Shown: positions 1 to 57,772 of the stretch, one piece after another
Layout of the letters: each line of letters begins with the position of its first letter
Position numbering within the stretch: the stretch's first letter is position 1
Assembly: GCA_964555775.1 (NCBI GenBank)
Contig: CAZKTW010000001.1
Coordinates: 1 to 57,772, forward strand
Source: an uncultured Bifidobacteriaceae bacterium
Lineage (GTDB): Bacteria > Verrucomicrobiota > Verrucomicrobiia > Limisphaerales > UBA11358
Length of the DNA: 57,772 nucleotides
Direction of reading: 5' to 3'
The notes under the pieces: model-generated
Seen by the model: only the letters and a program-made list of their open reading frames with translations
What the model was told of the DNA's origin: nothing
The model's database searches: none
Position numbers and translations under genes: made by a program

Positions 1-485
1 TCATTTACCAGACCGGCGCCTGGTGGCACTGGCTGGTGTTCAAGCAGCCGCTGGCGTTTGCAATTTTTCTCGCGGCGGCCTTTGCCGAAACCAACCGCAC
101 GCCGTTCGACCTGCCGGAAGCCGAACAGGAACTGGCCGGCGGTTACAACGTCGAGTACAGCTCGATCAAATTTGCGCTGTTTTTCATGGGTGAATACGCG
201 AACATGGTCCTCGCGTCGGCGATGATGGTGACGTTGTTTTTCGGCGGCTGGACGCTGCCGTGGTTTGGGCTCGACCAGCCGGCGGCGACCTTGATGGGTG
301 GCATCGTGCACATCGCGATCTTTCTGGCGAAGGTGTCGGTTTTTCTGCTGTTGTTCATCTGGGTGCGCTGGATGTGGCCGCGCTTCCGGTATGACCAGTT
401 GATGGATCTGGGCTGGTGCCGGTTTTTGCCGCTGGCGCTGGCGAACATCGTCGTGACGGCGGTCTGGTTGTGGCTGCGTTCGTGA
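1..485 (+). CDS. nuoH: NADH-quinone oxidoreductase subunit H, C-terminal part (5' end outside the window)
   Basis: The open frame runs from the window edge. It contains the motif [27 protein letters not shown] and polytopic membrane sequence, and is followed by nuoI-N. Confidence 0.9.
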
Positions 486-553
486 GAACGCAGCGAATTG
501 AATTTTGAAGCGCAGCGGACTCACGTCCGCGGCCACGAGAATGCAGGTTTGAA

Positions 554-1111
554 ATGATTGTTAAACGCAAACCATTGAATTTTTGGGAGCGGCTTTATCT
601 GCCGGCCATCATCGGCGGCTTCAAGGTCACGGCCCGGCATTTCGCGCGCACGTTGTTCGGTGGCAAGGCGGTCACGATGCAATATCCGGAGGAAAAATGG
701 GCCGTGCCGGCGGATTATCGCGGTGCGCCGTACCTCGTGCGCGACCAGGAGGGCAACACCAAATGTGTCTCCTGCCAGCTTTGCGAATTTGTCTGTCCGC
801 CCAAGGCGATCCGGATCACGCCGCCCGGCCCGGCGGGCGAGATGGCCGACCGTCCCAACGCGGAAAAAATGCCGCAGGAGTTCGAGATCAACATGCTCCG
901 GTGCATTTACTGCGGTTTTTGCCAGGAGGTCTGCCCCGAGGAGGCGATTTTCCTGCTCAAGGATTACTCGCTCACCGGCACGAGCCGGGAGGAAATGATT
1001 TACGACAAGGAAAAGCTCCTGGCGCTGGGCGGCACGCACGGCGGCGTCCAGAAATGGAAGCACAAGCTGGAGGAAGCAAAGGAACAGGAATCTTTTCCGG
1101 TGAAAGTCTGA
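554..1111 (+). CDS. nuoI: NADH-quinone oxidoreductase subunit I (2x[4Fe-4S] ferredoxin type)
   Basis: ATG start. Two CxxCxxCxxxCP motifs are present (CVSCQLCEFVCP and CIYCGFCQEVCP). Position within the nuo operon fits. Confidence 0.93.
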   Translation: MIVKRKPLNFWERLYLPAIIGGFKVTARHFARTLFGGKAVTMQYPEEKWAVPADYRGAPYLVRDQEGNTKCVSCQLCEFVCPPKAIRITPPGPAGEMADRPNAEKMPQEFEINMLRCIYCGFCQEVCPEEAIFLLKDYSLTGTSREEMIYDKEKLLALGGTHGGVQKWKHKLEEAKEQESFPVKV

Positions 1112-1123
1112 AGCGGAAAAATC

Positions 1124-1627
1124 ATGGGACTGCCCGATATTCTATTTTACGTGTTTGCGGCCTTGACGCTGTTGTGCGGCGTGCTTGTCATCGCCAATCC
1201 CTTCAGCCGCAGCCCGGTCACCAGCGCCATGTTCCTCGTGCTCACCATCATTTCGATGGCAGGCTTGTTCGTGTTGTTGCATGCGTTTTTCCTCGCCGCG
1301 GTGCAGATCCTGGTTTATGCGGGCGCCGTCATGGTGCTGTTTCTCTTCGTCATCATGCTCCTCGATTTGAAGGCGGAGGAACACCGCAGGGTGAAAAAAT
1401 TCGCGCTCATCGCCGGAATGATTTCGGTCGGCGCCGTCGTGACGATTTTTGTGCGGTCCATCCTGGCGGCCAGGCCGGAAGTCCATCTGCCCGCGGCCGA
1501 AGGTGAACCCGCCGTGCTCGGCAAGCTGTTGTTCACGCATTATCTGCTGCCGTTTGAAGTTGTCTCCGTGCTGCTGCTGGTGGCCATGATCGGCGTGATT
1601 TTATTGAGCAAAAAGGAAACCAAATAA
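1124..1627 (+). CDS. nuoJ: NADH-quinone oxidoreductase subunit J
   Basis: 167-aa hydrophobic protein located between nuoI and nuoK, with an ND6-like profile. Confidence 0.85.
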   Translation: MGLPDILFYVFAALTLLCGVLVIANPFSRSPVTSAMFLVLTIISMAGLFVLLHAFFLAAVQILVYAGAVMVLFLFVIMLLDLKAEEHRRVKKFALIAGMISVGAVVTIFVRSILAARPEVHLPAAEGEPAVLGKLLFTHYLLPFEVVSVLLLVAMIGVILLSKKETK

Positions 1628-1628
1628 C

Positions 1629-1934
1629 ATGCACGTCGGACTCGAACATTATTTGATCGTGAGCGCCCTGCTGTTTTGCCTGGGGCTGCTCGGCGTCGTC
1701 CTCCGGCGCAATTTGCTGGTGATTTACATGTCGCTGGAACTGATGCTCAACGCCGCCAACCTCGCGCTCGTCTCCTTTTCCTGGTTCAACAACAACCTGA
1801 ATGGCCAGATCCTGGTCTTCTTCATCATTACCGTGGCCGCGGCCGAGGTCTCGGTCGGCCTGGCGCTCATCGTCGCCCTCTACCGCAAACGCCAGACCGC
1901 GCACGTGGAAGACCTGACCACGATGAAACTGTGA
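1629..1934 (+). CDS. nuoK: NADH-quinone oxidoreductase subunit K
   Basis: 101 aa with three transmembrane helices. The sequence LELMLNAANL...AAAEVSVGLA is typical of NuoK/ND4L. The start lies 1 nt after the nuoJ stop. Confidence 0.9.
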   Translation: MHVGLEHYLIVSALLFCLGLLGVVLRRNLLVIYMSLELMLNAANLALVSFSWFNNNLNGQILVFFIITVAAAEVSVGLALIVALYRKRQTAHVEDLTTMKL

Positions 1935-1946
1935 CAAAATGAGAAA

Positions 1947-2042
1947 ACATCCAACAACCAACATCCAGCGCCGAACATCCAATGAACGGTGCGACGCAGC
2001 AACATTCAATGTTGGATGTTGGATGTTGGATGTTGAATGTTT
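1947..2042. repeat. Imperfect long inverted repeat built from heptamers (tgttgga/tccaaca) in the nuoK-nuoL spacer
   Basis: The right arm, gttggatgttggatgttggatgttgaatgt (2011-2040), is largely complementary to the left arm, aaacatccaacaaccaacatccagcgccgaacatccaatg (1947-1985). Confidence 0.75.
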
Positions 2043-2054
2043 CCTTCTTAACCG

Positions 2055-3932
2055 ATGAAATTCGAGGCGCTACCCTGGATCATTTTGTTCCTGCCGCTGC
2101 TGGCTGCGGCGGTAATCACGCTTTTCACCTTGCGTTATCGCACGATCAGTTCGCTCATTTCCATTGGTGCGATTGTTGCGGGCTTCGTGATGACTTTGGT
2201 TTTCATCGGCGCCAATGGCTTTCACCTCAACGCAGAGACGCCCGGCGTTGGGCACGCCGGCAACTGGCTTTCCATCGGCAATCTGCAAATTGACTTTGGC
2301 CTGAAACTCGATGCTTTGAGCCTGATGATGATGCTCATCGTCACCGGCGTCGGCGGCGCGATCCATATTTATTCCTTTGGCTACATGGACCACGACCGCA
2401 GCAAGGCGCGGTTCTTCGCCTGCCTGAGCCTGTTCACGTTTTCGATGCTTGGCATCGTGCTGGCGAACAATTTCATCGAACTGTTCATCTTCTGGGAGCT
2501 CGTGGGCGTGTCCAGCTATCTGCTCATCGGATTCTGGTTTGAAAAGCCCAGCGCGGCCGATGCGGCGAAAAAAGCCTTCTTCACCAACCGCCTCGGTGAC
2601 TTCGGTTTCCTGATGGGAATCCTGGTGGTCTGGACGGCCCTCGGCTCGTTGAATTTCAGCTCGTTGCAACAAATCCTTACCGCCAATCCCGCGGCGCTCG
2701 GAACCATCGCCAGCATCGCCGGACTGCTGGTGTTCTGCGGCGCGATGGGCAAATCCGCACAATTCCCCCTGCACGTCTGGTTGCCGGATGCCATGGAAGG
2801 CCCGACCCCGGTCAGCGCTTTGATCCACGCGGCGACGATGGTGGCGGCGGGCGTTTACATGCTTTGCCGGATTATTTTCCTGCTCGACCCAACGGCGTTG
2901 CAGGTTATTGCGTACATCGGTGGATTCACCGCCTTGCTTGCGGCGTTGATCGCCGTCCAGCAAAACGACATCAAGCGCATCCTGGCCTATTCCACGCTGT
3001 CGCAACTTGGTTATATGGTGATGGCTGTCGGCCTGGCCGGGCCAACCCCGGCGATGTTCCATTTGACCACGCACGCCTTTTTTAAGGCGTTGCTGTTCCT
3101 GGGTGCCGGCTCGGTTATTCACGCGCTGCACGAGGAGCAGGACATCTGGAAGATGGGCGGGCTGAAAAAGAAGATGCCCGTCACGTTCTGGACGTTCATC
3201 ATCGGCACCCTGGCCTTGAGCGGTGTGCCGCCGTTCAGCGGTTTCTACTCAAAGGATTCCATTCTCGCCCAGGCGTTGGAACAGAAAAATTATCTGCTCT
3301 TCGGCGTTGCCGTATTCGTCGCTGCGTTGACGACGTTTTACATGTTCCGCCTGTTCTTTGTCGCCTTCCTCGGCGAAGCCCGGACGGAAAAAGCCAAACA
3401 TGCGCACGAATCGCCCGCCGTTATGGCGCTGCCGCTCGCGGTGTTGGCGGTGTTCGCGCTGGTTGGTGGCTTCATCGGCATCACCAACATCTATGGTTCG
3501 CAGTTTGGCGCCGAATCTGAAAATCTTTCCGTCGCGCAGCAGGCGCTCGAACCGCTTCATAATATTTTTCCGATGCTGCTCGGCATTGGCGCCGTGGCCG
3601 TTGGCTTGTTTGGCGCGTTCACCCTTTACAAGACTGCGGCAACCGATCCCTTGCCCGCGAAGCTCGGTGGTTTGGCGACCGCGATGAAGAACCGGTTTTA
3701 CTTTGATGAAATTTATGAGGCCACCTTCATCCGCCTGCACGATTCCATTGCCTGGGTGATCGGGTTGATTGACCGCTGGTTCTTGGATTGGGGCTGCATC
3801 GGGCTGATCCGTGGCGGCACGGATATTACCGGACGCGCATTGCGCCTCATGCAGACCGGCAATCTCCAGACCTACGCCTTCCTGTTCGTGCTCGGTGTGG
3901 CGGTGGTGCTGTATTTCATGCTTGGAAAATGA
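2055..3932 (+). CDS. nuoL: NADH-quinone oxidoreductase subunit L
   Basis: 625-aa antiporter-like subunit with motifs WELVGVSSYLLIGFW and LIHAATMVAAGVY, plus a long C-terminal extension typical of NuoL/ND5. Confidence 0.93.
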   Translation: MKFEALPWIILFLPLLAAAVITLFTLRYRTISSLISIGAIVAGFVMTLVFIGANGFHLNAETPGVGHAGNWLSIGNLQIDFGLKLDALSLMMMLIVTGVGGAIHIYSFGYMDHDRSKARFFACLSLFTFSMLGIVLANNFIELFIFWELVGVSSYLLIGFWFEKPSAADAAKKAFFTNRLGDFGFLMGILVVWTALGSLNFSSLQQILTANPAALGTIASIAGLLVFCGAMGKSAQFPLHVWLPDAMEGPTPVSALIHAATMVAAGVYMLCRIIFLLDPTALQVIAYIGGFTALLAALIAVQQNDIKRILAYSTLSQLGYMVMAVGLAGPTPAMFHLTTHAFFKALLFLGAGSVIHALHEEQDIWKMGGLKKKMPVTFWTFIIGTLALSGVPPFSGFYSKDSILAQALEQKNYLLFGVAVFVAALTTFYMFRLFFVAFLGEARTEKAKHAHESPAVMALPLAVLAVFALVGGFIGITNIYGSQFGAESENLSVAQQALEPLHNIFPMLLGIGAVAVGLFGAFTLYKTAATDPLPAKLGGLATAMKNRFYFDEIYEATFIRLHDSIAWVIGLIDRWFLDWGCIGLIRGGTDITGRALRLMQTGNLQTYAFLFVLGVAVVLYFMLGK

Positions 3933-3977
3933 TAATCCACAACAACAACGAACGAATTGGAGTGAGCGGGATTTGGT

Positions 3978-4115
3978 CCGCCCTCACCCCGGCCCTCTCC
4001 CCCGGGGGAGGGAGAATTGTAGTCCGTCGGTTGGCGAAACGGGCCGTGGTGGAAATTTCGAAAGGTGATCGTTGCTGTTCCCTCTCCTCGGGGGAGAGGG
4101 TCAGGGTGAGGGCGG
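3978..4115. repeat. Inverted pair of GC-rich 26-nt elements (ccgccctcacccNNNccctctccccc) in the nuoL-nuoM spacer
   Basis: Element 3978-4003 is the near-perfect reverse complement of element 4090-4115. Each element also has a short local hairpin. The elements translate to the SPGGG / GERVRVRAG type of peptide. The same family recurs at 11511-11632. Confidence 0.75.
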
Positions 4116-4167
4116 GCGTTTCTGCTCACTGCGAATTTCAACCTTTGAAATCCGGTTTTCAAAACTA

Positions 4168-5730
4168 ATGTCCATTCTCACTTACATCCTGGGTTGGCCG
4201 CTGCTGGCGGCGCTGGCGCTGATTCTGGTGCCGCGCAATTATCGCGTCATCATCCGCTCCGTCGCCGTCCTCGCCACGTTCGTGTCCATGGTGCTGGCCG
4301 TGAAAATGTTCGTGCAGTACGGTTGCGTCCCGGCGGATGCGGATGGTTATCGTTTTGTTCAACAAATCCCCTGGGTCGAATCGCTCGGCATCAGCTATCA
4401 CGTCGGCGTGGATGGCTTGAATGTCGGGCTGGTTTTGATGGGGGCAATCGTCGCGTTTGCAGCGGCCTGCTGCGCCTGGGAGATCAAGGAGCGCGAGAAG
4501 GAATTTTACATCCTCCTGCTCGTGATGAGCGGCGGCATCCTCGGCGCGTTCGCGTCCCTCGATCTGTTTTTCTTCTATTTCCTGCATGAACTCGCGCTGG
4601 TGCCGACTTTCATCATGATCGGTGTCTGGGGCCGGGGCGAGCGGAAGAACTATGCCACTTTCCAGATCACGCTTTATTTGAGCCTCGGCGCGCTCATCGC
4701 GCTCATCGGCCTCATCGCGCTCTATCTGCAATCAGGGGCGAACACGTTCGACATCCCGAAATTGATTGCGCACGCCAAAGCCAGCCCGCTCGCGGTCAAC
4801 GCGCAGAATTTGATCTTCCCCCTGCTGCTGTTCGGCTTTGGCATTCTGGTTTCACTCTGGCCGTTCCATACCTGGGCGCCGTTGGGCTATGCTTCCGCCC
4901 CATCGCCGACCGCGATGCTGCACGCGGGCGTGCTGAAGAAATTCGGCCTTTACGGTTTGATCCGCGTGGCCTTGCCGTTGCTGCCGCAGGCGGCACAGGG
5001 CTGGATGCACATCCTCGCCTGGCTGTGCCTGGGCAACATCCTGTTCGTCGGCTGGGTGGCGATGCGGCAGAAGGACTTGAATCTGCTCATCGGCAATTCG
5101 AGTGTGGCGCACATGGGCTTCATTTTTCTCGGCATCGCCAGTTTGAATCTCATCGGCGTGACCGGGGCGGTGCTCATCATGATCGCCCACGGCTTCCTGG
5201 CGGCGCTGACCTTCGCGCTTAGTGGCTACATTTACCAGCAGACCGGCACGCTCCAGATCAGCGAACTGGGCGGGTTGTGCCGGAAATTGCCCTTCATTGG
5301 CACGGCGCTGTTGATGGCGGCCATGGCGGGCTGTGGGTTGCCGGGCTTTGCGAATTTTGTCGGTGAAGTCACCGTGTTCTTCGGCGCTTGGAAAACCTTT
5401 CCGTTCGTGACGGCCTGCGCGCTTTGGGGTGCCTTGTTGATTGGCGCGCTGTACATGCTGCGCGCGATGCGGGATGTCCTTCACGGTCCACTGCCGGAAA
5501 AGTGGTCGGGCATCCCTGACGCGTCGAATGTTTGGCGCAAACTGCCCTATGCGCTGTTACTGGTGAGTCTGTTTGTGTTCGGCATCTGGCCGCGCCTGCT
5601 CACGGAAAAAATCACACCCGACGCGGCAAAGGTTGTGGCCATGGCCGTCACGGAAAAACCGGCGGACAAACTGGTGGCGCAGACGGGCCCTTCTGAAATT
5701 CAAAATTTGAAATCCGAAATCCGAAATTGA
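4168..5730 (+). CDS. nuoM: NADH-quinone oxidoreductase subunit M
   Basis: The track ORF is 4072..5730, but its first 32 codons lie in the repeat-filled spacer. I take the ATG at 4168 (MSILTYILGW) as the start. The profile is ND4-like antiporter. The last 11 codons are encoded by a heptamer repeat. Confidence 0.88.
   Translation: MSILTYILGWPLLAALALILVPRNYRVIIRSVAVLATFVSMVLAVKMFVQYGCVPADADGYRFVQQIPWVESLGISYHVGVDGLNVGLVLMGAIVAFAAACCAWEIKEREKEFYILLLVMSGGILGAFASLDLFFFYFLHELALVPTFIMIGVWGRGERKNYATFQITLYLSLGALIALIGLIALYLQSGANTFDIPKLIAHAKASPLAVNAQNLIFPLLLFGFGILVSLWPFHTWAPLGYASAPSPTAMLHAGVLKKFGLYGLIRVALPLLPQAAQGWMHILAWLCLGNILFVGWVAMRQKDLNLLIGNSSVAHMGFIFLGIASLNLIGVTGAVLIMIAHGFLAALTFALSGYIYQQTGTLQISELGGLCRKLPFIGTALLMAAMAGCGLPGFANFVGEVTVFFGAWKTFPFVTACALWGALLIGALYMLRAMRDVLHGPLPEKWSGIPDASNVWRKLPYALLLVSLFVFGIWPRLLTEKITPDAAKVVAMAVTEKPADKLVAQTGPSEIQNLKSEIRN
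5695..5729. repeat. Five tandem heptamers (gaaattc aaaattt gaaatcc gaaatcc gaaattg)
   Basis: Read directly from the sequence. The tract encodes the nuoM tail EIQNLKSEIRN and runs into the nuoM stop / nuoN start overlap. Confidence 0.85.
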
Positions 5731-7169
5731 TGAACGCGTCCTTGATGAGTTTGGAAATCCTGGTGATCGGCCTGGGCCTGGTGCTGATGCTGGCGGATGT
5801 GTTCATGCCGCCTGAGCGGCGGCGTTTTCTCGCCTACGGGGCCATTGCTGCGCTGGGCGTGATGCTGTTGATGGGCTCGGGTGAGACGGGTTCGGCTTTC
5901 AACGGCTCTTTCGTCCAGGACGGCCTGGCAGTCTTCTTCAAACGCTTTTTCGTCATCGCCGCCATGCTGGTCCTGTTCCTGGCGGCGGAATTTTCCGACC
6001 GGCTGACGGCCGGGATTTCAGAATATTATTCGCTCATCGTGTTTGCCCTTTCGGGCATGTTGTTCGCGGCGTCAGCCAATGACTTTGCGATGCTGTTTGT
6101 CTCGATCGAACTCATCACCATCACATTTTATGTGCTCACGAGCTTTCAGCGCGGCCGGTTGGTGTCGCTTGAGGCCGGCGTGAAATACCTGATCCTCGGG
6201 GCGTTGTCGTCGGCCTTCATGGTGTTCGGCATCGCCCTGGTGTGGGGCACGAGCGGCAAATTCAATTTCAACGAACTGGCGGTGGTCGCGCCCCAATTGG
6301 CCGGGAACCCCATCTTCCTGCTCGGCGCGTTGCTGGTGCTGGTCGGCCTCGGTTTCAAAATCGCCGCCTTCCCATTTCAGATCTGGGCGCCCGATGTTTA
6401 CCAGGGGGCGCCAACCCCGACCACGGCCTTTCTTGCCGTCGGGTCAAAAGCCGCCGGTTTCGTCCTGCTGCTGCGGGTGTTGTTCACCGCGGTCCCGGCC
6501 GTCACGGCGCATTGGGCCAACCTGCTGATCGTCATCTCCGGCATCACGATTCTTTACGGCAACCTGTGCGCGCTTCCGCAACGCAACCTGAAGCGGTTGT
6601 TGGGCTATTCGAGCATTGCGCACGCCGGTTATCTGCTTTTGGGCGTGGCGGCTTTGAGCGCGAGCGGACAGGCGGCCGTGCTTTATTATCTGGGCGGCTA
6701 TCTGTTCACCGTGCTGGGCGCGTTCACCGTCATTGCGCTGGTAATGCGACATCTGGACAACGAGGACATTTCCGCGCTGGCGGGTTTGAACCAGCGTTCG
6801 CCGTTGCTGGCTTCGACCCTGGCGCTGGCGATGGTGTCGCTGGCGGGCATTCCACCATTGGCCGGTTTCTTTGGAAAATTTCTGCTGTTGAAAGCGGTAA
6901 TTGAACAGGCCCAGGTCACGATGAACCACGGCTATTATTGCCTCGTGTTCACGGCGCTGGCGGGCGTGGTGATCTCGCTTTACTACTATTTTGGCGTCAT
7001 CCGCGCGATTTACTGGAGCAAGAACGTGCCGGATTTGTCACCCATCCCGCTTTCCAGCCCGGCCAAATTGACCCTGACGATTTGCATCGCGGGCATGTTC
7101 TGGATTGGTTTGTTTCCCGCCACCCTGCTCAACCTCGCCACGGAAGCTGTCAAGTCGCTGGCCCATTGA
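5730..7169 (+). CDS. nuoN: NADH-quinone oxidoreductase subunit N
   Basis: The ATG at 5730 overlaps the nuoM TGA; the track begins at a TTG at 5727. ND2-like antiporter subunit with motif PFQIWAPDVYQGAPTPTTAF. Confidence 0.9.
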   Translation: MNASLMSLEILVIGLGLVLMLADVFMPPERRRFLAYGAIAALGVMLLMGSGETGSAFNGSFVQDGLAVFFKRFFVIAAMLVLFLAAEFSDRLTAGISEYYSLIVFALSGMLFAASANDFAMLFVSIELITITFYVLTSFQRGRLVSLEAGVKYLILGALSSAFMVFGIALVWGTSGKFNFNELAVVAPQLAGNPIFLLGALLVLVGLGFKIAAFPFQIWAPDVYQGAPTPTTAFLAVGSKAAGFVLLLRVLFTAVPAVTAHWANLLIVISGITILYGNLCALPQRNLKRLLGYSSIAHAGYLLLGVAALSASGQAAVLYYLGGYLFTVLGAFTVIALVMRHLDNEDISALAGLNQRSPLLASTLALAMVSLAGIPPLAGFFGKFLLLKAVIEQAQVTMNHGYYCLVFTALAGVVISLYYYFGVIRAIYWSKNVPDLSPIPLSSPAKLTLTICIAGMFWIGLFPATLLNLATEAVKSLAH

Positions 7170-7210
7170 CCAACGGCAGGGTCACCACGCGGCGATGACC
7201 GCGCCGTCGG

Positions 7211-8101
7211 CTACGGGATGACAACGCGCAACTTTTCACGCCCGACCGAAAACGTCACCGGCAAACGGCCGGCCCATTCGCCGTCCAATTCAAAAGCGGC
7301 CGCCGCTTCACTCACCAGCTCAAAAGTTGCCGCGCGCATGCGTTGCACAACCTTTTCCGGCAGCCTTTTCCCCAGCAGCAGACCCGGTGCGCAACGCAGC
7401 AGCGTCGGCCAGTCGATGTGCCGGAGAACGCAAACATCCAGCAACCCGTCGCGCAAATCCGCGGCCGGGAAAATTTCAAATGATCCGCCGTAAAGACGGC
7501 CGTTGCCGATCAAGACCAATTCCCCCGCGACCTCCCGGCCGTTCGCGCGGACGGTGACGCCAGGTTTTTGTTCCCTCAAGGCCTTCAGCCCGGCGATAAG
7601 ATAGGCCAGCGGGCCGATTTTTTTCTTGTGGCCCCAGTCCACCAGCTCAATCGCCCGCGCATCCAGCCCGGCTCCGGCGAGTTGGACGAAATACTGCCGT
7701 TGCCGGCTGCCATTGGCCGAAAATTCCACCTGCGGGAGATCCAGGCGCGTTTCGTTGCCGCGGCGCAATACCTCCCAGGCCCGTTCAATACGCTGCGGGA
7801 TGTTGAGTTCGCGCGCGAAAACATTCACGGTGCCGAGTGGCAGGACGCCGAGTCGCGCGCGTGCAAAACCGTCCGGCGCGTCGCCCAGGCCATTGAGGGT
7901 TTCATTCACCGTGCCGTCGCCCCCGGCGGCAACGATCAAATCAAAGCCTTCGCCCACCGCCTCCGCCGCGAGCCGGCGCGCGTCGCCGGGAGCGGTGGTG
8001 GCCTTCAACGCGGACTGCCCGCCAATTTTGTCCAGATGACGGCGGAAATGCCGGGCTTTGTTGCCGCGGGCGGCCGGATTGAAGATCACGCAGGTGCGCA
8101 C
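7211..8101 (-). CDS. Diacylglycerol/lipid kinase family protein (YegS/BmrU type)
   Basis: GGDGTVNE motif, a DAGK catalytic-domain pattern, 296 aa. Confidence 0.85.
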   Translation of the reverse strand: MRTCVIFNPAARGNKARHFRRHLDKIGGQSALKATTAPGDARRLAAEAVGEGFDLIVAAGGDGTVNETLNGLGDAPDGFARARLGVLPLGTVNVFARELNIPQRIERAWEVLRRGNETRLDLPQVEFSANGSRQRQYFVQLAGAGLDARAIELVDWGHKKKIGPLAYLIAGLKALREQKPGVTVRANGREVAGELVLIGNGRLYGGSFEIFPAADLRDGLLDVCVLRHIDWPTLLRCAPGLLLGKRLPEKVVQRMRAATFELVSEAAAAFELDGEWAGRLPVTFSVGREKLRVVIP

Positions 8102-8191
8102 CGGTGAATGATTTGTGGCGGTTGGGCGGTTAGTCGAGCAGAAAGCAAGGCGTTTGCTTGACTCGTCCCGGGTTTTTCGGAAACTGACCCC

Positions 8192-9127
8192 ATGAAAGAC
8201 ATGACGGATTGGAAGGTCCCCAAGTGGCCGTTTCTGCTTGGTGACGCGCTGTTAATGGTTTTCGGATATTTTTTCGTCCTGCATTCGCCGCTGCCGATCC
8301 GCCATTGGGAAATTGCCGCCGGCTGTGTGGCCGTCGGCGCGGCCCTGGGCGTGATCCCATTCATCCTCGATTATCGCGCCATGGGCAGGGTCATGGAAGT
8401 CAACGCGCTCGGCGCGGTGGCTGACAAAATTGAAAACCTGGAGAAACTCGCCGGGCAAATCAGCGCCGCCACCAGCCAATGGGCAGCCGTTCAGGAATCC
8501 GCCCAGGGCCAGGCGGAAAAAACCGCGTTGGCCGCCAAGGCCATCGCCGACCGGATGACCACTGAAGTCATTGAATTCAGCGACTTCATGAAAAAGATGA
8601 ACGACACCGAGAAGGCCACGCTCAAGCTGGAGGTGGACAAATTGCGGCGCGGTGAAGCGGAATGGCTCCAAGTGCTCGTGAACATCCTCGACCACGTATT
8701 TGCGCTCCACGCCGCCGCCATGCGTTCCGGCGACGTGAAATTTGCCGGCCCCATCACGACTTTCCAGAATGCCAGCCGGGATATTGCCCGCCGGGTCGGG
8801 CTCACGTCGTTTGCCGCCGGGCCAAATGAACCGTTCAATGCCGAACGCCATCAGGTCGCCGAGGGCAAGGAAAATCCGCCGGCTGGAGCGGCCGTCGCGG
8901 AGACGGTTGGTCCGGGATACACATTTCAAGGGAAGCTGTTGCGCCCGGCGCTGGTGCGGCTTCGTGACGCGAACCCGCCCGCGCAACCCCAAACTGCAAA
9001 AATTGCGACTGTCGCAACCCCCGCCCCGGCAAAAAAACCAGCCGAAAAAACGGCCACCCCGCCTGTTTCCGCCGCTCCGGCGAAAGAGAAGGCCGAAGAC
9101 CCGTTTTTGCTCGAACCCGAAGATTAA
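8192..9127 (+). CDS. Membrane-anchored GrpE-like domain protein
   Basis: Two N-terminal transmembrane helices and a coiled-coil middle. The C-terminal block LVNILDHVFAL...GLTSFAAGPNEPFNAERHQVA...VGPGYTFQGKLLRPALVRL parallels the GrpE pattern LLPVLDNLERAL...G...G..FDP..H.A...GY.L.gRvLRPA.V.V. The tail is Pro/Ala/Lys-rich. Confidence 0.5.
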   Translation: MKDMTDWKVPKWPFLLGDALLMVFGYFFVLHSPLPIRHWEIAAGCVAVGAALGVIPFILDYRAMGRVMEVNALGAVADKIENLEKLAGQISAATSQWAAVQESAQGQAEKTALAAKAIADRMTTEVIEFSDFMKKMNDTEKATLKLEVDKLRRGEAEWLQVLVNILDHVFALHAAAMRSGDVKFAGPITTFQNASRDIARRVGLTSFAAGPNEPFNAERHQVAEGKENPPAGAAVAETVGPGYTFQGKLLRPALVRLRDANPPAQPQTAKIATVATPAPAKKPAEKTATPPVSAAPAKEKAEDPFLLEPED

Positions 9128-12100
9128 GTTGGTTCCGTCCGCCGGGCCGCGAGAAAATGCAGCCAGCGGGCACTGACCGGCCGCGCATAGATTTTTTCCA
9201 GCGCCTGCGCGTAGAGCTTCAATTGCGGCGTGTAGGCTTTGATCTTGCCCGGCAAGACGCCCGGGCGGATTTCGTCGGTCTTGAAATCCACCAGCCAGAT
9301 TTCCTTTGGCAACAACACCATCAGGTCCGCCACGCCCTGCACGACCACAAATTCGTTTTCCAATCCTGGCGCGGATTTTACGCCTGTAATGGCTTCCAGT
9401 TCGGCCGGGCTGAAACGCGCGGTGAAGGCCAGTTCCCGCCGGACATTGGTGGCCAGGCCGCGGATTTTCTGGCCGGTCGCCGATCCCCAGAAGGCCGCGA
9501 TGTCCTCGAGGTTCAAAGCCGCGGTTTCATTTGCCGACAAGACATTTTCCCGCTCCAAGCGATTGGCTTCCGCGGCGAGGGTTTCGGAGCTGCCGGTCTT
9601 TTCCAGGGCGACGAATTGCAGAAATTTGTGGTGGGCCCGCCCGGCGTCCGCGGCGGAAAGTCCGGGGCGTGGTTTCCGCCGCGCCGCCGGCACAAAATCA
9701 GAAGCCGGAAAAAGGCGCTCCGCTTCATCATCCCCTTCATCCGCCGCCCGGCGCCGCAGCGCGGTGACGGATGACTTGGCCGTCCGTGTTGTCGCCGCGC
9801 CAAATGGATATTTCCACGCCAGAGTTTCGTGGAGTTTGCGGCCGGTTTTGTAGTCCAGCGGCGGTAATTCCTTTTGCACCCGGTGGTCCACGGGTTCGTC
9901 CGCCAGTTCCGCCTCATCCACGAGGCGCCAGCGCAGATGCGGCAGTTCACCTTCGGTCGCGCTTTGGATTTTGGACTTTGGACTTTGGACCTGAGTCTGC
10001 GCGAACCACAACCCCAGCCAGTCGGCATAACTTTTCGACGCGATGATGGATCGGGTGGAAATGGCCGCCGGTCCGTTCCAAAGTGATTCCCATTTTGATT
10101 CCGAAACGGCTGCGGTCAAAATCAACGTGTCGCGAGCGCGGGTGAGCGCAACGTACAGCAGTCGCAGTTCTTCGCCCCATTGTTCGCGGCGTTGATGCTG
10201 TTGCGCGAGCCAGTGCGGCAGGCTCGGATACCGCCGGCCGGTGTGCGGCGGCTTGATCCGAGGACACAAGCCAAAGGTTTCGTCAAAAATGATTTCACCG
10301 CGCACGTCTTGCGTGTTGAAGGGCTTCGCCAGGTCGGTCACCGCCACAATGGGAAATTCCAGGCCCTTGCTTTGGTGAATGCTCATGAGTCGCACGGCGT
10401 TTTCATCCGCCACCGCCGCGACGTCCGGTTCCACCCCGGCTTCGCGTTGGGCCTCGATAAATTTCAGAAACCGGAACAGCCCCTGCCGTTGGAACTGGTC
10501 GAACTTTTGCGCGAGCCCCAAAAATCGTCCGACATTGGCCTGCCGCTGGGCGCCGCGCGGACGCGTCAGCAGCCAGTCGGCGTAGTGCGTTTCCACCAGC
10601 ACGCTTTCCAGGCATTGCGACAGCGAAACCTGGCGGGCCAACTGCCGCCAATGGGCAAATCGTTTCAGAAATCTGGCAATTTTTTGAACCGTCTCAACCA
10701 CCATCCCGCATTCCGCCCGCTGAGTTCGATTCAGTGCCGTCCAAAAGTGGCCGCTGGCGGCCAGCCGCACCTGCGCCAGTTCATCAAGGGACAAACCAAC
10801 GAGCGGGGAACGCAGGACAGCGATAGCCGGCACGTCCTGCAATGGATTGTCCAGCAGTTGCAACAGGCTGAGCAAATCCATGATTTCGCTGCCGTCGTAA
10901 AACCGGCCGCGCTCGACAACCAGCGGCACCCCGGCGCGCTCAAATTCCTTCGCGTAAATTTCCGCCTTGCCCGACGGCGCCCGCAGCAAAACCGCCATGT
11001 CGCGCCATTCGACGGGGCGGAACTTCTTTTCCGCCGCATCCCAGACCTCATGTTTTCCGGATTCCAACTGTTTCAGTCGCTGGGCGAGCGATCGCGCCTC
11101 CCGCTCCGTCTCCGGCAAGTCCGCCGGATCATCCGCGCTGGCGGCATCGCCGGGTTCGGCGTCGGAGCGGCCCTTTTTGAATCGCAAAATCAATTCCGCG
11201 CGTGGGGCGGCGTCCTGGGCTACCCCCAGCTCCGCGCGTTGCCGGGCGGCGCCGAATTGCAGCCGGGCCTCGACACCGTAGCGCACGCCGCCAATTTCTT
11301 CGCGCATGAGCGGCTCAAAGACGGAATTGACAAAGTTGAGCAGGGCCTCGCGACTGCGGAAATTTTCGGCGAGCGAAATCGTTTGCCCGTTTTTCCCGCG
11401 CCAGTTTTGGGCGTAATCGCGGAAAATTTTCGGATCGGCCAGCCGGAAACGGTAGATGCTCTGCTTCACGTCGCCGACGAGGAACCGGTTGCTGCCGGGT
11501 TCGTTTTGCGCCTTATCCCCCCCTCCTCCCCGAAGGAGGAGAGGGACGGGGTGAGGAGGCAGATTGTTCGCGAGTTCAAAACCCCTCTCCCCAACCCTCT
11601 CCCCGCTTTGGCGGGGAGAGGGAGAAGAACTGTCGCGCGAAAGTGCGGTAATGATTTTGTCCTGCGCAGCGTTGATGTCCTGGTATTCGTCCACAAAAAC
11701 GAACCGGATTTTCTGGCGCCAGCGTCCGGCAATGGGCGTGGGTAGGTCCGCGCCTGAATCCCAGAGCAGCTGCAACGCAAATTGTTCCAGATCGTGAAAA
11801 TCCAGGACGCCGTCATCGCGCTTGCGCGCGGCATACCGGGCGGAAAAATTCTTCGTCAATTGCAGCAATGCGTCCATGTGACCGCGCAGCCAGCCCCAAT
11901 CCTCGGCCAATGGATCGCGGCCATTTTCAAGGGCGGCGAGCGAATGCAGGAATGCCGCATCGGCGAAAATCGTTTCGAGCGGCTTGCGAAACAGGGTTTT
12001 GCGTCTTGCCGGCCAGTTGCCATCGGCGGAAAGGATTTGCCCCAGAATTTCGGCTGCGTCGGTGCGTGAATAGTTTTCCGGCAAACGCCGGAGAAGGCCC

Positions 12101-12864
12101 GCCAACTCAACGGCTTTCTCGTTTGCTGACGGAGGGCCGGAGGCCGGAGACCCGAGTTCTTCCAGCTGCGCCAGCCATTCATCACGCCAGTCGCGGATGG
12201 CATCGAGCAGCCATTGGCGCCATTCGTCCGGCTCGGAGGCCGTGAATTTTTCCATCTGGCGCGTCAGCCAGCCGTCGGCATCGGGCCGGGTTTGGGCGTA
12301 ATGGTGCAGGCGCAACACAAGCTGTCGGATCGTCTGGTCGCGGCCGTTGCCGTAAATCCGGATCAAATTTCGGACCGCGTCCGCCAGCCGGTTTTGTCCG
12401 GCGTAATGGTCCTGCAATTCCTCCCCGAGCGTTTCGTCGGCGAGCAGGCGGGCCTCGCCTTCGTCGAGCACGGCCAGTTGCGGGTCGAGGCCGAGTTCGT
12501 GGAAGTGTTCGCGCACCAGCTGGAGGCAAAAGCTGTGGAGGGTGCCGATATGCGCGGTATCAAAAAGCGCGAGTTGCTCCGCCCAGCGCGGGACCTCCGG
12601 TTCGACACGAAATTTTTCCTCCAGTTGTTCGCGGAGTCGCCGGCGCATTTCGGCGGCCGCGGCCTCGGTGAAGGTGACGATGAGAATTTCCCCCAGCGAA
12701 GCCTGCGGCTGTTCCGAGCAGAGGCAGTGCAGGCAGCGTTCAACGAGCGTATGCGTTTTGCCTGTGCCGGCGCCAGCCATGACCAGCACGTTGCCGCGCG
12801 CGGTGACGGCCTGCCGTTGCGTCGGCGTCAGGTGGTCTCCGGTTTCAGCGCGCGGCGGTTTCAT
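9124..12864 (-). CDS. UvrD/AddA-type ATP-dependent helicase with C-terminal PD-(D/E)xK nuclease domain
   Basis: Walker A (AGAGTGKT), motif II (VDEYQD), motif III (VGDVKQSIYRFR), a C-terminal nuclease motif (GVADLMVL...WLVDFKTD...YTPQLKLY). I take the ATG at 12864 (MKPPRAETGD) as the start. The longer track ORF, reaching 13227, would run through the repeat-filled intergenic region and overlap radC. Confidence 0.85.
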   Translation of the reverse strand: MKPPRAETGDHLTPTQRQAVTARGNVLVMAGAGTGKTHTLVERCLHCLCSEQPQASLGEILIVTFTEAAAAEMRRRLREQLEEKFRVEPEVPRWAEQLALFDTAHIGTLHSFCLQLVREHFHELGLDPQLAVLDEGEARLLADETLGEELQDHYAGQNRLADAVRNLIRIYGNGRDQTIRQLVLRLHHYAQTRPDADGWLTRQMEKFTASEPDEWRQWLLDAIRDWRDEWLAQLEELGSPASGPPSANEKAVELAGLLRRLPENYSRTDAAEILGQILSADGNWPARRKTLFRKPLETIFADAAFLHSLAALENGRDPLAEDWGWLRGHMDALLQLTKNFSARYAARKRDDGVLDFHDLEQFALQLLWDSGADLPTPIAGRWRQKIRFVFVDEYQDINAAQDKIITALSRDSSSPSPRQSGERVGERGFELANNLPPHPVPLLLRGGGGDKAQNEPGSNRFLVGDVKQSIYRFRLADPKIFRDYAQNWRGKNGQTISLAENFRSREALLNFVNSVFEPLMREEIGGVRYGVEARLQFGAARQRAELGVAQDAAPRAELILRFKKGRSDAEPGDAASADDPADLPETEREARSLAQRLKQLESGKHEVWDAAEKKFRPVEWRDMAVLLRAPSGKAEIYAKEFERAGVPLVVERGRFYDGSEIMDLLSLLQLLDNPLQDVPAIAVLRSPLVGLSLDELAQVRLAASGHFWTALNRTQRAECGMVVETVQKIARFLKRFAHWRQLARQVSLSQCLESVLVETHYADWLLTRPRGAQRQANVGRFLGLAQKFDQFQRQGLFRFLKFIEAQREAGVEPDVAAVADENAVRLMSIHQSKGLEFPIVAVTDLAKPFNTQDVRGEIIFDETFGLCPRIKPPHTGRRYPSLPHWLAQQHQRREQWGEELRLLYVALTRARDTLILTAAVSESKWESLWNGPAAISTRSIIASKSYADWLGLWFAQTQVQSPKSKIQSATEGELPHLRWRLVDEAELADEPVDHRVQKELPPLDYKTGRKLHETLAWKYPFGAATTRTAKSSVTALRRRAADEGDDEAERLFPASDFVPAARRKPRPGLSAADAGRAHHKFLQFVALEKTGSSETLAAEANRLERENVLSANETAALNLEDIAAFWGSATGQKIRGLATNVRRELAFTARFSPAELEAITGVKSAPGLENEFVVVQGVADLMVLLPKEIWLVDFKTDEIRPGVLPGKIKAYTPQLKLYAQALEKIYARPVSARWLHFLAARRTEPT
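9962..9989. repeat. Four tandem heptamers (ctttgga ttttgga ctttgga ctttgga) inside the helicase CDS
   Basis: Read directly. On the minus strand the tract encodes QSPKSKIQS. Confidence 0.85.
11511..11632. repeat. GC-rich palindromic element (same family as 3978-4115) inside the helicase CDS
   Basis: ggaggagagggacggggtgaggagg (11535-11559) resembles 4090-4115. A perfect 12-bp stem joins ccctctccccgc (11595-11606) and gcggggagaggg (11611-11622) across the loop tttg. Confidence 0.8.
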
Positions 12865-12949
12865 GCTGTGCCGCAGGCTAACACGGACGCGGGACCGCCG
12901 GCAATTTGCGATACGCGATTTACGAATCCATCCACGATGCCTGTAATCC

Positions 12950-12977
12950 GCGTAAATCGTATATCGCAAATCGAAAA
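12950..12977. repeat. 28-nt motif gcgtaaatcgtatatcgcaaatcgaaaa in the helicase/radC divergent intergenic region
   Basis: 25/28 identical to 13881-13908. It is embedded in other cgatttacg / cgatttgc-type short repeats at 12901-12990. Confidence 0.8.
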
Positions 12978-13048
12978 TAGCGATTTGCCTGACGCTCATT
13001 TGAAATTTATTTCGTGATTTTGAAATGCAGGCAGGATAAATGTAGCTC

Positions 13049-13759
13049 ATGACCTCCAGCCTGCGGCTCAAAGACCAACCCGCCAGTGAACGTCCACGCG
13101 AGCGATTGGCCGAACTTGGCCCGGACGCCTTGAGCCATGCCGAATTGATTGGGATTCTGCTGCGCACCGGCTTGAAAGGGGCAAATGCGGTCGAAGTCGG
13201 CGGCCAGTTGCTGAACAAATTCGGCACCCTTCAGGCGCTGGCGCGGACGTCGGTGGATGATCTGCGGAGCGTCAAAGGGATCGGGCGTGACAAGGCCGTG
13301 ACGCTGGTGGCGGCATTTGCGCTGGCGCGCAAGATGGCCGCGGATTTGCAGCGCGAATCGCCCGTGCTCGAAACGCCGGAGGCCATCGTGAATCTGCTGC
13401 GCGAGGACAATCGCGTCCGGCAGGTGGAAACGTTCCAGGTAATTTTGTTGAACACGCGGCGACGGCTCATTCGCATCGAACCGATTTCGCAGGGCACGCT
13501 CGACACGATCCTGGTGCATCCGCGAGAGGTGTTCCGGCCCGCCATTGCCGCCGGCGCCGCGGCGATCATCCTCGCGCACAACCATCCGAGCGGGGATCCA
13601 ACGCCGAGCGAGGCCGACATCAAGGTGACGCGCGATTTGATCCGGGCTGGCCAGCTGTTGAAGATTGAGGTGCTCGACCATGTCATCCTGGGTCGCGCGA
13701 CGCAGGAGCGCCCGAAGGACTACACGTCCCTGCGCGAGTTGGGATATTTCTATTCTTAA
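13049..13759 (+). CDS. radC: RadC-family JAB/MPN domain protein (UPF0758)
   Basis: N-terminal helix-hairpin-helix region (LSHAELIGILLRTG...DLRSVKGIG) and a JAMM motif (HNHPSGDPTPSEADIKVT). 236 aa. Confidence 0.88.
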   Translation: MTSSLRLKDQPASERPRERLAELGPDALSHAELIGILLRTGLKGANAVEVGGQLLNKFGTLQALARTSVDDLRSVKGIGRDKAVTLVAAFALARKMAADLQRESPVLETPEAIVNLLREDNRVRQVETFQVILLNTRRRLIRIEPISQGTLDTILVHPREVFRPAIAAGAAAIILAHNHPSGDPTPSEADIKVTRDLIRAGQLLKIEVLDHVILGRATQERPKDYTSLRELGYFYS

Positions 13760-13766
13760 GATTCTA

Positions 13767-13821
13767 GCAGCCGACGCCCGCCGGGTCGCAGCACTTGGTG
13801 CGAAGACTGGTGAGGAGGCTC
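13767..13821. repeat. Variant copy of the gcagccgacgtgaggaggctc repeat, split by about 34 nt
   Basis: gcagccgacg ... tgaggaggctc; compare the copies at 17785-17805 and 42581-42604. Confidence 0.6.
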
Positions 13822-13880
13822 TGATACATTTACGATATTGGATTTACGATTGACGGGTCTTGCTACTATCCGGGCATATT

Positions 13881-13908
13881 GCGTAAATCATATATCGAGA
13901 ATCGAAAA
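13881..13908. repeat. 28-nt motif gcgtaaatcatatatcgagaatcgaaaa, ending 2 nt before the antitoxin start codon
   Basis: 25/28 identical to 12950-12977. Confidence 0.8.
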
Positions 13909-13910
13909 CC

Positions 13911-14207
13911 ATGCGTCTGAAAAATTATAAGGATGACCTGCTCAGGCGGCTGGAGAACCCGCATTACGCCGCCGCCTATCTCGCTCAGGTGCTGGTGGAA
14001 AAGGACAGCGCCGCGTTTCTGATTGCGCTCAAGGACGTGGTGGAAGCTGGTGGCGGCATGGGCCATCTGGCCGGGTGTGTGGATCTCAAACGGCCGAGCC
14101 TTTACAAGATTCTTTCCAAAAAAGGCAATCCTACGCTGGCCACATTGCAGGAAGTTTTGAAACCCTTGGGCCTGCGCGTCTCCGTCGCCTTGGACAAGGC
14201 AGTATGA
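13911..14207 (+). CDS. Addiction-module antidote protein, HigA-like HTH (no toxin gene adjacent)
   Basis: 98 aa. NPHYAAAYLAQVLVEKDSAAFLIALKDVVEAGGGMGHLAG...RPSLYKILSKKGNPTLATLQEVLKPLGLRVSV matches the classic antidote-family pattern. Confidence 0.85.
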   Translation: MRLKNYKDDLLRRLENPHYAAAYLAQVLVEKDSAAFLIALKDVVEAGGGMGHLAGCVDLKRPSLYKILSKKGNPTLATLQEVLKPLGLRVSVALDKAV

Positions 14208-15743
14208 ATGCCCGGTTGCGCTTCGGTGGCGCTTATTTACGAGGCATTATACAAATTTGCATTCGGTGGTGTCTATCAGATGGCGGTTTCGTGTCGCGGA
14301 TTTCGCGCCGGCAAAATGAATGTAGATGCAGATTCCCTGAGGACGGATGATCTTTCCGGCTCATTCGGCATGATGCCCGGGATGCTGCGGAGTGAGCCAT
14401 TCTTTCAACGAACCGACTGGTTGAGTTTTGTCGCAACGACATTGGTGGCGTTGCCGGTTTATCTTTTCACGCTCACCCCATCTGTGGGGTTGGATAATTC
14501 CGGAGTTTGGTCCACTGCGGCTGCGTATGGCGGTGTGTCGTCTCCACCGGGATATCCGCTTTGGACTTTATGGACATGGGGATTCACCAAATTGCTGCCG
14601 TTTTCGAACATTGCTTGGCGAGTGGCCGTTTCCTCGGCCGTGGCGGGCGCCCTAGCGAGTGGCCTGATTGCCTTGATGGTATCGCGGGGTGGCACAACCA
14701 TTTTGGACCAGATGCCCGACAAGCAGAGATTGAAGCCAAAGGAAGAGAAATGGCTCCGCGCGATTTGCGGCTATGCGGCGGGAATGGTTTTTGGATTGAA
14801 TGGCACTTTCTGGCCGGAAGTGGTCGTTGTGGCCGTTTGGCCATTAAGCATTTTATTGCTATGCGTTGTGCTTTGTCTGCTTATGCGATGGGGTCTCCAG
14901 CCCGAATGCAGACGATATCTTTATGCTGCGGCCCTGGTTTTCGGATTGTTACTGACGAACAGCCAGATTGAATTCGCTTTAGCGCCAGCCATCCCGTTCC
15001 TGGTTGCGACCGGAAACCCAAGAATTGGCCGGGATATGTTCCTGACGGCGGGAATTATGTTTTTGATCGGGCTGGCCGGAATCTGGACGGGTTATTCTCT
15101 ATCGCTTAGAGGCGGAGGCGGACAATTTTTTATTTTCATATTTCTGGGTGTAATCACGTGTTTGGTGGGCCTTGGGCTGATGGCGCGAACCCGAGGAGCC
15201 TTCTCGGAGTGGAAGACTATTCTGATTTGCAGCGGCTGTTTTTTGCTCGGACTGTCACTTTATTTCTATCTGCCGATTGCCTCGATGACAAATCCGCCGA
15301 TAAACTGGGCATATCCACGTACAGTGGAAGGCTTTTTTCATACGGTTACCCGTGGTCAGTACGAGAAAGCAATTCCAACTTCCAACCTGTGGCCGTTTCT
15401 TGAACAGATTCGGTGGTATTTTGCAACGGCGGGCAAGGAATTTGGCTGGCCATATCTGCTGTTGTGCCTGATTCCATTTTGTTTCTTACACCGGGTCGCC
15501 GCATCTTTATGCCGGTGGATATTGGGATTGCTGGCCGCTTACGTCAGCGTGGCCTTTCTGATGCTGGCCATCTTGAATCCGAGCCCTGACAGGCAGACTT
15601 GGGAACTCAGCAAGACGTACTTTTCGGCATCGTACGTGGTATTGGCCCTCTGGATGGGCTATGGCTTGGTTATTCTGGGTGCCCGGTTGACACGAACGGG
15701 GAAGCAACCACAGGAGTTCATTTCCCCATCTGACCTCAGGTGA
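14208..15743 (+). CDS. DUF2723 (TMEM260-like glycosyltransferase fold) polytopic membrane protein
   Basis: LDNSGVWSTAAAYGGVSSPPGYPLWTLW...IAWRVAVSSAV resembles the DUF2723 signature, and there are many transmembrane helices. The start is uncertain: the ATG at 14208 directly abuts the antitoxin TGA, but internal Met codons are also possible. Confidence 0.65.
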   Translation: MPGCASVALIYEALYKFAFGGVYQMAVSCRGFRAGKMNVDADSLRTDDLSGSFGMMPGMLRSEPFFQRTDWLSFVATTLVALPVYLFTLTPSVGLDNSGVWSTAAAYGGVSSPPGYPLWTLWTWGFTKLLPFSNIAWRVAVSSAVAGALASGLIALMVSRGGTTILDQMPDKQRLKPKEEKWLRAICGYAAGMVFGLNGTFWPEVVVVAVWPLSILLLCVVLCLLMRWGLQPECRRYLYAAALVFGLLLTNSQIEFALAPAIPFLVATGNPRIGRDMFLTAGIMFLIGLAGIWTGYSLSLRGGGGQFFIFIFLGVITCLVGLGLMARTRGAFSEWKTILICSGCFLLGLSLYFYLPIASMTNPPINWAYPRTVEGFFHTVTRGQYEKAIPTSNLWPFLEQIRWYFATAGKEFGWPYLLLCLIPFCFLHRVAASLCRWILGLLAAYVSVAFLMLAILNPSPDRQTWELSKTYFSASYVVLALWMGYGLVILGARLTRTGKQPQEFISPSDLR

Positions 15744-15868
15744 CGCCGGGTCCGTTTAAAAAGAATTGCGTCGCCGTGTCTTTGCCTGAGAATGGGGCCA
15801 TGTATCCTGCGCTTCGGGATTGTGGTCTTCGATCAAAGCCATCCACGAAAGAAACAGCTGTCCGGCGG

Positions 15869-16876
15869 ATGACCCAAACCCTTTTCCTGCTGGCGATCTT
15901 GCTTGGTGAAATCCATTCGCCGGCCCAGACCAATGCGTCGTTTCAGATCGAAGGCACCCTCACCTGGCCGGACGATGGCTGTACGCAGGCGGTCGTCGTG
16001 CTGTGCGACCGGCCATCCGGTGAACCTCTTTGCCGGCAAACCGCCCAGCCGTTCACTTTGGCCATCGGTACGACCAATGAAAATTTTATCATGGACTGGC
16101 TGCAGGCTGTTCCGGATTCCGCCGGCCGTTTCCAGTTCACCAACCTTCCGGCGGGGAATTACATCGTCGTGGCGGAAGGGTGGAAAGGCCGGTTGCAGCC
16201 GATCGATATCCAGGAGTTCAGCTGGGAAACCATCCACCTGCTCGGGCGCGCGGAAGTCACCGTGCCGTCGGATTCCGCCCGGCATTTAAAACTCACTGCG
16301 CCCGGGACCAACCGCATTCAATTTCAACAGCAACAGGATGGCAGTTGGTTGTTGTTGGGAACACGTCCGCAGCGCGGCGACCCCGTCCTGGCCTGGCTCG
16401 GTTGGGGAACCAACTTCATCAGTCACATTATCGGCTTTAACGTGATGCCCCGCGGCCTGACCACCGTTCACGGGCTGCCGGACGAGGCCTACGCTTCCAT
16501 TTTCGTGAATGACGACAGCCCGGGATTCGGTTCCACGCGACTCCCTTTGGGCGACTCCAAGCCGATCAAAATGCCCATTGTGGCCAATTGGTCGGACGGA
16601 TACAAAATCCCGCCGACCAATCTGGTCTGGCTCGTTGAATTGCTTGAGACGAACCGGTTCAAAATCGACGCGCTGCTGGGAATTGCTTCAAAACCCAGGT
16701 CGGATAAATTTAACTCTTCGGCGGAGCGTTTCGCAGAAACGGAGCGCGAAAGATTCCGGCTGGTTCAGCCAATTTGGGAAAAGGAAATCGTTTTGCCCAC
16801 CGGGCAGAAGACCCGCGTGGTGGATTTGCTGACGGCCCTGGGCTACGCCCGGTTGAACGGCAAATCGAAAAATTGA
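15869..16876 (+). CDS. Secreted hypothetical protein with a carboxypeptidase-regulatory-like beta-sandwich segment
   Basis: I chose the ATG at 15869 because MTQTLFLLAILLGEIHSPAQT looks like a signal peptide. The segment GRFQFTNLPAGNYIVVAEG is CarboxypepD_reg-like. Confidence 0.5.
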   Translation: MTQTLFLLAILLGEIHSPAQTNASFQIEGTLTWPDDGCTQAVVVLCDRPSGEPLCRQTAQPFTLAIGTTNENFIMDWLQAVPDSAGRFQFTNLPAGNYIVVAEGWKGRLQPIDIQEFSWETIHLLGRAEVTVPSDSARHLKLTAPGTNRIQFQQQQDGSWLLLGTRPQRGDPVLAWLGWGTNFISHIIGFNVMPRGLTTVHGLPDEAYASIFVNDDSPGFGSTRLPLGDSKPIKMPIVANWSDGYKIPPTNLVWLVELLETNRFKIDALLGIASKPRSDKFNSSAERFAETERERFRLVQPIWEKEIVLPTGQKTRVVDLLTALGYARLNGKSKN

Positions 16877-16954
16877 TTCCGCCCATTTGACACACCTTCG
16901 CCCGCTGCCATAAAACCTTGCGTTTGCAAGCCGGCCGGCTTACCTGATGCCGAC

Positions 16955-17659
16955 GTGGAAGCAACGGCCAACCAGGAAGGCGAGAACCAGCGCCGGATCA
17001 ATTATTGGCGACTGTGGATCTTCGATGCCGTGCTGGTGAGCGCCGGTGTGCTTTTTTTTCTGGCCACCCAATACGGCACCTACGAATTCTTCGGAAGGGC
17101 CTGCGCGATGGCCTTGCTGCCGTTCATCCCGATCATGGTGCTGGTCGGGGGAGCCGGCAGCACTGCATTTGCCCTGACCAAGGTCCTGATTGAGAAAAGA
17201 TCCTTGAATTATTTCACCTCGCTCGCGTTGCTGATTGGTCCGGCATTGGTTTCGACGTTGCTACTCGTGCTGTTGGGCGCAGGCAAATCGCCCGGTCACC
17301 GGCTGGCTTACATTTGTCTTGGGAACGCGCCCGCGTCGGCCAGCCAGGTCCAGGTTGCCGGCTATTCCACCTTTCTTCACGAAGAATGGCTGGCCGCGTT
17401 CAACGTAGACCGGGACGGTTTCCAGAAACTGGTCGTCCGGGCAAAACTGGAGCCGGTGCCGGATTACGACTTCCGGGCGACGCTGGGGCATTCCATGCTC
17501 AAGGAGATCAGTGCGTCGCAAAGAATTCTGCGCTCCGACCAGCTCATTTGCTTCCGGCGGGTTTTCAATGAACACGAAGAACACGAGCGTGGACATGTTT
17601 ATGCGGCGTTTGATCCGGCCACCGCAACGGCGGTTGTTTTTCGGGAATACCACGATTGA
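16955..17659 (+). CDS. Hypothetical membrane protein
   Basis: GTG start, three to four hydrophobic helices followed by a soluble C-terminal domain. I recognise no family. Confidence 0.35.
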   Translation: MEATANQEGENQRRINYWRLWIFDAVLVSAGVLFFLATQYGTYEFFGRACAMALLPFIPIMVLVGGAGSTAFALTKVLIEKRSLNYFTSLALLIGPALVSTLLLVLLGAGKSPGHRLAYICLGNAPASASQVQVAGYSTFLHEEWLAAFNVDRDGFQKLVVRAKLEPVPDYDFRATLGHSMLKEISASQRILRSDQLICFRRVFNEHEEHERGHVYAAFDPATATAVVFREYHD

Positions 17660-17784
17660 TTTTGGCGGTGAACCCTGCTGCCTTTGTGTGCGCCCACACA
17701 CGCGGGAAAAAGATTTCTGGACGAGCAACGGCAAATAAAGCGCCATAGGAACGACATCTTCCCTATCAGCCCATTAAAGAAGTG

Positions 17785-17855
17785 GCAGCCGACGTGAGGA
17801 GGCTCTAAACCAATGATTGTTGCCAAAGCAATTTGAGGCTCGCTACCTCGGCTGC
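17785..17855. repeat. Bipartite dispersed repeat (gcagccgacgtgaggaggctc ... gaggctcgctacctcggctgc)
   Basis: The two halves are imperfect inverted copies. The element translates to the EPPHVGC motif on the minus strand. Related copies lie at 42581-42650 and 13767-13821. Confidence 0.7.
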
Positions 17856-17914
17856 TACTAAAAGACGGTGTTTCTTTACGGACTGCCATGCTGCTCCTGA
17901 CGGGGCTGGGATAA

Positions 17915-18754
17915 TCATTTTCCTTTCCCCAGAAAGTCCAACAACGCGCGGTTGAGCTGGTCGGCGTGGGTCCAGTTCAGACCGTGCGGCGCGCCTTCGA
18001 GCACCACCAGTTGGCTGTCTTTTACCAATTCATGCACGCGACTGGCCGAGGCGGCGAGCGGCACAATCCGGTCCGCATCGCCGTGCACCACCAGCGTGGG
18101 CACGGTGAAGGTGGCGAGGTCCTTCCGGAAATCCGTCAGCCATGCCGACACGCAATCCAACGAGCCTTTGGGTGAGGCCCCTGAAGCGATGTTCCAACTG
18201 GCATGCACGGCCTGGTCGCTGATGAGTTTGCCGCCCAAAACGTCCACGTTATAAAACAAGGCAAGGAACTTGGCCAGGAACCCGGGGCGGTCGGCGACGA
18301 TTGCCTGTTTGATGCCTTCGAAGACCTCGGCGTCCACGCCGAGCCGGTTGTCGGGCGTCTTCAACAGGAATGGCGGGATGGCGGCGATGAACACCGCCTT
18401 TTTCACGCGGTCCGAACCGTATTTGCCCAGGTAACGGGCCACTTCGCCGCCGCCCATCGAAAAGCCGGCCAGCGTGACATCATGCAGATCGAGTTTGGTG
18501 ATGAGCTGGTGCAGGTCCGCGGCGAACGTGTCGTAGTCGTAACCGAACGTTGGCTTGTCGGACATGCCAAATCCCCGGCGATCATAGGTAATGACCCGAT
18601 GACCGGCCGCGACCAGGGCGGTGGTCTGTTTCTCCCACGATTGGCCGCTCAACGGCCAGCCGTGGATGAGCACGACCGGTTTGCCGGCGCCGTGGTCTTC
18701 GTAGTAGAGATTGATATCGCCGGAGTTTTCTTTGCCGACAGTGAGGTAAGGCAT
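17915..18754 (-). CDS. Alpha/beta hydrolase, non-heme chloroperoxidase / arylesterase family
   Basis: MPYLTVGKENSGDINLYYEDHGAGKPVVLIHGWPLSGQSWEKQ, a GFSMGG nucleophile elbow, and a C-terminal HG...H. I take the start at ATG 18754. Confidence 0.88.
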   Translation of the reverse strand: MPYLTVGKENSGDINLYYEDHGAGKPVVLIHGWPLSGQSWEKQTTALVAAGHRVITYDRRGFGMSDKPTFGYDYDTFAADLHQLITKLDLHDVTLAGFSMGGGEVARYLGKYGSDRVKKAVFIAAIPPFLLKTPDNRLGVDAEVFEGIKQAIVADRPGFLAKFLALFYNVDVLGGKLISDQAVHASWNIASGASPKGSLDCVSAWLTDFRKDLATFTVPTLVVHGDADRIVPLAASASRVHELVKDSQLVVLEGAPHGLNWTHADQLNRALLDFLGKGK

Positions 18755-18887
18755 GGTGACGCTCCTTTCAGGTTCATGGTTGGTGAATCCTCTCTTCCGC
18801 AGGGCATTTTCCACCGGTTGCTAATTTGTTCAACCTTTTTCCGTCGCGCTTCGGATTGATTTCAGCTCGGAGAGCTTGTCTGAACAT

Positions 18888-18985
18888 GTAGCGGCGGGCC
18901 TCCCGGCCTGCCTTAGAGGGAGGCATCCTGCCGCCCGGAAGAATCGCCGCCATGACGCCGCTGCCCGGGATTTCAATGGCGTTAA
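18888..18985. repeat. Dispersed repeat of about 97 bp, copy 1 (gtagcggcgggcctcccggcctgcc...ggcatcctgccgcccggaagaat...)
   Basis: About 88-90% identical to 20108-20204 and in the same orientation. Confidence 0.85.
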
Positions 18986-18998
18986 TGATTGCGAACGG

Positions 18999-20030
18999 TT
19001 AACCCGTCCATTGCGGATTGCGCGTGGTGGCGTCAAACCCGGTGGAGGTTTTGAACTGTTCGTAGCTGCCCGAGGCCGCGGCGTCGGCGGTCCGGGCGAG
19101 CAGGGCCGAAACCTGCTCCTGGCTCATCGGCTTGAACGTGCGCGCTGCTTCGACCGCCTGGTCGAGAATTTCCAGGCTGTCCATGCCGGTGATCACCGTC
19201 GAGGTCGGCAGGTTCAAGGCGTAGTGCAGGCAATCGATGGCGCTGACCGTTTTGCTGCGCAGGATTGCCCCAAAGCCCAGGGACTTCATGCCCAGTACGC
19301 CGATGCCTTCCTTGACTAGGCCGGGCACGACCTGGTGTTCGAAACTGCGGAAATGTGCGTCCATGACGTTCAACGGCATTTGCACGGCGTCGAAGCGGAA
19401 TTTGTGTTCGGCCGCCACTTCAAGCATGCGCAGGTGGATGGCCGGATCCTTGTGGCCGGTGAAACCGATGAAGCGGACCTTGCCGGCCTGCTTTGCCTCC
19501 AACACCGCTTCCAGCGCGCCCCCGGATGCAAAAATGGGATCGGGGTCCGTCCGGCGGACAATTTCATGAAACTGCAACAGGTCCACCCGGTCCGTTTGCA
19601 GCCGTTTGAGCGACTCATCAATTTGCCTGGCGGCCAGCGCCTTGGTGCGGCCGTCAATCTTCGTCATCAGGAAAACCTTCTCGCGGTATCCGTCACGCAG
19701 GGCCTTGCCCATGCGCACTTCGCTCCCGCCGTCATTGTAATCCCAGCAATTATCCATGAAGGTTATCCCGCGATCAATGGCGCTGCGGATGATGCGCAGG
19801 CTTAATTCTTCATCTCGTTGCGTGCCGATGTGATAGCCGCCCAGGCCGATGGCGGAAACCTTCTCGCCGGTGCGGCCCAGCGGGCGGAGGGGCAACTCAT
19901 TTTTCGTTTCTGCCCCCCAAAGTTCCGGCCCGACGGCCAACGTTGCGCCGGCCGCCACCGCCATTCTTACGAATTCCCGGCGGTTGACATTCTGGTTCAC
20001 GGTTTGGGAGAGCTCACCCGGTCTTTTCAT
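18999..20030 (-). CDS. Aldo/keto reductase with twin-arginine signal peptide
   Basis: N-terminus NRREFVRMAVAAGATLAVG, then AKR motifs (GITFMDNCWDYNDG, GFTGH). 343 aa. Confidence 0.88.
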   Translation of the reverse strand: MKRPGELSQTVNQNVNRREFVRMAVAAGATLAVGPELWGAETKNELPLRPLGRTGEKVSAIGLGGYHIGTQRDEELSLRIIRSAIDRGITFMDNCWDYNDGGSEVRMGKALRDGYREKVFLMTKIDGRTKALAARQIDESLKRLQTDRVDLLQFHEIVRRTDPDPIFASGGALEAVLEAKQAGKVRFIGFTGHKDPAIHLRMLEVAAEHKFRFDAVQMPLNVMDAHFRSFEHQVVPGLVKEGIGVLGMKSLGFGAILRSKTVSAIDCLHYALNLPTSTVITGMDSLEILDQAVEAARTFKPMSQEQVSALLARTADAAASGSYEQFKTSTGFDATTRNPQWTG

Positions 20031-20107
20031 GCAGCATATCTATTTCCATCTCCCGGTTTCCGCAACTCGAAAAGGACGTGCTGAGGTTTGAGAGCTGGTT
20101 TGAAAAA

Positions 20108-20204
20108 GTAGCGGCGGGCCTCCCGGCCTGCCGTAAAGGGCGGCATCCTGCCGCCCGGAAGAATAGCCGCCATGACGCGCTGCTTGGGATTTTAAAGGCG
20201 TTAA
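20108..20204. repeat. Dispersed repeat of about 97 bp, copy 2
   Basis: See 18888-18985. The two copies flank the aldo/keto reductase gene in direct orientation. Confidence 0.85.
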
Positions 20205-20247
20205 AGCTGGCGGATGGTTTTTTCCGCCGGCTGGAAGCCCGGCTCTA

Positions 20248-20268
20248 CGTCAGCCAGGATGGCTGACG
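20248..20268. repeat. Perfect 9-bp stem hairpin (cgtcagcca gga tggctgacg) inside another REP-like element
   Basis: Read directly. The flanking sequence ggaagcccggctctacgtcagcc...gctacatttt translates to EARLYVSQDG. Confidence 0.7.
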
Positions 20269-20394
20269 CTACATTTTCAGACGGGCTCTGAGACAAGTCG
20301 CACTCCGTCAAATTGGGGCATCGCCAAACCCAGTATGCTTTGAAAATGCCTTTAACCTCCCGGCAAAATAATGCCTCCAGTGCCGGCTGGCGGT

Positions 20395-21723
20395 CTAATT
20401 TTTGTTTTCCGGTTCCGGCGGCGGGTAGGTGATGATGCGGGAGCCGCGTTTGTAGCTGAAATAGGAATAAGTCCATTGCAGCAGCACGGCCAGCCGGTTG
20501 CGAAAGCCGATGAGGAAAATCAAGTGGATGAACAGCCACGACAGCCAGGCCAGGAAGCCGGAGAATTTCAACCGGCCGATCCACGCCACGGCGGCAGAGC
20601 GACCGATCGTCGCCATGGTTCCTTTGTTCCAATACTTGAACGGCGGTCGAGTCGCCGGATCGGTGCCGGAATTCAATTCGTTTTGGAGGCGACGTGACAC
20701 GTGCCGTCCCATTTGCATGGCCGCCGGGCAAATGCCGGGAACGGGCTGGCCGTCTTTTTCCATCACGAGCGCCAGGTCGCCGATGGCAAAGATTTCCGGA
20801 TGACCGGGTACGCTTAAATCGGGATTCACCTTCACGCGTCCGGCGCGGTCCAGTTCCACGCCGAGCTTTTTCGTCAGCGGGGTGGCGGAGACGCCCGCGG
20901 CCCAGATGATGTTTCCAGCCCGAAGAATTTCACCGTTGGCCAGTTCCACCTCGCCGGCGCGGATGTTTTTAACCGGGGTCGAGGTGCGGACCTGCACGCC
21001 GAGGGCTTCGAGCTGGCGCTGGGCGCTGGCGGACAGTTCCGGTGGATAATTCAACAGCACCCGCGGCGCGCCCTCGATCAAGATGATCCGGGCCTGTGTG
21101 GGATCAATCCGGCGAAAATCACGTTTCAGGACCGTCTGCGCCAGTTCGGCGAAGGCACCGGCCAGTTCCAAGCCGGTCGGGCCGCCACCCACGATGACAA
21201 TGGTCATGAGCCGGTCATGTTCGGCGGTGTTCGCTTCGTTCTCCGCCTGTTCAAACGCCAGAAGCACCCGGCTGCGGATGCGCAACGCGTCATCGAGTGT
21301 TTTCAGGCCGGGCGCAAACGGTTCCCATTCCGGGTGGCCGAAATAGCCGGTCTGGCCACCCATTGCCAGCACAAGGTAATCATAGTCCAGCGCGTTCTTT
21401 TCGAAGAACACCTTTTTCTGGGCGAGGTCAAAGCCGATGGCGCAGTCGAGCAGCACGGTGATGTCGGGCCGGTCGGACAGGATGGAGCGGATGGGCTGCG
21501 CGATTTCCGGGGCGGACAATCCGGCGGTGGCGACCTGATACAGCAAGGGCTGAAACAAATGGTGGTTGGTGCGGTCCACCACGGTCACTTGCGCGTCGGG
21601 ATGATGAAAATGTTTGCAGAACGTCAGGCCGCCAAAGCCCGCGCCGAGCACCACCACCTGAAACTTTTTGCCTCCCGCCACGCTGATAATTTGACCAAAC
21701 CGGTGAAAAAAGCAATCCGGCAC
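20395..21723 (-). CDS. ndh: Type II NADH dehydrogenase (NDH-2) family FAD-dependent oxidoreductase
   Basis: Two Rossmann motifs (VVVLGAGFGGL and IVGGGPTGLELAG), the AIGD motif and a hydrophobic C-terminal anchor. Confidence 0.85.
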   Translation of the reverse strand: MPDCFFHRFGQIISVAGGKKFQVVVLGAGFGGLTFCKHFHHPDAQVTVVDRTNHHLFQPLLYQVATAGLSAPEIAQPIRSILSDRPDITVLLDCAIGFDLAQKKVFFEKNALDYDYLVLAMGGQTGYFGHPEWEPFAPGLKTLDDALRIRSRVLLAFEQAENEANTAEHDRLMTIVIVGGGPTGLELAGAFAELAQTVLKRDFRRIDPTQARIILIEGAPRVLLNYPPELSASAQRQLEALGVQVRTSTPVKNIRAGEVELANGEILRAGNIIWAAGVSATPLTKKLGVELDRAGRVKVNPDLSVPGHPEIFAIGDLALVMEKDGQPVPGICPAAMQMGRHVSRRLQNELNSGTDPATRPPFKYWNKGTMATIGRSAAVAWIGRLKFSGFLAWLSWLFIHLIFLIGFRNRLAVLLQWTYSYFSYKRGSRIITYPPPEPENKN

Positions 21724-21826
21724 ATGCGGTTAAAGGATCCTGCATCCGGCGGGCTACCAGCCCCATTTTTTTATCGTCGGACCGGATGCCAGTTGTTATT
21801 TTGACCAGATTACTCGGTACTCAGAT

Positions 21827-22369
21827 ATGGATTGGAACACGGAAGAAAAGGCAGGCAAGGCCCGCGAGCTGTGTGAAAAGGGATTATGGCCCAAAGTACT
21901 GGCCTATGCCCAACAATGGCGCGAGGAAGACCCGTCCGATCATCGCGCCCTTTATTACATCGGCCTGGGGTTGAACGGCCTGGGACAATTTTCCCAGGCA
22001 GAAGCAGCCTATCGGCATGCGCTGACGATCAATCCCACCGACGTCAAGGTGTGGAACAACCTGGCGGGATTGCTCTACGAGAAATTACAACGCCCGGCTG
22101 AGGGGGTTCGTTGCCTGGAACGGGCCATGAAGATCAATCCCGACCATAAAATCGGCTGGGCAAACCTGGCCACCATGGTCGGCCGGATGGGGCGTCATCA
22201 TCAGGCGCTGGACTACGCCGACCGGGCCATTGCCCTGGATCCCAAACTGGTGGAGGCCTACCTGCACAAGGCCAACGCGGCGCGGGCGCTCGGGAAAATG
22301 GAAGTGGTGAGGGAGATTTGCCAGGCCCTGGCGGCCATCGAGCCGGAAAACTTCCGCCGTGCGCGCTGA
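21827..22369 (+). CDS. Tetratricopeptide repeat protein
   Basis: Repeated A..Y..AL.INP...W.NLG pattern. 180 aa. Confidence 0.8.
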   Translation: MDWNTEEKAGKARELCEKGLWPKVLAYAQQWREEDPSDHRALYYIGLGLNGLGQFSQAEAAYRHALTINPTDVKVWNNLAGLLYEKLQRPAEGVRCLERAMKINPDHKIGWANLATMVGRMGRHHQALDYADRAIALDPKLVEAYLHKANAARALGKMEVVREICQALAAIEPENFRRAR

Positions 22370-22414
22370 ACCCGGCGGCTTGTTTCATCGCCGGTCATCC
22401 GCTAACCTCAAGAC

Positions 22415-23506
22415 GTGATTTATGACGCGTCATTGGACGAGTTGCTGCAAAAGGTCTGGGATGGCAAGCGCATCAGCCAGGCCGAGGCGCTGCGGCTTTA
22501 TCATCTGCCGCTGGAAGAACTCGGCGCCCTCGCCGACCATCGCCGGCAACTGGCCAAGGCAAAGGATTTCGGCGGGCGCGGCAACGACATCGTCACCTAC
22601 ATCGTTGACCGCAACGTCAATTACACCAACATCTGCAACGTCTATTGCAAATTCTGCGCGTTTTACCGGGTGGAAAAAGATGACGATGCCTATGTCATCA
22701 CCCTCGACGAGATGGACAAAAAAATCGAGGAGACGGTGGCGCTGGGCGGCACGCAGATTTTGATGCAGGGCGGGCATCACCCGAAGCTGACCAAGCAGTG
22801 GTATCTGGATCTGCTCTCGCACATCAAAGCGAAATGGCCGCAGGTGAACGTTCACGGCTTCAGCCCCAGCGAATTCATCCATTTCCGCGAGGTATTCAAC
22901 GAGCCGCTGGACAAAATCATCGGCGATTTTGTGAAGGCCGGCCTGGGTTCGATTCCCGGCGGCGGCGGGGAGATTCTCGTGGACCGGGTGCGCCAGCGCA
23001 TCTCGCCGCTCAAGGCGATGAGCAGCGACTGGCTCGAAGTCATGGACGTGGCCCACCGGCTCGGGTTGAACTCGAGCGCGACGATGATGTTCGGCCACGT
23101 CGAGACGATTGAAGACCGCATCGAACATCTGGAGCGGTTGCGCGCGCAGCAGGACAAATCAAAGGGCTTCACCGCGTTCATCTGCTGGACGTTCCAGGCG
23201 GAGCACACGAACCTGAAAGCGCCCACCGTCGGTGCGCACGAGTATTTGCGAACGCAGGCGTTGGGCCGGATTTACCTGGATAATTTCACGAACGTGCAAA
23301 GTTCCTGGGTCACGCAAGGCCAGGAAATCGGCCAGGTTGCATTGAAATATGGCGCGAACGACCTGGGCAGCATCATGATCGAGGAAAATGTCGTCAGCCA
23401 GGCCGGCACCACCTTCCGCATGACCGTCGCCGATATGCAACGTCTGATCAAGGATCTCGGTTACGAACCACATCAGCGCGACAACTGGTACCAGTTGGTG
23501 AATTAG
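22415..23506 (+). CDS. Radical SAM menaquinone-biosynthesis enzyme of the futalosine pathway (MqnC/MqnE family)
   Basis: GTG start. NYTNICNVYCKFCAFYR (a CxxxCxxC cluster), plus GGTQILMQGGHHP and GANDLGS motifs. I cannot distinguish MqnC from MqnE by eye. Confidence 0.82.
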   Translation: MIYDASLDELLQKVWDGKRISQAEALRLYHLPLEELGALADHRRQLAKAKDFGGRGNDIVTYIVDRNVNYTNICNVYCKFCAFYRVEKDDDAYVITLDEMDKKIEETVALGGTQILMQGGHHPKLTKQWYLDLLSHIKAKWPQVNVHGFSPSEFIHFREVFNEPLDKIIGDFVKAGLGSIPGGGGEILVDRVRQRISPLKAMSSDWLEVMDVAHRLGLNSSATMMFGHVETIEDRIEHLERLRAQQDKSKGFTAFICWTFQAEHTNLKAPTVGAHEYLRTQALGRIYLDNFTNVQSSWVTQGQEIGQVALKYGANDLGSIMIEENVVSQAGTTFRMTVADMQRLIKDLGYEPHQRDNWYQLVN

Positions 23507-23887
23507 CTTGGTGTTCACGCTTTATCCGCAACCATTCGATATACGTCCAATTCCAAACTGCCCTGTTTGCGGGAAGTTGTGGAATCTCAAGACCCAGACC
23601 AGCCCGATCTGCCGGATTCCAATTCGCCAACCACGAAGGGAGTTCCTTCTGGGCCGGCTAAATAAAACCTTTCCAAAAACAATCTTGCTCGTATCACCCG
23701 GGAAGGCGAGATTCATTGGTGAATTCGTTTGCCTGACACAGGCATTTTCCTATCCGTTTTCATCTGAGTCCTCCGTAGTTAATAGATTTTTCTACAGTCT
23801 TGATACGGCCTGGTTTTTTTGCAGGAGCATTTTTTACGGGACGCCGTCCAATGAATCAGTTATGCCATATCACCAACTAAAACCGTT

Positions 23888-25330
23888 ATGAAAACACTCG
23901 TTTCCATTCTTTTCCTCGGCGCGGCGATCACGCTGGCCGTCTCCGCCCAACCGGCCCTTACCATCTATAACCAGGACTTCGCCGTCGTGCGTGACACGGT
24001 CCCGCTCGATCTCCAGTCCGGCGTCAACAACGTGCGCTATGCCGAAGCCACGGCGCGCGTCGAGCCGGACTCGGTGATTTTGCGCGATCCGGCCGGCAAA
24101 CATTCACTCCAGATCTGGGAGCAAAATTATCGCAACGACCCGGTCACCCAGGAATTGCTTTTGTCGTTGTTCGAGGGCAGGACGCTGGATTTTGAAACCA
24201 TCCGGTTGAAGGACAATACCCAGGCGCGAGAATTGATTTCCGGCAAAGTCGTCCGCAGTGGCTATGTGCCGGGTGGTGGTTCAGAGCAGCCCATCATTGA
24301 GGTAAACGGCAAACTGCAATTCACCCTGCCCGGGACCCCGCTGTTTCCCGATTTGGGCGATGACACCGTGCTCAAGCCGACCCTGAACTGGCTCCTGCAA
24401 TCGGACAAACCGGGCAAGTTTGACGCCGAGGTCAGCTACATCACCGGCGGGTTCACCTGGGAGGCGGATTACAATCTGGTCTCGCCGGAAAAGGGTGACA
24501 CGGTGGATTTGATTGGCTGGGTGACGATGAACAACCAGAGTGGCAAGGCCTTCCGCGACGCCAAAATCAAATTGATGGCCGGCGACGTGAACAAAATCCA
24601 ACCGGCCATGCCCAGGGGAGTCGCTTTCGGCGGAATGAGAAAATTGGCCATGATGGACGAAGCCGCCCCGGCCGTAACCGAAAAAGCCTTCGATGAATTT
24701 CATCTCTACACCCTGGCCCGGCCCACGACGTTGCTCGACCGCGAGACCAAGCAGGTCGAATTCGTCCGGGCCACGGAGGTGAAAGCCCCGGTGATTTACG
24801 TTTACGACGGCGCGTCAGACTACCGGTTTTACGGCGGGCTGAATTACAGCCAGGACTACGGCCGAGACGGCAACAAGAAAATCCGGGTGATGCGCGAGTT
24901 CGTGAACGCGGAAACCAACCATCTCGGCATCGCGCTGCCCAAGGGCAAGCTGCGGTTTTACCGCCGGGATGCCGACGGCCAGATGGAATTCGTGGGCGAG
25001 GACATGATTGATCACACGCCCCACAACGAGACCATCCGCGTGACCACCGGCAATTCCTTTGACCTAGTGGGGGAACGCAAGCAGGCGAATTTCAAAGTGG
25101 ACACCAGCGACAAATGGCTGGACGAATCGTTCGAGATCAAACTCCGCAACCGCAAAAAGGAGCCGGTGGAAATTCGCGTGGTGGAACACCTTTACCGCTG
25201 GAACAACTGGGACATCACGGCCAAGTCTGACGATTTCAAGAAGACCGACGCCCAGACCATCGAGTTCCGCGTGCCGGTCAAGCCCGACGAGGAACGCACG
25301 GTGACTTACACGGTGCATTATTCGTGGTGA
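23888..25330 (+). CDS. DUF4139-type secreted protein
   Basis: Signal peptide, then LTIYNQDFAVVRDTVPLDL...VEPDSVIL and a beta-rich body resembling DUF4140/DUF4139 proteins. Confidence 0.55.
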   Translation: MKTLVSILFLGAAITLAVSAQPALTIYNQDFAVVRDTVPLDLQSGVNNVRYAEATARVEPDSVILRDPAGKHSLQIWEQNYRNDPVTQELLLSLFEGRTLDFETIRLKDNTQARELISGKVVRSGYVPGGGSEQPIIEVNGKLQFTLPGTPLFPDLGDDTVLKPTLNWLLQSDKPGKFDAEVSYITGGFTWEADYNLVSPEKGDTVDLIGWVTMNNQSGKAFRDAKIKLMAGDVNKIQPAMPRGVAFGGMRKLAMMDEAAPAVTEKAFDEFHLYTLARPTTLLDRETKQVEFVRATEVKAPVIYVYDGASDYRFYGGLNYSQDYGRDGNKKIRVMREFVNAETNHLGIALPKGKLRFYRRDADGQMEFVGEDMIDHTPHNETIRVTTGNSFDLVGERKQANFKVDTSDKWLDESFEIKLRNRKKEPVEIRVVEHLYRWNNWDITAKSDDFKKTDAQTIEFRVPVKPDEERTVTYTVHYSW

Positions 25331-25392
25331 AATGAGCCTCGACGCGGCAGGCAAAGTTTGCGATGTAATGGCAGACTTTTACGGAAATTATA

Positions 25393-26124
25393 ATGCCTGA
25401 AACGCCCGAACTCAGCTTCGTCATTCCCTGTTACAACGAGGAAGGCAACCTGCTCGCGCTCATCACGGCCGTCCGCGTGGCGGTGGAACCGCTCAAGCTG
25501 CCTTATGAAATCGTTTTTACCGACGATTGCAGCAAGGATCGCACGTGGGAAATCCTCAAGCAGCTCGCGGCGGGCGACCCGCGCATCCGCGCCCAGCGGT
25601 TCGCCTTCAATTGCGGACAGTCGGCGGCACTTTGGGCGGGCATGCAAGCGGCCCGCGGCCGGGCCATCGTCACCCTTGATGCCGATTTGCAGAACGATCC
25701 GAACGACCTGCCGAAATTGCTGTCGGCGCTCGAAAAATTCGATTGTGTCTGCGGCTCGCGCGTGGAGGCGCGCCGCCAGAGCGACAAATTCATCCGGGTG
25801 GCGTCGTCGCGAATCGCCAACTGGGTCCGCAACGTGTTGTCGAGCGAGAATATCAGTGATGCCGGCTGCTGTTACCGGGCGTTCAAACGCGAGTGCATCG
25901 CCAACCTGAAATTTTTCAAGGGGATGCACCGTTTCATGCCCACCTTGTTCAAGATCGAGGGCTTCACCGTCACCGAGATTCCCATTGCAGCCAAGCCCCG
26001 CCACGCGGGCCGGAGCAACTACGGCGTGTGGAACCGGGTGTTTGTTTCGTTTCATGATCTGCTCGCCGTGCGCTGGATGAAAAAGCGCATGTTCAAATAC
26101 AAGATCGAGGAGCGGGTCAATTAA
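25393..26124 (+). CDS. Family 2 glycosyltransferase (polyprenyl-phosphate sugar transferase type)
   Basis: SFVIPCYNEE...DDCSKD...TLDADLQNDP motifs (DxD). 243 aa. Confidence 0.88.
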   Translation: MPETPELSFVIPCYNEEGNLLALITAVRVAVEPLKLPYEIVFTDDCSKDRTWEILKQLAAGDPRIRAQRFAFNCGQSAALWAGMQAARGRAIVTLDADLQNDPNDLPKLLSALEKFDCVCGSRVEARRQSDKFIRVASSRIANWVRNVLSSENISDAGCCYRAFKRECIANLKFFKGMHRFMPTLFKIEGFTVTEIPIAAKPRHAGRSNYGVWNRVFVSFHDLLAVRWMKKRMFKYKIEERVN

Positions 26125-26150
26125 CCGCCCAGCATTTGCGGGTTCTGGCC

Positions 26151-26483
26151 ATGCAGCGATTCTTGATCCAATCCCTGAATTTCGCCTGGCTGGTCATGGT
26201 TTTTATCGGTCTGCCGGCGGCCACCCGGGCGCAGTGGGGAAGCTGGCAGATTTCCCCGGCCGTGCAATCGCAGGTGTTGATGCTCTGGGGCCTGGTGCTC
26301 GCGGTCGCCGGCAACCTGGCCGCCGCACTCGGGCTGCTCAAGGGCCGCAAGGAACGGAAGCTGTGCTGGGAATGGGCGGCTGTGTTTACGGGACTGTTGC
26401 TGGTTCAATACGCCTTCCACCGCGGTTGGTTCAATTTTGACTGGCTGAAAAAAGCCCTGCTCTGGCTGCAACAACATTTCTAA
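26151..26483 (+). CDS. Small hypothetical membrane protein
   Basis: I take the ATG at 26151 as the start; the track begins at a TTG at 26136. Three hydrophobic segments. Confidence 0.4.
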   Translation: MQRFLIQSLNFAWLVMVFIGLPAATRAQWGSWQISPAVQSQVLMLWGLVLAVAGNLAAALGLLKGRKERKLCWEWAAVFTGLLLVQYAFHRGWFNFDWLKKALLWLQQHF

Positions 26484-26542
26484 CCCGCTCCCGCGCCTGC
26501 CGGAAATAATCCTCCAAGAGACGGATAAGCCGACCCGCTAAT

Positions 26543-26551
26543 TGGTATAAT
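26543..26551 (+). promoter_or_regulatory. Possible extended -10 promoter element (tggtataat) upstream of the ACAD operon
   Basis: A TGnTATAAT match about 137 nt upstream of the ATG at 26688, with no good -35. Promoter rules for this phylum are not established. Confidence 0.25.
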
Positions 26552-26687
26552 TTCAACTTTAGAAACTCGCGTTTTTTGTTCTGGATGGACAAACGATTCT
26601 TATGTAAGCTTCGGCATCTGTTTGGGTTGCCCAAGTTTTGAAAATTTTCTGAAATCGCAAAAATCAGCCCTTACGGAAGGAAATGTT

Positions 26688-28925
26688 ATGGAAACGATTG
26701 TTGAACCGAAAGTATCACCTGGATTGCAAACCCTCCCCGGAGACGATGTCCGTCAAATCCTGTGGCGCTTTGCCGATCGTTATGAATTGCACATGCTCGT
26801 GCAATCTGCGCGAGGTGTGGCGCGGGGACCGGTCGCCCGTGTCGTCGCCGACGGCGGACGCAACTCGCACGAATGGACGCCGGCCAAAGCCGGCCTGCTC
26901 CGACATTTCGACGAGAGCGGCATTACTGCCGCGGCACTGGATCCGGAGGAGGGCGGCTTCATTGCCGGGCCAAAGAATCTCGCGCTGGCGCTGCTGGCGT
27001 TTGAGCTGGCGTGGGTGGATGCGGGCGCGGCCACGTGCAGTCTCGCGGGCAATCTGGGGCTGGCGCCGATCCACGAGCGCGGCACGCCGGAGCAGCGCGC
27101 CAGATATGTCGGCAACGCCGCCCCGTTGAAGCCCGGCGAAAACCGCAAGCAGGTCCGCGCCGCGTTCGCGCTGACCGAGCCCATTCCCTTCGTCGGCGTC
27201 GAAACCGGCATGCTCGCCGGCAAGGTGCGCGTCACCGAATGGAATGATGGCCAGGAACCGCTGTTGCAGGTGGAAAAACGCGGCCGCTTCATCACCAACA
27301 TGGGCTTCGCCAACGTCGTCACCGCCGCCGTGGACTCGGATGATCCGCGCCTCAAGGGCAGTTGCATGGTGATTCTGGAGGAAGGCGACCCGGGGATTTG
27401 GGACCGCGGCACGCCGACGAAAAAACTCGTCCACCAGCTTTCCTCCACCAACGATCCGGTTTTCAATTTGAAAGTACCCGCGAGCCGCATCGTTGGCGGT
27501 TACACCATCAAGGATGGCGTCATCGTTCCGAATTATTCGCACGGTGAAATCATCGAAGCCGTGTTTCGCCGCACGCGCGTGACCGTGGGTTTGATGACGG
27601 CAGCGAAACTGCTTTCGGCCGTTGAGCCGGTGATTCTTTACCAGCGCCGCCGTTTCCGTGGCGGCGAGGGCGCGCCCGGCACGCCGCGCTATGAACTGGG
27701 CATCCAGCAAAAGGAGGACGCCCTCCATCGGCTCGTGGATATCTGGGCCACCGGCGAAGCGAGCGCGTCGCTCGGGTTTGAGGCCGCGCGGCTGTTCGAC
27801 ACGCTGGATCCGCTGGAGAAGCAAAAGGACCGGTGGCTCGCGGAGAAAAAATTGACCGGTCGCGCGGCGTTCAAGGAGCTGACGTTGAAACAAAAGGAGG
27901 CGCTGGACTTGTTGCGAGCGGCCTCGCTGCCGGTTGGCGAGCGTGATCTGGAGCGCGTGGAGGAACTGGAAGCCGACCCGCTGATTCAATTCGTCAAGCT
28001 TGATTCGCTGGCCAATGTCCTTTGCCCGGCCTGCAAACTTTGGAACACCGGCCACGGCGCGACAATGATGCGCGAGGCGGTCAGCCTGATGGGCGGGTAC
28101 GGCGTCACCGAGGATTGTCCCGGGTTTCTTGGCCAGAAGTGGATGGATGCGCAGCTCGAAGCCACCTACGAAGGGCCCGAAGCGGTGCAGCGGCTCCAGC
28201 TTTCGATGACGATGACCAACGAGTTGTTCCTGGCGCAATTCCGGCAATGGATTGCCGACATGCGCCGCCTGGCCTCCGACCGGCCCGGCACCGGCGCCTG
28301 CACGCTGGCCAGCGCCATGCAACTCTGGGTCTGGACCCTTCATCATGTCCAGTCCGCCACCGACGCCGACGGCACGAAGCTCTATCACAAGACGCGCCAG
28401 GGTGTGACCTTCCCGCTGGCCGACGCGCTGTGCTGGCTGCTGGCGGCCCGGCAATTCATCCTGGATGTCGTCGAATTGGAAACCAAAGGTCCGGAAAATC
28501 CTGCGCTCGCCGCTGGCTTGCCCGGACTTGTCGGCTTCTACACCGACCTCTGCCACGTTCAGAGCGCCCGTGCGGCTGGTGAAATCAACCGAATTTGTGC
28601 CGAACTCGTTCACGGCTACAACCGTCATCCCGCCTGGGACGAAACCAGTTGTCACGCCTGCTACTGCGCCGCCGAACTTGAATCGCTCGAGGGCATCATC
28701 CCGGGAATTGATGGTTCCGCCCGTGCCTATGCGGACGTCTCCGAAAACGATGAGGTGCATCCGTGCAAAGCCGGTCCGTGTGTGAAGTTCGCCGGGCTCG
28801 AAGACTTTGTGCGCCTGCGCGCCAAACTCGACGGTTGCCTCACCGGTTGCCGTCTGGCCAAGGACCGCGCCGCCGAAGCTTTGACCAGGGTAATGACCCG
28901 CGAGGCGCTGGATTATCCGGTGTGA
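26688..28925 (+). CDS. Large acyl-CoA dehydrogenase family protein (745 aa)
   Basis: ATG at 26688, preceded by ggaagg. ACAD-like FALTEP... and ...ATYEGPEAVQRL (YEG catalytic-base region), with long insertions and a C-terminal extension. Confidence 0.8.
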   Translation: METIVEPKVSPGLQTLPGDDVRQILWRFADRYELHMLVQSARGVARGPVARVVADGGRNSHEWTPAKAGLLRHFDESGITAAALDPEEGGFIAGPKNLALALLAFELAWVDAGAATCSLAGNLGLAPIHERGTPEQRARYVGNAAPLKPGENRKQVRAAFALTEPIPFVGVETGMLAGKVRVTEWNDGQEPLLQVEKRGRFITNMGFANVVTAAVDSDDPRLKGSCMVILEEGDPGIWDRGTPTKKLVHQLSSTNDPVFNLKVPASRIVGGYTIKDGVIVPNYSHGEIIEAVFRRTRVTVGLMTAAKLLSAVEPVILYQRRRFRGGEGAPGTPRYELGIQQKEDALHRLVDIWATGEASASLGFEAARLFDTLDPLEKQKDRWLAEKKLTGRAAFKELTLKQKEALDLLRAASLPVGERDLERVEELEADPLIQFVKLDSLANVLCPACKLWNTGHGATMMREAVSLMGGYGVTEDCPGFLGQKWMDAQLEATYEGPEAVQRLQLSMTMTNELFLAQFRQWIADMRRLASDRPGTGACTLASAMQLWVWTLHHVQSATDADGTKLYHKTRQGVTFPLADALCWLLAARQFILDVVELETKGPENPALAAGLPGLVGFYTDLCHVQSARAAGEINRICAELVHGYNRHPAWDETSCHACYCAAELESLEGIIPGIDGSARAYADVSENDEVHPCKAGPCVKFAGLEDFVRLRAKLDGCLTGCRLAKDRAAEALTRVMTREALDYPV

Positions 28926-28936
28926 CCGATTCCGCG

Positions 28937-29548
28937 ATGAGGAAAGCCAAATCCATGAGCCCGTCAGAGCCGGTGAAAGGTTTGATCCGCCTGTTTCGAG
29001 GACAACGCGTCATTTTGGATGCGGACTTGGCCCGTATATATGGCGTGCCGACAAAACAAATTAACCAAGCCGTCAAAAGAAACCCGGATCGCTTTCCCAA
29101 TGATTTTGCGTTTCAACTTAAGCCTCAAGAGGTTGCATATTTGAGGTCACAAATTGTGACCTCAAAAGGCCGTGGTGGACGGCGGCATGTTCCCATTGCC
29201 TTTACCGAACACGGCGCGATCATGGCGGCGAATGTTTTGAACAGTCCACGTGCGGTGCAGATGAGCGTATTCGTGGTCCGCGCCTTCGTAACGATGAGGG
29301 AGACGCTGGGGGCGAACCGGCAATTGGCGGAGAAACTGACGGAATTGGAACGGCGGCTGACGGACCGCTTGGACGTTCACGAAAAGGCCATCGTTCATAT
29401 CCTCGACGAAATCAAAAAACTCATGGAACCGCTTCCCCCGAGACCGGAACCCAAGCGCCGCGAAATCGGATTTCATGTTCGCGACGAAGTCTCGGGAAAA
29501 TCATGCGTGCGCAAGTCCGTGGCCGGAGTTCAACAGCAACGGAGTTGA
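28937..29548 (+). CDS. ORF6N (KilA-N/Bro-N related) domain protein
   Basis: FRGQRVILDADLARIYGVPTKQINQAVKRNPDRFPNDFAFQL...LRSQIVTS..GGRRHVPIAFTEHGAIMAANVLNS.RAVQMSVFVVRAF is the typical ORF6N pattern. The C-terminus is coiled-coil. GC is clearly lower than in the flanking genes. Confidence 0.85.
   Translation: MRKAKSMSPSEPVKGLIRLFRGQRVILDADLARIYGVPTKQINQAVKRNPDRFPNDFAFQLKPQEVAYLRSQIVTSKGRGGRRHVPIAFTEHGAIMAANVLNSPRAVQMSVFVVRAFVTMRETLGANRQLAEKLTELERRLTDRLDVHEKAIVHILDEIKKLMEPLPPRPEPKRREIGFHVRDEVSGKSCVRKSVAGVQQQRS
29141..29165. repeat. Perfect 25-nt palindrome ttgaggtcaca-aat-tgtgacctcaa inside the ORF6N gene
   Basis: Read directly. The arms are 11 bp each. The palindrome encodes the conserved LRSQIVTS segment. 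Confidence 0.9.
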
Positions 29549-29550
29549 AG

Positions 29551-31422
29551 ATGCCAGAATCCGCGTCAGAAACTTCAGCCATTGACCGCCAACGCATGGA
29601 CGTGGACATCGTCTGCGTCGGGTTCGGTCCGGCCACGGCGGGATTCCTGGCCACATTGTCCAAACAACTCGTCAATGCCGACGGCACACCGTCCGTTGAA
29701 AGCGCCACTGCGCCCGGAATGCCGCCGCAGGTGATCTGCTACGAACGCGCGGACGACATCGGCTTTGGTGTATCCGGGATCGTGACCAAGGCCCGCGCGT
29801 TGCGGGCAACCTTTCCGGACCTGGATCCGGCGCAAATTCCCATGGCGGCATCCGTCGGCGGGGAAAAGGTTGTATATTTGCTTGATCCGATCGGTGCGAG
29901 CCGGCGTTCCTTCACCTTGCGCGCGGCGGATGTGTTGATTCGTGCCTTCAGGTGGATGTTGCCCGTTGAACGAAACGCGCTGAACCTGCCATGGACACCC
30001 GCCTTTCTGCACAAGCGCGGCGGCCTGATCCTCTCGCTGGGCCAGTTCATGCAATGGGTCGGCGCCCAGGTGCAAAGCACCGGGACGGTCCAGATCTGGC
30101 CCGGCACGCCGGTGTCGCAGGTGCTCATCGAGGAGAACAAGGTTGTCGGCGTGCGGTTGACCGACCAGGGTGTGAACAAAGATGGCCGGCCGGCCGACGG
30201 CTTCACGCCGGGCATGGAAATTCGTGCCGCGCTTACCATCATCGGAGATGGTCCGGTCGGTTCCATCGGCCAACAACTCGATGCGCACTTCGATGTGCCG
30301 CACGGCCATCACACACGAGATTGGGCTGTGGGCATGAAATTTGTCGTGGATTTGCCCGAAAACACGCCGCTCAAGCCGGGCACCGTGCTGCACACGTTCG
30401 GCTATCCTGAACCGGAGATTTTCGGGTTCCTCTACGTGCATCCCGGAAACGTGGCGTCGCTGGGCGTTTTTGTGCCGTCGTGGTTCGACAGTCCGGTGCG
30501 CACTGCCTACCGCCAACTCCAGCATTGGATGTTGCATCCGTATCTGTGGCAATTCCTCCAAGGCGGCAAACTTCGCTCCTGGGGCGCCAAAACCCTGGGT
30601 GAATCCGGCCGTCGCGGCGAACCCCATCTGGCCGGAGACGGCTATGCGCGCATCGGCGAAGGCAGCGGCAGCACAAACGTCCTCACCGGTTCCGGCGTGG
30701 ATGAAGCCTGGGCCACCGGCACGCAACTCGCCGAGGCGGTGCTCGAACTGCTCAAGGCCAGGAAACCTTTCACGAAACAGAATCTTGAAGAAACCTACGT
30801 CAAGCGCCGCCGGGCCAGTTGGGTGGAGCCGGAGGCCGTGGCGGCCGAAAAATCCCGTGACGGTTTCCAGAAAGGGGTTGTGCGCGGCATGCTGGGCATG
30901 GCCCTGGCTGGTTTGACAAATGGAAAATTTTCCCTGGCCGGCGATCCCGTGCCGCCGTGGAAGCGCCTCCCGTCCATCGAGGAATATTATCGCCACCGCA
31001 TTGCTCCGGAAGACATCGCCCGGCTCTGCGAGGAGTGCAAAGCCAAAGGTACTCCGCTTCACGGCGCGCTGATGGAGAAAGCCGGCTGGCCGGTGATCCC
31101 GCACGACGGACGGTTGCTCGTGTCGCACCAGGATGCATTGCTGATGGGGGGCAAAGTGCAGGCGCCGCCCGGTTACGCCGACCACGTCGTGTTTCTCTAT
31201 CCGGAAATTTGCGAGAAATGCGGCACGCAGATTTGCATCGAGGCCTGTTCCGGCCAGGCCATCACGCCCGGAGAAAACGGCGTGCCTCATTTCGACCGAG
31301 AGAAATGCGTCCATTGCGGCGCCTGCCTGTGGAACTGCAGCCAGCCGTTATCCTACGACCCGGAACGGACGAACGTTGCCTTCCGCGCCGGCACCGGCGG
31401 ACTGCACTCGGCGGAGAATTGA
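29551..31422 (+). CDS. Electron-transfer flavoprotein:quinone oxidoreductase (ETF-QO)
   Basis: The ATG at 29551 lies 2 nt after the ORF6N stop. FAD fold motif DIVCVGFGPATAG; C-terminal 4Fe-4S region CEKCGTQICIEAC...KCVHCGACLWNCS...AGTGGLHS, as in ETF-QO. Confidence 0.8.
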   Translation: MPESASETSAIDRQRMDVDIVCVGFGPATAGFLATLSKQLVNADGTPSVESATAPGMPPQVICYERADDIGFGVSGIVTKARALRATFPDLDPAQIPMAASVGGEKVVYLLDPIGASRRSFTLRAADVLIRAFRWMLPVERNALNLPWTPAFLHKRGGLILSLGQFMQWVGAQVQSTGTVQIWPGTPVSQVLIEENKVVGVRLTDQGVNKDGRPADGFTPGMEIRAALTIIGDGPVGSIGQQLDAHFDVPHGHHTRDWAVGMKFVVDLPENTPLKPGTVLHTFGYPEPEIFGFLYVHPGNVASLGVFVPSWFDSPVRTAYRQLQHWMLHPYLWQFLQGGKLRSWGAKTLGESGRRGEPHLAGDGYARIGEGSGSTNVLTGSGVDEAWATGTQLAEAVLELLKARKPFTKQNLEETYVKRRRASWVEPEAVAAEKSRDGFQKGVVRGMLGMALAGLTNGKFSLAGDPVPPWKRLPSIEEYYRHRIAPEDIARLCEECKAKGTPLHGALMEKAGWPVIPHDGRLLVSHQDALLMGGKVQAPPGYADHVVFLYPEICEKCGTQICIEACSGQAITPGENGVPHFDREKCVHCGACLWNCSQPLSYDPERTNVAFRAGTGGLHSAEN

Positions 31423-31424
31423 TT

Positions 31425-32069
31425 ATGAAATTGAAATTGACCATCCTACTGGCGGCCACACTAGCCGGAAACCTTCTGGCCCAATCCATTGATCTTCCCG
31501 CTCCGCAAAAGACCGGAGGCATGCCGTTGATGGAGGCGCTGTCCAAACGCGCCACCGGTCGTTCGTTTGCCACCAACGATCTGTCGCCGCAGCAGATTTC
31601 CAGCCTGCTCTGGTCGGCCTTCGGCGTCAACCGTCCTGACGGCAAGCGCACCGCGCCGTCCGCAAATAACAAGCAGGAAACCGACATCTACATTCTCCTG
31701 AAATCCGGCGCTTATGTTTATTCGGCTGTTTCAAACAAGCTGGATCAGATCCTTGCCGAAGACATTCGTGCGTTGGGCGGAACCCAGGCGTTTGTAAAGG
31801 ACGCGCCGGTGACGCTGGTGTTCGTCGCCGATCTCGCCAAACGTGGTGGCGATAGCGAAGGTGCTCGCAATACGGCGAACATTGGCGTCGGCTACATTTC
31901 CCAAAACGTTTATTTGTTCTGCGCCTCCGAAGGACTTGCCACCGGTGCTCGCGGTTCCGTGGACCGCAAGGCGCTCGGCGAAAAATTGAAACTGCGTCCG
32001 GACCAGTTGATTGTGCTGGGCCAATCCGTTGGTTATCGCAAAACCGGTGAAGACCGCGCTTTTCCGTGA
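31425..32069 (+). CDS. Nitroreductase-family protein with N-terminal signal peptide
   Basis: The ATG lies 2 nt after the ETF-QO stop. Signal peptide MKLKLTILLAATLAGNLLAQ, then a nitroreductase-like sequence (RATGRSF...LLWSAFGVNR...). Confidence 0.72.
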   Translation: MKLKLTILLAATLAGNLLAQSIDLPAPQKTGGMPLMEALSKRATGRSFATNDLSPQQISSLLWSAFGVNRPDGKRTAPSANNKQETDIYILLKSGAYVYSAVSNKLDQILAEDIRALGGTQAFVKDAPVTLVFVADLAKRGGDSEGARNTANIGVGYISQNVYLFCASEGLATGARGSVDRKALGEKLKLRPDQLIVLGQSVGYRKTGEDRAFP

Positions 32070-32121
32070 CCAACCACCTACCATCCACGAACAAGACCAG
32101 TGAGATTTTGATTCAACAAAC

Positions 32122-33579
32122 ATGAACTTCAACAGGATTCTATTTAGCGCAATCGCGGTCGCACTGGCACTGATCGGCGACTTGATCGAGCCAACTGTGC
32201 GGGCACAGACGCTGACCACTTTGTATGCGTTTCCTGCGCTGGCCACCAACCGCGTCACCGGCCTGATGACCAACGCCAGCGGCGCGATTCCCGTGGCGCA
32301 TTTGACGGCCGGCTCGGACGGCAATTTCTACGGCTCGACCAGCAGCGGTGGCACCAACGGCTACGGCACGATCTTTCAACTCACGCCCGACGGCGCGCTG
32401 ACCACGCTGGCGACCTTCGCCAAGACCAACGGCGCCAATCCTTGGGGTGCCCTGACGTCGGACACCAACGGGGTTTTGTGGGGCACAACTTATAATGGCG
32501 GCGCCGGCAGCCTCAATTTTGGCACAGTGTTCACGGTGACGACCAATGGCGTGTTGACGACCATGGCCTCGTTCGGCAAAACCAACGGGTCGTTTCCGGC
32601 GGCGGGCCTGACTTGGGGATCCAATGGCTGTTTCTATGGAACTACGGAGCAGGGCGGCAGGTTTGGTTATGATTTTGGCACGGTGTTCAAAGTGGACACC
32701 AACGGCTTGGTGACGACGCTGTTCACGATGCAAGGACCGAACGGGGGCTACCCGGATAGTGGTGTCGTCCTAAATACTGACGGCAACTTTTACGGCACGA
32801 CGACCTATGGTGGTGTCTACAACTATTATGGGTCGTTTTTCGGGATGACTCCCGGCGGGGCGGAAACAACCTTGGTTTCCTTCAATAACAACAGTAATGG
32901 ATACTATCCTTCTTCAACTTTGATTCTGGTTGGCGGCAGATTCTATGGTGCCAATTATTATGCCGGCGCCAACGGCAGCGGAACCGTGTTTTGCATGAGC
33001 AACAATCCACCATCCGCCGCTTGGAAATTGGAATGGGTGTATTCCTTTCCTGCCACCGTCAGCAACGGCAAGGGCGTCTTCACCAACGACATGGGAGCCG
33101 GATGCTCCGCCGATTTGCTGGACGGGGGCGATGGTTACTTGTATGGCGTGACCCGCAACGGTGGCATAAACGGCAACGGGGCGTTCTTCCGATTGACGAC
33201 CAACGGCTTGGCGACCGCCCTGTATTCGTTCCCCGCAACCGCCAGCAATCAATATGGGACCTACACCAACGCCAACGGAGCGAATCCAACTGGTGGATTG
33301 GTGCGGGGCGGCGACGGCGGTTTTTATGGGATTACCTGGAAAGGCGGACCGGCGGGACAAGGGACGGTCTTCAAATTGACCTTGCCCCCGTCATCCATTT
33401 CCCTGGAGATTCAATCCGTGGGAAACCAGGTCGTCTTGACCTGGGCTGACCCGGCCTATGCCCTGCAATCCGCGCCAGCCTGCACAGGCACGTTCACTAA
33501 CATCCCCGATGCGACCAGTCCCTACACCAATCCCGTCTCTGGCGACCAGCAATTCTTCCGGCTGAAGTCCGGGAATTGA
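32122..33579 (+). CDS. GloVer (Gloeo_Verruco) tandem-repeat protein, secreted
   Basis: About eight repeats of the pattern DG.FYGTT..GG..G.GTVF.LT..G..T.L..F, followed by a C-terminal ...QFFRL tail. Confidence 0.8.
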   Translation: MNFNRILFSAIAVALALIGDLIEPTVRAQTLTTLYAFPALATNRVTGLMTNASGAIPVAHLTAGSDGNFYGSTSSGGTNGYGTIFQLTPDGALTTLATFAKTNGANPWGALTSDTNGVLWGTTYNGGAGSLNFGTVFTVTTNGVLTTMASFGKTNGSFPAAGLTWGSNGCFYGTTEQGGRFGYDFGTVFKVDTNGLVTTLFTMQGPNGGYPDSGVVLNTDGNFYGTTTYGGVYNYYGSFFGMTPGGAETTLVSFNNNSNGYYPSSTLILVGGRFYGANYYAGANGSGTVFCMSNNPPSAAWKLEWVYSFPATVSNGKGVFTNDMGAGCSADLLDGGDGYLYGVTRNGGINGNGAFFRLTTNGLATALYSFPATASNQYGTYTNANGANPTGGLVRGGDGGFYGITWKGGPAGQGTVFKLTLPPSSISLEIQSVGNQVVLTWADPAYALQSAPACTGTFTNIPDATSPYTNPVSGDQQFFRLKSGN

Positions 33580-33587
33580 TGCGGCTC

Positions 33588-34205
33588 ATGAATATTTCCA
33601 TCATCCTCGCCCATCCGAATCCCGGCAGTTTCAATCACGCCATCGCCGAAACGGCGGCGGCGGAACTTCGGCAACTGGGTCACAAGGTCTGCCTTCACGA
33701 CCTGTGCGAAGAACAATTCAATCCGCTCCTGCCCGCAGCGGAACTCGCCAAAGATGCAAAGCTGGGTTCGGTCGTCCGCCAGCATTGCCACGAGATTGTG
33801 GTGGCGGATGGCATCATCATTGTGCATCCAAACTGGTGGGGGATGCCGCCGGCCATTCTGAAAGGCTGGATCGATCGCGTGTTGCGGATGGATGTGGCTT
33901 ACCGGTTTGTGGCGAACGACAAAGGCGAAGGAGTGCCCGTCGGCTTGCTCAAGGCGAAGGCGGCGATGGTGTTCAATACCTCCAACACGCCCGACGCGCG
34001 AGAGCAAACAGAATTCTGCAACCCGCTGGAAACGCTCTGGAAAAATTGCGTTTTCAACCTGTGCGGCGTGAAAAATGTCCACCGCCGAACGTTTACCGTG
34101 GTGGTCACCAGCAAATTGCAACAGCGCGTTCAATGGTTGGCCGAGGTGCGGGAGGATGTCGTCCGCTGTTTTCCGCCGGCCACCCAGCCCCTCCCGCAAG
34201 CGTGA
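33588..34205 (+). CDS. Flavodoxin-like fold NAD(P)H dehydrogenase (quinone) family protein
   Basis: MNISIILAHPNPGSFNHA...VHPNWWGMPPAILKGWIDRV. I chose the start at MNISII; upstream TTG/ATG codons at 33576/33579 overlap the GloVer stop. Confidence 0.8.
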   Translation: MNISIILAHPNPGSFNHAIAETAAAELRQLGHKVCLHDLCEEQFNPLLPAAELAKDAKLGSVVRQHCHEIVVADGIIIVHPNWWGMPPAILKGWIDRVLRMDVAYRFVANDKGEGVPVGLLKAKAAMVFNTSNTPDAREQTEFCNPLETLWKNCVFNLCGVKNVHRRTFTVVVTSKLQQRVQWLAEVREDVVRCFPPATQPLPQA

Positions 34206-34374
34206 TAACCCCTCCACCTTCCGCCCCTCCAGCGGTCACGCGCCCTATTTTGGCAAAGTCTTTCCAAGGCTTGCCCTCCAGCCAGTTTAAGCTTTGTTCA
34301 CACCAGGAATGGATCACATTGAGATTGTGGCCGTGCACAAATTCTTTTGCGCCTTTTCATGGCCATCCTGAATT

Positions 34375-35184
34375 ATGAGCATTGCCTACCAAATCGTCGT
34401 TTGCGGCAGCGTCGTGCCGGATCCGCTCCAGACCCTGGAGCCGGTGACCGGTCCGAGCGGGCCGGCGTTGAAAAATGAAATGATGCTACCCGCCGTCCTC
34501 GATCCGTGGGCCAGCCACGCGCTTTATGAGGCGGCGAATCTGGCCAAGAATGCGCCCGGCAGCAAAGTCTGGCTCGTCAGCCTCGGCCCCAAAGCCAAGC
34601 TTCAGCAGGTGATGATGATCGTTGCGCAAAAAGTACCCTTCGAATTGATCGCGCTCGACGGACCGGCCGGCGGATTCACTGATCCCACCGAAACCGCCGG
34701 CGCCCTGGCCCAGGCCATTCAAACCATTCCCGGACTCGACCAATCCCGGCTGCTCGTCTTTGGCGGTTGGGAGTCGGCCTCGCGCGGCGCGGGCGCGACG
34801 ATGCAAATTGTCGGTGAACTTTTGGGCATCATCGATCAGTTCCAAGGGGTGGATGAACTAAAGGTCAACGCTGACGGCTCGTTGGAGATTTTGGAGCGGG
34901 TGGAGGGCGGCCAGCACCAGATATCGAAGTGTGCTGGCGCCCCGGCTCTGCTTGGCTGGGCCACGGGCAATCTGCCGGAGCCGAAAAACAATCCGCAGAT
35001 CGGCATGGTCAACATGCGCACCGTCATGCCGGCCCTGCAAAAGGCCACGCCCGGGAAACTCGCGGGTGAAGGATTGTTGTTCACCAGTGTCTCGCTGCCG
35101 AAACAGTTGCGCGAAACCAAAATCGTCAAAGACAAATCACCGGACGACATCGCCAGGGAAATCGTCGAGTGGATAAAAAAATAA
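34375..35184 (+). CDS. etfB: Electron transfer flavoprotein beta-subunit-like protein
   Basis: IVVCGSVVPD...LDPWASHALYEAANL...VWLVSLGP...GGWESASRGAGATMQIVGELLG parallels the EtfB/FixA pattern. Confidence 0.72.
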   Translation: MSIAYQIVVCGSVVPDPLQTLEPVTGPSGPALKNEMMLPAVLDPWASHALYEAANLAKNAPGSKVWLVSLGPKAKLQQVMMIVAQKVPFELIALDGPAGGFTDPTETAGALAQAIQTIPGLDQSRLLVFGGWESASRGAGATMQIVGELLGIIDQFQGVDELKVNADGSLEILERVEGGQHQISKCAGAPALLGWATGNLPEPKNNPQIGMVNMRTVMPALQKATPGKLAGEGLLFTSVSLPKQLRETKIVKDKSPDDIAREIVEWIKK

Positions 35185-35258
35185 ATCTGTGGCGGCGTTC
35201 GTGAGAACGCGGCCAATCTTTGCCGTGCTCTCACGAGCCCAGCCACAAAATTAAATCT

Positions 35259-36299
35259 ATGGAAACCATTCTTTTTCTTGCTCACACGGAAACCGACGGT
35301 TCGCTCGGCAAGGCGGCGCTCGAAGCCCTCGGTGCCGCCGCAAATTTACAGGCTGCGTTGACCGGTTCAATGCTCGCGGCCGGACTGGTCGGCCAGAACG
35401 TTCAAACCGCGGCAAATCAGATCGCCGGTTGCGGCGCGGTGAAATTTCTCGGCGTCGCCGGCGAAGACTTTGCCTCATCACGATATGCCAGCGATGTCGT
35501 GGCGGCTGAAGCCTTGTGCAAGGCCGCTGGTGCAACCATCGTGATTGCCCCGGGCACGTCGCGGTTTGCCCGTTGTCTGGCGGGCGTGGCGCAACGGTTG
35601 GGTGGGCGGGCGGACACGCATGTCACGGGCGTGAGTGCGCCCGGTGGCAAATTGCCCAGCATCAGTCGCTGGTATTACCGCCAGCGTATGGAGGCTGTGC
35701 AGCAACGCGTGCAACGGCCCTGGTTCATTATCGTTGATCCCGGCAGCCAGCCTGCCTGGCAAGGGGCGCCCGGCACCGCCAATGTCGAGGGCGTCACAGT
35801 TGCTTTGCCGGATTCGGCAAAACGCACCACCGTCACCGGCTTCCACTCTCCGGCCGCCGACGCCCAAACCATCCGGCCTGATGCGCAATTACTTTTTGTC
35901 ACCGGCGCGGGCTGGACGAAGAAACAAGCCGACGGCCAGACGCACGTGCCCGAGGCGGAAAAGCACATCCGGGGTTTTCTCCAGCTCAGCCGCGCGTCGC
36001 TGGGCAGCAGCAAATCTTTGGTGGACCAAAGCGGCGAGGGACAGGCGGTGCTGCCGTTTTTGTCGCACTTGAACCAGATTGGCCAGACCGGCGCAACGCC
36101 GCGGCATCCGAAGGGGCTGAGCACCTGTTGCCACGGCGAAGAGCCGCACACCGTCGGCTGGCGTTTCATCGCCGAGCGCCGCGCCATCAGCCTGGACCCG
36201 AACTGCGGCTGGGCCCGCGGCAAAGCCGACGTGCTTTACGTGGCTGACGCCTTCGCCGTGATGGGAAAAGTGAATGAATTGCTGGCGGCGGGGAAGTAG
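35259..36299 (+). CDS. Divergent electron transfer flavoprotein alpha-subunit-like protein
   Basis: ATG at 35259. C-terminal GSSKSLVD...QIGQTGATP...ISLDPN...ADVLYVADAF parallels EtfA, but the GISGAxQH FAD-contact segment is replaced by CCHGEEPH. Confidence 0.68.
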   Translation: METILFLAHTETDGSLGKAALEALGAAANLQAALTGSMLAAGLVGQNVQTAANQIAGCGAVKFLGVAGEDFASSRYASDVVAAEALCKAAGATIVIAPGTSRFARCLAGVAQRLGGRADTHVTGVSAPGGKLPSISRWYYRQRMEAVQQRVQRPWFIIVDPGSQPAWQGAPGTANVEGVTVALPDSAKRTTVTGFHSPAADAQTIRPDAQLLFVTGAGWTKKQADGQTHVPEAEKHIRGFLQLSRASLGSSKSLVDQSGEGQAVLPFLSHLNQIGQTGATPRHPKGLSTCCHGEEPHTVGWRFIAERRAISLDPNCGWARGKADVLYVADAFAVMGKVNELLAAGK

Positions 36300-36519
36300 C
36301 CTCGAAATTACTGCCCGCAACGAGCGGGAAAAATAGCGACGGTTCGCTACATCCGGTTGGATATTGTTTTCATTCCCACTGAAATGTCAGTCCGCTGAGC
36401 TGGGACAGGGCCAGTTTCATTTGGTCATCACCAAAAGACACCAGGGAATCTTGCCCAAGAGCGACAATGAAAAACTGTTTCCCTGCTCCCAGCGGAATCA
36501 CCAACTGCTGTAATCGGGC

Positions 36520-37140
36520 CTACAACCCGGGATCAGCCCAGTCGTCGCTTGCTTCCAGGTCCCAATGAACTTTTGAACCATCCAGCGTAAACTCCACCCA
36601 AACCTTTCCGTGCTCAATATCGACAAAGTCACGCAGGTTCGTGATGGTGAGGGCACCTTTTGCCAGAATTGCGAACCGGTTCAAGAGCGTGACATAGTCG
36701 CCGTGATCTACAATGCACTCGGTATCGAAATGCCAAATATCGTCCGAAACGCGTTCAAACTCTCCCCGCTCAACTTCCGACCCCAAAACGCAGAGCAACT
36801 GAACCCAATCAGCGGGCGATTCCATGGTTCCGCCGAGAGAATGAAGCAGATCGTCGTTGGAGATGCCTGGTCGCATACGCATTCCTGCATTTGCCAGTTG
36901 CTCCAGAGCCGCTGAGACGGAAATGGCGGCTCCCGCAGTGTCTCGATGAAGCACAACTTTCTTTTGAACCTTCGGCGGTTGTTGGCTCTGCGACGGGATT
37001 CCCCATGAAATAACGCCGCCGATGGCGAAAATTGCGTAACCGCACGTCTGAATTGTCTTCCCGACAACCCCTGTCCAACCCAAGACAATCAGAACTGTTC
37101 CGATGAACATTAAACACAAAACAATAAGCTTTCGCTTCAT
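36520..37140 (-). CDS. Hypothetical membrane protein (2 TM + C-terminal domain)
   Basis: Lower-GC gene with two N-terminal hydrophobic helices. I recognise no family. The frame stays open for 49 codons beyond its TAG. Confidence 0.45.
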   Translation of the reverse strand: MKRKLIVLCLMFIGTVLIVLGWTGVVGKTIQTCGYAIFAIGGVISWGIPSQSQQPPKVQKKVVLHRDTAGAAISVSAALEQLANAGMRMRPGISNDDLLHSLGGTMESPADWVQLLCVLGSEVERGEFERVSDDIWHFDTECIVDHGDYVTLLNRFAILAKGALTITNLRDFVDIEHGKVWVEFTLDGSKVHWDLEASDDWADPGL

Positions 37141-37163
37141 AAATGTGTTTGGCCGCTAATAAT

Positions 37164-37502
37164 TCAAGCACAGCGTTCTCCAGCGGGAGGCCAACAGAAC
37201 ATCCCATCCACGGTACTTGCGGCGCGAATCGCCAATTCGGCACTGAAGAGATTCCGCTTCATAAACTCACCGAGCAACGCCCCACCTCCATCAGCCTCCA
37301 CAGGCACGGCATAACTCTCGGGACGGTGTTTCGTAAAAATGTACCAGCCGTCGGATTCCAAGCCGCCCCCAGCCTTGAAACAAACACGAATGATATCAGC
37401 CCAAAGTATCTCAGCCTGCCATGCTGTTCGTCCAGGCGGTGATACCTCCAACCGGATAGCAACGTCGCTCAAACGAACTGGATACCAGTCACGCAAATCC
37501 AT
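37164..37502 (-). CDS. Hypothetical protein (112 aa)
   Basis: Lower-GC ORF, co-directional with and 23 nt upstream of the 36520-37140 gene. No family recognised. Confidence 0.4.
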   Translation of the reverse strand: MDLRDWYPVRLSDVAIRLEVSPPGRTAWQAEILWADIIRVCFKAGGGLESDGWYIFTKHRPESYAVPVEADGGGALLGEFMKRNLFSAELAIRAASTVDGMFCWPPAGERCA

Positions 37503-37704
37503 TTACTTTCCTCGATTTGGAAAAAAGTTTTTCAAACAAACTCATTTTGTCATTTTCTGTCTTTTGCCGGGAAGAGCCAAAGTCCGAATGCCTTGTCCCT
37601 TCCCGCACCGTCCTGAATTCAATGGCATGATGCGCCGGGGCCATGACCAGTCAAACATTTATGTTTGGCTTGAAGCTGGTTTCGGGTTGGCGTAGCTTGC
37701 CTCC

Positions 37705-37932
37705 ATGAGCGTGGCGACCATCCAGAATGAGTTGTTGAATTTGCCAGCAACCGAGCGCGCCCGGTTGATTGATTTTTTGTGGGACTCGCTTTCCGAGCCG
37801 GAATTGAAGTTGCGCGAAACGGCCTGGGCGGCGGAGTCGGAGCGGCGGATTGATGCTTACGAGTCCGGCCTGCTGAAAGCGCGGGATGCCCAGGCGGTAT
37901 TTGAGGAATTGAAAAAGGGACTGCGGAAGTGA
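37705..37932 (+). CDS. Addiction-module antitoxin (Unstab_antitox / ParD-like component)
   Basis: LLNLPATERARLIDFLWDSL...WAAESERRIDAYESG is the typical pattern. It overlaps the toxin start. Confidence 0.85.
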   Translation: MSVATIQNELLNLPATERARLIDFLWDSLSEPELKLRETAWAAESERRIDAYESGLLKARDAQAVFEELKKGLRK

Positions 37933-38219
37933 TGGTGCGGTTCACCTCGCCTGCGGAACGTGAACTCAAGGAAGCAGTGGAGTTCTACGAATCGGCCCAG
38001 GAAGGATTGGGGACAGATTTTCTCACGGAAGTGGAGACGGTGACCCGGTTGATAGAATCCCATCCGATGGCATGGACGCCGATGTCGCCCAGAACCCGGC
38101 GCTGCCGGTTGCACAGATTTCCGTTTGGTTTGTTCTATCAGGTGCGGTCGGATGAAATTTTGATCGTGTCGGTCATGGATTTGCGCCGCGATCCCAAGCG
38201 TTGGGAGCAATATCTTTAG
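37929..38219 (+). CDS. Type II toxin, RelE/ParE family
   Basis: FTSPAERELKEAVEFY...FPFGLFYQVRSDEILIVSVMDLRRDP is a ParE-like pattern. 96 aa. Confidence 0.85.
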   Translation: MMVRFTSPAERELKEAVEFYESAQEGLGTDFLTEVETVTRLIESHPMAWTPMSPRTRRCRLHRFPFGLFYQVRSDEILIVSVMDLRRDPKRWEQYL

Positions 38220-38275
38220 CGGTCGGCGGTCGGAGATCGGCGCTCCGCCGGGCATTTCGGTTCCGGTCAACAAGT

Positions 38276-39442
38276 TCAACTGACCGCCTGAACGGCTTCC
38301 AGCTCGATCTCAAACAGCAAATTATCCCGACAAATGGCACAGCCTGTTTTGACCACCGGCATGGATGGCCGTCCATGCCGCGCCAGCCAGTCGGCGAACA
38401 GCGGCGCTTCGGCGGAGTGCTTGAAAAAGGCCGTTGCGAACGCGGTGTCCGCGAACGACATGCCTCGCGATTCGAGAATGGCTTCCATGACCTGCATCGA
38501 GCGCTCGATTTGCGCCCGCGTGTCACCGAGGTGTTCCGTTTTTCCGTCGCGCGCAATGCTGGCGGTGCCGGAAACCAACAGCCGGCGATATCCGGCACAC
38601 CCGATTTCCACCGCGCGGCTGAAGGCGCTCCCGTAGGCCGATGCCGGGCATTGTTCCGGCGACGGGGCAAAATATGTCACCGTGGCAGCCGGATCATGCG
38701 GACGAACCGCCCAAGCGGCGGCGGACAGCGCGGTACCCATCGGATTGCGGCCACTCACACCCGTGCTGGCGGGAAGATGGGGTGGCAGCAGTTCGTTGCA
38801 CGCGAAAACGTCATTCCGCACATGGTTGAATTCGCCATACCACGACAGAAGATCATCGAGATAAAACCAGGTCCGCACGATGTCCTTCATGGTCATGCCC
38901 GCCGCGGCCAGGCCGGTTTGAAGTCTTTCAAAAACTTCATGGGCCTGTTTCGGCGGCGTGGCCCGTGTCCGCGTCGGCAAAATCGGGTTGACCACACAAC
39001 GGGTGGCCAGGGCATCGTCCCAAATTCGGGCCACAACGCCATGATCGCCGAGGGTCCGGACGCGCGCGCCGGTGACGGCGTGGATTTGCATTCCAGCGAT
39101 GGCATGACCGGCGCAACCGGCTCCCTCCACCCAGGTCACCGGCAACTCGGGGTCGCCCAACGCCTGGCGCAAGGCTTTAAGCATCGCCGGGTATGCCGAC
39201 GCCGAACCAAAAATAATCTGCCGCACCACCGTGGCTGCTTGCGGGTTCAACGCTTCGGCAAGACGCCCGGCCAGGGCGTCGATGGATTCACCTTTCCTCG
39301 GTGTCACGGTCAATTGCAGTTCGGAAATGGGTGCGGATTCAATCGTGATGAGGGCCAGTCCGTCGCTGTGCTGGCGGTGAATGCGCGTGGGCGCGGCACA
39401 AGACAAGGTTGAATTTCGGGAGAGCGCGGTTTCGGCAGGCAT
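38276..39442 (-). CDS. Tandem RidA/YjgF-fold protein, possibly chorismatase (FkbO/Hyg5)-like
   Basis: The C-terminal half, LLVSGTASIARDGKTEHLGDTRAQIERSMQVMEAILESRGMSFAD, is YjgF-like. The middle segment MKDIVRTWFYLDDLLSWYGEFNHVRNDVF resembles FkbO-type enzymes. The opposite-strand ORF is Arg/Gly-rich shadow sequence. Confidence 0.5.
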   Translation of the reverse strand: MPAETALSRNSTLSCAAPTRIHRQHSDGLALITIESAPISELQLTVTPRKGESIDALAGRLAEALNPQAATVVRQIIFGSASAYPAMLKALRQALGDPELPVTWVEGAGCAGHAIAGMQIHAVTGARVRTLGDHGVVARIWDDALATRCVVNPILPTRTRATPPKQAHEVFERLQTGLAAAGMTMKDIVRTWFYLDDLLSWYGEFNHVRNDVFACNELLPPHLPASTGVSGRNPMGTALSAAAWAVRPHDPAATVTYFAPSPEQCPASAYGSAFSRAVEIGCAGYRRLLVSGTASIARDGKTEHLGDTRAQIERSMQVMEAILESRGMSFADTAFATAFFKHSAEAPLFADWLARHGRPSMPVVKTGCAICRDNLLFEIELEAVQAVS

Positions 39443-39621
39443 ATACGTCTTACGTCTTTACAGCAGTTGCTGGTTATAATGACGAAAAATTCGACGGTTG
39501 CGTTACAACAAAATTACTAATGTTTTGGTAACCAGCCGGTTGAAAGGTCTGTCTAATACATTGTTGTGATTCCTGTTCCGCCAATACTGGGGGCAGAAAA
39601 TTCACCACGTCGTATCACGCC

Positions 39622-41187
39622 ATGAAAACCTCGTTGATTTCCGCGCTGGTCCTGACGGCTATTCTCACCGGGACCGTTGTTGCGTGGGCGCAAACCGGCC
39701 CGTATGAAAGCCCGGCCAAACTGACGTCGGACGGCAAAATTGATGAACTCGTCTTCGGCAGACTGAAACAATTGGACATCCAGCCGGCCAATCTCTGTTC
39801 CGACGCGGTGTTTGTCCGGCGCGCCTATCTGGACGTGATTGGCACGCAACCCACCGCGCGCGAAGCCAGCAGCTTCATCTTGGATCACGACCCGGCCAAG
39901 CGCACCAAACTCATTGACCGGCTTCTGGCGCGCGATGAATTTGCGGATTACTGGGCAATGAAGTGGAGCGATCTGCTGCGCGTCAAGGCGGAGTTCCCCA
40001 TCAATTTATGGCCCAACGCGGCGCAGGAGTATCATCGCTGGATCCGCACGGCCATCGAGCAGAATCAACCCTATGACCAGTTCGTACGCGAACTGCTCAC
40101 GGCCAGCGGCAGCAATTTCCAGGTTCCCCCGGCCAACTTTTACCGCGCCATGCAGAACCGCGATCCGCAGGGCACCGCGCAGACGGTGGCGCTGACGTTC
40201 ATGGGCGAACGTGCTGACAAATGGCCGGCGGAAAAACTGGCCGGCCTGGCGGCGTTTTTTTCGCAGATCGGCATCAAAACCACGGCGGAATGGAAGGAGG
40301 AGATCGTCTTCTGGAATTCCGCCTCGACGAATGCGCAAACCACGGCAATGTTTCCCGGCGGCACCACCGTCGAGCTTTCCCCCGACCGCGATCCGCGCGA
40401 GGTTTTCGCCGGGTGGCTGATTGACGCGAAGAATCCCTGGTTTGCGCGCAACATCGTGAACCGCGCCTGGGCCTGGCTGCTGGGCCGCGGCATCATCCAG
40501 GAACCGGATGATATCCGGCCCGACAATCCATCGGTCAATCCCGAACTGCTGGCGTACCTGGAAAATGAATTCGTCGCGTCGCACTACGATTTGAAACATC
40601 TCTACCGGCTGATTCTGAACTCGAAAACGTACCAGTTAGCTTCCCTTCCCCGGAGCGCCAATCCGGCGGCGGCAGCCAATTTTGCTTTTTACCCGGTGCG
40701 CCAGCTCGAGGCAGAAGTGCTGGCGGACGCCTTGTGCGAGATCACCGGCACAACGGAGAAATATACCAGCGCCATACCGGAGCCATTCACGTTCATTCCG
40801 GAAAAAGAACGCTCCATTGCGCTGCCGGACGGAAGCATCACCAGTTCATTCCTGGAAATGTTCGGTCGTCCGCCACGCGACACCGGCCTGGAGTCGGAGC
40901 GCAACGGCCATCCCACGGCCGAGCAGCGGCTGCACCTGCTGAATTCGAGCCACATCCAGCGCAAGATCGAACAAAGCGAGAAGTTCAAGTATCTGCTCAA
41001 GACCCGGGATAATCCGCGTGACGTGGTTATCGGTCTTTACCTGGCTATTCTTTCACGTTTTCCGACGGAGAATGAACTCCAGATTGCGGTGGCGTATTTC
41101 CCAAACAGCGGTAAGGACCTCCGCCCGGCGGCGCTGGACGTCGCCTGGGCCCTGATCAACAGCGCGGAATTTCTTTACCGGCACTGA
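39622..41187 (+). CDS. DUF1549/DUF1553 domain protein (PSD-type)
   Basis: Signal peptide. YLDVIGTQPTAREASSFILD...LIDRLLARDEFADYWAMKWSDLLRV (DUF1549), with a C-terminal DUF1553-like ...NSAEFLYRH. Confidence 0.85.
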   Translation: MKTSLISALVLTAILTGTVVAWAQTGPYESPAKLTSDGKIDELVFGRLKQLDIQPANLCSDAVFVRRAYLDVIGTQPTAREASSFILDHDPAKRTKLIDRLLARDEFADYWAMKWSDLLRVKAEFPINLWPNAAQEYHRWIRTAIEQNQPYDQFVRELLTASGSNFQVPPANFYRAMQNRDPQGTAQTVALTFMGERADKWPAEKLAGLAAFFSQIGIKTTAEWKEEIVFWNSASTNAQTTAMFPGGTTVELSPDRDPREVFAGWLIDAKNPWFARNIVNRAWAWLLGRGIIQEPDDIRPDNPSVNPELLAYLENEFVASHYDLKHLYRLILNSKTYQLASLPRSANPAAAANFAFYPVRQLEAEVLADALCEITGTTEKYTSAIPEPFTFIPEKERSIALPDGSITSSFLEMFGRPPRDTGLESERNGHPTAEQRLHLLNSSHIQRKIEQSEKFKYLLKTRDNPRDVVIGLYLAILSRFPTENELQIAVAYFPNSGKDLRPAALDVAWALINSAEFLYRH

Positions 41188-41207
41188 AAGCGGCGAAGAG
41201 TGAAGAT

Positions 41208-42545
41208 ATGAAAACGAAACATTATTTGGCCGGCATCTCCCGTCGCGAAGCGATGCGCCGGGGTTTGTTGGGCACGGCGGGATTGTGGCTGGCTAGCGGG
41301 CTGGATTTTCCGGCCTTTGCCGCCGAGCCGGGGCCGGCCAAAGCCAAAGCCGTCATCCAAATCTGGCTGTGGGGCGGGCCATCACACCTGGACACCTTCG
41401 ATCCCAAACCGGAAGCGGGCAATGATTACTGCGGGCCGTTCAAAACGCCGGTTGAGACCAACGTGCCCGGAATCAAAATCTGCGAACTGCTGCCGCTGCT
41501 GGCAAAACAGGCGGACAAATATTCCCTCATCCGCAGCATGACTCACGGCAACAACGGCCACGAAACCGCGGCTTACATGGTCCAGACCGGACGGCCACCC
41601 GGCGGACGTGAGGTCTTTCCCTCGGTCGGCGCGGTGGTATCGCTGTTCAAGGGTTACGGCGCGGGATACCAGGGATTGATCCCGCCTTACATCGTGTTGA
41701 CCGAACCCCAGGGGCGGTTTTCCGAGGCGGGATTTCTGGAGTCGCGTTACAAACCGTTCGCCACGGGCGGCGATCCGGCGAAGAAGCCATTCGCGGTGGA
41801 AGGTGTTATCGCCCCGGGCATTTCCGATCAGCGCCAAAAAGACCGGCGCGAGCTGTTGCAAAAATTGAACACGCTCGAGCACGCCCTGCCGGGCGACGCA
41901 CAACTGGCGGCGTCCAACCGGGCCGAACAACAGGCGTACGAAATGATTCTGGGCGACGCCGGGAAGGTTTTTGATCTGTCGCAGGAAAAGGATGAACTTC
42001 GGACCCAGTATGGAAAAAACACGTTTGGACAGTCCTGTCTGGCGGCGCGGCGTCTGGTTGAAAAGGGAGTTCCCTACGTGACCATCAATTTCAAAGGCTG
42101 GGACACGCATAAACAGAATTTTCAAGAGATGCGCCGGTTGCTGCCGGAACTGGACAAGGGTTTGGCGACATTGCTCCAGGATTTATCCGACCGCAAACTG
42201 CTCGACAGCACCATCATCTGGTGCGGCGGCGAATTTGGCCGCACGCCGAAGGTCCAGTGGGAAGCGCCGTGGAACGGCGGGCGCGGACATTATGGCAAGG
42301 TATTTTCGGCGCTGGTTGCCGGCGGCGGGTTCAAGGGTGGTCACGTGGTCGGAGCCTCGGATGAGCACGGTGAAGAAGTAAAGGAACGGCCGGTGTATCC
42401 AGCGGACCTCATCGGCAGCATGTATGAATTGCTCGGCATTGATGGCAACGCGAAGCTTCCCAACCCCGAGGGTCTCGACCTGCGGGTGCTGCCCGTGACG
42501 GCGGATGGCGTGAAATCCGGCGGACTCCTGAAGGAAATCATGTGA
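41208..42545 (+). CDS. DUF1501 (sulfatase-like) protein with Tat signal
   Basis: SRREAMRRGLLGTAG... then GGPSHLDTFDPKP and GRTP motifs. This is the usual partner of DUF1549/1553 genes. Confidence 0.88.
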   Translation: MKTKHYLAGISRREAMRRGLLGTAGLWLASGLDFPAFAAEPGPAKAKAVIQIWLWGGPSHLDTFDPKPEAGNDYCGPFKTPVETNVPGIKICELLPLLAKQADKYSLIRSMTHGNNGHETAAYMVQTGRPPGGREVFPSVGAVVSLFKGYGAGYQGLIPPYIVLTEPQGRFSEAGFLESRYKPFATGGDPAKKPFAVEGVIAPGISDQRQKDRRELLQKLNTLEHALPGDAQLAASNRAEQQAYEMILGDAGKVFDLSQEKDELRTQYGKNTFGQSCLAARRLVEKGVPYVTINFKGWDTHKQNFQEMRRLLPELDKGLATLLQDLSDRKLLDSTIIWCGGEFGRTPKVQWEAPWNGGRGHYGKVFSALVAGGGFKGGHVVGASDEHGEEVKERPVYPADLIGSMYELLGIDGNAKLPNPEGLDLRVLPVTADGVKSGGLLKEIM

Positions 42546-42559
42546 GCGCCGATTTGCTT

Positions 42560-44929
42560 ATGAGATTTCCCTTCAAACTTGCAGTCGCCGACGTGAGGAG
42601 ACTCATTATTTTTGCGGTTTTGACAGTTAGAGCCCGCTTACGCCGGCTCCCAGGAACGACGGGTTCAACGCTCGTTATTGTCCTGGCCATTGTTTCGTCT
42701 GCCGGCGCGCAAAACGCGCCGCATCTTGGCTATGTTTACCCCGCCGGCGGACGGCAGGGCACGACGTTTCAGGTAACGGTGGGCGGACAGTTTCTGGTCA
42801 ATGTCACCAACGCGTTCGTCTCCGGCGCGAGCGTCCAGACGAAGGTCATCGAATATAACCGGCCTCTGAATCAGAAGGAATTCAACGATTTGAGGGACCG
42901 GTTGAAGGCGTTGCAGGAAAAGAAGCAGGACGCGCGGCGGGCCCCGAACTCCACAAATGTTTGGACGACCGTGGACGAAAGGGAGTTCGCCGAAATCAGG
43001 GCCAGGATCATCAAGAACCCGCCAAACCGGCAGGGCAATCCGGCCATCGCCGAAACAGTCATCGTCCAGGTCACACTGGCCACGAACGCCGACCCGGGCG
43101 ACCGGGATTTAAGGCTGGAAACACCGGGCGGGTTGTCGAACCCGCTCATCTTTCGTGTCGGGCAACTGCCGGAATTTTCCCGACCGGCGGCAAAGGCCAT
43201 CAACCCGGACCTGAACAATCTTCTGGAAAGACTGGGCAAAAAACCTGCCACGAACACGGCATCCGAGACGAGCATCACGCTACCGGCGGTGGTGAACGGC
43301 CAGATCATGCCCGGCGGTGTGGATTGGTATCGGTTTCAGGCGCGCAAGGGACAACGGTTGGTCGTTGCCGTCAGCGCGCGGGAATTGATTCCGTACCTGG
43401 CCGACGCCGTGCCGGGCTGGTTTCAGGCCGCCGTTTCACTGCACGATGCGCAGGGCAAGGAATTGAATTACGCCGACCATTTCTGGTTTCATCCGGACCC
43501 GGTTCTCAGCTGTGAAATCCCCAAGGACGGGATCTATCTGGTTCAGGTGCGGGATTCCCTTTATCGCGGTCGTGAAGATTTTGTTTATCGAATTGCGCTG
43601 GGCGAACTGCCACTGGTGACCGGCATCTTTCCGCTGGGCGGCCCGGTGGGCGCCCCAACCCCGGTTGAACTGACCGGCTGGAACCTGCCGGTGACCAATC
43701 TTACGGAGGATGCCGCGGGCAGGAAGCCGGGCATTTATCCGCTGTCCACGCCCGCCGACGAACAAATTTGCAACCACCAGCCATTTGCTCTGGACACGTT
43801 GCCGGAATGCCTGGAGCAGGAACCGAACGATTCGCGGGAAACTGCCCAGGCCGTCACGCTGCCCGTCATCGTCAACGGGCGCATTGATCATCCCGGTGAC
43901 TGGGACGTGTTCCGGTTTGGGGGCAGGACCGGCGACCCGGTGGTGGCGGAAATTTATGCGCGCCGGCTCGATTCCCCGCTGGATTCGGTGCTCAAGCTGA
44001 CCGACGCCGCCGGCAAACAACTGGCGTTCAATGACGATCACGAAGACAAAGGTTCAGGGCTGAACACGCACCATGCCGACTCCTATATCAGCACGGTTCT
44101 GCCGACGAATGGAACCTTTTATCTCTGGCTCGGCGACGCCCAGCACAAGGGTGGTCCGGAATATAGTTATCGTCTGCGCATCAGTCCGCCGCAGCCGGAT
44201 TTCGCGTTGAGAGTTGTTCCGTCCAGCCTCAGTGTTCGCGCCGGCGGGAGCTTTCCGCTCACCGTTTACGCCTTGCGCAAGGACGGATTCACCAACCAGA
44301 TCACGCTGGTTTTGGATGGCGCGCCGGCCGGGTTCAAATTGACGGGTAATTCCATCCCGGCAAGTCAGGATAAAATCCAAATCACGTTGACCACTCCGCC
44401 AATGGCGTTGCCTGACCCTGTCAGCCTGAACATCGAGGGCAGCGCGATGAATCAAGGACAGACGCAACTGCGAAAGGCCGTGCCCGCCGAGGACATGATG
44501 CAAGCGTTCGCCTATCGTCATCTGGTTCCGTCCAAGGAACTGGACGTCGTCGTGTTGGGACGCGCAAATACCCGGGCGACGGTGAAACTTCTCAGTGCGA
44601 CCCCGGTGAAAATTCCCGCCGGCGGGACCACGCGTATTCAAGTCGGCCTGCTGGCGCCGCGGATCGCGGAGCGAGCGCAGTTTGAGTTGAGTAATCCTCC
44701 GGAGGGGATTGTGATCCAAAGTGTGTCGCCGGTCCGCGACGGCCTGGAAATTGTGCTGCAAACCGATGCCGCCAAGGTCAAACCCGGGTTCAAGGGAAAC
44801 CTGATCATCAACGGTTACGCGCCCCGGCCAGCTGAACCGGGAACGCCCAAGCCGAAAGGAAACAACAATCAACGAGTGTCCTTGGGTACCCTGCCCGCCA
44901 TTCCATTCGAAATCATCCCGCCTTCGTGA
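42560..44929 (+). CDS. Secreted protein with PPC (pre-peptidase C-terminal)-like domains
   Basis: Two segments resemble PPC domains: VNGQIMPGGVDWYRFQARKGQRLV and VNGRIDHPGDWDVFRFGG...DSVLKLTDAAGKQLAFNDD. The start is at ATG 42560 or GTG 42542; no canonical start codon lies closer to the hydrophobic signal-like segment. Confidence 0.6.
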   Translation: MRFPFKLAVADVRRLIIFAVLTVRARLRRLPGTTGSTLVIVLAIVSSAGAQNAPHLGYVYPAGGRQGTTFQVTVGGQFLVNVTNAFVSGASVQTKVIEYNRPLNQKEFNDLRDRLKALQEKKQDARRAPNSTNVWTTVDEREFAEIRARIIKNPPNRQGNPAIAETVIVQVTLATNADPGDRDLRLETPGGLSNPLIFRVGQLPEFSRPAAKAINPDLNNLLERLGKKPATNTASETSITLPAVVNGQIMPGGVDWYRFQARKGQRLVVAVSARELIPYLADAVPGWFQAAVSLHDAQGKELNYADHFWFHPDPVLSCEIPKDGIYLVQVRDSLYRGREDFVYRIALGELPLVTGIFPLGGPVGAPTPVELTGWNLPVTNLTEDAAGRKPGIYPLSTPADEQICNHQPFALDTLPECLEQEPNDSRETAQAVTLPVIVNGRIDHPGDWDVFRFGGRTGDPVVAEIYARRLDSPLDSVLKLTDAAGKQLAFNDDHEDKGSGLNTHHADSYISTVLPTNGTFYLWLGDAQHKGGPEYSYRLRISPPQPDFALRVVPSSLSVRAGGSFPLTVYALRKDGFTNQITLVLDGAPAGFKLTGNSIPASQDKIQITLTTPPMALPDPVSLNIEGSAMNQGQTQLRKAVPAEDMMQAFAYRHLVPSKELDVVVLGRANTRATVKLLSATPVKIPAGGTTRIQVGLLAPRIAERAQFELSNPPEGIVIQSVSPVRDGLEIVLQTDAAKVKPGFKGNLIINGYAPRPAEPGTPKPKGNNNQRVSLGTLPAIPFEIIPPS
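42581..42650. repeat. Bipartite dispersed repeat (gcagtcgccgacgtgaggagactc ... agagcccgcttacgccggctcc) inside the 5' end of the CDS
   Basis: Same family as 17785-17855. Confidence 0.65.
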
Positions 44930-44930
44930 G
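44901..44930. repeat. Direct repeat, left copy (ttccattcgaaatcatcccgccttcgtgag), attL-like
   Basis: Covers the last codons and the stop of the 42560-44929 gene. 28/30 identical to 46359-46388. Confidence 0.9.
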
Positions 44931-44952
44931 CCGCTAAAGAATAATTTTCCGA

Positions 44953-44981
44953 TTGAATAAAAACAAGAATGCCATTATTAT
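44953..44981 (+). promoter_or_regulatory. Sigma70-like promoter TTGAAT-N17-TATTAT ending 9 nt before the ATG at 44991
   Basis: Read directly. The geometry implies a leaderless or near-leaderless transcript for the RHH-like gene. Confidence 0.3.
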
Positions 44982-44990
44982 GGAAATGTT

Positions 44991-45215
44991 ATGGCACGCT
45001 CCGAAAACGCACTTAAATCGAAGCAGGTGACGGTTTCGGTAAGCCCACAAATTTATGATTTGCTCACAGAGCTCTCAAAAAGCGGATTCACCGCCAGAAC
45101 AGAAGCGGCTGTGGCCGAAGAAATGATTAGGAAAGGGCTTAATTCCGATGGCCTTATCAGTGAAATCCTGCGCAGCAAAGTGGCCAAGAAGTCTAAAAAA
45201 ATGAAAGTTGTGTGA
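44991..45215 (+). CDS. Small putative ribbon-helix-helix-like DNA-binding protein
   Basis: 74 aa. KQVTVSVSPQIYDLLTELSK...TEAAVAEEMIRKGL fits a beta-alpha-alpha layout, followed by a basic tail. This is a weak, pattern-only call. Confidence 0.4.
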   Translation: MARSENALKSKQVTVSVSPQIYDLLTELSKSGFTARTEAAVAEEMIRKGLNSDGLISEILRSKVAKKSKKMKVV

Positions 45216-45406
45216 ATAAGTTCTTGGATGCCGCAAAAACAAAGCGCCAGATGACTCTTTCCGGCAACGAATAAGTCGTTAGCAAACTGGCTAAGAGATG
45301 GTCAATAAATGGGCGACCATAAAATGAAAAATAAAACGGTTGGTAAGTCCAAGAACTTAATCTTTTACACACAATAATTTCTGGTAAAACAAAGGAACTG
45401 AAAGCC

Positions 45407-45862
45407 ATGAACCTGAACGATTCATTTGAAAAAGTTAGAGAATTCCATGTCGCCTTCGGACATAGGTCTGCCGGCAAGCCCACGATGCTGCCAGAAGAAC
45501 GGGTTGAGAAGCGTTACAATTGGATGCTGGAGGAACTGGAAGAACTGCGTAATGCCAAAACCACCCACGATCAAGCCGATGCGGTAATTGATTTAATGTA
45601 TTTTGCCTTGGGAACGCTGGTTGAAATGGGCGTTAAGCCGGGACCGTTATTTGACATCGTTCACGGCGCAAACATGAAAAAACTGTGGCCAGATGGGAAA
45701 GTTCACTATGCGGAAGATGGAAAGGTGGTTAAGCCTCCTACTTGGAGTCCGCCAGAACCGCAACTGTTGCACGAAATAGAACGCCAATTTAGGGAATCAA
45801 ATGGCCATCACGTTCAAAGAGTTCGAGTCCAAAGCTCAGCAAGTAGATGCGCATCCGCATAG
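45407..45862 (+). CDS. All-alpha NTP pyrophosphohydrolase (MazG-like, COG4696 type)
   Basis: VREFHVAFGH...RYNWMLEELEELRNA...DQADAVIDLMYFALGT...IVHGANMKKLWPDGKV...DGKVVKPPTW matches the E..EE..E / D..D metal-binding helices of this family. Confidence 0.7.
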   Translation: MNLNDSFEKVREFHVAFGHRSAGKPTMLPEERVEKRYNWMLEELEELRNAKTTHDQADAVIDLMYFALGTLVEMGVKPGPLFDIVHGANMKKLWPDGKVHYAEDGKVVKPPTWSPPEPQLLHEIERQFRESNGHHVQRVRVQSSASRCASA

Positions 45863-46112
45863 TGGCGTTAACCCGCGCGAATACGCTTTGACCGGCCTTG
45901 TTGAGGCGGCCGGAAAGTTTAATAAGGTTTTAGAGGCGAATCTATCAGCAGAGAATCTTTCTCCCGAGGATCGCCAAAAGGCAATTGATAATGCCTGGAA
46001 ACTGCTTTGGTTTTTAAGCGTGGCCTGTAATTCTGCCAAAATTTCTTTAGAAGAAGCGGCCCAAGCCGGAATTACAAATTTGGATAATATCGGAGATGAT
46101 CTTCTGCCTTAG
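45801..46112 (+). CDS. MazG-like all-alpha protein, apparently degenerate in acidic motifs
   Basis: EYALTGLVEAAGKFNKVLE...AIDNAWKLLWFLSVACNSAKISLEE parallels the MazG-like pattern L.gEaGEl...ElGDvlwyl...gi.lee, but with several Glu/Asp positions replaced. It overlaps the preceding ORF by 62 nt. Confidence 0.5.
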   Translation: MAITFKEFESKAQQVDAHPHSGVNPREYALTGLVEAAGKFNKVLEANLSAENLSPEDRQKAIDNAWKLLWFLSVACNSAKISLEEAAQAGITNLDNIGDDLLP

Positions 46113-46358
46113 CAACAATCTACGCCAGCATGAATCAGGCCTCAGGCAAGAGGGCGAAGGCTGGCCTTTAACCGCGATTTGCGCGGGAATGACTGAGAAA
46201 GCCGCCGCGCAATCAAAACGGCAATGCTCCTTACTGTTGAATGCCGGTGTGTTGCAGTCAATCCAGCAACGTGATACAACCACCTTTATGAGCCGCCTCT
46301 GGAGCGTTTCATCCGCGCGGCTTTGAAGGCCGGTGACACCACTTTGCCCGCTAACTTA

Positions 46359-46388
46359 TTCCATTCGAAATCATCCCGCTTCCGTGAG
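46359..46388. repeat. Direct repeat, right copy (ttccattcgaaatcatcccgcttccgtgag), attR-like
   Basis: 28/30 identical to 44901-44930. It still reads IPFEIIPLP-stop. The heptamer tgcccgc lies a few nt upstream of both copies. Confidence 0.9.
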
Positions 46389-46461
46389 TTCATATATGGT
46401 TCGATTTTCCGGTCCAAAAAACCGGATTGCATTGAAACCTACTGTCGGATAAGAACAGTTC

Positions 46462-47988
46462 ATGTTAGCGATGGTCTGTTCCGCGGCGCTTAATGGTATT
46501 GAAGCGTATCCGGTCGAAGTCGAGGTCAATGCCGGTTGGGGCGACACCCTCGTCGTCATCGTCGGCCTGCCGGACGCCGCCGTGAAGGAATCGCGCGACC
46601 GCGTCTCCACCGCGCTCACCAATTCCGGGTTTAAATTCCCGATGGGGCGCACCACCATCAACCTCGCGCCGGCCGACGTGAAAAAGGAGGGACCGAGTTT
46701 CGACCTGCCCATTGCGCTGGGCATGCTGGCTGCCGGCGAACAAATCGAGACCGACCAGCTCGACAATTTCATCATCGTGGGTGAACTCGCACTGACCGGC
46801 GCGGTGCGTCCGTGCAAAGGCGTTTTGCCGGTCGCCTTGCGGGCCCGGGCCGACGGCAAAACCGGCGTGCTGGTACCGGCCGAAAATGCCGCCGAAGCCG
46901 CCGTCGTCGATGGTTTGCAGGTGATTCCCGTCCAAAATCTGCGCGAAGCCGCGGGCTTTCTCGAAGGCGAAATTAAAATTGCTCCCACCCGGGTGGATAC
47001 CGCCAAAATCTTCGAACGGCCGCAGGAGGACGACCTGGATTTTGCCGAGGTCAAGGGCCAGGAAAACGTGAAGCGCGCCCTGGAAATCGCCGCCGCCGGC
47101 GGACATAACGCACTGCTTATTGGCCCGCCGGGCACCGGCAAATCCATGCTGGCCAAACGGCTGCCGACAATTCTACCTCCGCTCACCCTGGATGAAGCGC
47201 TCGAGACCACGAAGATCCACAGCATCGTGGGTTTGCTCGCGCCGGGTCAGGCGCTGGTCACCCGCCGGCCGTTTCGCACGCCACACCACACGGCGAGCGA
47301 CGCCGGCCTGCTCGGTGGCAACGTCAATCCCACTCCCGGCGAAATTTCCCTCGCCCACAACGGCGTTTTGTTTCTGGACGAACTGCCGGAGTTCAAGCGC
47401 AGCGTGCTGGAGACCATGCGCCAGCCGCTCGAAGACGGGCGCGTGACCATTTCACGCGCGGCGGGCACGATGACCTTTCCGTCGCAATTCATGCTCATCG
47501 CGGCGATGAACCCGACGCCGGATGGCAAAATGCCGCACGAATCGAGAAGTTCGCCGCGCGAAATTCAGAACTATCTGGGCCGGATCTCCGGGCCGCTGCT
47601 CGACCGGGTGGATTTGCACGTGGAAGTGCCCGCGGTGAAGTTCCGGGAAATCGCCGGTGACCGCACGGGTGAAACCTCGGCGCAAATCCGCGACCGGGTC
47701 GTGGCCGCGCGCCGACGCCAGCACGATCGGTTCAAAGCCAAACCCAAGATCACCTGCAACGCCCGGATGGGCCCGCGCGAATTGAAGCAATTCTGCGAAC
47801 TGGATGAAGCGACCAAGGAGCTGCTGCAAATTGCGATGGCCGATTTGAATCTGAGCGCCCGGGCGTACGACCGGATTTTGAAGGTGGCCCGGACGATTGC
47901 CGACCTGGCTGGCTCGGAAAAAATCCAGAGCGACCATATTTCGGAAGCGATTCAATACCGCTCTCTCGACCGGCAATTGTGGGCGTGA
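46462..47988 (+). CDS. comM: YifB/ComM family Mg-chelatase-like AAA+ ATPase
   Basis: N-terminal Lon-protease-like domain, Walker A (GPPGTGKS), and the [18 protein letters not shown] and C-terminal [18 protein letters not shown] motifs. Confidence 0.92.
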
Positions 47989-48052
47989 CGCTCCCCAGCA
48001 ATGGCCTTGCCGGTGGGTTCAGATTTCGTCAAACTTGAATGGAATCACTCTT

Positions 48053-49972
48053 ATGAACTATCGATTGCGACGTCAGGGAGAGGATTTGGGAGCCTTTTCC
48101 CTGGAAGAATTGCGTCGTCGTCGTGATTCCGGCGAATTGACCGGCAGCGAGTATGTTCAAGGCGAAGGGATGTTGGACTGGCAACCGTTGGATCTGGTAT
48201 TGCAGCAGGGTTATCGCGTTGTGCCTCCCCCATTGCCGGCGTCAGTTTCAAAACGCGGTCAGGGCCAGGGCGTCATCTGGCTGATCGTGGCCGGCGGGGT
48301 GATTTTCTTCATTCTCTTCGCAGCCTTTTTCGCTTATTTGGGAATCAACTTTCAACGCGGGTACCAGTCCGCCATCAGATCCTCCCGTTCCTCGGGGAGT
48401 CCGGACACCCCGCGACCGGAGGCGGAAGCGGCCGCGAGCAAACCCATTTTGTTGGGCGCCAACGCCTTGACCGAGGCCGATGCCCGGAAACGCGGCCGGG
48501 AGTTTCGGGTCCGTCAATGGCTGGAAGGGTACAAACAACGCGGGCGGCGCAACTCCGCCTGCGACGCCACCGTGGTGCAGTATCTTCAGACGTGGATTGC
48601 CCGTAACTACGGCGGGCCGGATGCAACCAATCCGGTTTCCATCGCCCGGCTGACCGAACAACTGGCGGCCGACACCCATTGCACCGACCCACTGGTGCTG
48701 GCGGTCATGGCCAACAACAGCCGGGATGCCTCGAACAAAATTCACCGGTTTGAACTCGCCCTCAATGGTTTTTCCCAATCTCAGCACCGGGCCTATCCCG
48801 GTTTTTACGCCGACGTTGTCCTCGCGGGCTGTCTGAATCCGAAACAGCAGCCGGCCCGGATCGGCGATCTCGACCATGCGGCGCTGGACGGGTTGCGGAA
48901 ATGTTTTGTGGACGGCAGTTTCATGCCGGTGGACCAGCCGGAAATTGCGGAAATATTCGTGAATGGCTGGGGGGACGGCTTTTTTGAAAGAAACGGCGCC
49001 GCGGTTTGCCGCATCGCGAATGAAGCCGGCCCGACGTACCAATGGCTCGCGCTCATGCTGGATGGGGAATATCAGATCACAGAGGCCTGGAAAGCGCGCG
49101 GGAAAGGTTATGCCGACACGGTGACGAAACCGGCCTGGCAAGCTTTTCACAGCCATCTCGCTGCCGCCGAGAAATCGCTCACCGCCGCCTGGACACTGGA
49201 ACCCGGCTTTCCCCTGGCACCGTGCCGCATGATGGCGGTGTCGCTGGGCAATTCAGGCATCGACGACATGCGTCTTTGGTTTGACCGGACCTTGGCGGCC
49301 CAGTTGGATTATCCGGAGGCGTGGTCGGAATTGCGTTGGGGACTTCGCCCGCGCTGGTATGGCAACCAAGCCGCCCTCCTGGACCTGGGCAAAACGGCCG
49401 TCAACACCGGACGCTTTGACACCGATGTTCCGCGCAAATTTTTCGACTGCGTTGCCGATGTGGAAGCGGAGCTGGACCAGCCGGCCGGCCGGCATATTTA
49501 CGGGCGAGAGGACATCTGGCCGGAATTTCAGCGGCTGTATCGGGGTTATATCGCCGAACCGGCGCAGTCGTCCGATCGCGCCGGCTGGCGCACCGCGTAT
49601 GCGGTGGTGGCTTATTTCGCGGGGAAATATGACGTGACCCGGGAACAACTGGAGGCGCTGGACTGGAAACCGGTGCCTGAAACTTTGCGCAATTGGGGCG
49701 CGGACCTCTCGTTCATGCCGCTTGAAGTTGCCGCCCGCACCGGGCCTCTGGGTGAAAAGGTCGCGGCGGCGGAGGCCAGCTACCAAAACCAGAATTTCGC
49801 CGCAGCCCGGCGGCAATACATTGATTTGAGCACCGCCGCCAATCAGGATGCGCGAACCCGGGAGTTTATTCAACACCGCCTCGCGGCGCTTTCGTCCATG
49901 CAATTGTCACCGGAAGGGAAGCTGCAATTGTTGCCGTTGCCACCGCCCGAGTCATCGCCCGCCACCCGTTAA
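48053..49972 (+). CDS. GYF_2 (DUF4339) domain membrane protein with a large C-terminal domain (possibly DUF4034-like)
   Basis: ATG at 48053. GAFSLEELRRRRDSGELTGSEYVQGEGMLDWQPL is GYF-like. One transmembrane helix, then an alpha-rich region of about 480 aa. Confidence 0.6.
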   Translation: MNYRLRRQGEDLGAFSLEELRRRRDSGELTGSEYVQGEGMLDWQPLDLVLQQGYRVVPPPLPASVSKRGQGQGVIWLIVAGGVIFFILFAAFFAYLGINFQRGYQSAIRSSRSSGSPDTPRPEAEAAASKPILLGANALTEADARKRGREFRVRQWLEGYKQRGRRNSACDATVVQYLQTWIARNYGGPDATNPVSIARLTEQLAADTHCTDPLVLAVMANNSRDASNKIHRFELALNGFSQSQHRAYPGFYADVVLAGCLNPKQQPARIGDLDHAALDGLRKCFVDGSFMPVDQPEIAEIFVNGWGDGFFERNGAAVCRIANEAGPTYQWLALMLDGEYQITEAWKARGKGYADTVTKPAWQAFHSHLAAAEKSLTAAWTLEPGFPLAPCRMMAVSLGNSGIDDMRLWFDRTLAAQLDYPEAWSELRWGLRPRWYGNQAALLDLGKTAVNTGRFDTDVPRKFFDCVADVEAELDQPAGRHIYGREDIWPEFQRLYRGYIAEPAQSSDRAGWRTAYAVVAYFAGKYDVTREQLEALDWKPVPETLRNWGADLSFMPLEVAARTGPLGEKVAAAEASYQNQNFAAARRQYIDLSTAANQDARTREFIQHRLAALSSMQLSPEGKLQLLPLPPPESSPATR

Positions 49973-50769
49973 GCGGCGCGGGTTTCATCCATCCGCTTTT
50001 CGGCCCGGGAATCCACCCGCATCCGGTACAGGACGTCCACCACGTTGCGCAAATATTGTTCATCGGCAACCCCCTCCAGCGCCTCGGCGGGAAAATCCAC
50101 CTTGGCCCGGAAATGCGCGGCCAGATCCCCGAACAATTCCACCCGCGCCACGGGGTCAAATTCCTCGCGCCGCAGCAATGCCTGCAGGGCGACGTCCGCT
50201 TCCATCGGTGAAATCCGCTGGCGCAAGCGGGCCGCCAGATGCGGATATTGCCGGAGCGAGTTGTATTTGCCCGCAAGCAACTGGTCGAGGTCCGGCTCGG
50301 CCACGCGCGGGTTCCGGCTGACCACGGTGTTGGCCGCGATATCGCCCAGCCGCTGGCATCGGGGGTTGAGCCAGCAGGTCAGACCACCGACAAAATAGAC
50401 CGCCGGCAGCGAATCCACAAACCGGAGGAGGTTGCGCACGACAATCTGGTTGAATTGCAACCGCATCCCTTCCACGTCCACCACGCGCAGACGAAGCAAT
50501 TTTTTGCCGACCGTCTGGCCGCGCCAGTTCCATTCCAAAAAGATTCCGTAACCAATGCTGATGACAAAATAGCTGATCACCGACAATGCTAAGGCAAAGT
50601 TCGAACTGATCAACTCCAGCAAATTCAAGATGATTCCCAGGCTAAACATCACCGCGCTGATGCATAGTTGATCGATGAACCACGCAAAGAACCGGGTCAC
50701 CGGGCCCGCCAGCAATTGCGAAAACACAATCCCTTCGGACGTGCGGATGAGCAGCCTGCTGGTTTTCAT
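49969..50769 (-). CDS. RDD family membrane protein
   Basis: RFFAWFIDQL...EWNWRGQTVGKKLLRLRVV...RNLLRFVDSLP...QRLGDIAANTVV is the RDD pattern. Confidence 0.8.
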   Translation of the reverse strand: MKTSRLLIRTSEGIVFSQLLAGPVTRFFAWFIDQLCISAVMFSLGIILNLLELISSNFALALSVISYFVISIGYGIFLEWNWRGQTVGKKLLRLRVVDVEGMRLQFNQIVVRNLLRFVDSLPAVYFVGGLTCWLNPRCQRLGDIAANTVVSRNPRVAEPDLDQLLAGKYNSLRQYPHLAARLRQRISPMEADVALQALLRREEFDPVARVELFGDLAAHFRAKVDFPAEALEGVADEQYLRNVVDVLYRMRVDSRAEKRMDETRAA

Positions 50770-51824
50770 AACGCGGCGCCGGCGGCGTCTCGCGGGCGGG
50801 GTGGGGGAAAACGGGCCGGCGGGGTTCCGGGGCTTCCGGGCTTTGCTCCCGATTTTGCGAGAAACAAGGCCAGCAAGACCAATTCAACGAGGCCGAAGGC
50901 GATCTTGGCTTCGTAGGGGATGACCGGTTCATGATATTGCGACAGAAAGGCCTCGACGAAGCCTGCCCAGACCAGCAGGACGCCGACACCGAAAATCAAC
51001 GTGACAATATCACCCGAGATTTCGCGCAGCCGGGTTTTGAGCGAGGCGCGGCTGCCCCGACCGATGAGGGCCACCGCCAGCAGCAGGCCGGCCTGACCGG
51101 CAATGAGGATGGCCGGGATTTCCACCACGCCATGCGGCATGAGCCAGCCGAGGAGAAATTTCGTCTGCCCGGCGCGAATGTAATCCACCGCGACGGCGCC
51201 AAGAATCACTCCATTGTAAAACAGCATGATGATGCTACCGACGCCCCACGTCATACCGAGCGCCAGGGTGAAGATGGAAACCTTGGTGTTATGAGTCATC
51301 AATTCGACCGAGAAACTTGCTTTGCGCCCTTGCAACCGGTCATGCGTGGCTTTTTCCTCCTCGGCAACGCGCTTGGCCGGGTCCTGAAGCAGATGGGAAA
51401 ACGGCATCAGCACCGGCTTGGCATCCGGGTCAAAGGCAAGCGCCAATCCACCGAAGGCGCAACCCGCGAGGGTGATCGCCACCGACAGGTAAAAGGCCCG
51501 GACATGGCGGCGGAATGTCTGGGGGAGTGTCTGGGAAAACCATTGCCAGGGAAAGAACCGGCGCTGTTTATCGCGGGTTTCGTGGATTTCTCCATAGGCG
51601 CGGGCGACCAAATTTTCCAGGTACCGCCGGGTCTCCGGTTCCGAGGAAAGCGTGGTCATTTTGGCGAGATCAGCCGCCGTGCGTTCGTACAGATGATGAA
51701 AAAGCTGCAGTTGCGGCAGTGTCATCTTCAGGTCCGGCTCCGCTTCCAGCCGGTCAAGCATCCGCTCAAGTTCGGCCCAGCAAGGCTGTCCGACGGTGAT
51801 GAAACGCTGCAAATCAACAATCAT
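50766..51824 (-). CDS. SpoIIM-like (DUF95) membrane protein
   Basis: THNTKVSIFTLALGMTWGVGSIIMLFYNGVILG...LMPHGVVEIPAILIAGQAG is the pattern. I take the start at ATG 51824. Confidence 0.75.
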   Translation of the reverse strand: MIVDLQRFITVGQPCWAELERMLDRLEAEPDLKMTLPQLQLFHHLYERTAADLAKMTTLSSEPETRRYLENLVARAYGEIHETRDKQRRFFPWQWFSQTLPQTFRRHVRAFYLSVAITLAGCAFGGLALAFDPDAKPVLMPFSHLLQDPAKRVAEEEKATHDRLQGRKASFSVELMTHNTKVSIFTLALGMTWGVGSIIMLFYNGVILGAVAVDYIRAGQTKFLLGWLMPHGVVEIPAILIAGQAGLLLAVALIGRGSRASLKTRLREISGDIVTLIFGVGVLLVWAGFVEAFLSQYHEPVIPYEAKIAFGLVELVLLALFLAKSGAKPGSPGTPPARFPPPRPRDAAGAAL

Positions 51825-51902
51825 CGAAAGTCCAAGGATTGAGGGATTGAGGTGATGGTGCCCGGCAATAATCCGCCCAACCATCCATCCAACAATCCAT
51901 TT

Positions 51903-53288
51903 TCATATGAGCTGCCTTTGTTTTATGCCCAGGTATTGCGAGACCAGTTCGGCACTCAACCGTTCGTGGTTGAGCAGTGAAAACCGGACCCCGCGCCGCT
52001 GCAGGATCTTTTGCAGCTCGCGCAGTTTCTGCCACCGCAAATGACCGCCAAGTTGACCATACAAATCGTCCAGGCCGGAAACATCCGGGTCGGTGAAGAG
52101 TGGCTTCACGCCCGGCATGGGCAGCATGTTCACCAGCACCAGATGCTGCCGCCGGATCAAATCCAGGTTGCGGACGAAATTTTCCGCCAGCGCCGGGTCA
52201 TCCAGCGCGGTGAGGAACACCAGCAGCGCGCGCCGGCGCAGCCGCAACCGGATGAAAGTGCACAATTCATCGAAATCCGGCGTGGTGATTTTCGGTTGCA
52301 AGGTGTAAAGCGCATCGCGGCAGGTGCCGTAATGGTTCTTGCCGTTTTTGGCGCGCACGAATTTTTCCACCTGGTCCGTGAATGTCAGCAAACCAAACAA
52401 ATCCCCCTGCCGCTCTGCCGCCAGCCCCAGCACCAGCGCGGCGGTCACGAAACGTTCCAGGACGGTCGTCGAGGGGCGAAGGTCGAAGGTCGGGGGTTGC
52501 TCATCCGGCCCTCGCCCCTCGACTCGCGGCTCTGGACCGGTCACGCGGGCGCTCAATCGCGACGCATCCACGATCACGTAAACCTCCTGCGTTCGTTCGA
52601 TTTGAAAAACCTTCGTTATCGGCCTGCCGCGCCGCGCCGTCGCTTTCCAGTGGATTTCAGTGTAGTCGTCGCCCGGAACATATTCGCGCAACTTTTCAAA
52701 GTCGCGGCCCTTGCCCACCTGTCGTTGCGCATGCACGCCGAACGCGCCCCGGTTGAGGAACAGCGCCGCAACGCTTTTCCGCTCACTGAGCAGGTTGGGA
52801 TAAACGCGGATTTCTGACTGCACCGGAAGGGTTTTGCGCACGCTCCAAAAGCCGAAGGGAGAACGGCCTTCCACATAAGCGGCGTCAAACCGGTAATTAC
52901 CCCGCTTGCGCGGAGTGCACGACCAGGCCAGCCGTGACCATACACCATGATCCGGCAAAAGCGTGTCCAGGGTTTCGGATTCGGTCTGGATCTCGCGCGG
53001 CCAGGCCAGGCCGACCCGCAGAAAGCGCGGCCGTTGGCGTTGATTGCGGATGCGCAATTCCAGTCTGGCCTCGCGGTCCTTGGACATGCGTGCGACGAGG
53101 GGCAGTTCCACGCCAATGCCCGCCAGGCTTTTGCCGGCGCCGAGGGCGTCCGCCAGCACCACCACGAGCAGTCCGCCGATGCACAGCAGGGAAAGACCGG
53201 CCGCCGGTGGCGACACCGCGCCAATCAGGGCGAAAGGCAGCACCACGGCCGTCACCCAGAACAACAGTCTAAAACGAGGTACGATCAT
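51903..53288 (-). CDS. DUF58 domain protein
   Basis: KLREYVPGDDYTEIHWKATARRGRPITKVFQIERTQ is the signature. Two N-terminal transmembrane helices. Confidence 0.85.
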   Translation of the reverse strand: MIVPRFRLLFWVTAVVLPFALIGAVSPPAAGLSLLCIGGLLVVVLADALGAGKSLAGIGVELPLVARMSKDREARLELRIRNQRQRPRFLRVGLAWPREIQTESETLDTLLPDHGVWSRLAWSCTPRKRGNYRFDAAYVEGRSPFGFWSVRKTLPVQSEIRVYPNLLSERKSVAALFLNRGAFGVHAQRQVGKGRDFEKLREYVPGDDYTEIHWKATARRGRPITKVFQIERTQEVYVIVDASRLSARVTGPEPRVEGRGPDEQPPTFDLRPSTTVLERFVTAALVLGLAAERQGDLFGLLTFTDQVEKFVRAKNGKNHYGTCRDALYTLQPKITTPDFDELCTFIRLRLRRRALLVFLTALDDPALAENFVRNLDLIRRQHLVLVNMLPMPGVKPLFTDPDVSGLDDLYGQLGGHLRWQKLRELQKILQRRGVRFSLLNHERLSAELVSQYLGIKQRQLI

Positions 53289-54244
53289 CGCGGCACGGCA
53301 ATCTGCTGAAGGATTTGCTGGATCACTTCCGCCACCGTCAGGCCCTCGATTTCAAATTCCGGCCGGAGGATCAAACGATGCTCCAACACTGGTGAGGTCA
53401 TCTCCTTGATGTCGTCGGGAGTGACGAAATCGCGGCCCGAAAGGGCGGCCCGGGCACGGGCGGCCATGATCAGTGATTGCGTGGCTCGCGGTCCACCACC
53501 GACCAGAATGCTTTCCTGCTGGCGTGAGGCACGGACAATGTCCACAAGATAACCGACCAGTTCATCGCGCATGACGATCGCGGCGAGGACTTCACGCAAC
53601 GCCGCCAGGTCTTCCGTCTTGATGACCGGCTGCACCGCCCCCTGCGCCAGCACCGTTTCCGGCGCGTCCTTCGTGAGTGTGCGCTGTGCGAGCGCCAGCT
53701 CTTCGGCCCGGTCCGGGGCTTTCATCGTGATTTTCAGCATGAACCGGTCCTTCTGCGCCTCGGGCAGCGGGTACGTGCCCTCGTATTCAATCGGGTTTTG
53801 CGTGGCGAACACGGTGAAATTCGGCGGCAGCGAATGCGTTTCGCGGTCGATGGTCACGGCGCGTTCCTGCATCGCCTGCAGTAATGCGGACTGGGTCTTG
53901 GCGGGCGCGCGATTGATTTCGTCCGCCAGCAAAAACGAGGTAAAGATCGGGCCTTTAATCAGCGAGAATTCATTGCGCTGCAGGTTGAAAACGTTTGTGC
54001 CGGTGATGTCGGCGGGCATCAGGTCCGGGGTGAACTGGATCCGCGCAAAGTCGGCGCCGAGCACGCGCGCGAGCGTTCGCACGAGCAGGGTTTTGGCGAC
54101 GCCGGGTACGCCCTCGATCAGGGCGTGATTGCCGGTGAAGATGGCGATGAGCGCTTTTTCAATGACGTCGTGCTGGCCGATGATGACTTTGCCTGCCTCG
54201 GCCCGCGCCTGGGCGAGGACTTCCTTGAGTCTTTCAATATTCAT
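53285..54244 (-). CDS. MoxR-family AAA+ ATPase
   Basis: ATG at 54244. ALIEGVPGVAKT (Walker A), LLADEINRA (Walker B), TQNPIEYEGTYPLPEAQKDRF. Confidence 0.92.
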   Translation of the reverse strand: MNIERLKEVLAQARAEAGKVIIGQHDVIEKALIAIFTGNHALIEGVPGVAKTLLVRTLARVLGADFARIQFTPDLMPADITGTNVFNLQRNEFSLIKGPIFTSFLLADEINRAPAKTQSALLQAMQERAVTIDRETHSLPPNFTVFATQNPIEYEGTYPLPEAQKDRFMLKITMKAPDRAEELALAQRTLTKDAPETVLAQGAVQPVIKTEDLAALREVLAAIVMRDELVGYLVDIVRASRQQESILVGGGPRATQSLIMAARARAALSGRDFVTPDDIKEMTSPVLEHRLILRPEFEIEGLTVAEVIQQILQQIAVPR

Positions 54245-55500
54245 GATTTGGGTGGTGCGTTGCGGGGTTTCAGGATGAAGCAGATTTTCTGGTAGGCGAC
54301 GAGTGGATGGCGATCCTTGGGGGGCAGGGCATTTTCCGCCTGCAAAACGGCCTCGGCCAGTTGCCGCCGTGAGGCGGAGTATTGGCCGGCCGGCCCGGCC
54401 GATTTCTTCCATTCGGCGAAACAGACCGGCAGCAGGTCGCGCGGGGCGATGCCACGCCGGAGCAGGTTGACAAAACCGGCCGCCGCATCCTTGCCGGCAA
54501 TGTAACCCTGTCGATCCTGATCCGCGTGTGGCGGGACTAGGCTGCTGGCATTTTTCCAGATAAACAACCCGGCCAGCAGCAGCAACCCTGCCGCCAGCCC
54601 ATGCAAGCGGTATTTGCGCATCAACGTCGCCACCCCGGAAGTCTCGACGACGCCGAAATGGGCCTCGTCAAAGACAACGTTTTTACTTGTGCCGACGAGC
54701 CACGCCAGCAAGTCCGCGTGCCGGTCCTTTTCCATCGCCTCGTTGCTGACCAGATAAGAATCGGTGGCCATCACGACCGAGCCTTTGCCAAACTTTCGTT
54801 CGATGAGCACCGCCTGGGTGCCGCGCGCGTAAATTACGCGCCAGGCGCTGTCCAGGTTGGTGAAAACCGTGCCGCTGTGCCAGTTGAGGATGTGCGGCAA
54901 CAGCAGATCGGTTTGGTTCGTCACCCGCGCCGGTTCGTAAGCATCGGCCCCCTGGTCGAGTTTCTTAAACCCCGTTCCAAAGCCCCAACGTTCGGCCAGA
55001 TCCACCCCCCGGTCTTCATCGTCGGCAAGCTTCTTTTTCTTCACCGGTTTTGGGGGTGTCATTTTTTCGTCCTTCGCCCGGGGTGCGGCCGATTTCACCG
55101 AATTGGTTTCGTCGGCATCAGGGTGGAATGCGTACGTTGAGGTCCGCGGAAAGAACGTGATGACCAGCCGGTTGCCGCGAACCAGATAAGCGTCCAGTTC
55201 GCTGGCCAAATCCGCCGGCACCCAGTCCCAGTCATAATCCGGGGCCGCCAGTTGCAGATAGACCGTGTGCGGCTCCTCCGGCAGAAGGTTCTGCGTTGTG
55301 AAATCGCGGTGCGTGGAAAGGCCGGGGATCTTGCCGAGACTTTCATAAAATGCCATGGCGCCGACTGGATCGGAACGCAGCGTCGAATACGCCGGGTAAA
55401 CATCCCCCGCCTCGAACCGGAGTTGGAAAAGCCGGACCAGGCCGAAGGTGAGGGCCGCGGCGCAACCCAGGAGGAAGAGGAGCGGAAAACAATTTTTCAT
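54241..55500 (-). CDS. DUF4350-like protein with N-terminal membrane anchor
   Basis: ATG at 55500. The ...VVFDEAHFGVVE... segment and its position between DUF4129 and MoxR fit this family. Confidence 0.6.
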   Translation of the reverse strand: MKNCFPLLFLLGCAAALTFGLVRLFQLRFEAGDVYPAYSTLRSDPVGAMAFYESLGKIPGLSTHRDFTTQNLLPEEPHTVYLQLAAPDYDWDWVPADLASELDAYLVRGNRLVITFFPRTSTYAFHPDADETNSVKSAAPRAKDEKMTPPKPVKKKKLADDEDRGVDLAERWGFGTGFKKLDQGADAYEPARVTNQTDLLLPHILNWHSGTVFTNLDSAWRVIYARGTQAVLIERKFGKGSVVMATDSYLVSNEAMEKDRHADLLAWLVGTSKNVVFDEAHFGVVETSGVATLMRKYRLHGLAAGLLLLAGLFIWKNASSLVPPHADQDRQGYIAGKDAAAGFVNLLRRGIAPRDLLPVCFAEWKKSAGPAGQYSASRRQLAEAVLQAENALPPKDRHPLVAYQKICFILKPRNAPPKS

Positions 55501-57164
55501 CCGGCGGCCTTCATCCTCTCCAGATTGGCGGCGAACCGGTCCACCAGCTCGGGGTTGACCTCGTGCCGGCCATACCAACTGCGTTCGAACAACCCGAGGT
55601 TGTCGCCAAACACCGCCAGCAGTTCGGGAAACGAATGGCCGCGCCGGCGCAACTCGCGCTCGTACTCCCGGTTGGATTTGAAGCGCGCGATGCTGATCAG
55701 GTTGCGCGCGGCCAGACGGGAAAGGCTGGCGAGATAAAATGCCCGCAGTGCCAGACGAAGCTCACCGCGATCGAGAAGTTCGCGGGCGAGCTTGATCCAA
55801 CTGTCCTCCGGCAATTCGTCCGCCCCCACATTTTCATCATTAATGTCCGGCACCGGCTGGATGGGTTCGCTGGCGGCGACGACGGGTGACCGCCGGTGAC
55901 GCCAGACGCGATAAAGCAGGACTGCCACCGTGGCCAAAACCGCGGCCACCAACCCATAAAGCAAAATTTGCAGGGTTTCGATCCAGCCATAACCGGAGGA
56001 TCCGGAACCGGAGTGGGTTCGTGGGGGCCGGAACAGTTTCCGCAGCCATTCGTCCAACCAATCAATGACGGCGCGGGCCCACTTCCGCAGCATGGCGCCA
56101 ACCTTGTCGAAGAACCGCGCCATTACGCCCGCCTGCGCGTCCGGTTCCACGATTTCTTCCCGCGGCATGCGCCAGGTGTATTTATTTTCATGGATTGTCC
56201 GGTTGATTGCCTGATCCAGATCCGCGGGTGAAACCGGTGACGGTGACGGCGCCGCGACCGCGGCCGGCGGAATGGCGGGCGCCGGTGCGTCCGCCGCCGG
56301 AGCCGGTGACGCGCAAAGGAGCCCCAGCCCCAGCACCATGAAGGTGGCCAGCGATTGCGCGGCCGCCGTCGCTGAATGCAGTGCGGTCCGCAGGTCTTCG
56401 CCCGATTCCAGCGACTCGCCGTAAAAACAGCGCAAGACATAGACCGTTTTCAAAATCGGGTCCACGCACAGATAGGTCAGACCCAGCATTCCGGCAAAAA
56501 AGGTTGTGTTCAACAGGCTGAACGTGCTTCGGGTGAAAACGGATTCGATGCCGAACAACATTTTGATCAAGTGAGGCAACACCAGGCCCGTGATCGCCCA
56601 GTTCAGGAACACGTAAAAACCGAACCCGGTCATGATGGCCAAAACGAGGTGGTTTTGTCTGGGCCAGAGGACTGCCTGTTTCCATGACCGTTTGAGCAAC
56701 GGCAAAGTCCCGGCGGGATTGCCATCGTCCAACGCAGTAACATTTTGGTAAAAAGCATAAACCCAGGCGGCAGGCAACATGGGAATGAGCGACAGTGGGA
56801 CCACGAACAAACCGGACGGCTGCACGATGGTTTGGGTGAGGAGAACCCGCCCCCAGCGGCGGAGGGTCCAGCGTGGCACCGGTTCGGCGGCGACGTGTGC
56901 CCGCAGCCGGCGGGCAAAAATGGCCTGCCAGAATTTCATCCAGAAAAACAAAACGGCCAGGCTCAACGCGAAGTCAACCAGATGCTGCCCGGCAAACGGG
57001 CTGCGGCTCATGTCCGCCCAAAAATAGAGCAGCCCCAGCACAAACGGAATCACGCCCAGATAATAGACGGCCAGGGTCGCGACCGGCGCGGTGCGCAGCT
57101 GGTGCGCGGCTTCTTCGATCAGATCGAAGCTGCCTTTGCCCTGTTGTCGTCGCGCGGGTTTCAT
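55497..57164 (-). CDS. Polytopic membrane protein with C-terminal DUF4129 domain
   Basis: C-terminal ALRAFYLASLSRLAARNLISIARFKSNREYEREL...LFERSWYGRHEV is DUF4129-like. I prefer the ATG at 57164; a TTG at 57194 is an alternative start. Confidence 0.7.
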   Translation of the reverse strand: MKPARRQQGKGSFDLIEEAAHQLRTAPVATLAVYYLGVIPFVLGLLYFWADMSRSPFAGQHLVDFALSLAVLFFWMKFWQAIFARRLRAHVAAEPVPRWTLRRWGRVLLTQTIVQPSGLFVVPLSLIPMLPAAWVYAFYQNVTALDDGNPAGTLPLLKRSWKQAVLWPRQNHLVLAIMTGFGFYVFLNWAITGLVLPHLIKMLFGIESVFTRSTFSLLNTTFFAGMLGLTYLCVDPILKTVYVLRCFYGESLESGEDLRTALHSATAAAQSLATFMVLGLGLLCASPAPAADAPAPAIPPAAVAAPSPSPVSPADLDQAINRTIHENKYTWRMPREEIVEPDAQAGVMARFFDKVGAMLRKWARAVIDWLDEWLRKLFRPPRTHSGSGSSGYGWIETLQILLYGLVAAVLATVAVLLYRVWRHRRSPVVAASEPIQPVPDINDENVGADELPEDSWIKLARELLDRGELRLALRAFYLASLSRLAARNLISIARFKSNREYERELRRRGHSFPELLAVFGDNLGLFERSWYGRHEVNPELVDRFAANLERMKAAG

Positions 57165-57261
57165 CCAAAAATCCGGAAAACATTCGGCAACCAACGGCCA
57201 ACCTCGAACCTCCTGATCCTGTCAGCGCGCAGGTCTGCCATTGAATGTTCGGTGTGGGCAT

Positions 57262-57588
57262 TCATTCTTTGTCCGCCCAAGGAACCTGCCAGAGGGTTCC
57301 TTCATGGAACGACGCCGGCAGCTTCAACAGACCTTCACCAACGAGAAAGAAGAAAAACCAGGCGATCAAGATTCCGCAGGCGCATTGGGCAAGGCGCAGG
57401 AGTCGCACAAATGCGGTACCCCGGGTGAACGGCGGGCGCGTCAATTTTTTCAGACAAAGAGCGCAGACCACGCGGTCGTCATGTTCGGTGATGCACTCGC
57501 GGCAGAAGTATTGTCCGCACTCCGGGCAGCGCGCCACGGCCTCGCGCACGGCATGGTTGAAACAACGTTGCTGGGCCAGATTTTGCAT
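57262..57588 (-). CDS. Zinc-ribbon (B-box-like) protein with C-terminal transmembrane helix
   Basis: ATG at 57588. CFNHAVREAVARCPECGQYFCRECITEHDDRVVCALC, then a hydrophobic helix. The longer track ORF upstream of this ATG is Arg/Pro-rich and implausible. Confidence 0.5.
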   Translation of the reverse strand: MQNLAQQRCFNHAVREAVARCPECGQYFCRECITEHDDRVVCALCLKKLTRPPFTRGTAFVRLLRLAQCACGILIAWFFFFLVGEGLLKLPASFHEGTLWQVPWADKE

Positions 57589-57772
57589 GGTTCGACGCGC
57601 TTCGAATTCAGGAAATGACGGGCGGCGCTGCCGGATGATCCGCTTGCGGCAGCGGCGACGTGGAAGCGCCCGCGGTCGGTGTGGCGCCGTCCGGCGACCC
57701 GGCGGCGGCCCGCATCCGGGAGGAGATTTCCTCCGGCGACATCCCGCCTTGCGCTGCAATGACGAACGGACG

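Follow-up and report, generated by a model that had tools for sequence, protein, structure and literature searches.

A small foreign islet bracketed by direct repeats of a gene end in an uncultured Limisphaerales lineage

Introduction

How do small segments of DNA without a recombinase gene come to lie at the ends of conserved genes? Cis-mobilizable elements (CIMEs) were defined for ICESt1/ICESt3-related elements and for IME/ICE accretions, and their formation by internal deletion of a larger integrase-bearing element has been described in the CIME literature. Islands that occupy gene ends—dusA-specific or comM-targeting ones, for example—insert in the coding end of a conserved gene, provide a replacement end, are flanked by repeats of tens of nucleotides, and carry their own integrase beside one att site. 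IMEX, which use the host XerCD at dif, are integrase-less; they have direct repeats of the target, and their recombinase is encoded elsewhere.

Here, we describe a 1.43-kb islet at the 3′ end of a PPC-domain gene in an uncultured Limisphaerales lineage (Verrucomicrobiota), found on a stretch of 57,772 nt that was analysed as a whole (the window). As in CIMEs, the direct repeats take in the target gene's 3′ end (31 nt, with an exact 22-nt core), the islet is small and holds only cargo, with no integration or transfer genes, and an element-borne copy of the gene end keeps the target gene intact. It differs from them in its host, which is not a Firmicute, in the lack of visible tandem accretion, and in that no parent or helper element with the same att site was found in the scanned open reading frames (ORFs) of the window or the visible parts of 113 loci. 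With the gene-end islands it shares the insertion in a coding end, the replacement end, and the length of the repeats, and comM, the gene beside it, has itself been hit repeatedly in relatives; unlike these islands, it is only 1.4 kb long and has no integrase. Three further candidates were rejected. The islet is integrase-less and flanked by repeats of its target like IMEX, but its repeat is a coding gene end and not a dif-like 28-nt site with dyad-symmetric XerC/XerD arms. An integron gene cassette does not match three genes with a promoter-like site of their own, no attC-like imperfect inverted repeat, and no intI in the window. Nor does a transposon, insertion sequence, or MITE, given that the islet ends show no inverted repeat, the duplication measures 31 nt or more (versus 2–15 nt), and no transposase was found. 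Overall, the islet is genuine but of a rather common type, and its novelty is modest.

Results

What marks the ends of the islet? A direct repeat of 31 nt, 29/31 identical, lies at 44900–44930 and 46358–46388; the 30-bp repeats (28/30) that a sequence-only reading had placed at 44901–44930 and 46359–46388 are thus real and slightly longer than described. Within the repeat is an exact 22-mer core, ATTCCATTCGAAATCATCCCGC, which occurs exactly twice in the window and had 0 chance matches in 100 shuffles with 3 mismatches tolerated. A central TTCGAA palindrome, read from the sequence, is the sole such feature in the repeat. The same reading had pointed to tgcccgc upstream of both copies, which alone is not significant (p about 0.06 to 0.34), and had considered a dispersed REP-type element, which is ruled out: the window has two copies of the repeat and each relative one, every time at the PPC gene end. 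The features of the locus, in window coordinates, are as follows.

42542–44929, + strand: PPC-domain gene, 795 aa (ORF and Pfam), third gene of a PSCyt2/PSD1–DUF1501–PPC triad
44900–44930, + strand: left direct repeat (attL-like), giving the PPC gene its present C-terminus ...IPFEIIPPS and stop codon
44931–44964, + strand: diverged, AT-shifted continuation of the left repeat, resembling the native spacer at 46389–46422 (21/34 identical)
44953–44981, + strand: sigma-70-like promoter, TTGAAT–17-nt spacer–TATTAT, a consensus match only, ending 10 nt 5′ of the RHH start codon
44991–45215, + strand: putative RHH/Arc-like DNA-binding regulator, 74 aa, a weak assignment from a PHROG Arc-like repressor match
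45216–45406, + strand: AT-rich spacer between the regulator and the hydrolase pair, with a 15-nt inverted repeat (45214–45228/45348–45362)
45407–45862, + strand: M1, 151-aa all-alpha NTP pyrophosphohydrolase of PRA-PH/MazG type, DR2231-like (PF01503)
45801–46112, + strand: M2, 103 aa, MazG fold with a degenerate acidic motif (AF2/Foldseek)
46113–46357, no strand assigned: islet tail, 245 nt, GC about 0.52, no assignable function; dubious 76-aa ORF at 46096–46326
46358–46388, + strand: right direct repeat (attR-like), the displaced native PPC gene end, IPFEIIPLP-stop, whose continuation matches L106, L011, and L109
46389–46461, + strand: native PPC–comM spacer, aligning with the spacer of L005, L107, and L108/L109
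46462–47988, + strand: comM, Mg-chelatase-like ATPase, intact (Pfam), 92–94% identical in relatives

Through the left repeat, the PPC-domain gene (795 aa) receives its final 10 codons and a stop, and the reading frame is restored. The right copy runs on into native flank: its continuation, GTGAGTTCAT, and the comM-proximal spacer correspond to native sequence at the gene end and in the flank of L106, L011, and L109. In L106, L011, L107, and L109, native gene end and spacer share this continuation, but not that of the left copy. The right copy is therefore the displaced original gene end, as its reading IPFEIIPLP-stop had led the sequence-only reading to propose. Downstream of the core, a weaker collinear similarity (44944–44964 vs. 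46404–46422, p about 0.004) can be followed, so the duplication may extend over about 65 nt, of which a 31-nt core is well preserved. The core is identical at 29/31 positions and the sequence beyond it at 21/34 (Fisher p = 0.003); a kept core with diverged arms fits an att-type site and not a once-identical duplication in even decay.

Is the islet foreign to this genome? Its GC is 0.464, compared with 0.588 for the whole window, and it is the sole extended tract below 0.50; GC at third codon positions (GC3) in the three islet genes is 0.45–0.51 versus 0.726 ± 0.034 in 30 host genes, about 6–8 SD lower. The AT-richness noted earlier between the repeats is thus borne out, and composition supports foreign DNA inserted in the 3′ end of the PPC-domain gene. 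Where the GC of related cassettes was measured (four loci: L085, which is this same islet, L088, L091, and L095), it was under that of at least one flank.

The seven islet-bearing contigs represent one population, 99.8–100% identical to the window. Orthologues of the PPC gene occur in 80 GTDB genomes (54–84% identity), and the closest relatives have a PPC protein 84% identical or less. In the Limisphaerales relatives L009, L015, and L107, the islet is missing, and a single copy of the gene end is followed about 110–140 bp on by comM; L108/L109, whose flanking host genes are 77–80% identical in nucleotides, have one gene-end copy and then, up to the ends of their contigs, native spacer. The empty-site comparison that had been proposed thus yields single-copy gene ends without the islet in relatives; no strain-level empty-site allele was found. 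The 22-mer region is kept within 4 mismatches in 14 relatives whose PPC protein is only 54–84% identical, and both repeat copies carry two synonymous variants (ATT CCA) that are absent from nearly all relatives. Two relatives, L071 (with a 32-nt perfect core) and L006, have integrase-less insertions of their own between duplicated gene ends of 84–88 nt.

Which genes does the islet carry? The sequence-only reading listed three small ones, an RHH-like and two MazG-like, behind a promoter-like signal of their own. The signal is there, as is the PF01503 family in M1; M2 is MazG-like by predicted fold only, and the RHH assignment is weak. The single family match of the 74-aa protein is to PHROG 3431, an Arc-like repressor (E = 0.0024, weak), with no match in Pfam, NCBIfam, or PADLOC. 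Its AF2 monomer (pLDDT 69) has an extended strand and helices in the RHH element order and returned no fold match; matches to PDB profiles were spurious. Homologues with 52–93% identity are found in other contexts, and the RHH module recurs in three of these (L113, L111, and L108), one being the PPC–comM spot, where it is inverted. DNA similarity to the RHH modules of other genomes begins at 44959–44966. The closest regulator homologue (93–94% in amino acids) sits in an unrelated genome context. The homologue at the PPC–comM locus of L108/L109 is 73% identical in amino acids and about 75% in nucleotides, a divergence comparable with that of the host genes on either side, and is inverted, at the comM start and not the PPC end, with different neighbours.

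M1 belongs to the all-alpha NTP pyrophosphohydrolase superfamily by its match to PF01503 (4.9e-17; 62.6 bits, over a curated cut-off of 21.3), with further matches to phrog_671 (4e-32), PDB 3nl9 (2.6e-28), and DR2231 (3e-08). Like the MazG enzymes of mobile cassettes and phages, it is of PRA-PH/MazG type from a family widespread in phages, with 423 phage records matched at up to 51% identity. For M2 the predicted fold is the same, with no sequence-family match in Pfam, NCBIfam, or PHROG, nor in PADLOC; it is absent from phage and plasmid collections, and its match to the YpjD profile is weak (E = 0.91). The top Foldseek matches of its AF2 model (pLDDT 80) are all MazG-type—iMazG (2q5z) first, then DCTPP1, BcMazG, and YpjD, at TM 0.6–0.75. 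As read from alignments, M2 appears to lack the canonical acidic metal-binding motif of iMazG-type enzymes, with the first acidic motif replaced by a conserved G-K-F. M1 looks catalytically competent, and the active site of M2 appears degenerate. The two genes overlap by 62 nt, an overlap kept in every cassette found, and to our knowledge this paired, overlapping arrangement has not been described. Elsewhere, the M1-M2 cassette lies upstream of dnaK (L088, L091–95, L098, and L099). These other copies have no flanking repeats, and thus the cargo sometimes travels without this att-like site. None of the four islet ORFs matched a known anti-phage defence system (PADLOC 2.0), and the tail had no match in Pfam, PHROG, PADLOC, or Rfam and no similarity to any fetched locus; its fold z-scores are −1.8 and −0.5.

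Could the islet have moved by itself? No integrase or transposase domain was found among the plausible long ORFs scanned in the window or in the Pfam table for 35801–56112, in agreement with the sequence-only reading. The regulator and the two MazG-fold proteins contain no recombinase, relaxase, or transposase domain, and no terminal inverted repeats, tRNA, or Rfam match were found. Neither the window ORFs scanned nor the visible stretches of the 113 fetched loci contained an integrase-bearing element with the same att specificity. No circle or phage bearing an attP turned up, nor did another element at this core, and the exact 22-mer is absent from JGI metagenome contigs and viral contigs. 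Of the attL/attR-like insertion in a gene 3′ end that had been suggested, the insertion stands, by composition and by comparison with relatives, and a cognate integrase or attP-bearing element was not found.

Discussion

How did the islet come to lie between two copies of a gene end? We give about an even chance to a Campbell-type insertion at the att-like core, the product of which would now be a passive, CIME-like islet. A circular DNA with an imperfect copy of the PPC 3′ end—the circle being a presumed intermediate—would have met the chromosomal gene end, and one reciprocal crossover within the 22–31 nt of identity would have inserted the horizontally acquired 1.43-kb cargo, a putative operon with its own promoter that encodes a small RHH-like regulator and a translationally coupled pair of MazG-fold proteins. 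The left hybrid site would consist of the native gene and an element-borne tail restoring the last codons and stop, and the right one of element DNA followed by native tail and native PPC–comM spacer. The enzyme would most likely have been a tyrosine or serine recombinase, acting in trans or since lost, and the islet would have been left behind as a passive, CIME-like element. The occurrence of the cargo modules in unrelated contexts of other genomes speaks for such an insertion; the shared ATT CCA variants speak against it, since a common origin of both copies in one lineage's sequence would account for them more readily.

Since 22 nt of identity is roughly the least that RecA-mediated recombination requires, site-specificity of the crossover is not a necessary assumption. 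The same Campbell-type geometry would arise if general homologous recombination of the host acted on a short homeologous stretch, which we regard as possible but unlikely. At this gene end, conservation in the large family peaks at the nucleotides of the last codons (IPFEIIP), and therefore DNA from a relative with the cassette adjacent to a PPC-type gene end could pair and cross over there. The conservation of the 22-mer region in 14 divergent relatives, the lineage-specific synonymous variants common to both copies, the lack of an integrase anywhere in view, and the integrase-less insertions of L071 and L006 are all consistent with this route. However, no donor locus turned up in which the cassette adjoins a PPC-type gene end, and the other M1-M2 cassettes are neighbours of dnaK; 22 nt is marginal for RecA-dependent exchange, and the circular intermediate is hypothetical.

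It is rather unlikely that a larger integrase-bearing prophage or integrative element left this islet as its stump when internal deletion removed all but a few genes and both att sites, although this is exactly the route described in the CIME literature. The M1 family is common in phages (423 phage records; phrog_671), and the unassignable 245-nt tail, of intermediate GC, adjoins the right repeat, a frequent position of integrase genes. Yet 46113–46357 contains no integrase fragment or other phage remnant, M2 is missing from phage and plasmid collections, and elsewhere the same compact gene sets are self-contained small cassettes without phage genes. Such a stump would be a sub-case of the Campbell-type best explanation and not a true alternative.

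The shared derived variants would also be expected of two copies of one native sequence, as would result if foreign DNA had been taken up at a staggered double-strand break or through a template switch in replication, with fill-in duplicating about 30–65 nt that later diverged. The absence of a mobility gene agrees with this, as do the unique AT-ward changes scattered along the left comM copy of L006, like those of a decaying duplicate. We nevertheless consider such a target-site duplication improbable: divergence is strongly uneven (2/31 vs. 13/34 differences, p = 0.003), the ex-coding right copy should decay freely and yet is nearly intact, and there are no terminal inverted repeats. Duplications of 30–90 nt are, moreover, far longer than any made by transposases known to us. 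That there was no insertion, the genes being old residents of the PPC–comM spacer and the repeat a local duplication or rearrangement, is very improbable, for although the L108/L109 regulator homologue at PPC–comM has diverged about as much as its flanks, it is inverted, at the comM start, and among other neighbours, several relatives at similar distance have no regulator, GC3 is still about 6–8 SD under the host, and the closest regulator homologue lies in an unrelated context.

What does the islet mean for this lineage? In relatives L006, L010, L107, and L108, comM is interrupted or displaced, and PPC–comM is a hotspot for insertions in this clade generally. The islet itself is a mosaic of two separately travelling modules, the regulator and the M1-M2 pair. 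Both features are absent from the sequence-only reading. The likely activity of its cargo would be hydrolysis of non-canonical or modified (d)NTPs, which may serve pool sanitation or a phage-related function.

Duplication of a Gene End Around an AT-Rich Islet

The islet is flanked by a 31-nt direct repeat (44900-44930 and 46358-46388; 29/31 identical), one base longer than the sequence-only reading had reported, which contains the exact 22-mer core ATTCCATTCGAAATCATCCCGC. With up to three mismatches allowed, the 57.8-kb window contains this core exactly twice, and none of 100 dinucleotide-preserving shuffles contains it. The left copy forms the final ten codons and the stop of the PPC-domain gene (PPC gene; 42542-44929, 795 aa), and the right copy, which translates as IPFEIIPLP-stop, lies 73 nt upstream of the Mg-chelatase-like ATPase gene comM (start 46462). 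Between the copies, GC is 0.464 vs. 0.588 overall, and no other extended stretch of the window falls below 50% GC; GC3 of the three islet genes is 0.45-0.51, compared with 0.726 ± 0.034 in 30 host genes (host minimum 0.67). The AT-richness noticed at first sight thus holds by both measures.

How far does the duplication extend? The duplicated segment may span ~65 nt overall, because weaker collinear similarity runs on 3' of the repeat (44944-44964 vs. 46404-46422; p ~0.004). Identity along this length is very uneven: 29/31 in the core and then 21/34 (Fisher p = 0.003). We rejected a further extension of the repeat to ~44976; from 44959-44966 on, the sequence is the conserved promoter module of the islet's regulator gene. 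A shared TGCCCGC 5' of both copies, pointed out in the sequence-only reading and considered here as part of the repeat, is not significant alone. A dispersed REP-type repeat, which the sequence-only reading had named as one outcome that would speak against insertion, was likewise rejected: the window has two copies of the core and each relative has one, and the gene end is its sole site in all of them.

Three further observations concern other parts of the window and its relatives. A GC-rich, palindrome-containing direct repeat of ~116-140 nt (18870-18985 and 20090-20204; 89% identical) brackets an aldo/keto-reductase gene (18999-20039, minus strand); both copies hold the exact 25-mer GTAGCGGCGGGCCTCCCGGCCTGCC, which also occurs in a fetched locus, L071 (10071-10095, minus strand, two mismatches), just past that locus's own right repeat. 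This repeat looks like a dispersed REP/MITE-like family. A ParE-toxin/Unstab_antitox pair (~37705-38219) lies between the ETF genes and an L-PSP gene, as read from the gene annotation of L085, an identical contig. Finally, a conserved motif, GCGCTCTTTGCG..TTTTTGCGGCAA.GGACGGCGCGCACG, is shared by several relatives in the PPC-comM spacer and absent from the window (loci concerned: L005 8270-8668; L006 8400-8490; L107 6720-6790; and L104 9522-9670, where a copy of a dispersed 150-nt repeat lies).

Position of the Native Gene End

PPC-gene orthologues were taken from 80 GTDB species and metagenome contigs; the host itself belongs to the Limisphaerales (Verrucomicrobiota). The closest relatives are 80-84% identical in the PPC protein, none closer than ~84%. 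Every relative carries the gene-end motif once. In three of them (L009, L015, and L107), comM begins ~110-140 bp beyond the PPC gene end; in L108/L109, the native spacer follows the gene end, and the comM start has given way to a different insert. Beyond its stop, the right copy of the window continues with GTGAGTTCAT..., then ...AAAAAACCGGATTGCATTG...GGATAAGAACAGTTCATG, matching the native gene end and spacer of L106, L011, L005, L107, and L109. The continuation of the left copy has no such match and passes into the regulator promoter module, which is conserved in unrelated genomes. The PPC homologue of relative L010 ends in IPFEIIPLP, exactly like the right copy. Because the right copy runs into native flank and the left copy into insert sequence, the original gene end has been displaced 1458 bp downstream, with insert-borne sequence completing the present PPC gene.

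The single gene end of the relatives and the native sequence after the right copy bear out the proposed insertion into the 3' end of a gene. The expected empty site was recovered in part: relatives have a single-copy gene end near comM, but a strain-level empty allele was not found. All seven metagenome contigs with the exact islet proteins (7/7) are 99.8-100% identical to the window, share its structure, and are one population; the window's ComM sequence has no exact match on record. Samples containing this strain are SRR8465028, SRR8543846, ERZ27245386/399/402, and JGI 3300028556/3300028800.

Genes of the Islet and Their Predicted Function

The islet comprises the following features.

Features of the islet
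44953-44981: promoter-like site, ending 10 nt 5' of the regulator start codon
44991-45215: regulator gene, 74 aa, weak Arc-like repressor match (PHROG, E = 0.0024)
45407-45862: M1, 151 aa, PRA-PH/MazG-type all-alpha NTP pyrophosphohydrolase
45801-46112: M2, 103 aa, MazG fold by AF2 model (pLDDT 80)
46113-46357: tail, 245 nt

The regulator is plausibly RHH-like. Its AF2 monomer (pLDDT 69) places an extended strand and then helices, the expected order of elements, and a structure search for the RHH fold with this low-confidence monomer returned no fold match. Its PDB profile matches were spurious PPR repeats and were discarded. M1 matches PF01503 (4.9e-17), phrog_671 (4e-32), PDB 3nl9 (2.6e-28), and the MazG-like enzyme DR2231; the M1 family is found in 423 phage records. 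M2 has no match in sequence-family searches and no relatives in phage or plasmid collections or viral contigs, while its model matches MazG-type structures only (iMazG, DCTPP1, Bacillus MazG, YpjD, and RS21-C6; TM 0.6-0.75). M2 may be a noncatalytic partner of M1, an apparent pseudo-enzyme, since a conserved G-K-F stands in place of its first acidic metal-binding motif. The two genes overlap by 62 nt (45801-45862) in different frames, an arrangement kept in every cassette found (including L088, L091, L095, L098, and L099), which suggests translational coupling or possibly a frameshift product. The tail holds no assignable gene, RNA family, significant structure, or homologue, and the noncoding parts of the islet have no similarity to any fetched locus. 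Searches for Rfam-type RNA families across 44700-46600, for PADLOC defense systems among the islet ORFs, and for relatives of the islet proteins in viral contigs were all negative.

The same genes occur elsewhere in other combinations, and the islet is a mosaic of separately traveling regulator and enzyme modules. Several other genomes have the M1-M2 pair upstream of dnaK at 69-79% nucleotide identity, with varying left neighbors and a different small regulator family preceding the pair. Around these other cassettes there are no flanking repeats above chance, and cassette GC is below that of at least one flank in the loci measured. One of them, L088 (4731-9402), reads IS1595 transposase, 63-aa regulator, 92-aa ORF, dCTP-deaminase-like gene, two ORFs, and M1-M2. 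The regulator travels too: in L113, a homologue 93-94% identical adjoins a Tag glycosylase gene in unrelated surroundings, and another, 60-61% identical, precedes a NUDIX hydrolase (L111 169-3767: GmrSD_C gene, window-type regulator, NUDIX hydrolase, 95-aa ORF). At the PPC-comM locus itself, L108/L109 carry a homologue 73% identical in inverted orientation; it begins precisely on the first codon of comM, and a 49-aa hydrophobic peptide stands behind it in place of M1-M2.

Taken as a unit, the cargo resembles an operon under its own regulator that would hydrolyze noncanonical or modified (d)NTPs. Three indirect pointers favor this: the relation of M1 to DR2231, a dUTP-preferring MazG-like enzyme; the dCTP-deaminase-like gene within the L088 cassette; and the NUDIX gene of L111, which takes the pair's place behind the same regulator family and adjoins a GmrSD-type gene. 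Such a predicted role is compatible with nucleotide-pool sanitation or a phage-related function.

A Recurrent Insertion Hotspot at the PPC-comM Junction

The PPC-comM junction is a recurrent insertion hotspot in this clade, and comM itself has been hit repeatedly. Relatives carry unrelated inserts between the two genes or within the comM start.

Inserts at the PPC-comM junction of relatives
L005: GC-rich repeats, 400 bp
L104: 850 bp, part of it a dispersed 150-nt repeat (9522-9670) with two further copies in the locus
L006: a 3.7-kb gene
L010, 2378-5255: 2.7-kb AT-rich LRR gene, with comM cut near codon 30
L016: 4.7 kb
L107, 6850-14297: PLD, ArdC, GmrSD, and Type ISP genes, with comM cut at ~residue 220
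L108/L109, ~1-1775 of L109: AT-rich, replacing comM at its start codon and carrying the inverted window-type regulator

Two loci show a signature like that of the window. In L006, an 88-nt direct repeat (8552-8639 and 12357-12444) corresponding to the first 29 codons of comM surrounds the 3.7-kb insert; the left copy retains the native upstream spacer and has unique AT-ward changes, whereas the right copy shares 97-98% identity with comM of the closest relatives, L005 and L009. In L071, an 84-nt direct repeat (8198-8281 and 9969-10052; 87% identical, with a 32-nt perfect core) duplicates the 3' end of the PPC homologue; between its copies lies a 1.77-kb insert whose one gene, ECF-sigma + HEAT-repeat, is encoded on the opposite strand. 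At neither locus is an integrase in view.

Routes of Insertion

We favor a Campbell-type insertion that left an islet resembling a cis-mobilizable element (CIME), which is att-flanked and has no integration or transfer genes of its own. A single reciprocal crossover between a circular molecule and the chromosome would give the order native left arm, core, element, and then element arm, core, native right arm; the empty site would have been CCTGCCCGCC-ATTCCATTCGAAATCATCCCGC-TTCCGTGAGTTCATATATGG and the circle junction GCCCGCTAACTT-ATTCCATTCGAAATCATCCCGC-CTTCGTGAGCCGCTAAAG. This route is preferred because of the geometry, the drop in identity, and the absence at the islet of terminal inverted repeats, a short target duplication, attC, and a dif-like dyad. 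In particular, the sharp fall in identity outside the core speaks for an att-like site, or for a segment of homeologous pairing. In its workings the islet resembles a CIME, or a small island that restores the end of its target gene; however, a CIME is expected to have a cognate integrase-bearing element, and for the islet none was found. The tested ORFs of the window and the precomputed Pfam annotation of 35801-56112 contain neither an integrase nor a transposase, and the window has no tRNA or tmRNA target.

Several points argue against strict site-specificity. No helper element or attP was found, the exact 22-mer having no match, as attP or other copy, in JGI metagenome contigs or viral contigs; lineage-specific synonymous variants are common to both copies; and the core has roughly the minimal length at which RecA-mediated exchange takes place. 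Weighing these, we would place about half of our confidence in the att- or CIME-like reading, its decayed and moved-in-trans variants both included, a share that overlaps with the islet being a prophage stump.

Homologous recombination on the conserved gene end, to which a homeologous pairing segment would correspond, is in our judgment unlikely. We are more doubtful still of a lineage-wide, recombinase-independent process in Verrucomicrobiota through which conserved gene ends would acquire a single gene or a small operon, with 30-90-nt target duplications left behind. It draws on three independent cases round one gene pair, with an integrase in view in 0/3: the window (31-65 nt) and L071 (84 nt), both at the PPC 3' end, and L006 (88 nt) at the comM 5' end. 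Were it general, genes would be gained by an undescribed route on which the target gene stays intact. A target duplication generated during repair is similarly improbable, as copies once identical and evenly decayed are opposed by the sharp identity drop outside the core. That the three genes are ancestral residents of the locus deserves very little credence.

Significance

The islet belongs to a known kind of element, here in a poorly studied phylum, and current views are not overturned by it. It is chiefly useful as a starting point for excision tests at read level and for surveying repeat-flanked insertions that lack an integrase. For this uncultured soil or peat Verrucomicrobial lineage, it offers a clean example of tiny, cargo-only islets at gene ends without a mobility gene, singles out the PPC-comM junction as a hotspot where insertions recur in the clade, brings to light a conserved and apparently undescribed pair of overlapping MazG-fold genes, and illustrates how regulator and enzyme modules are reshuffled between genomes.
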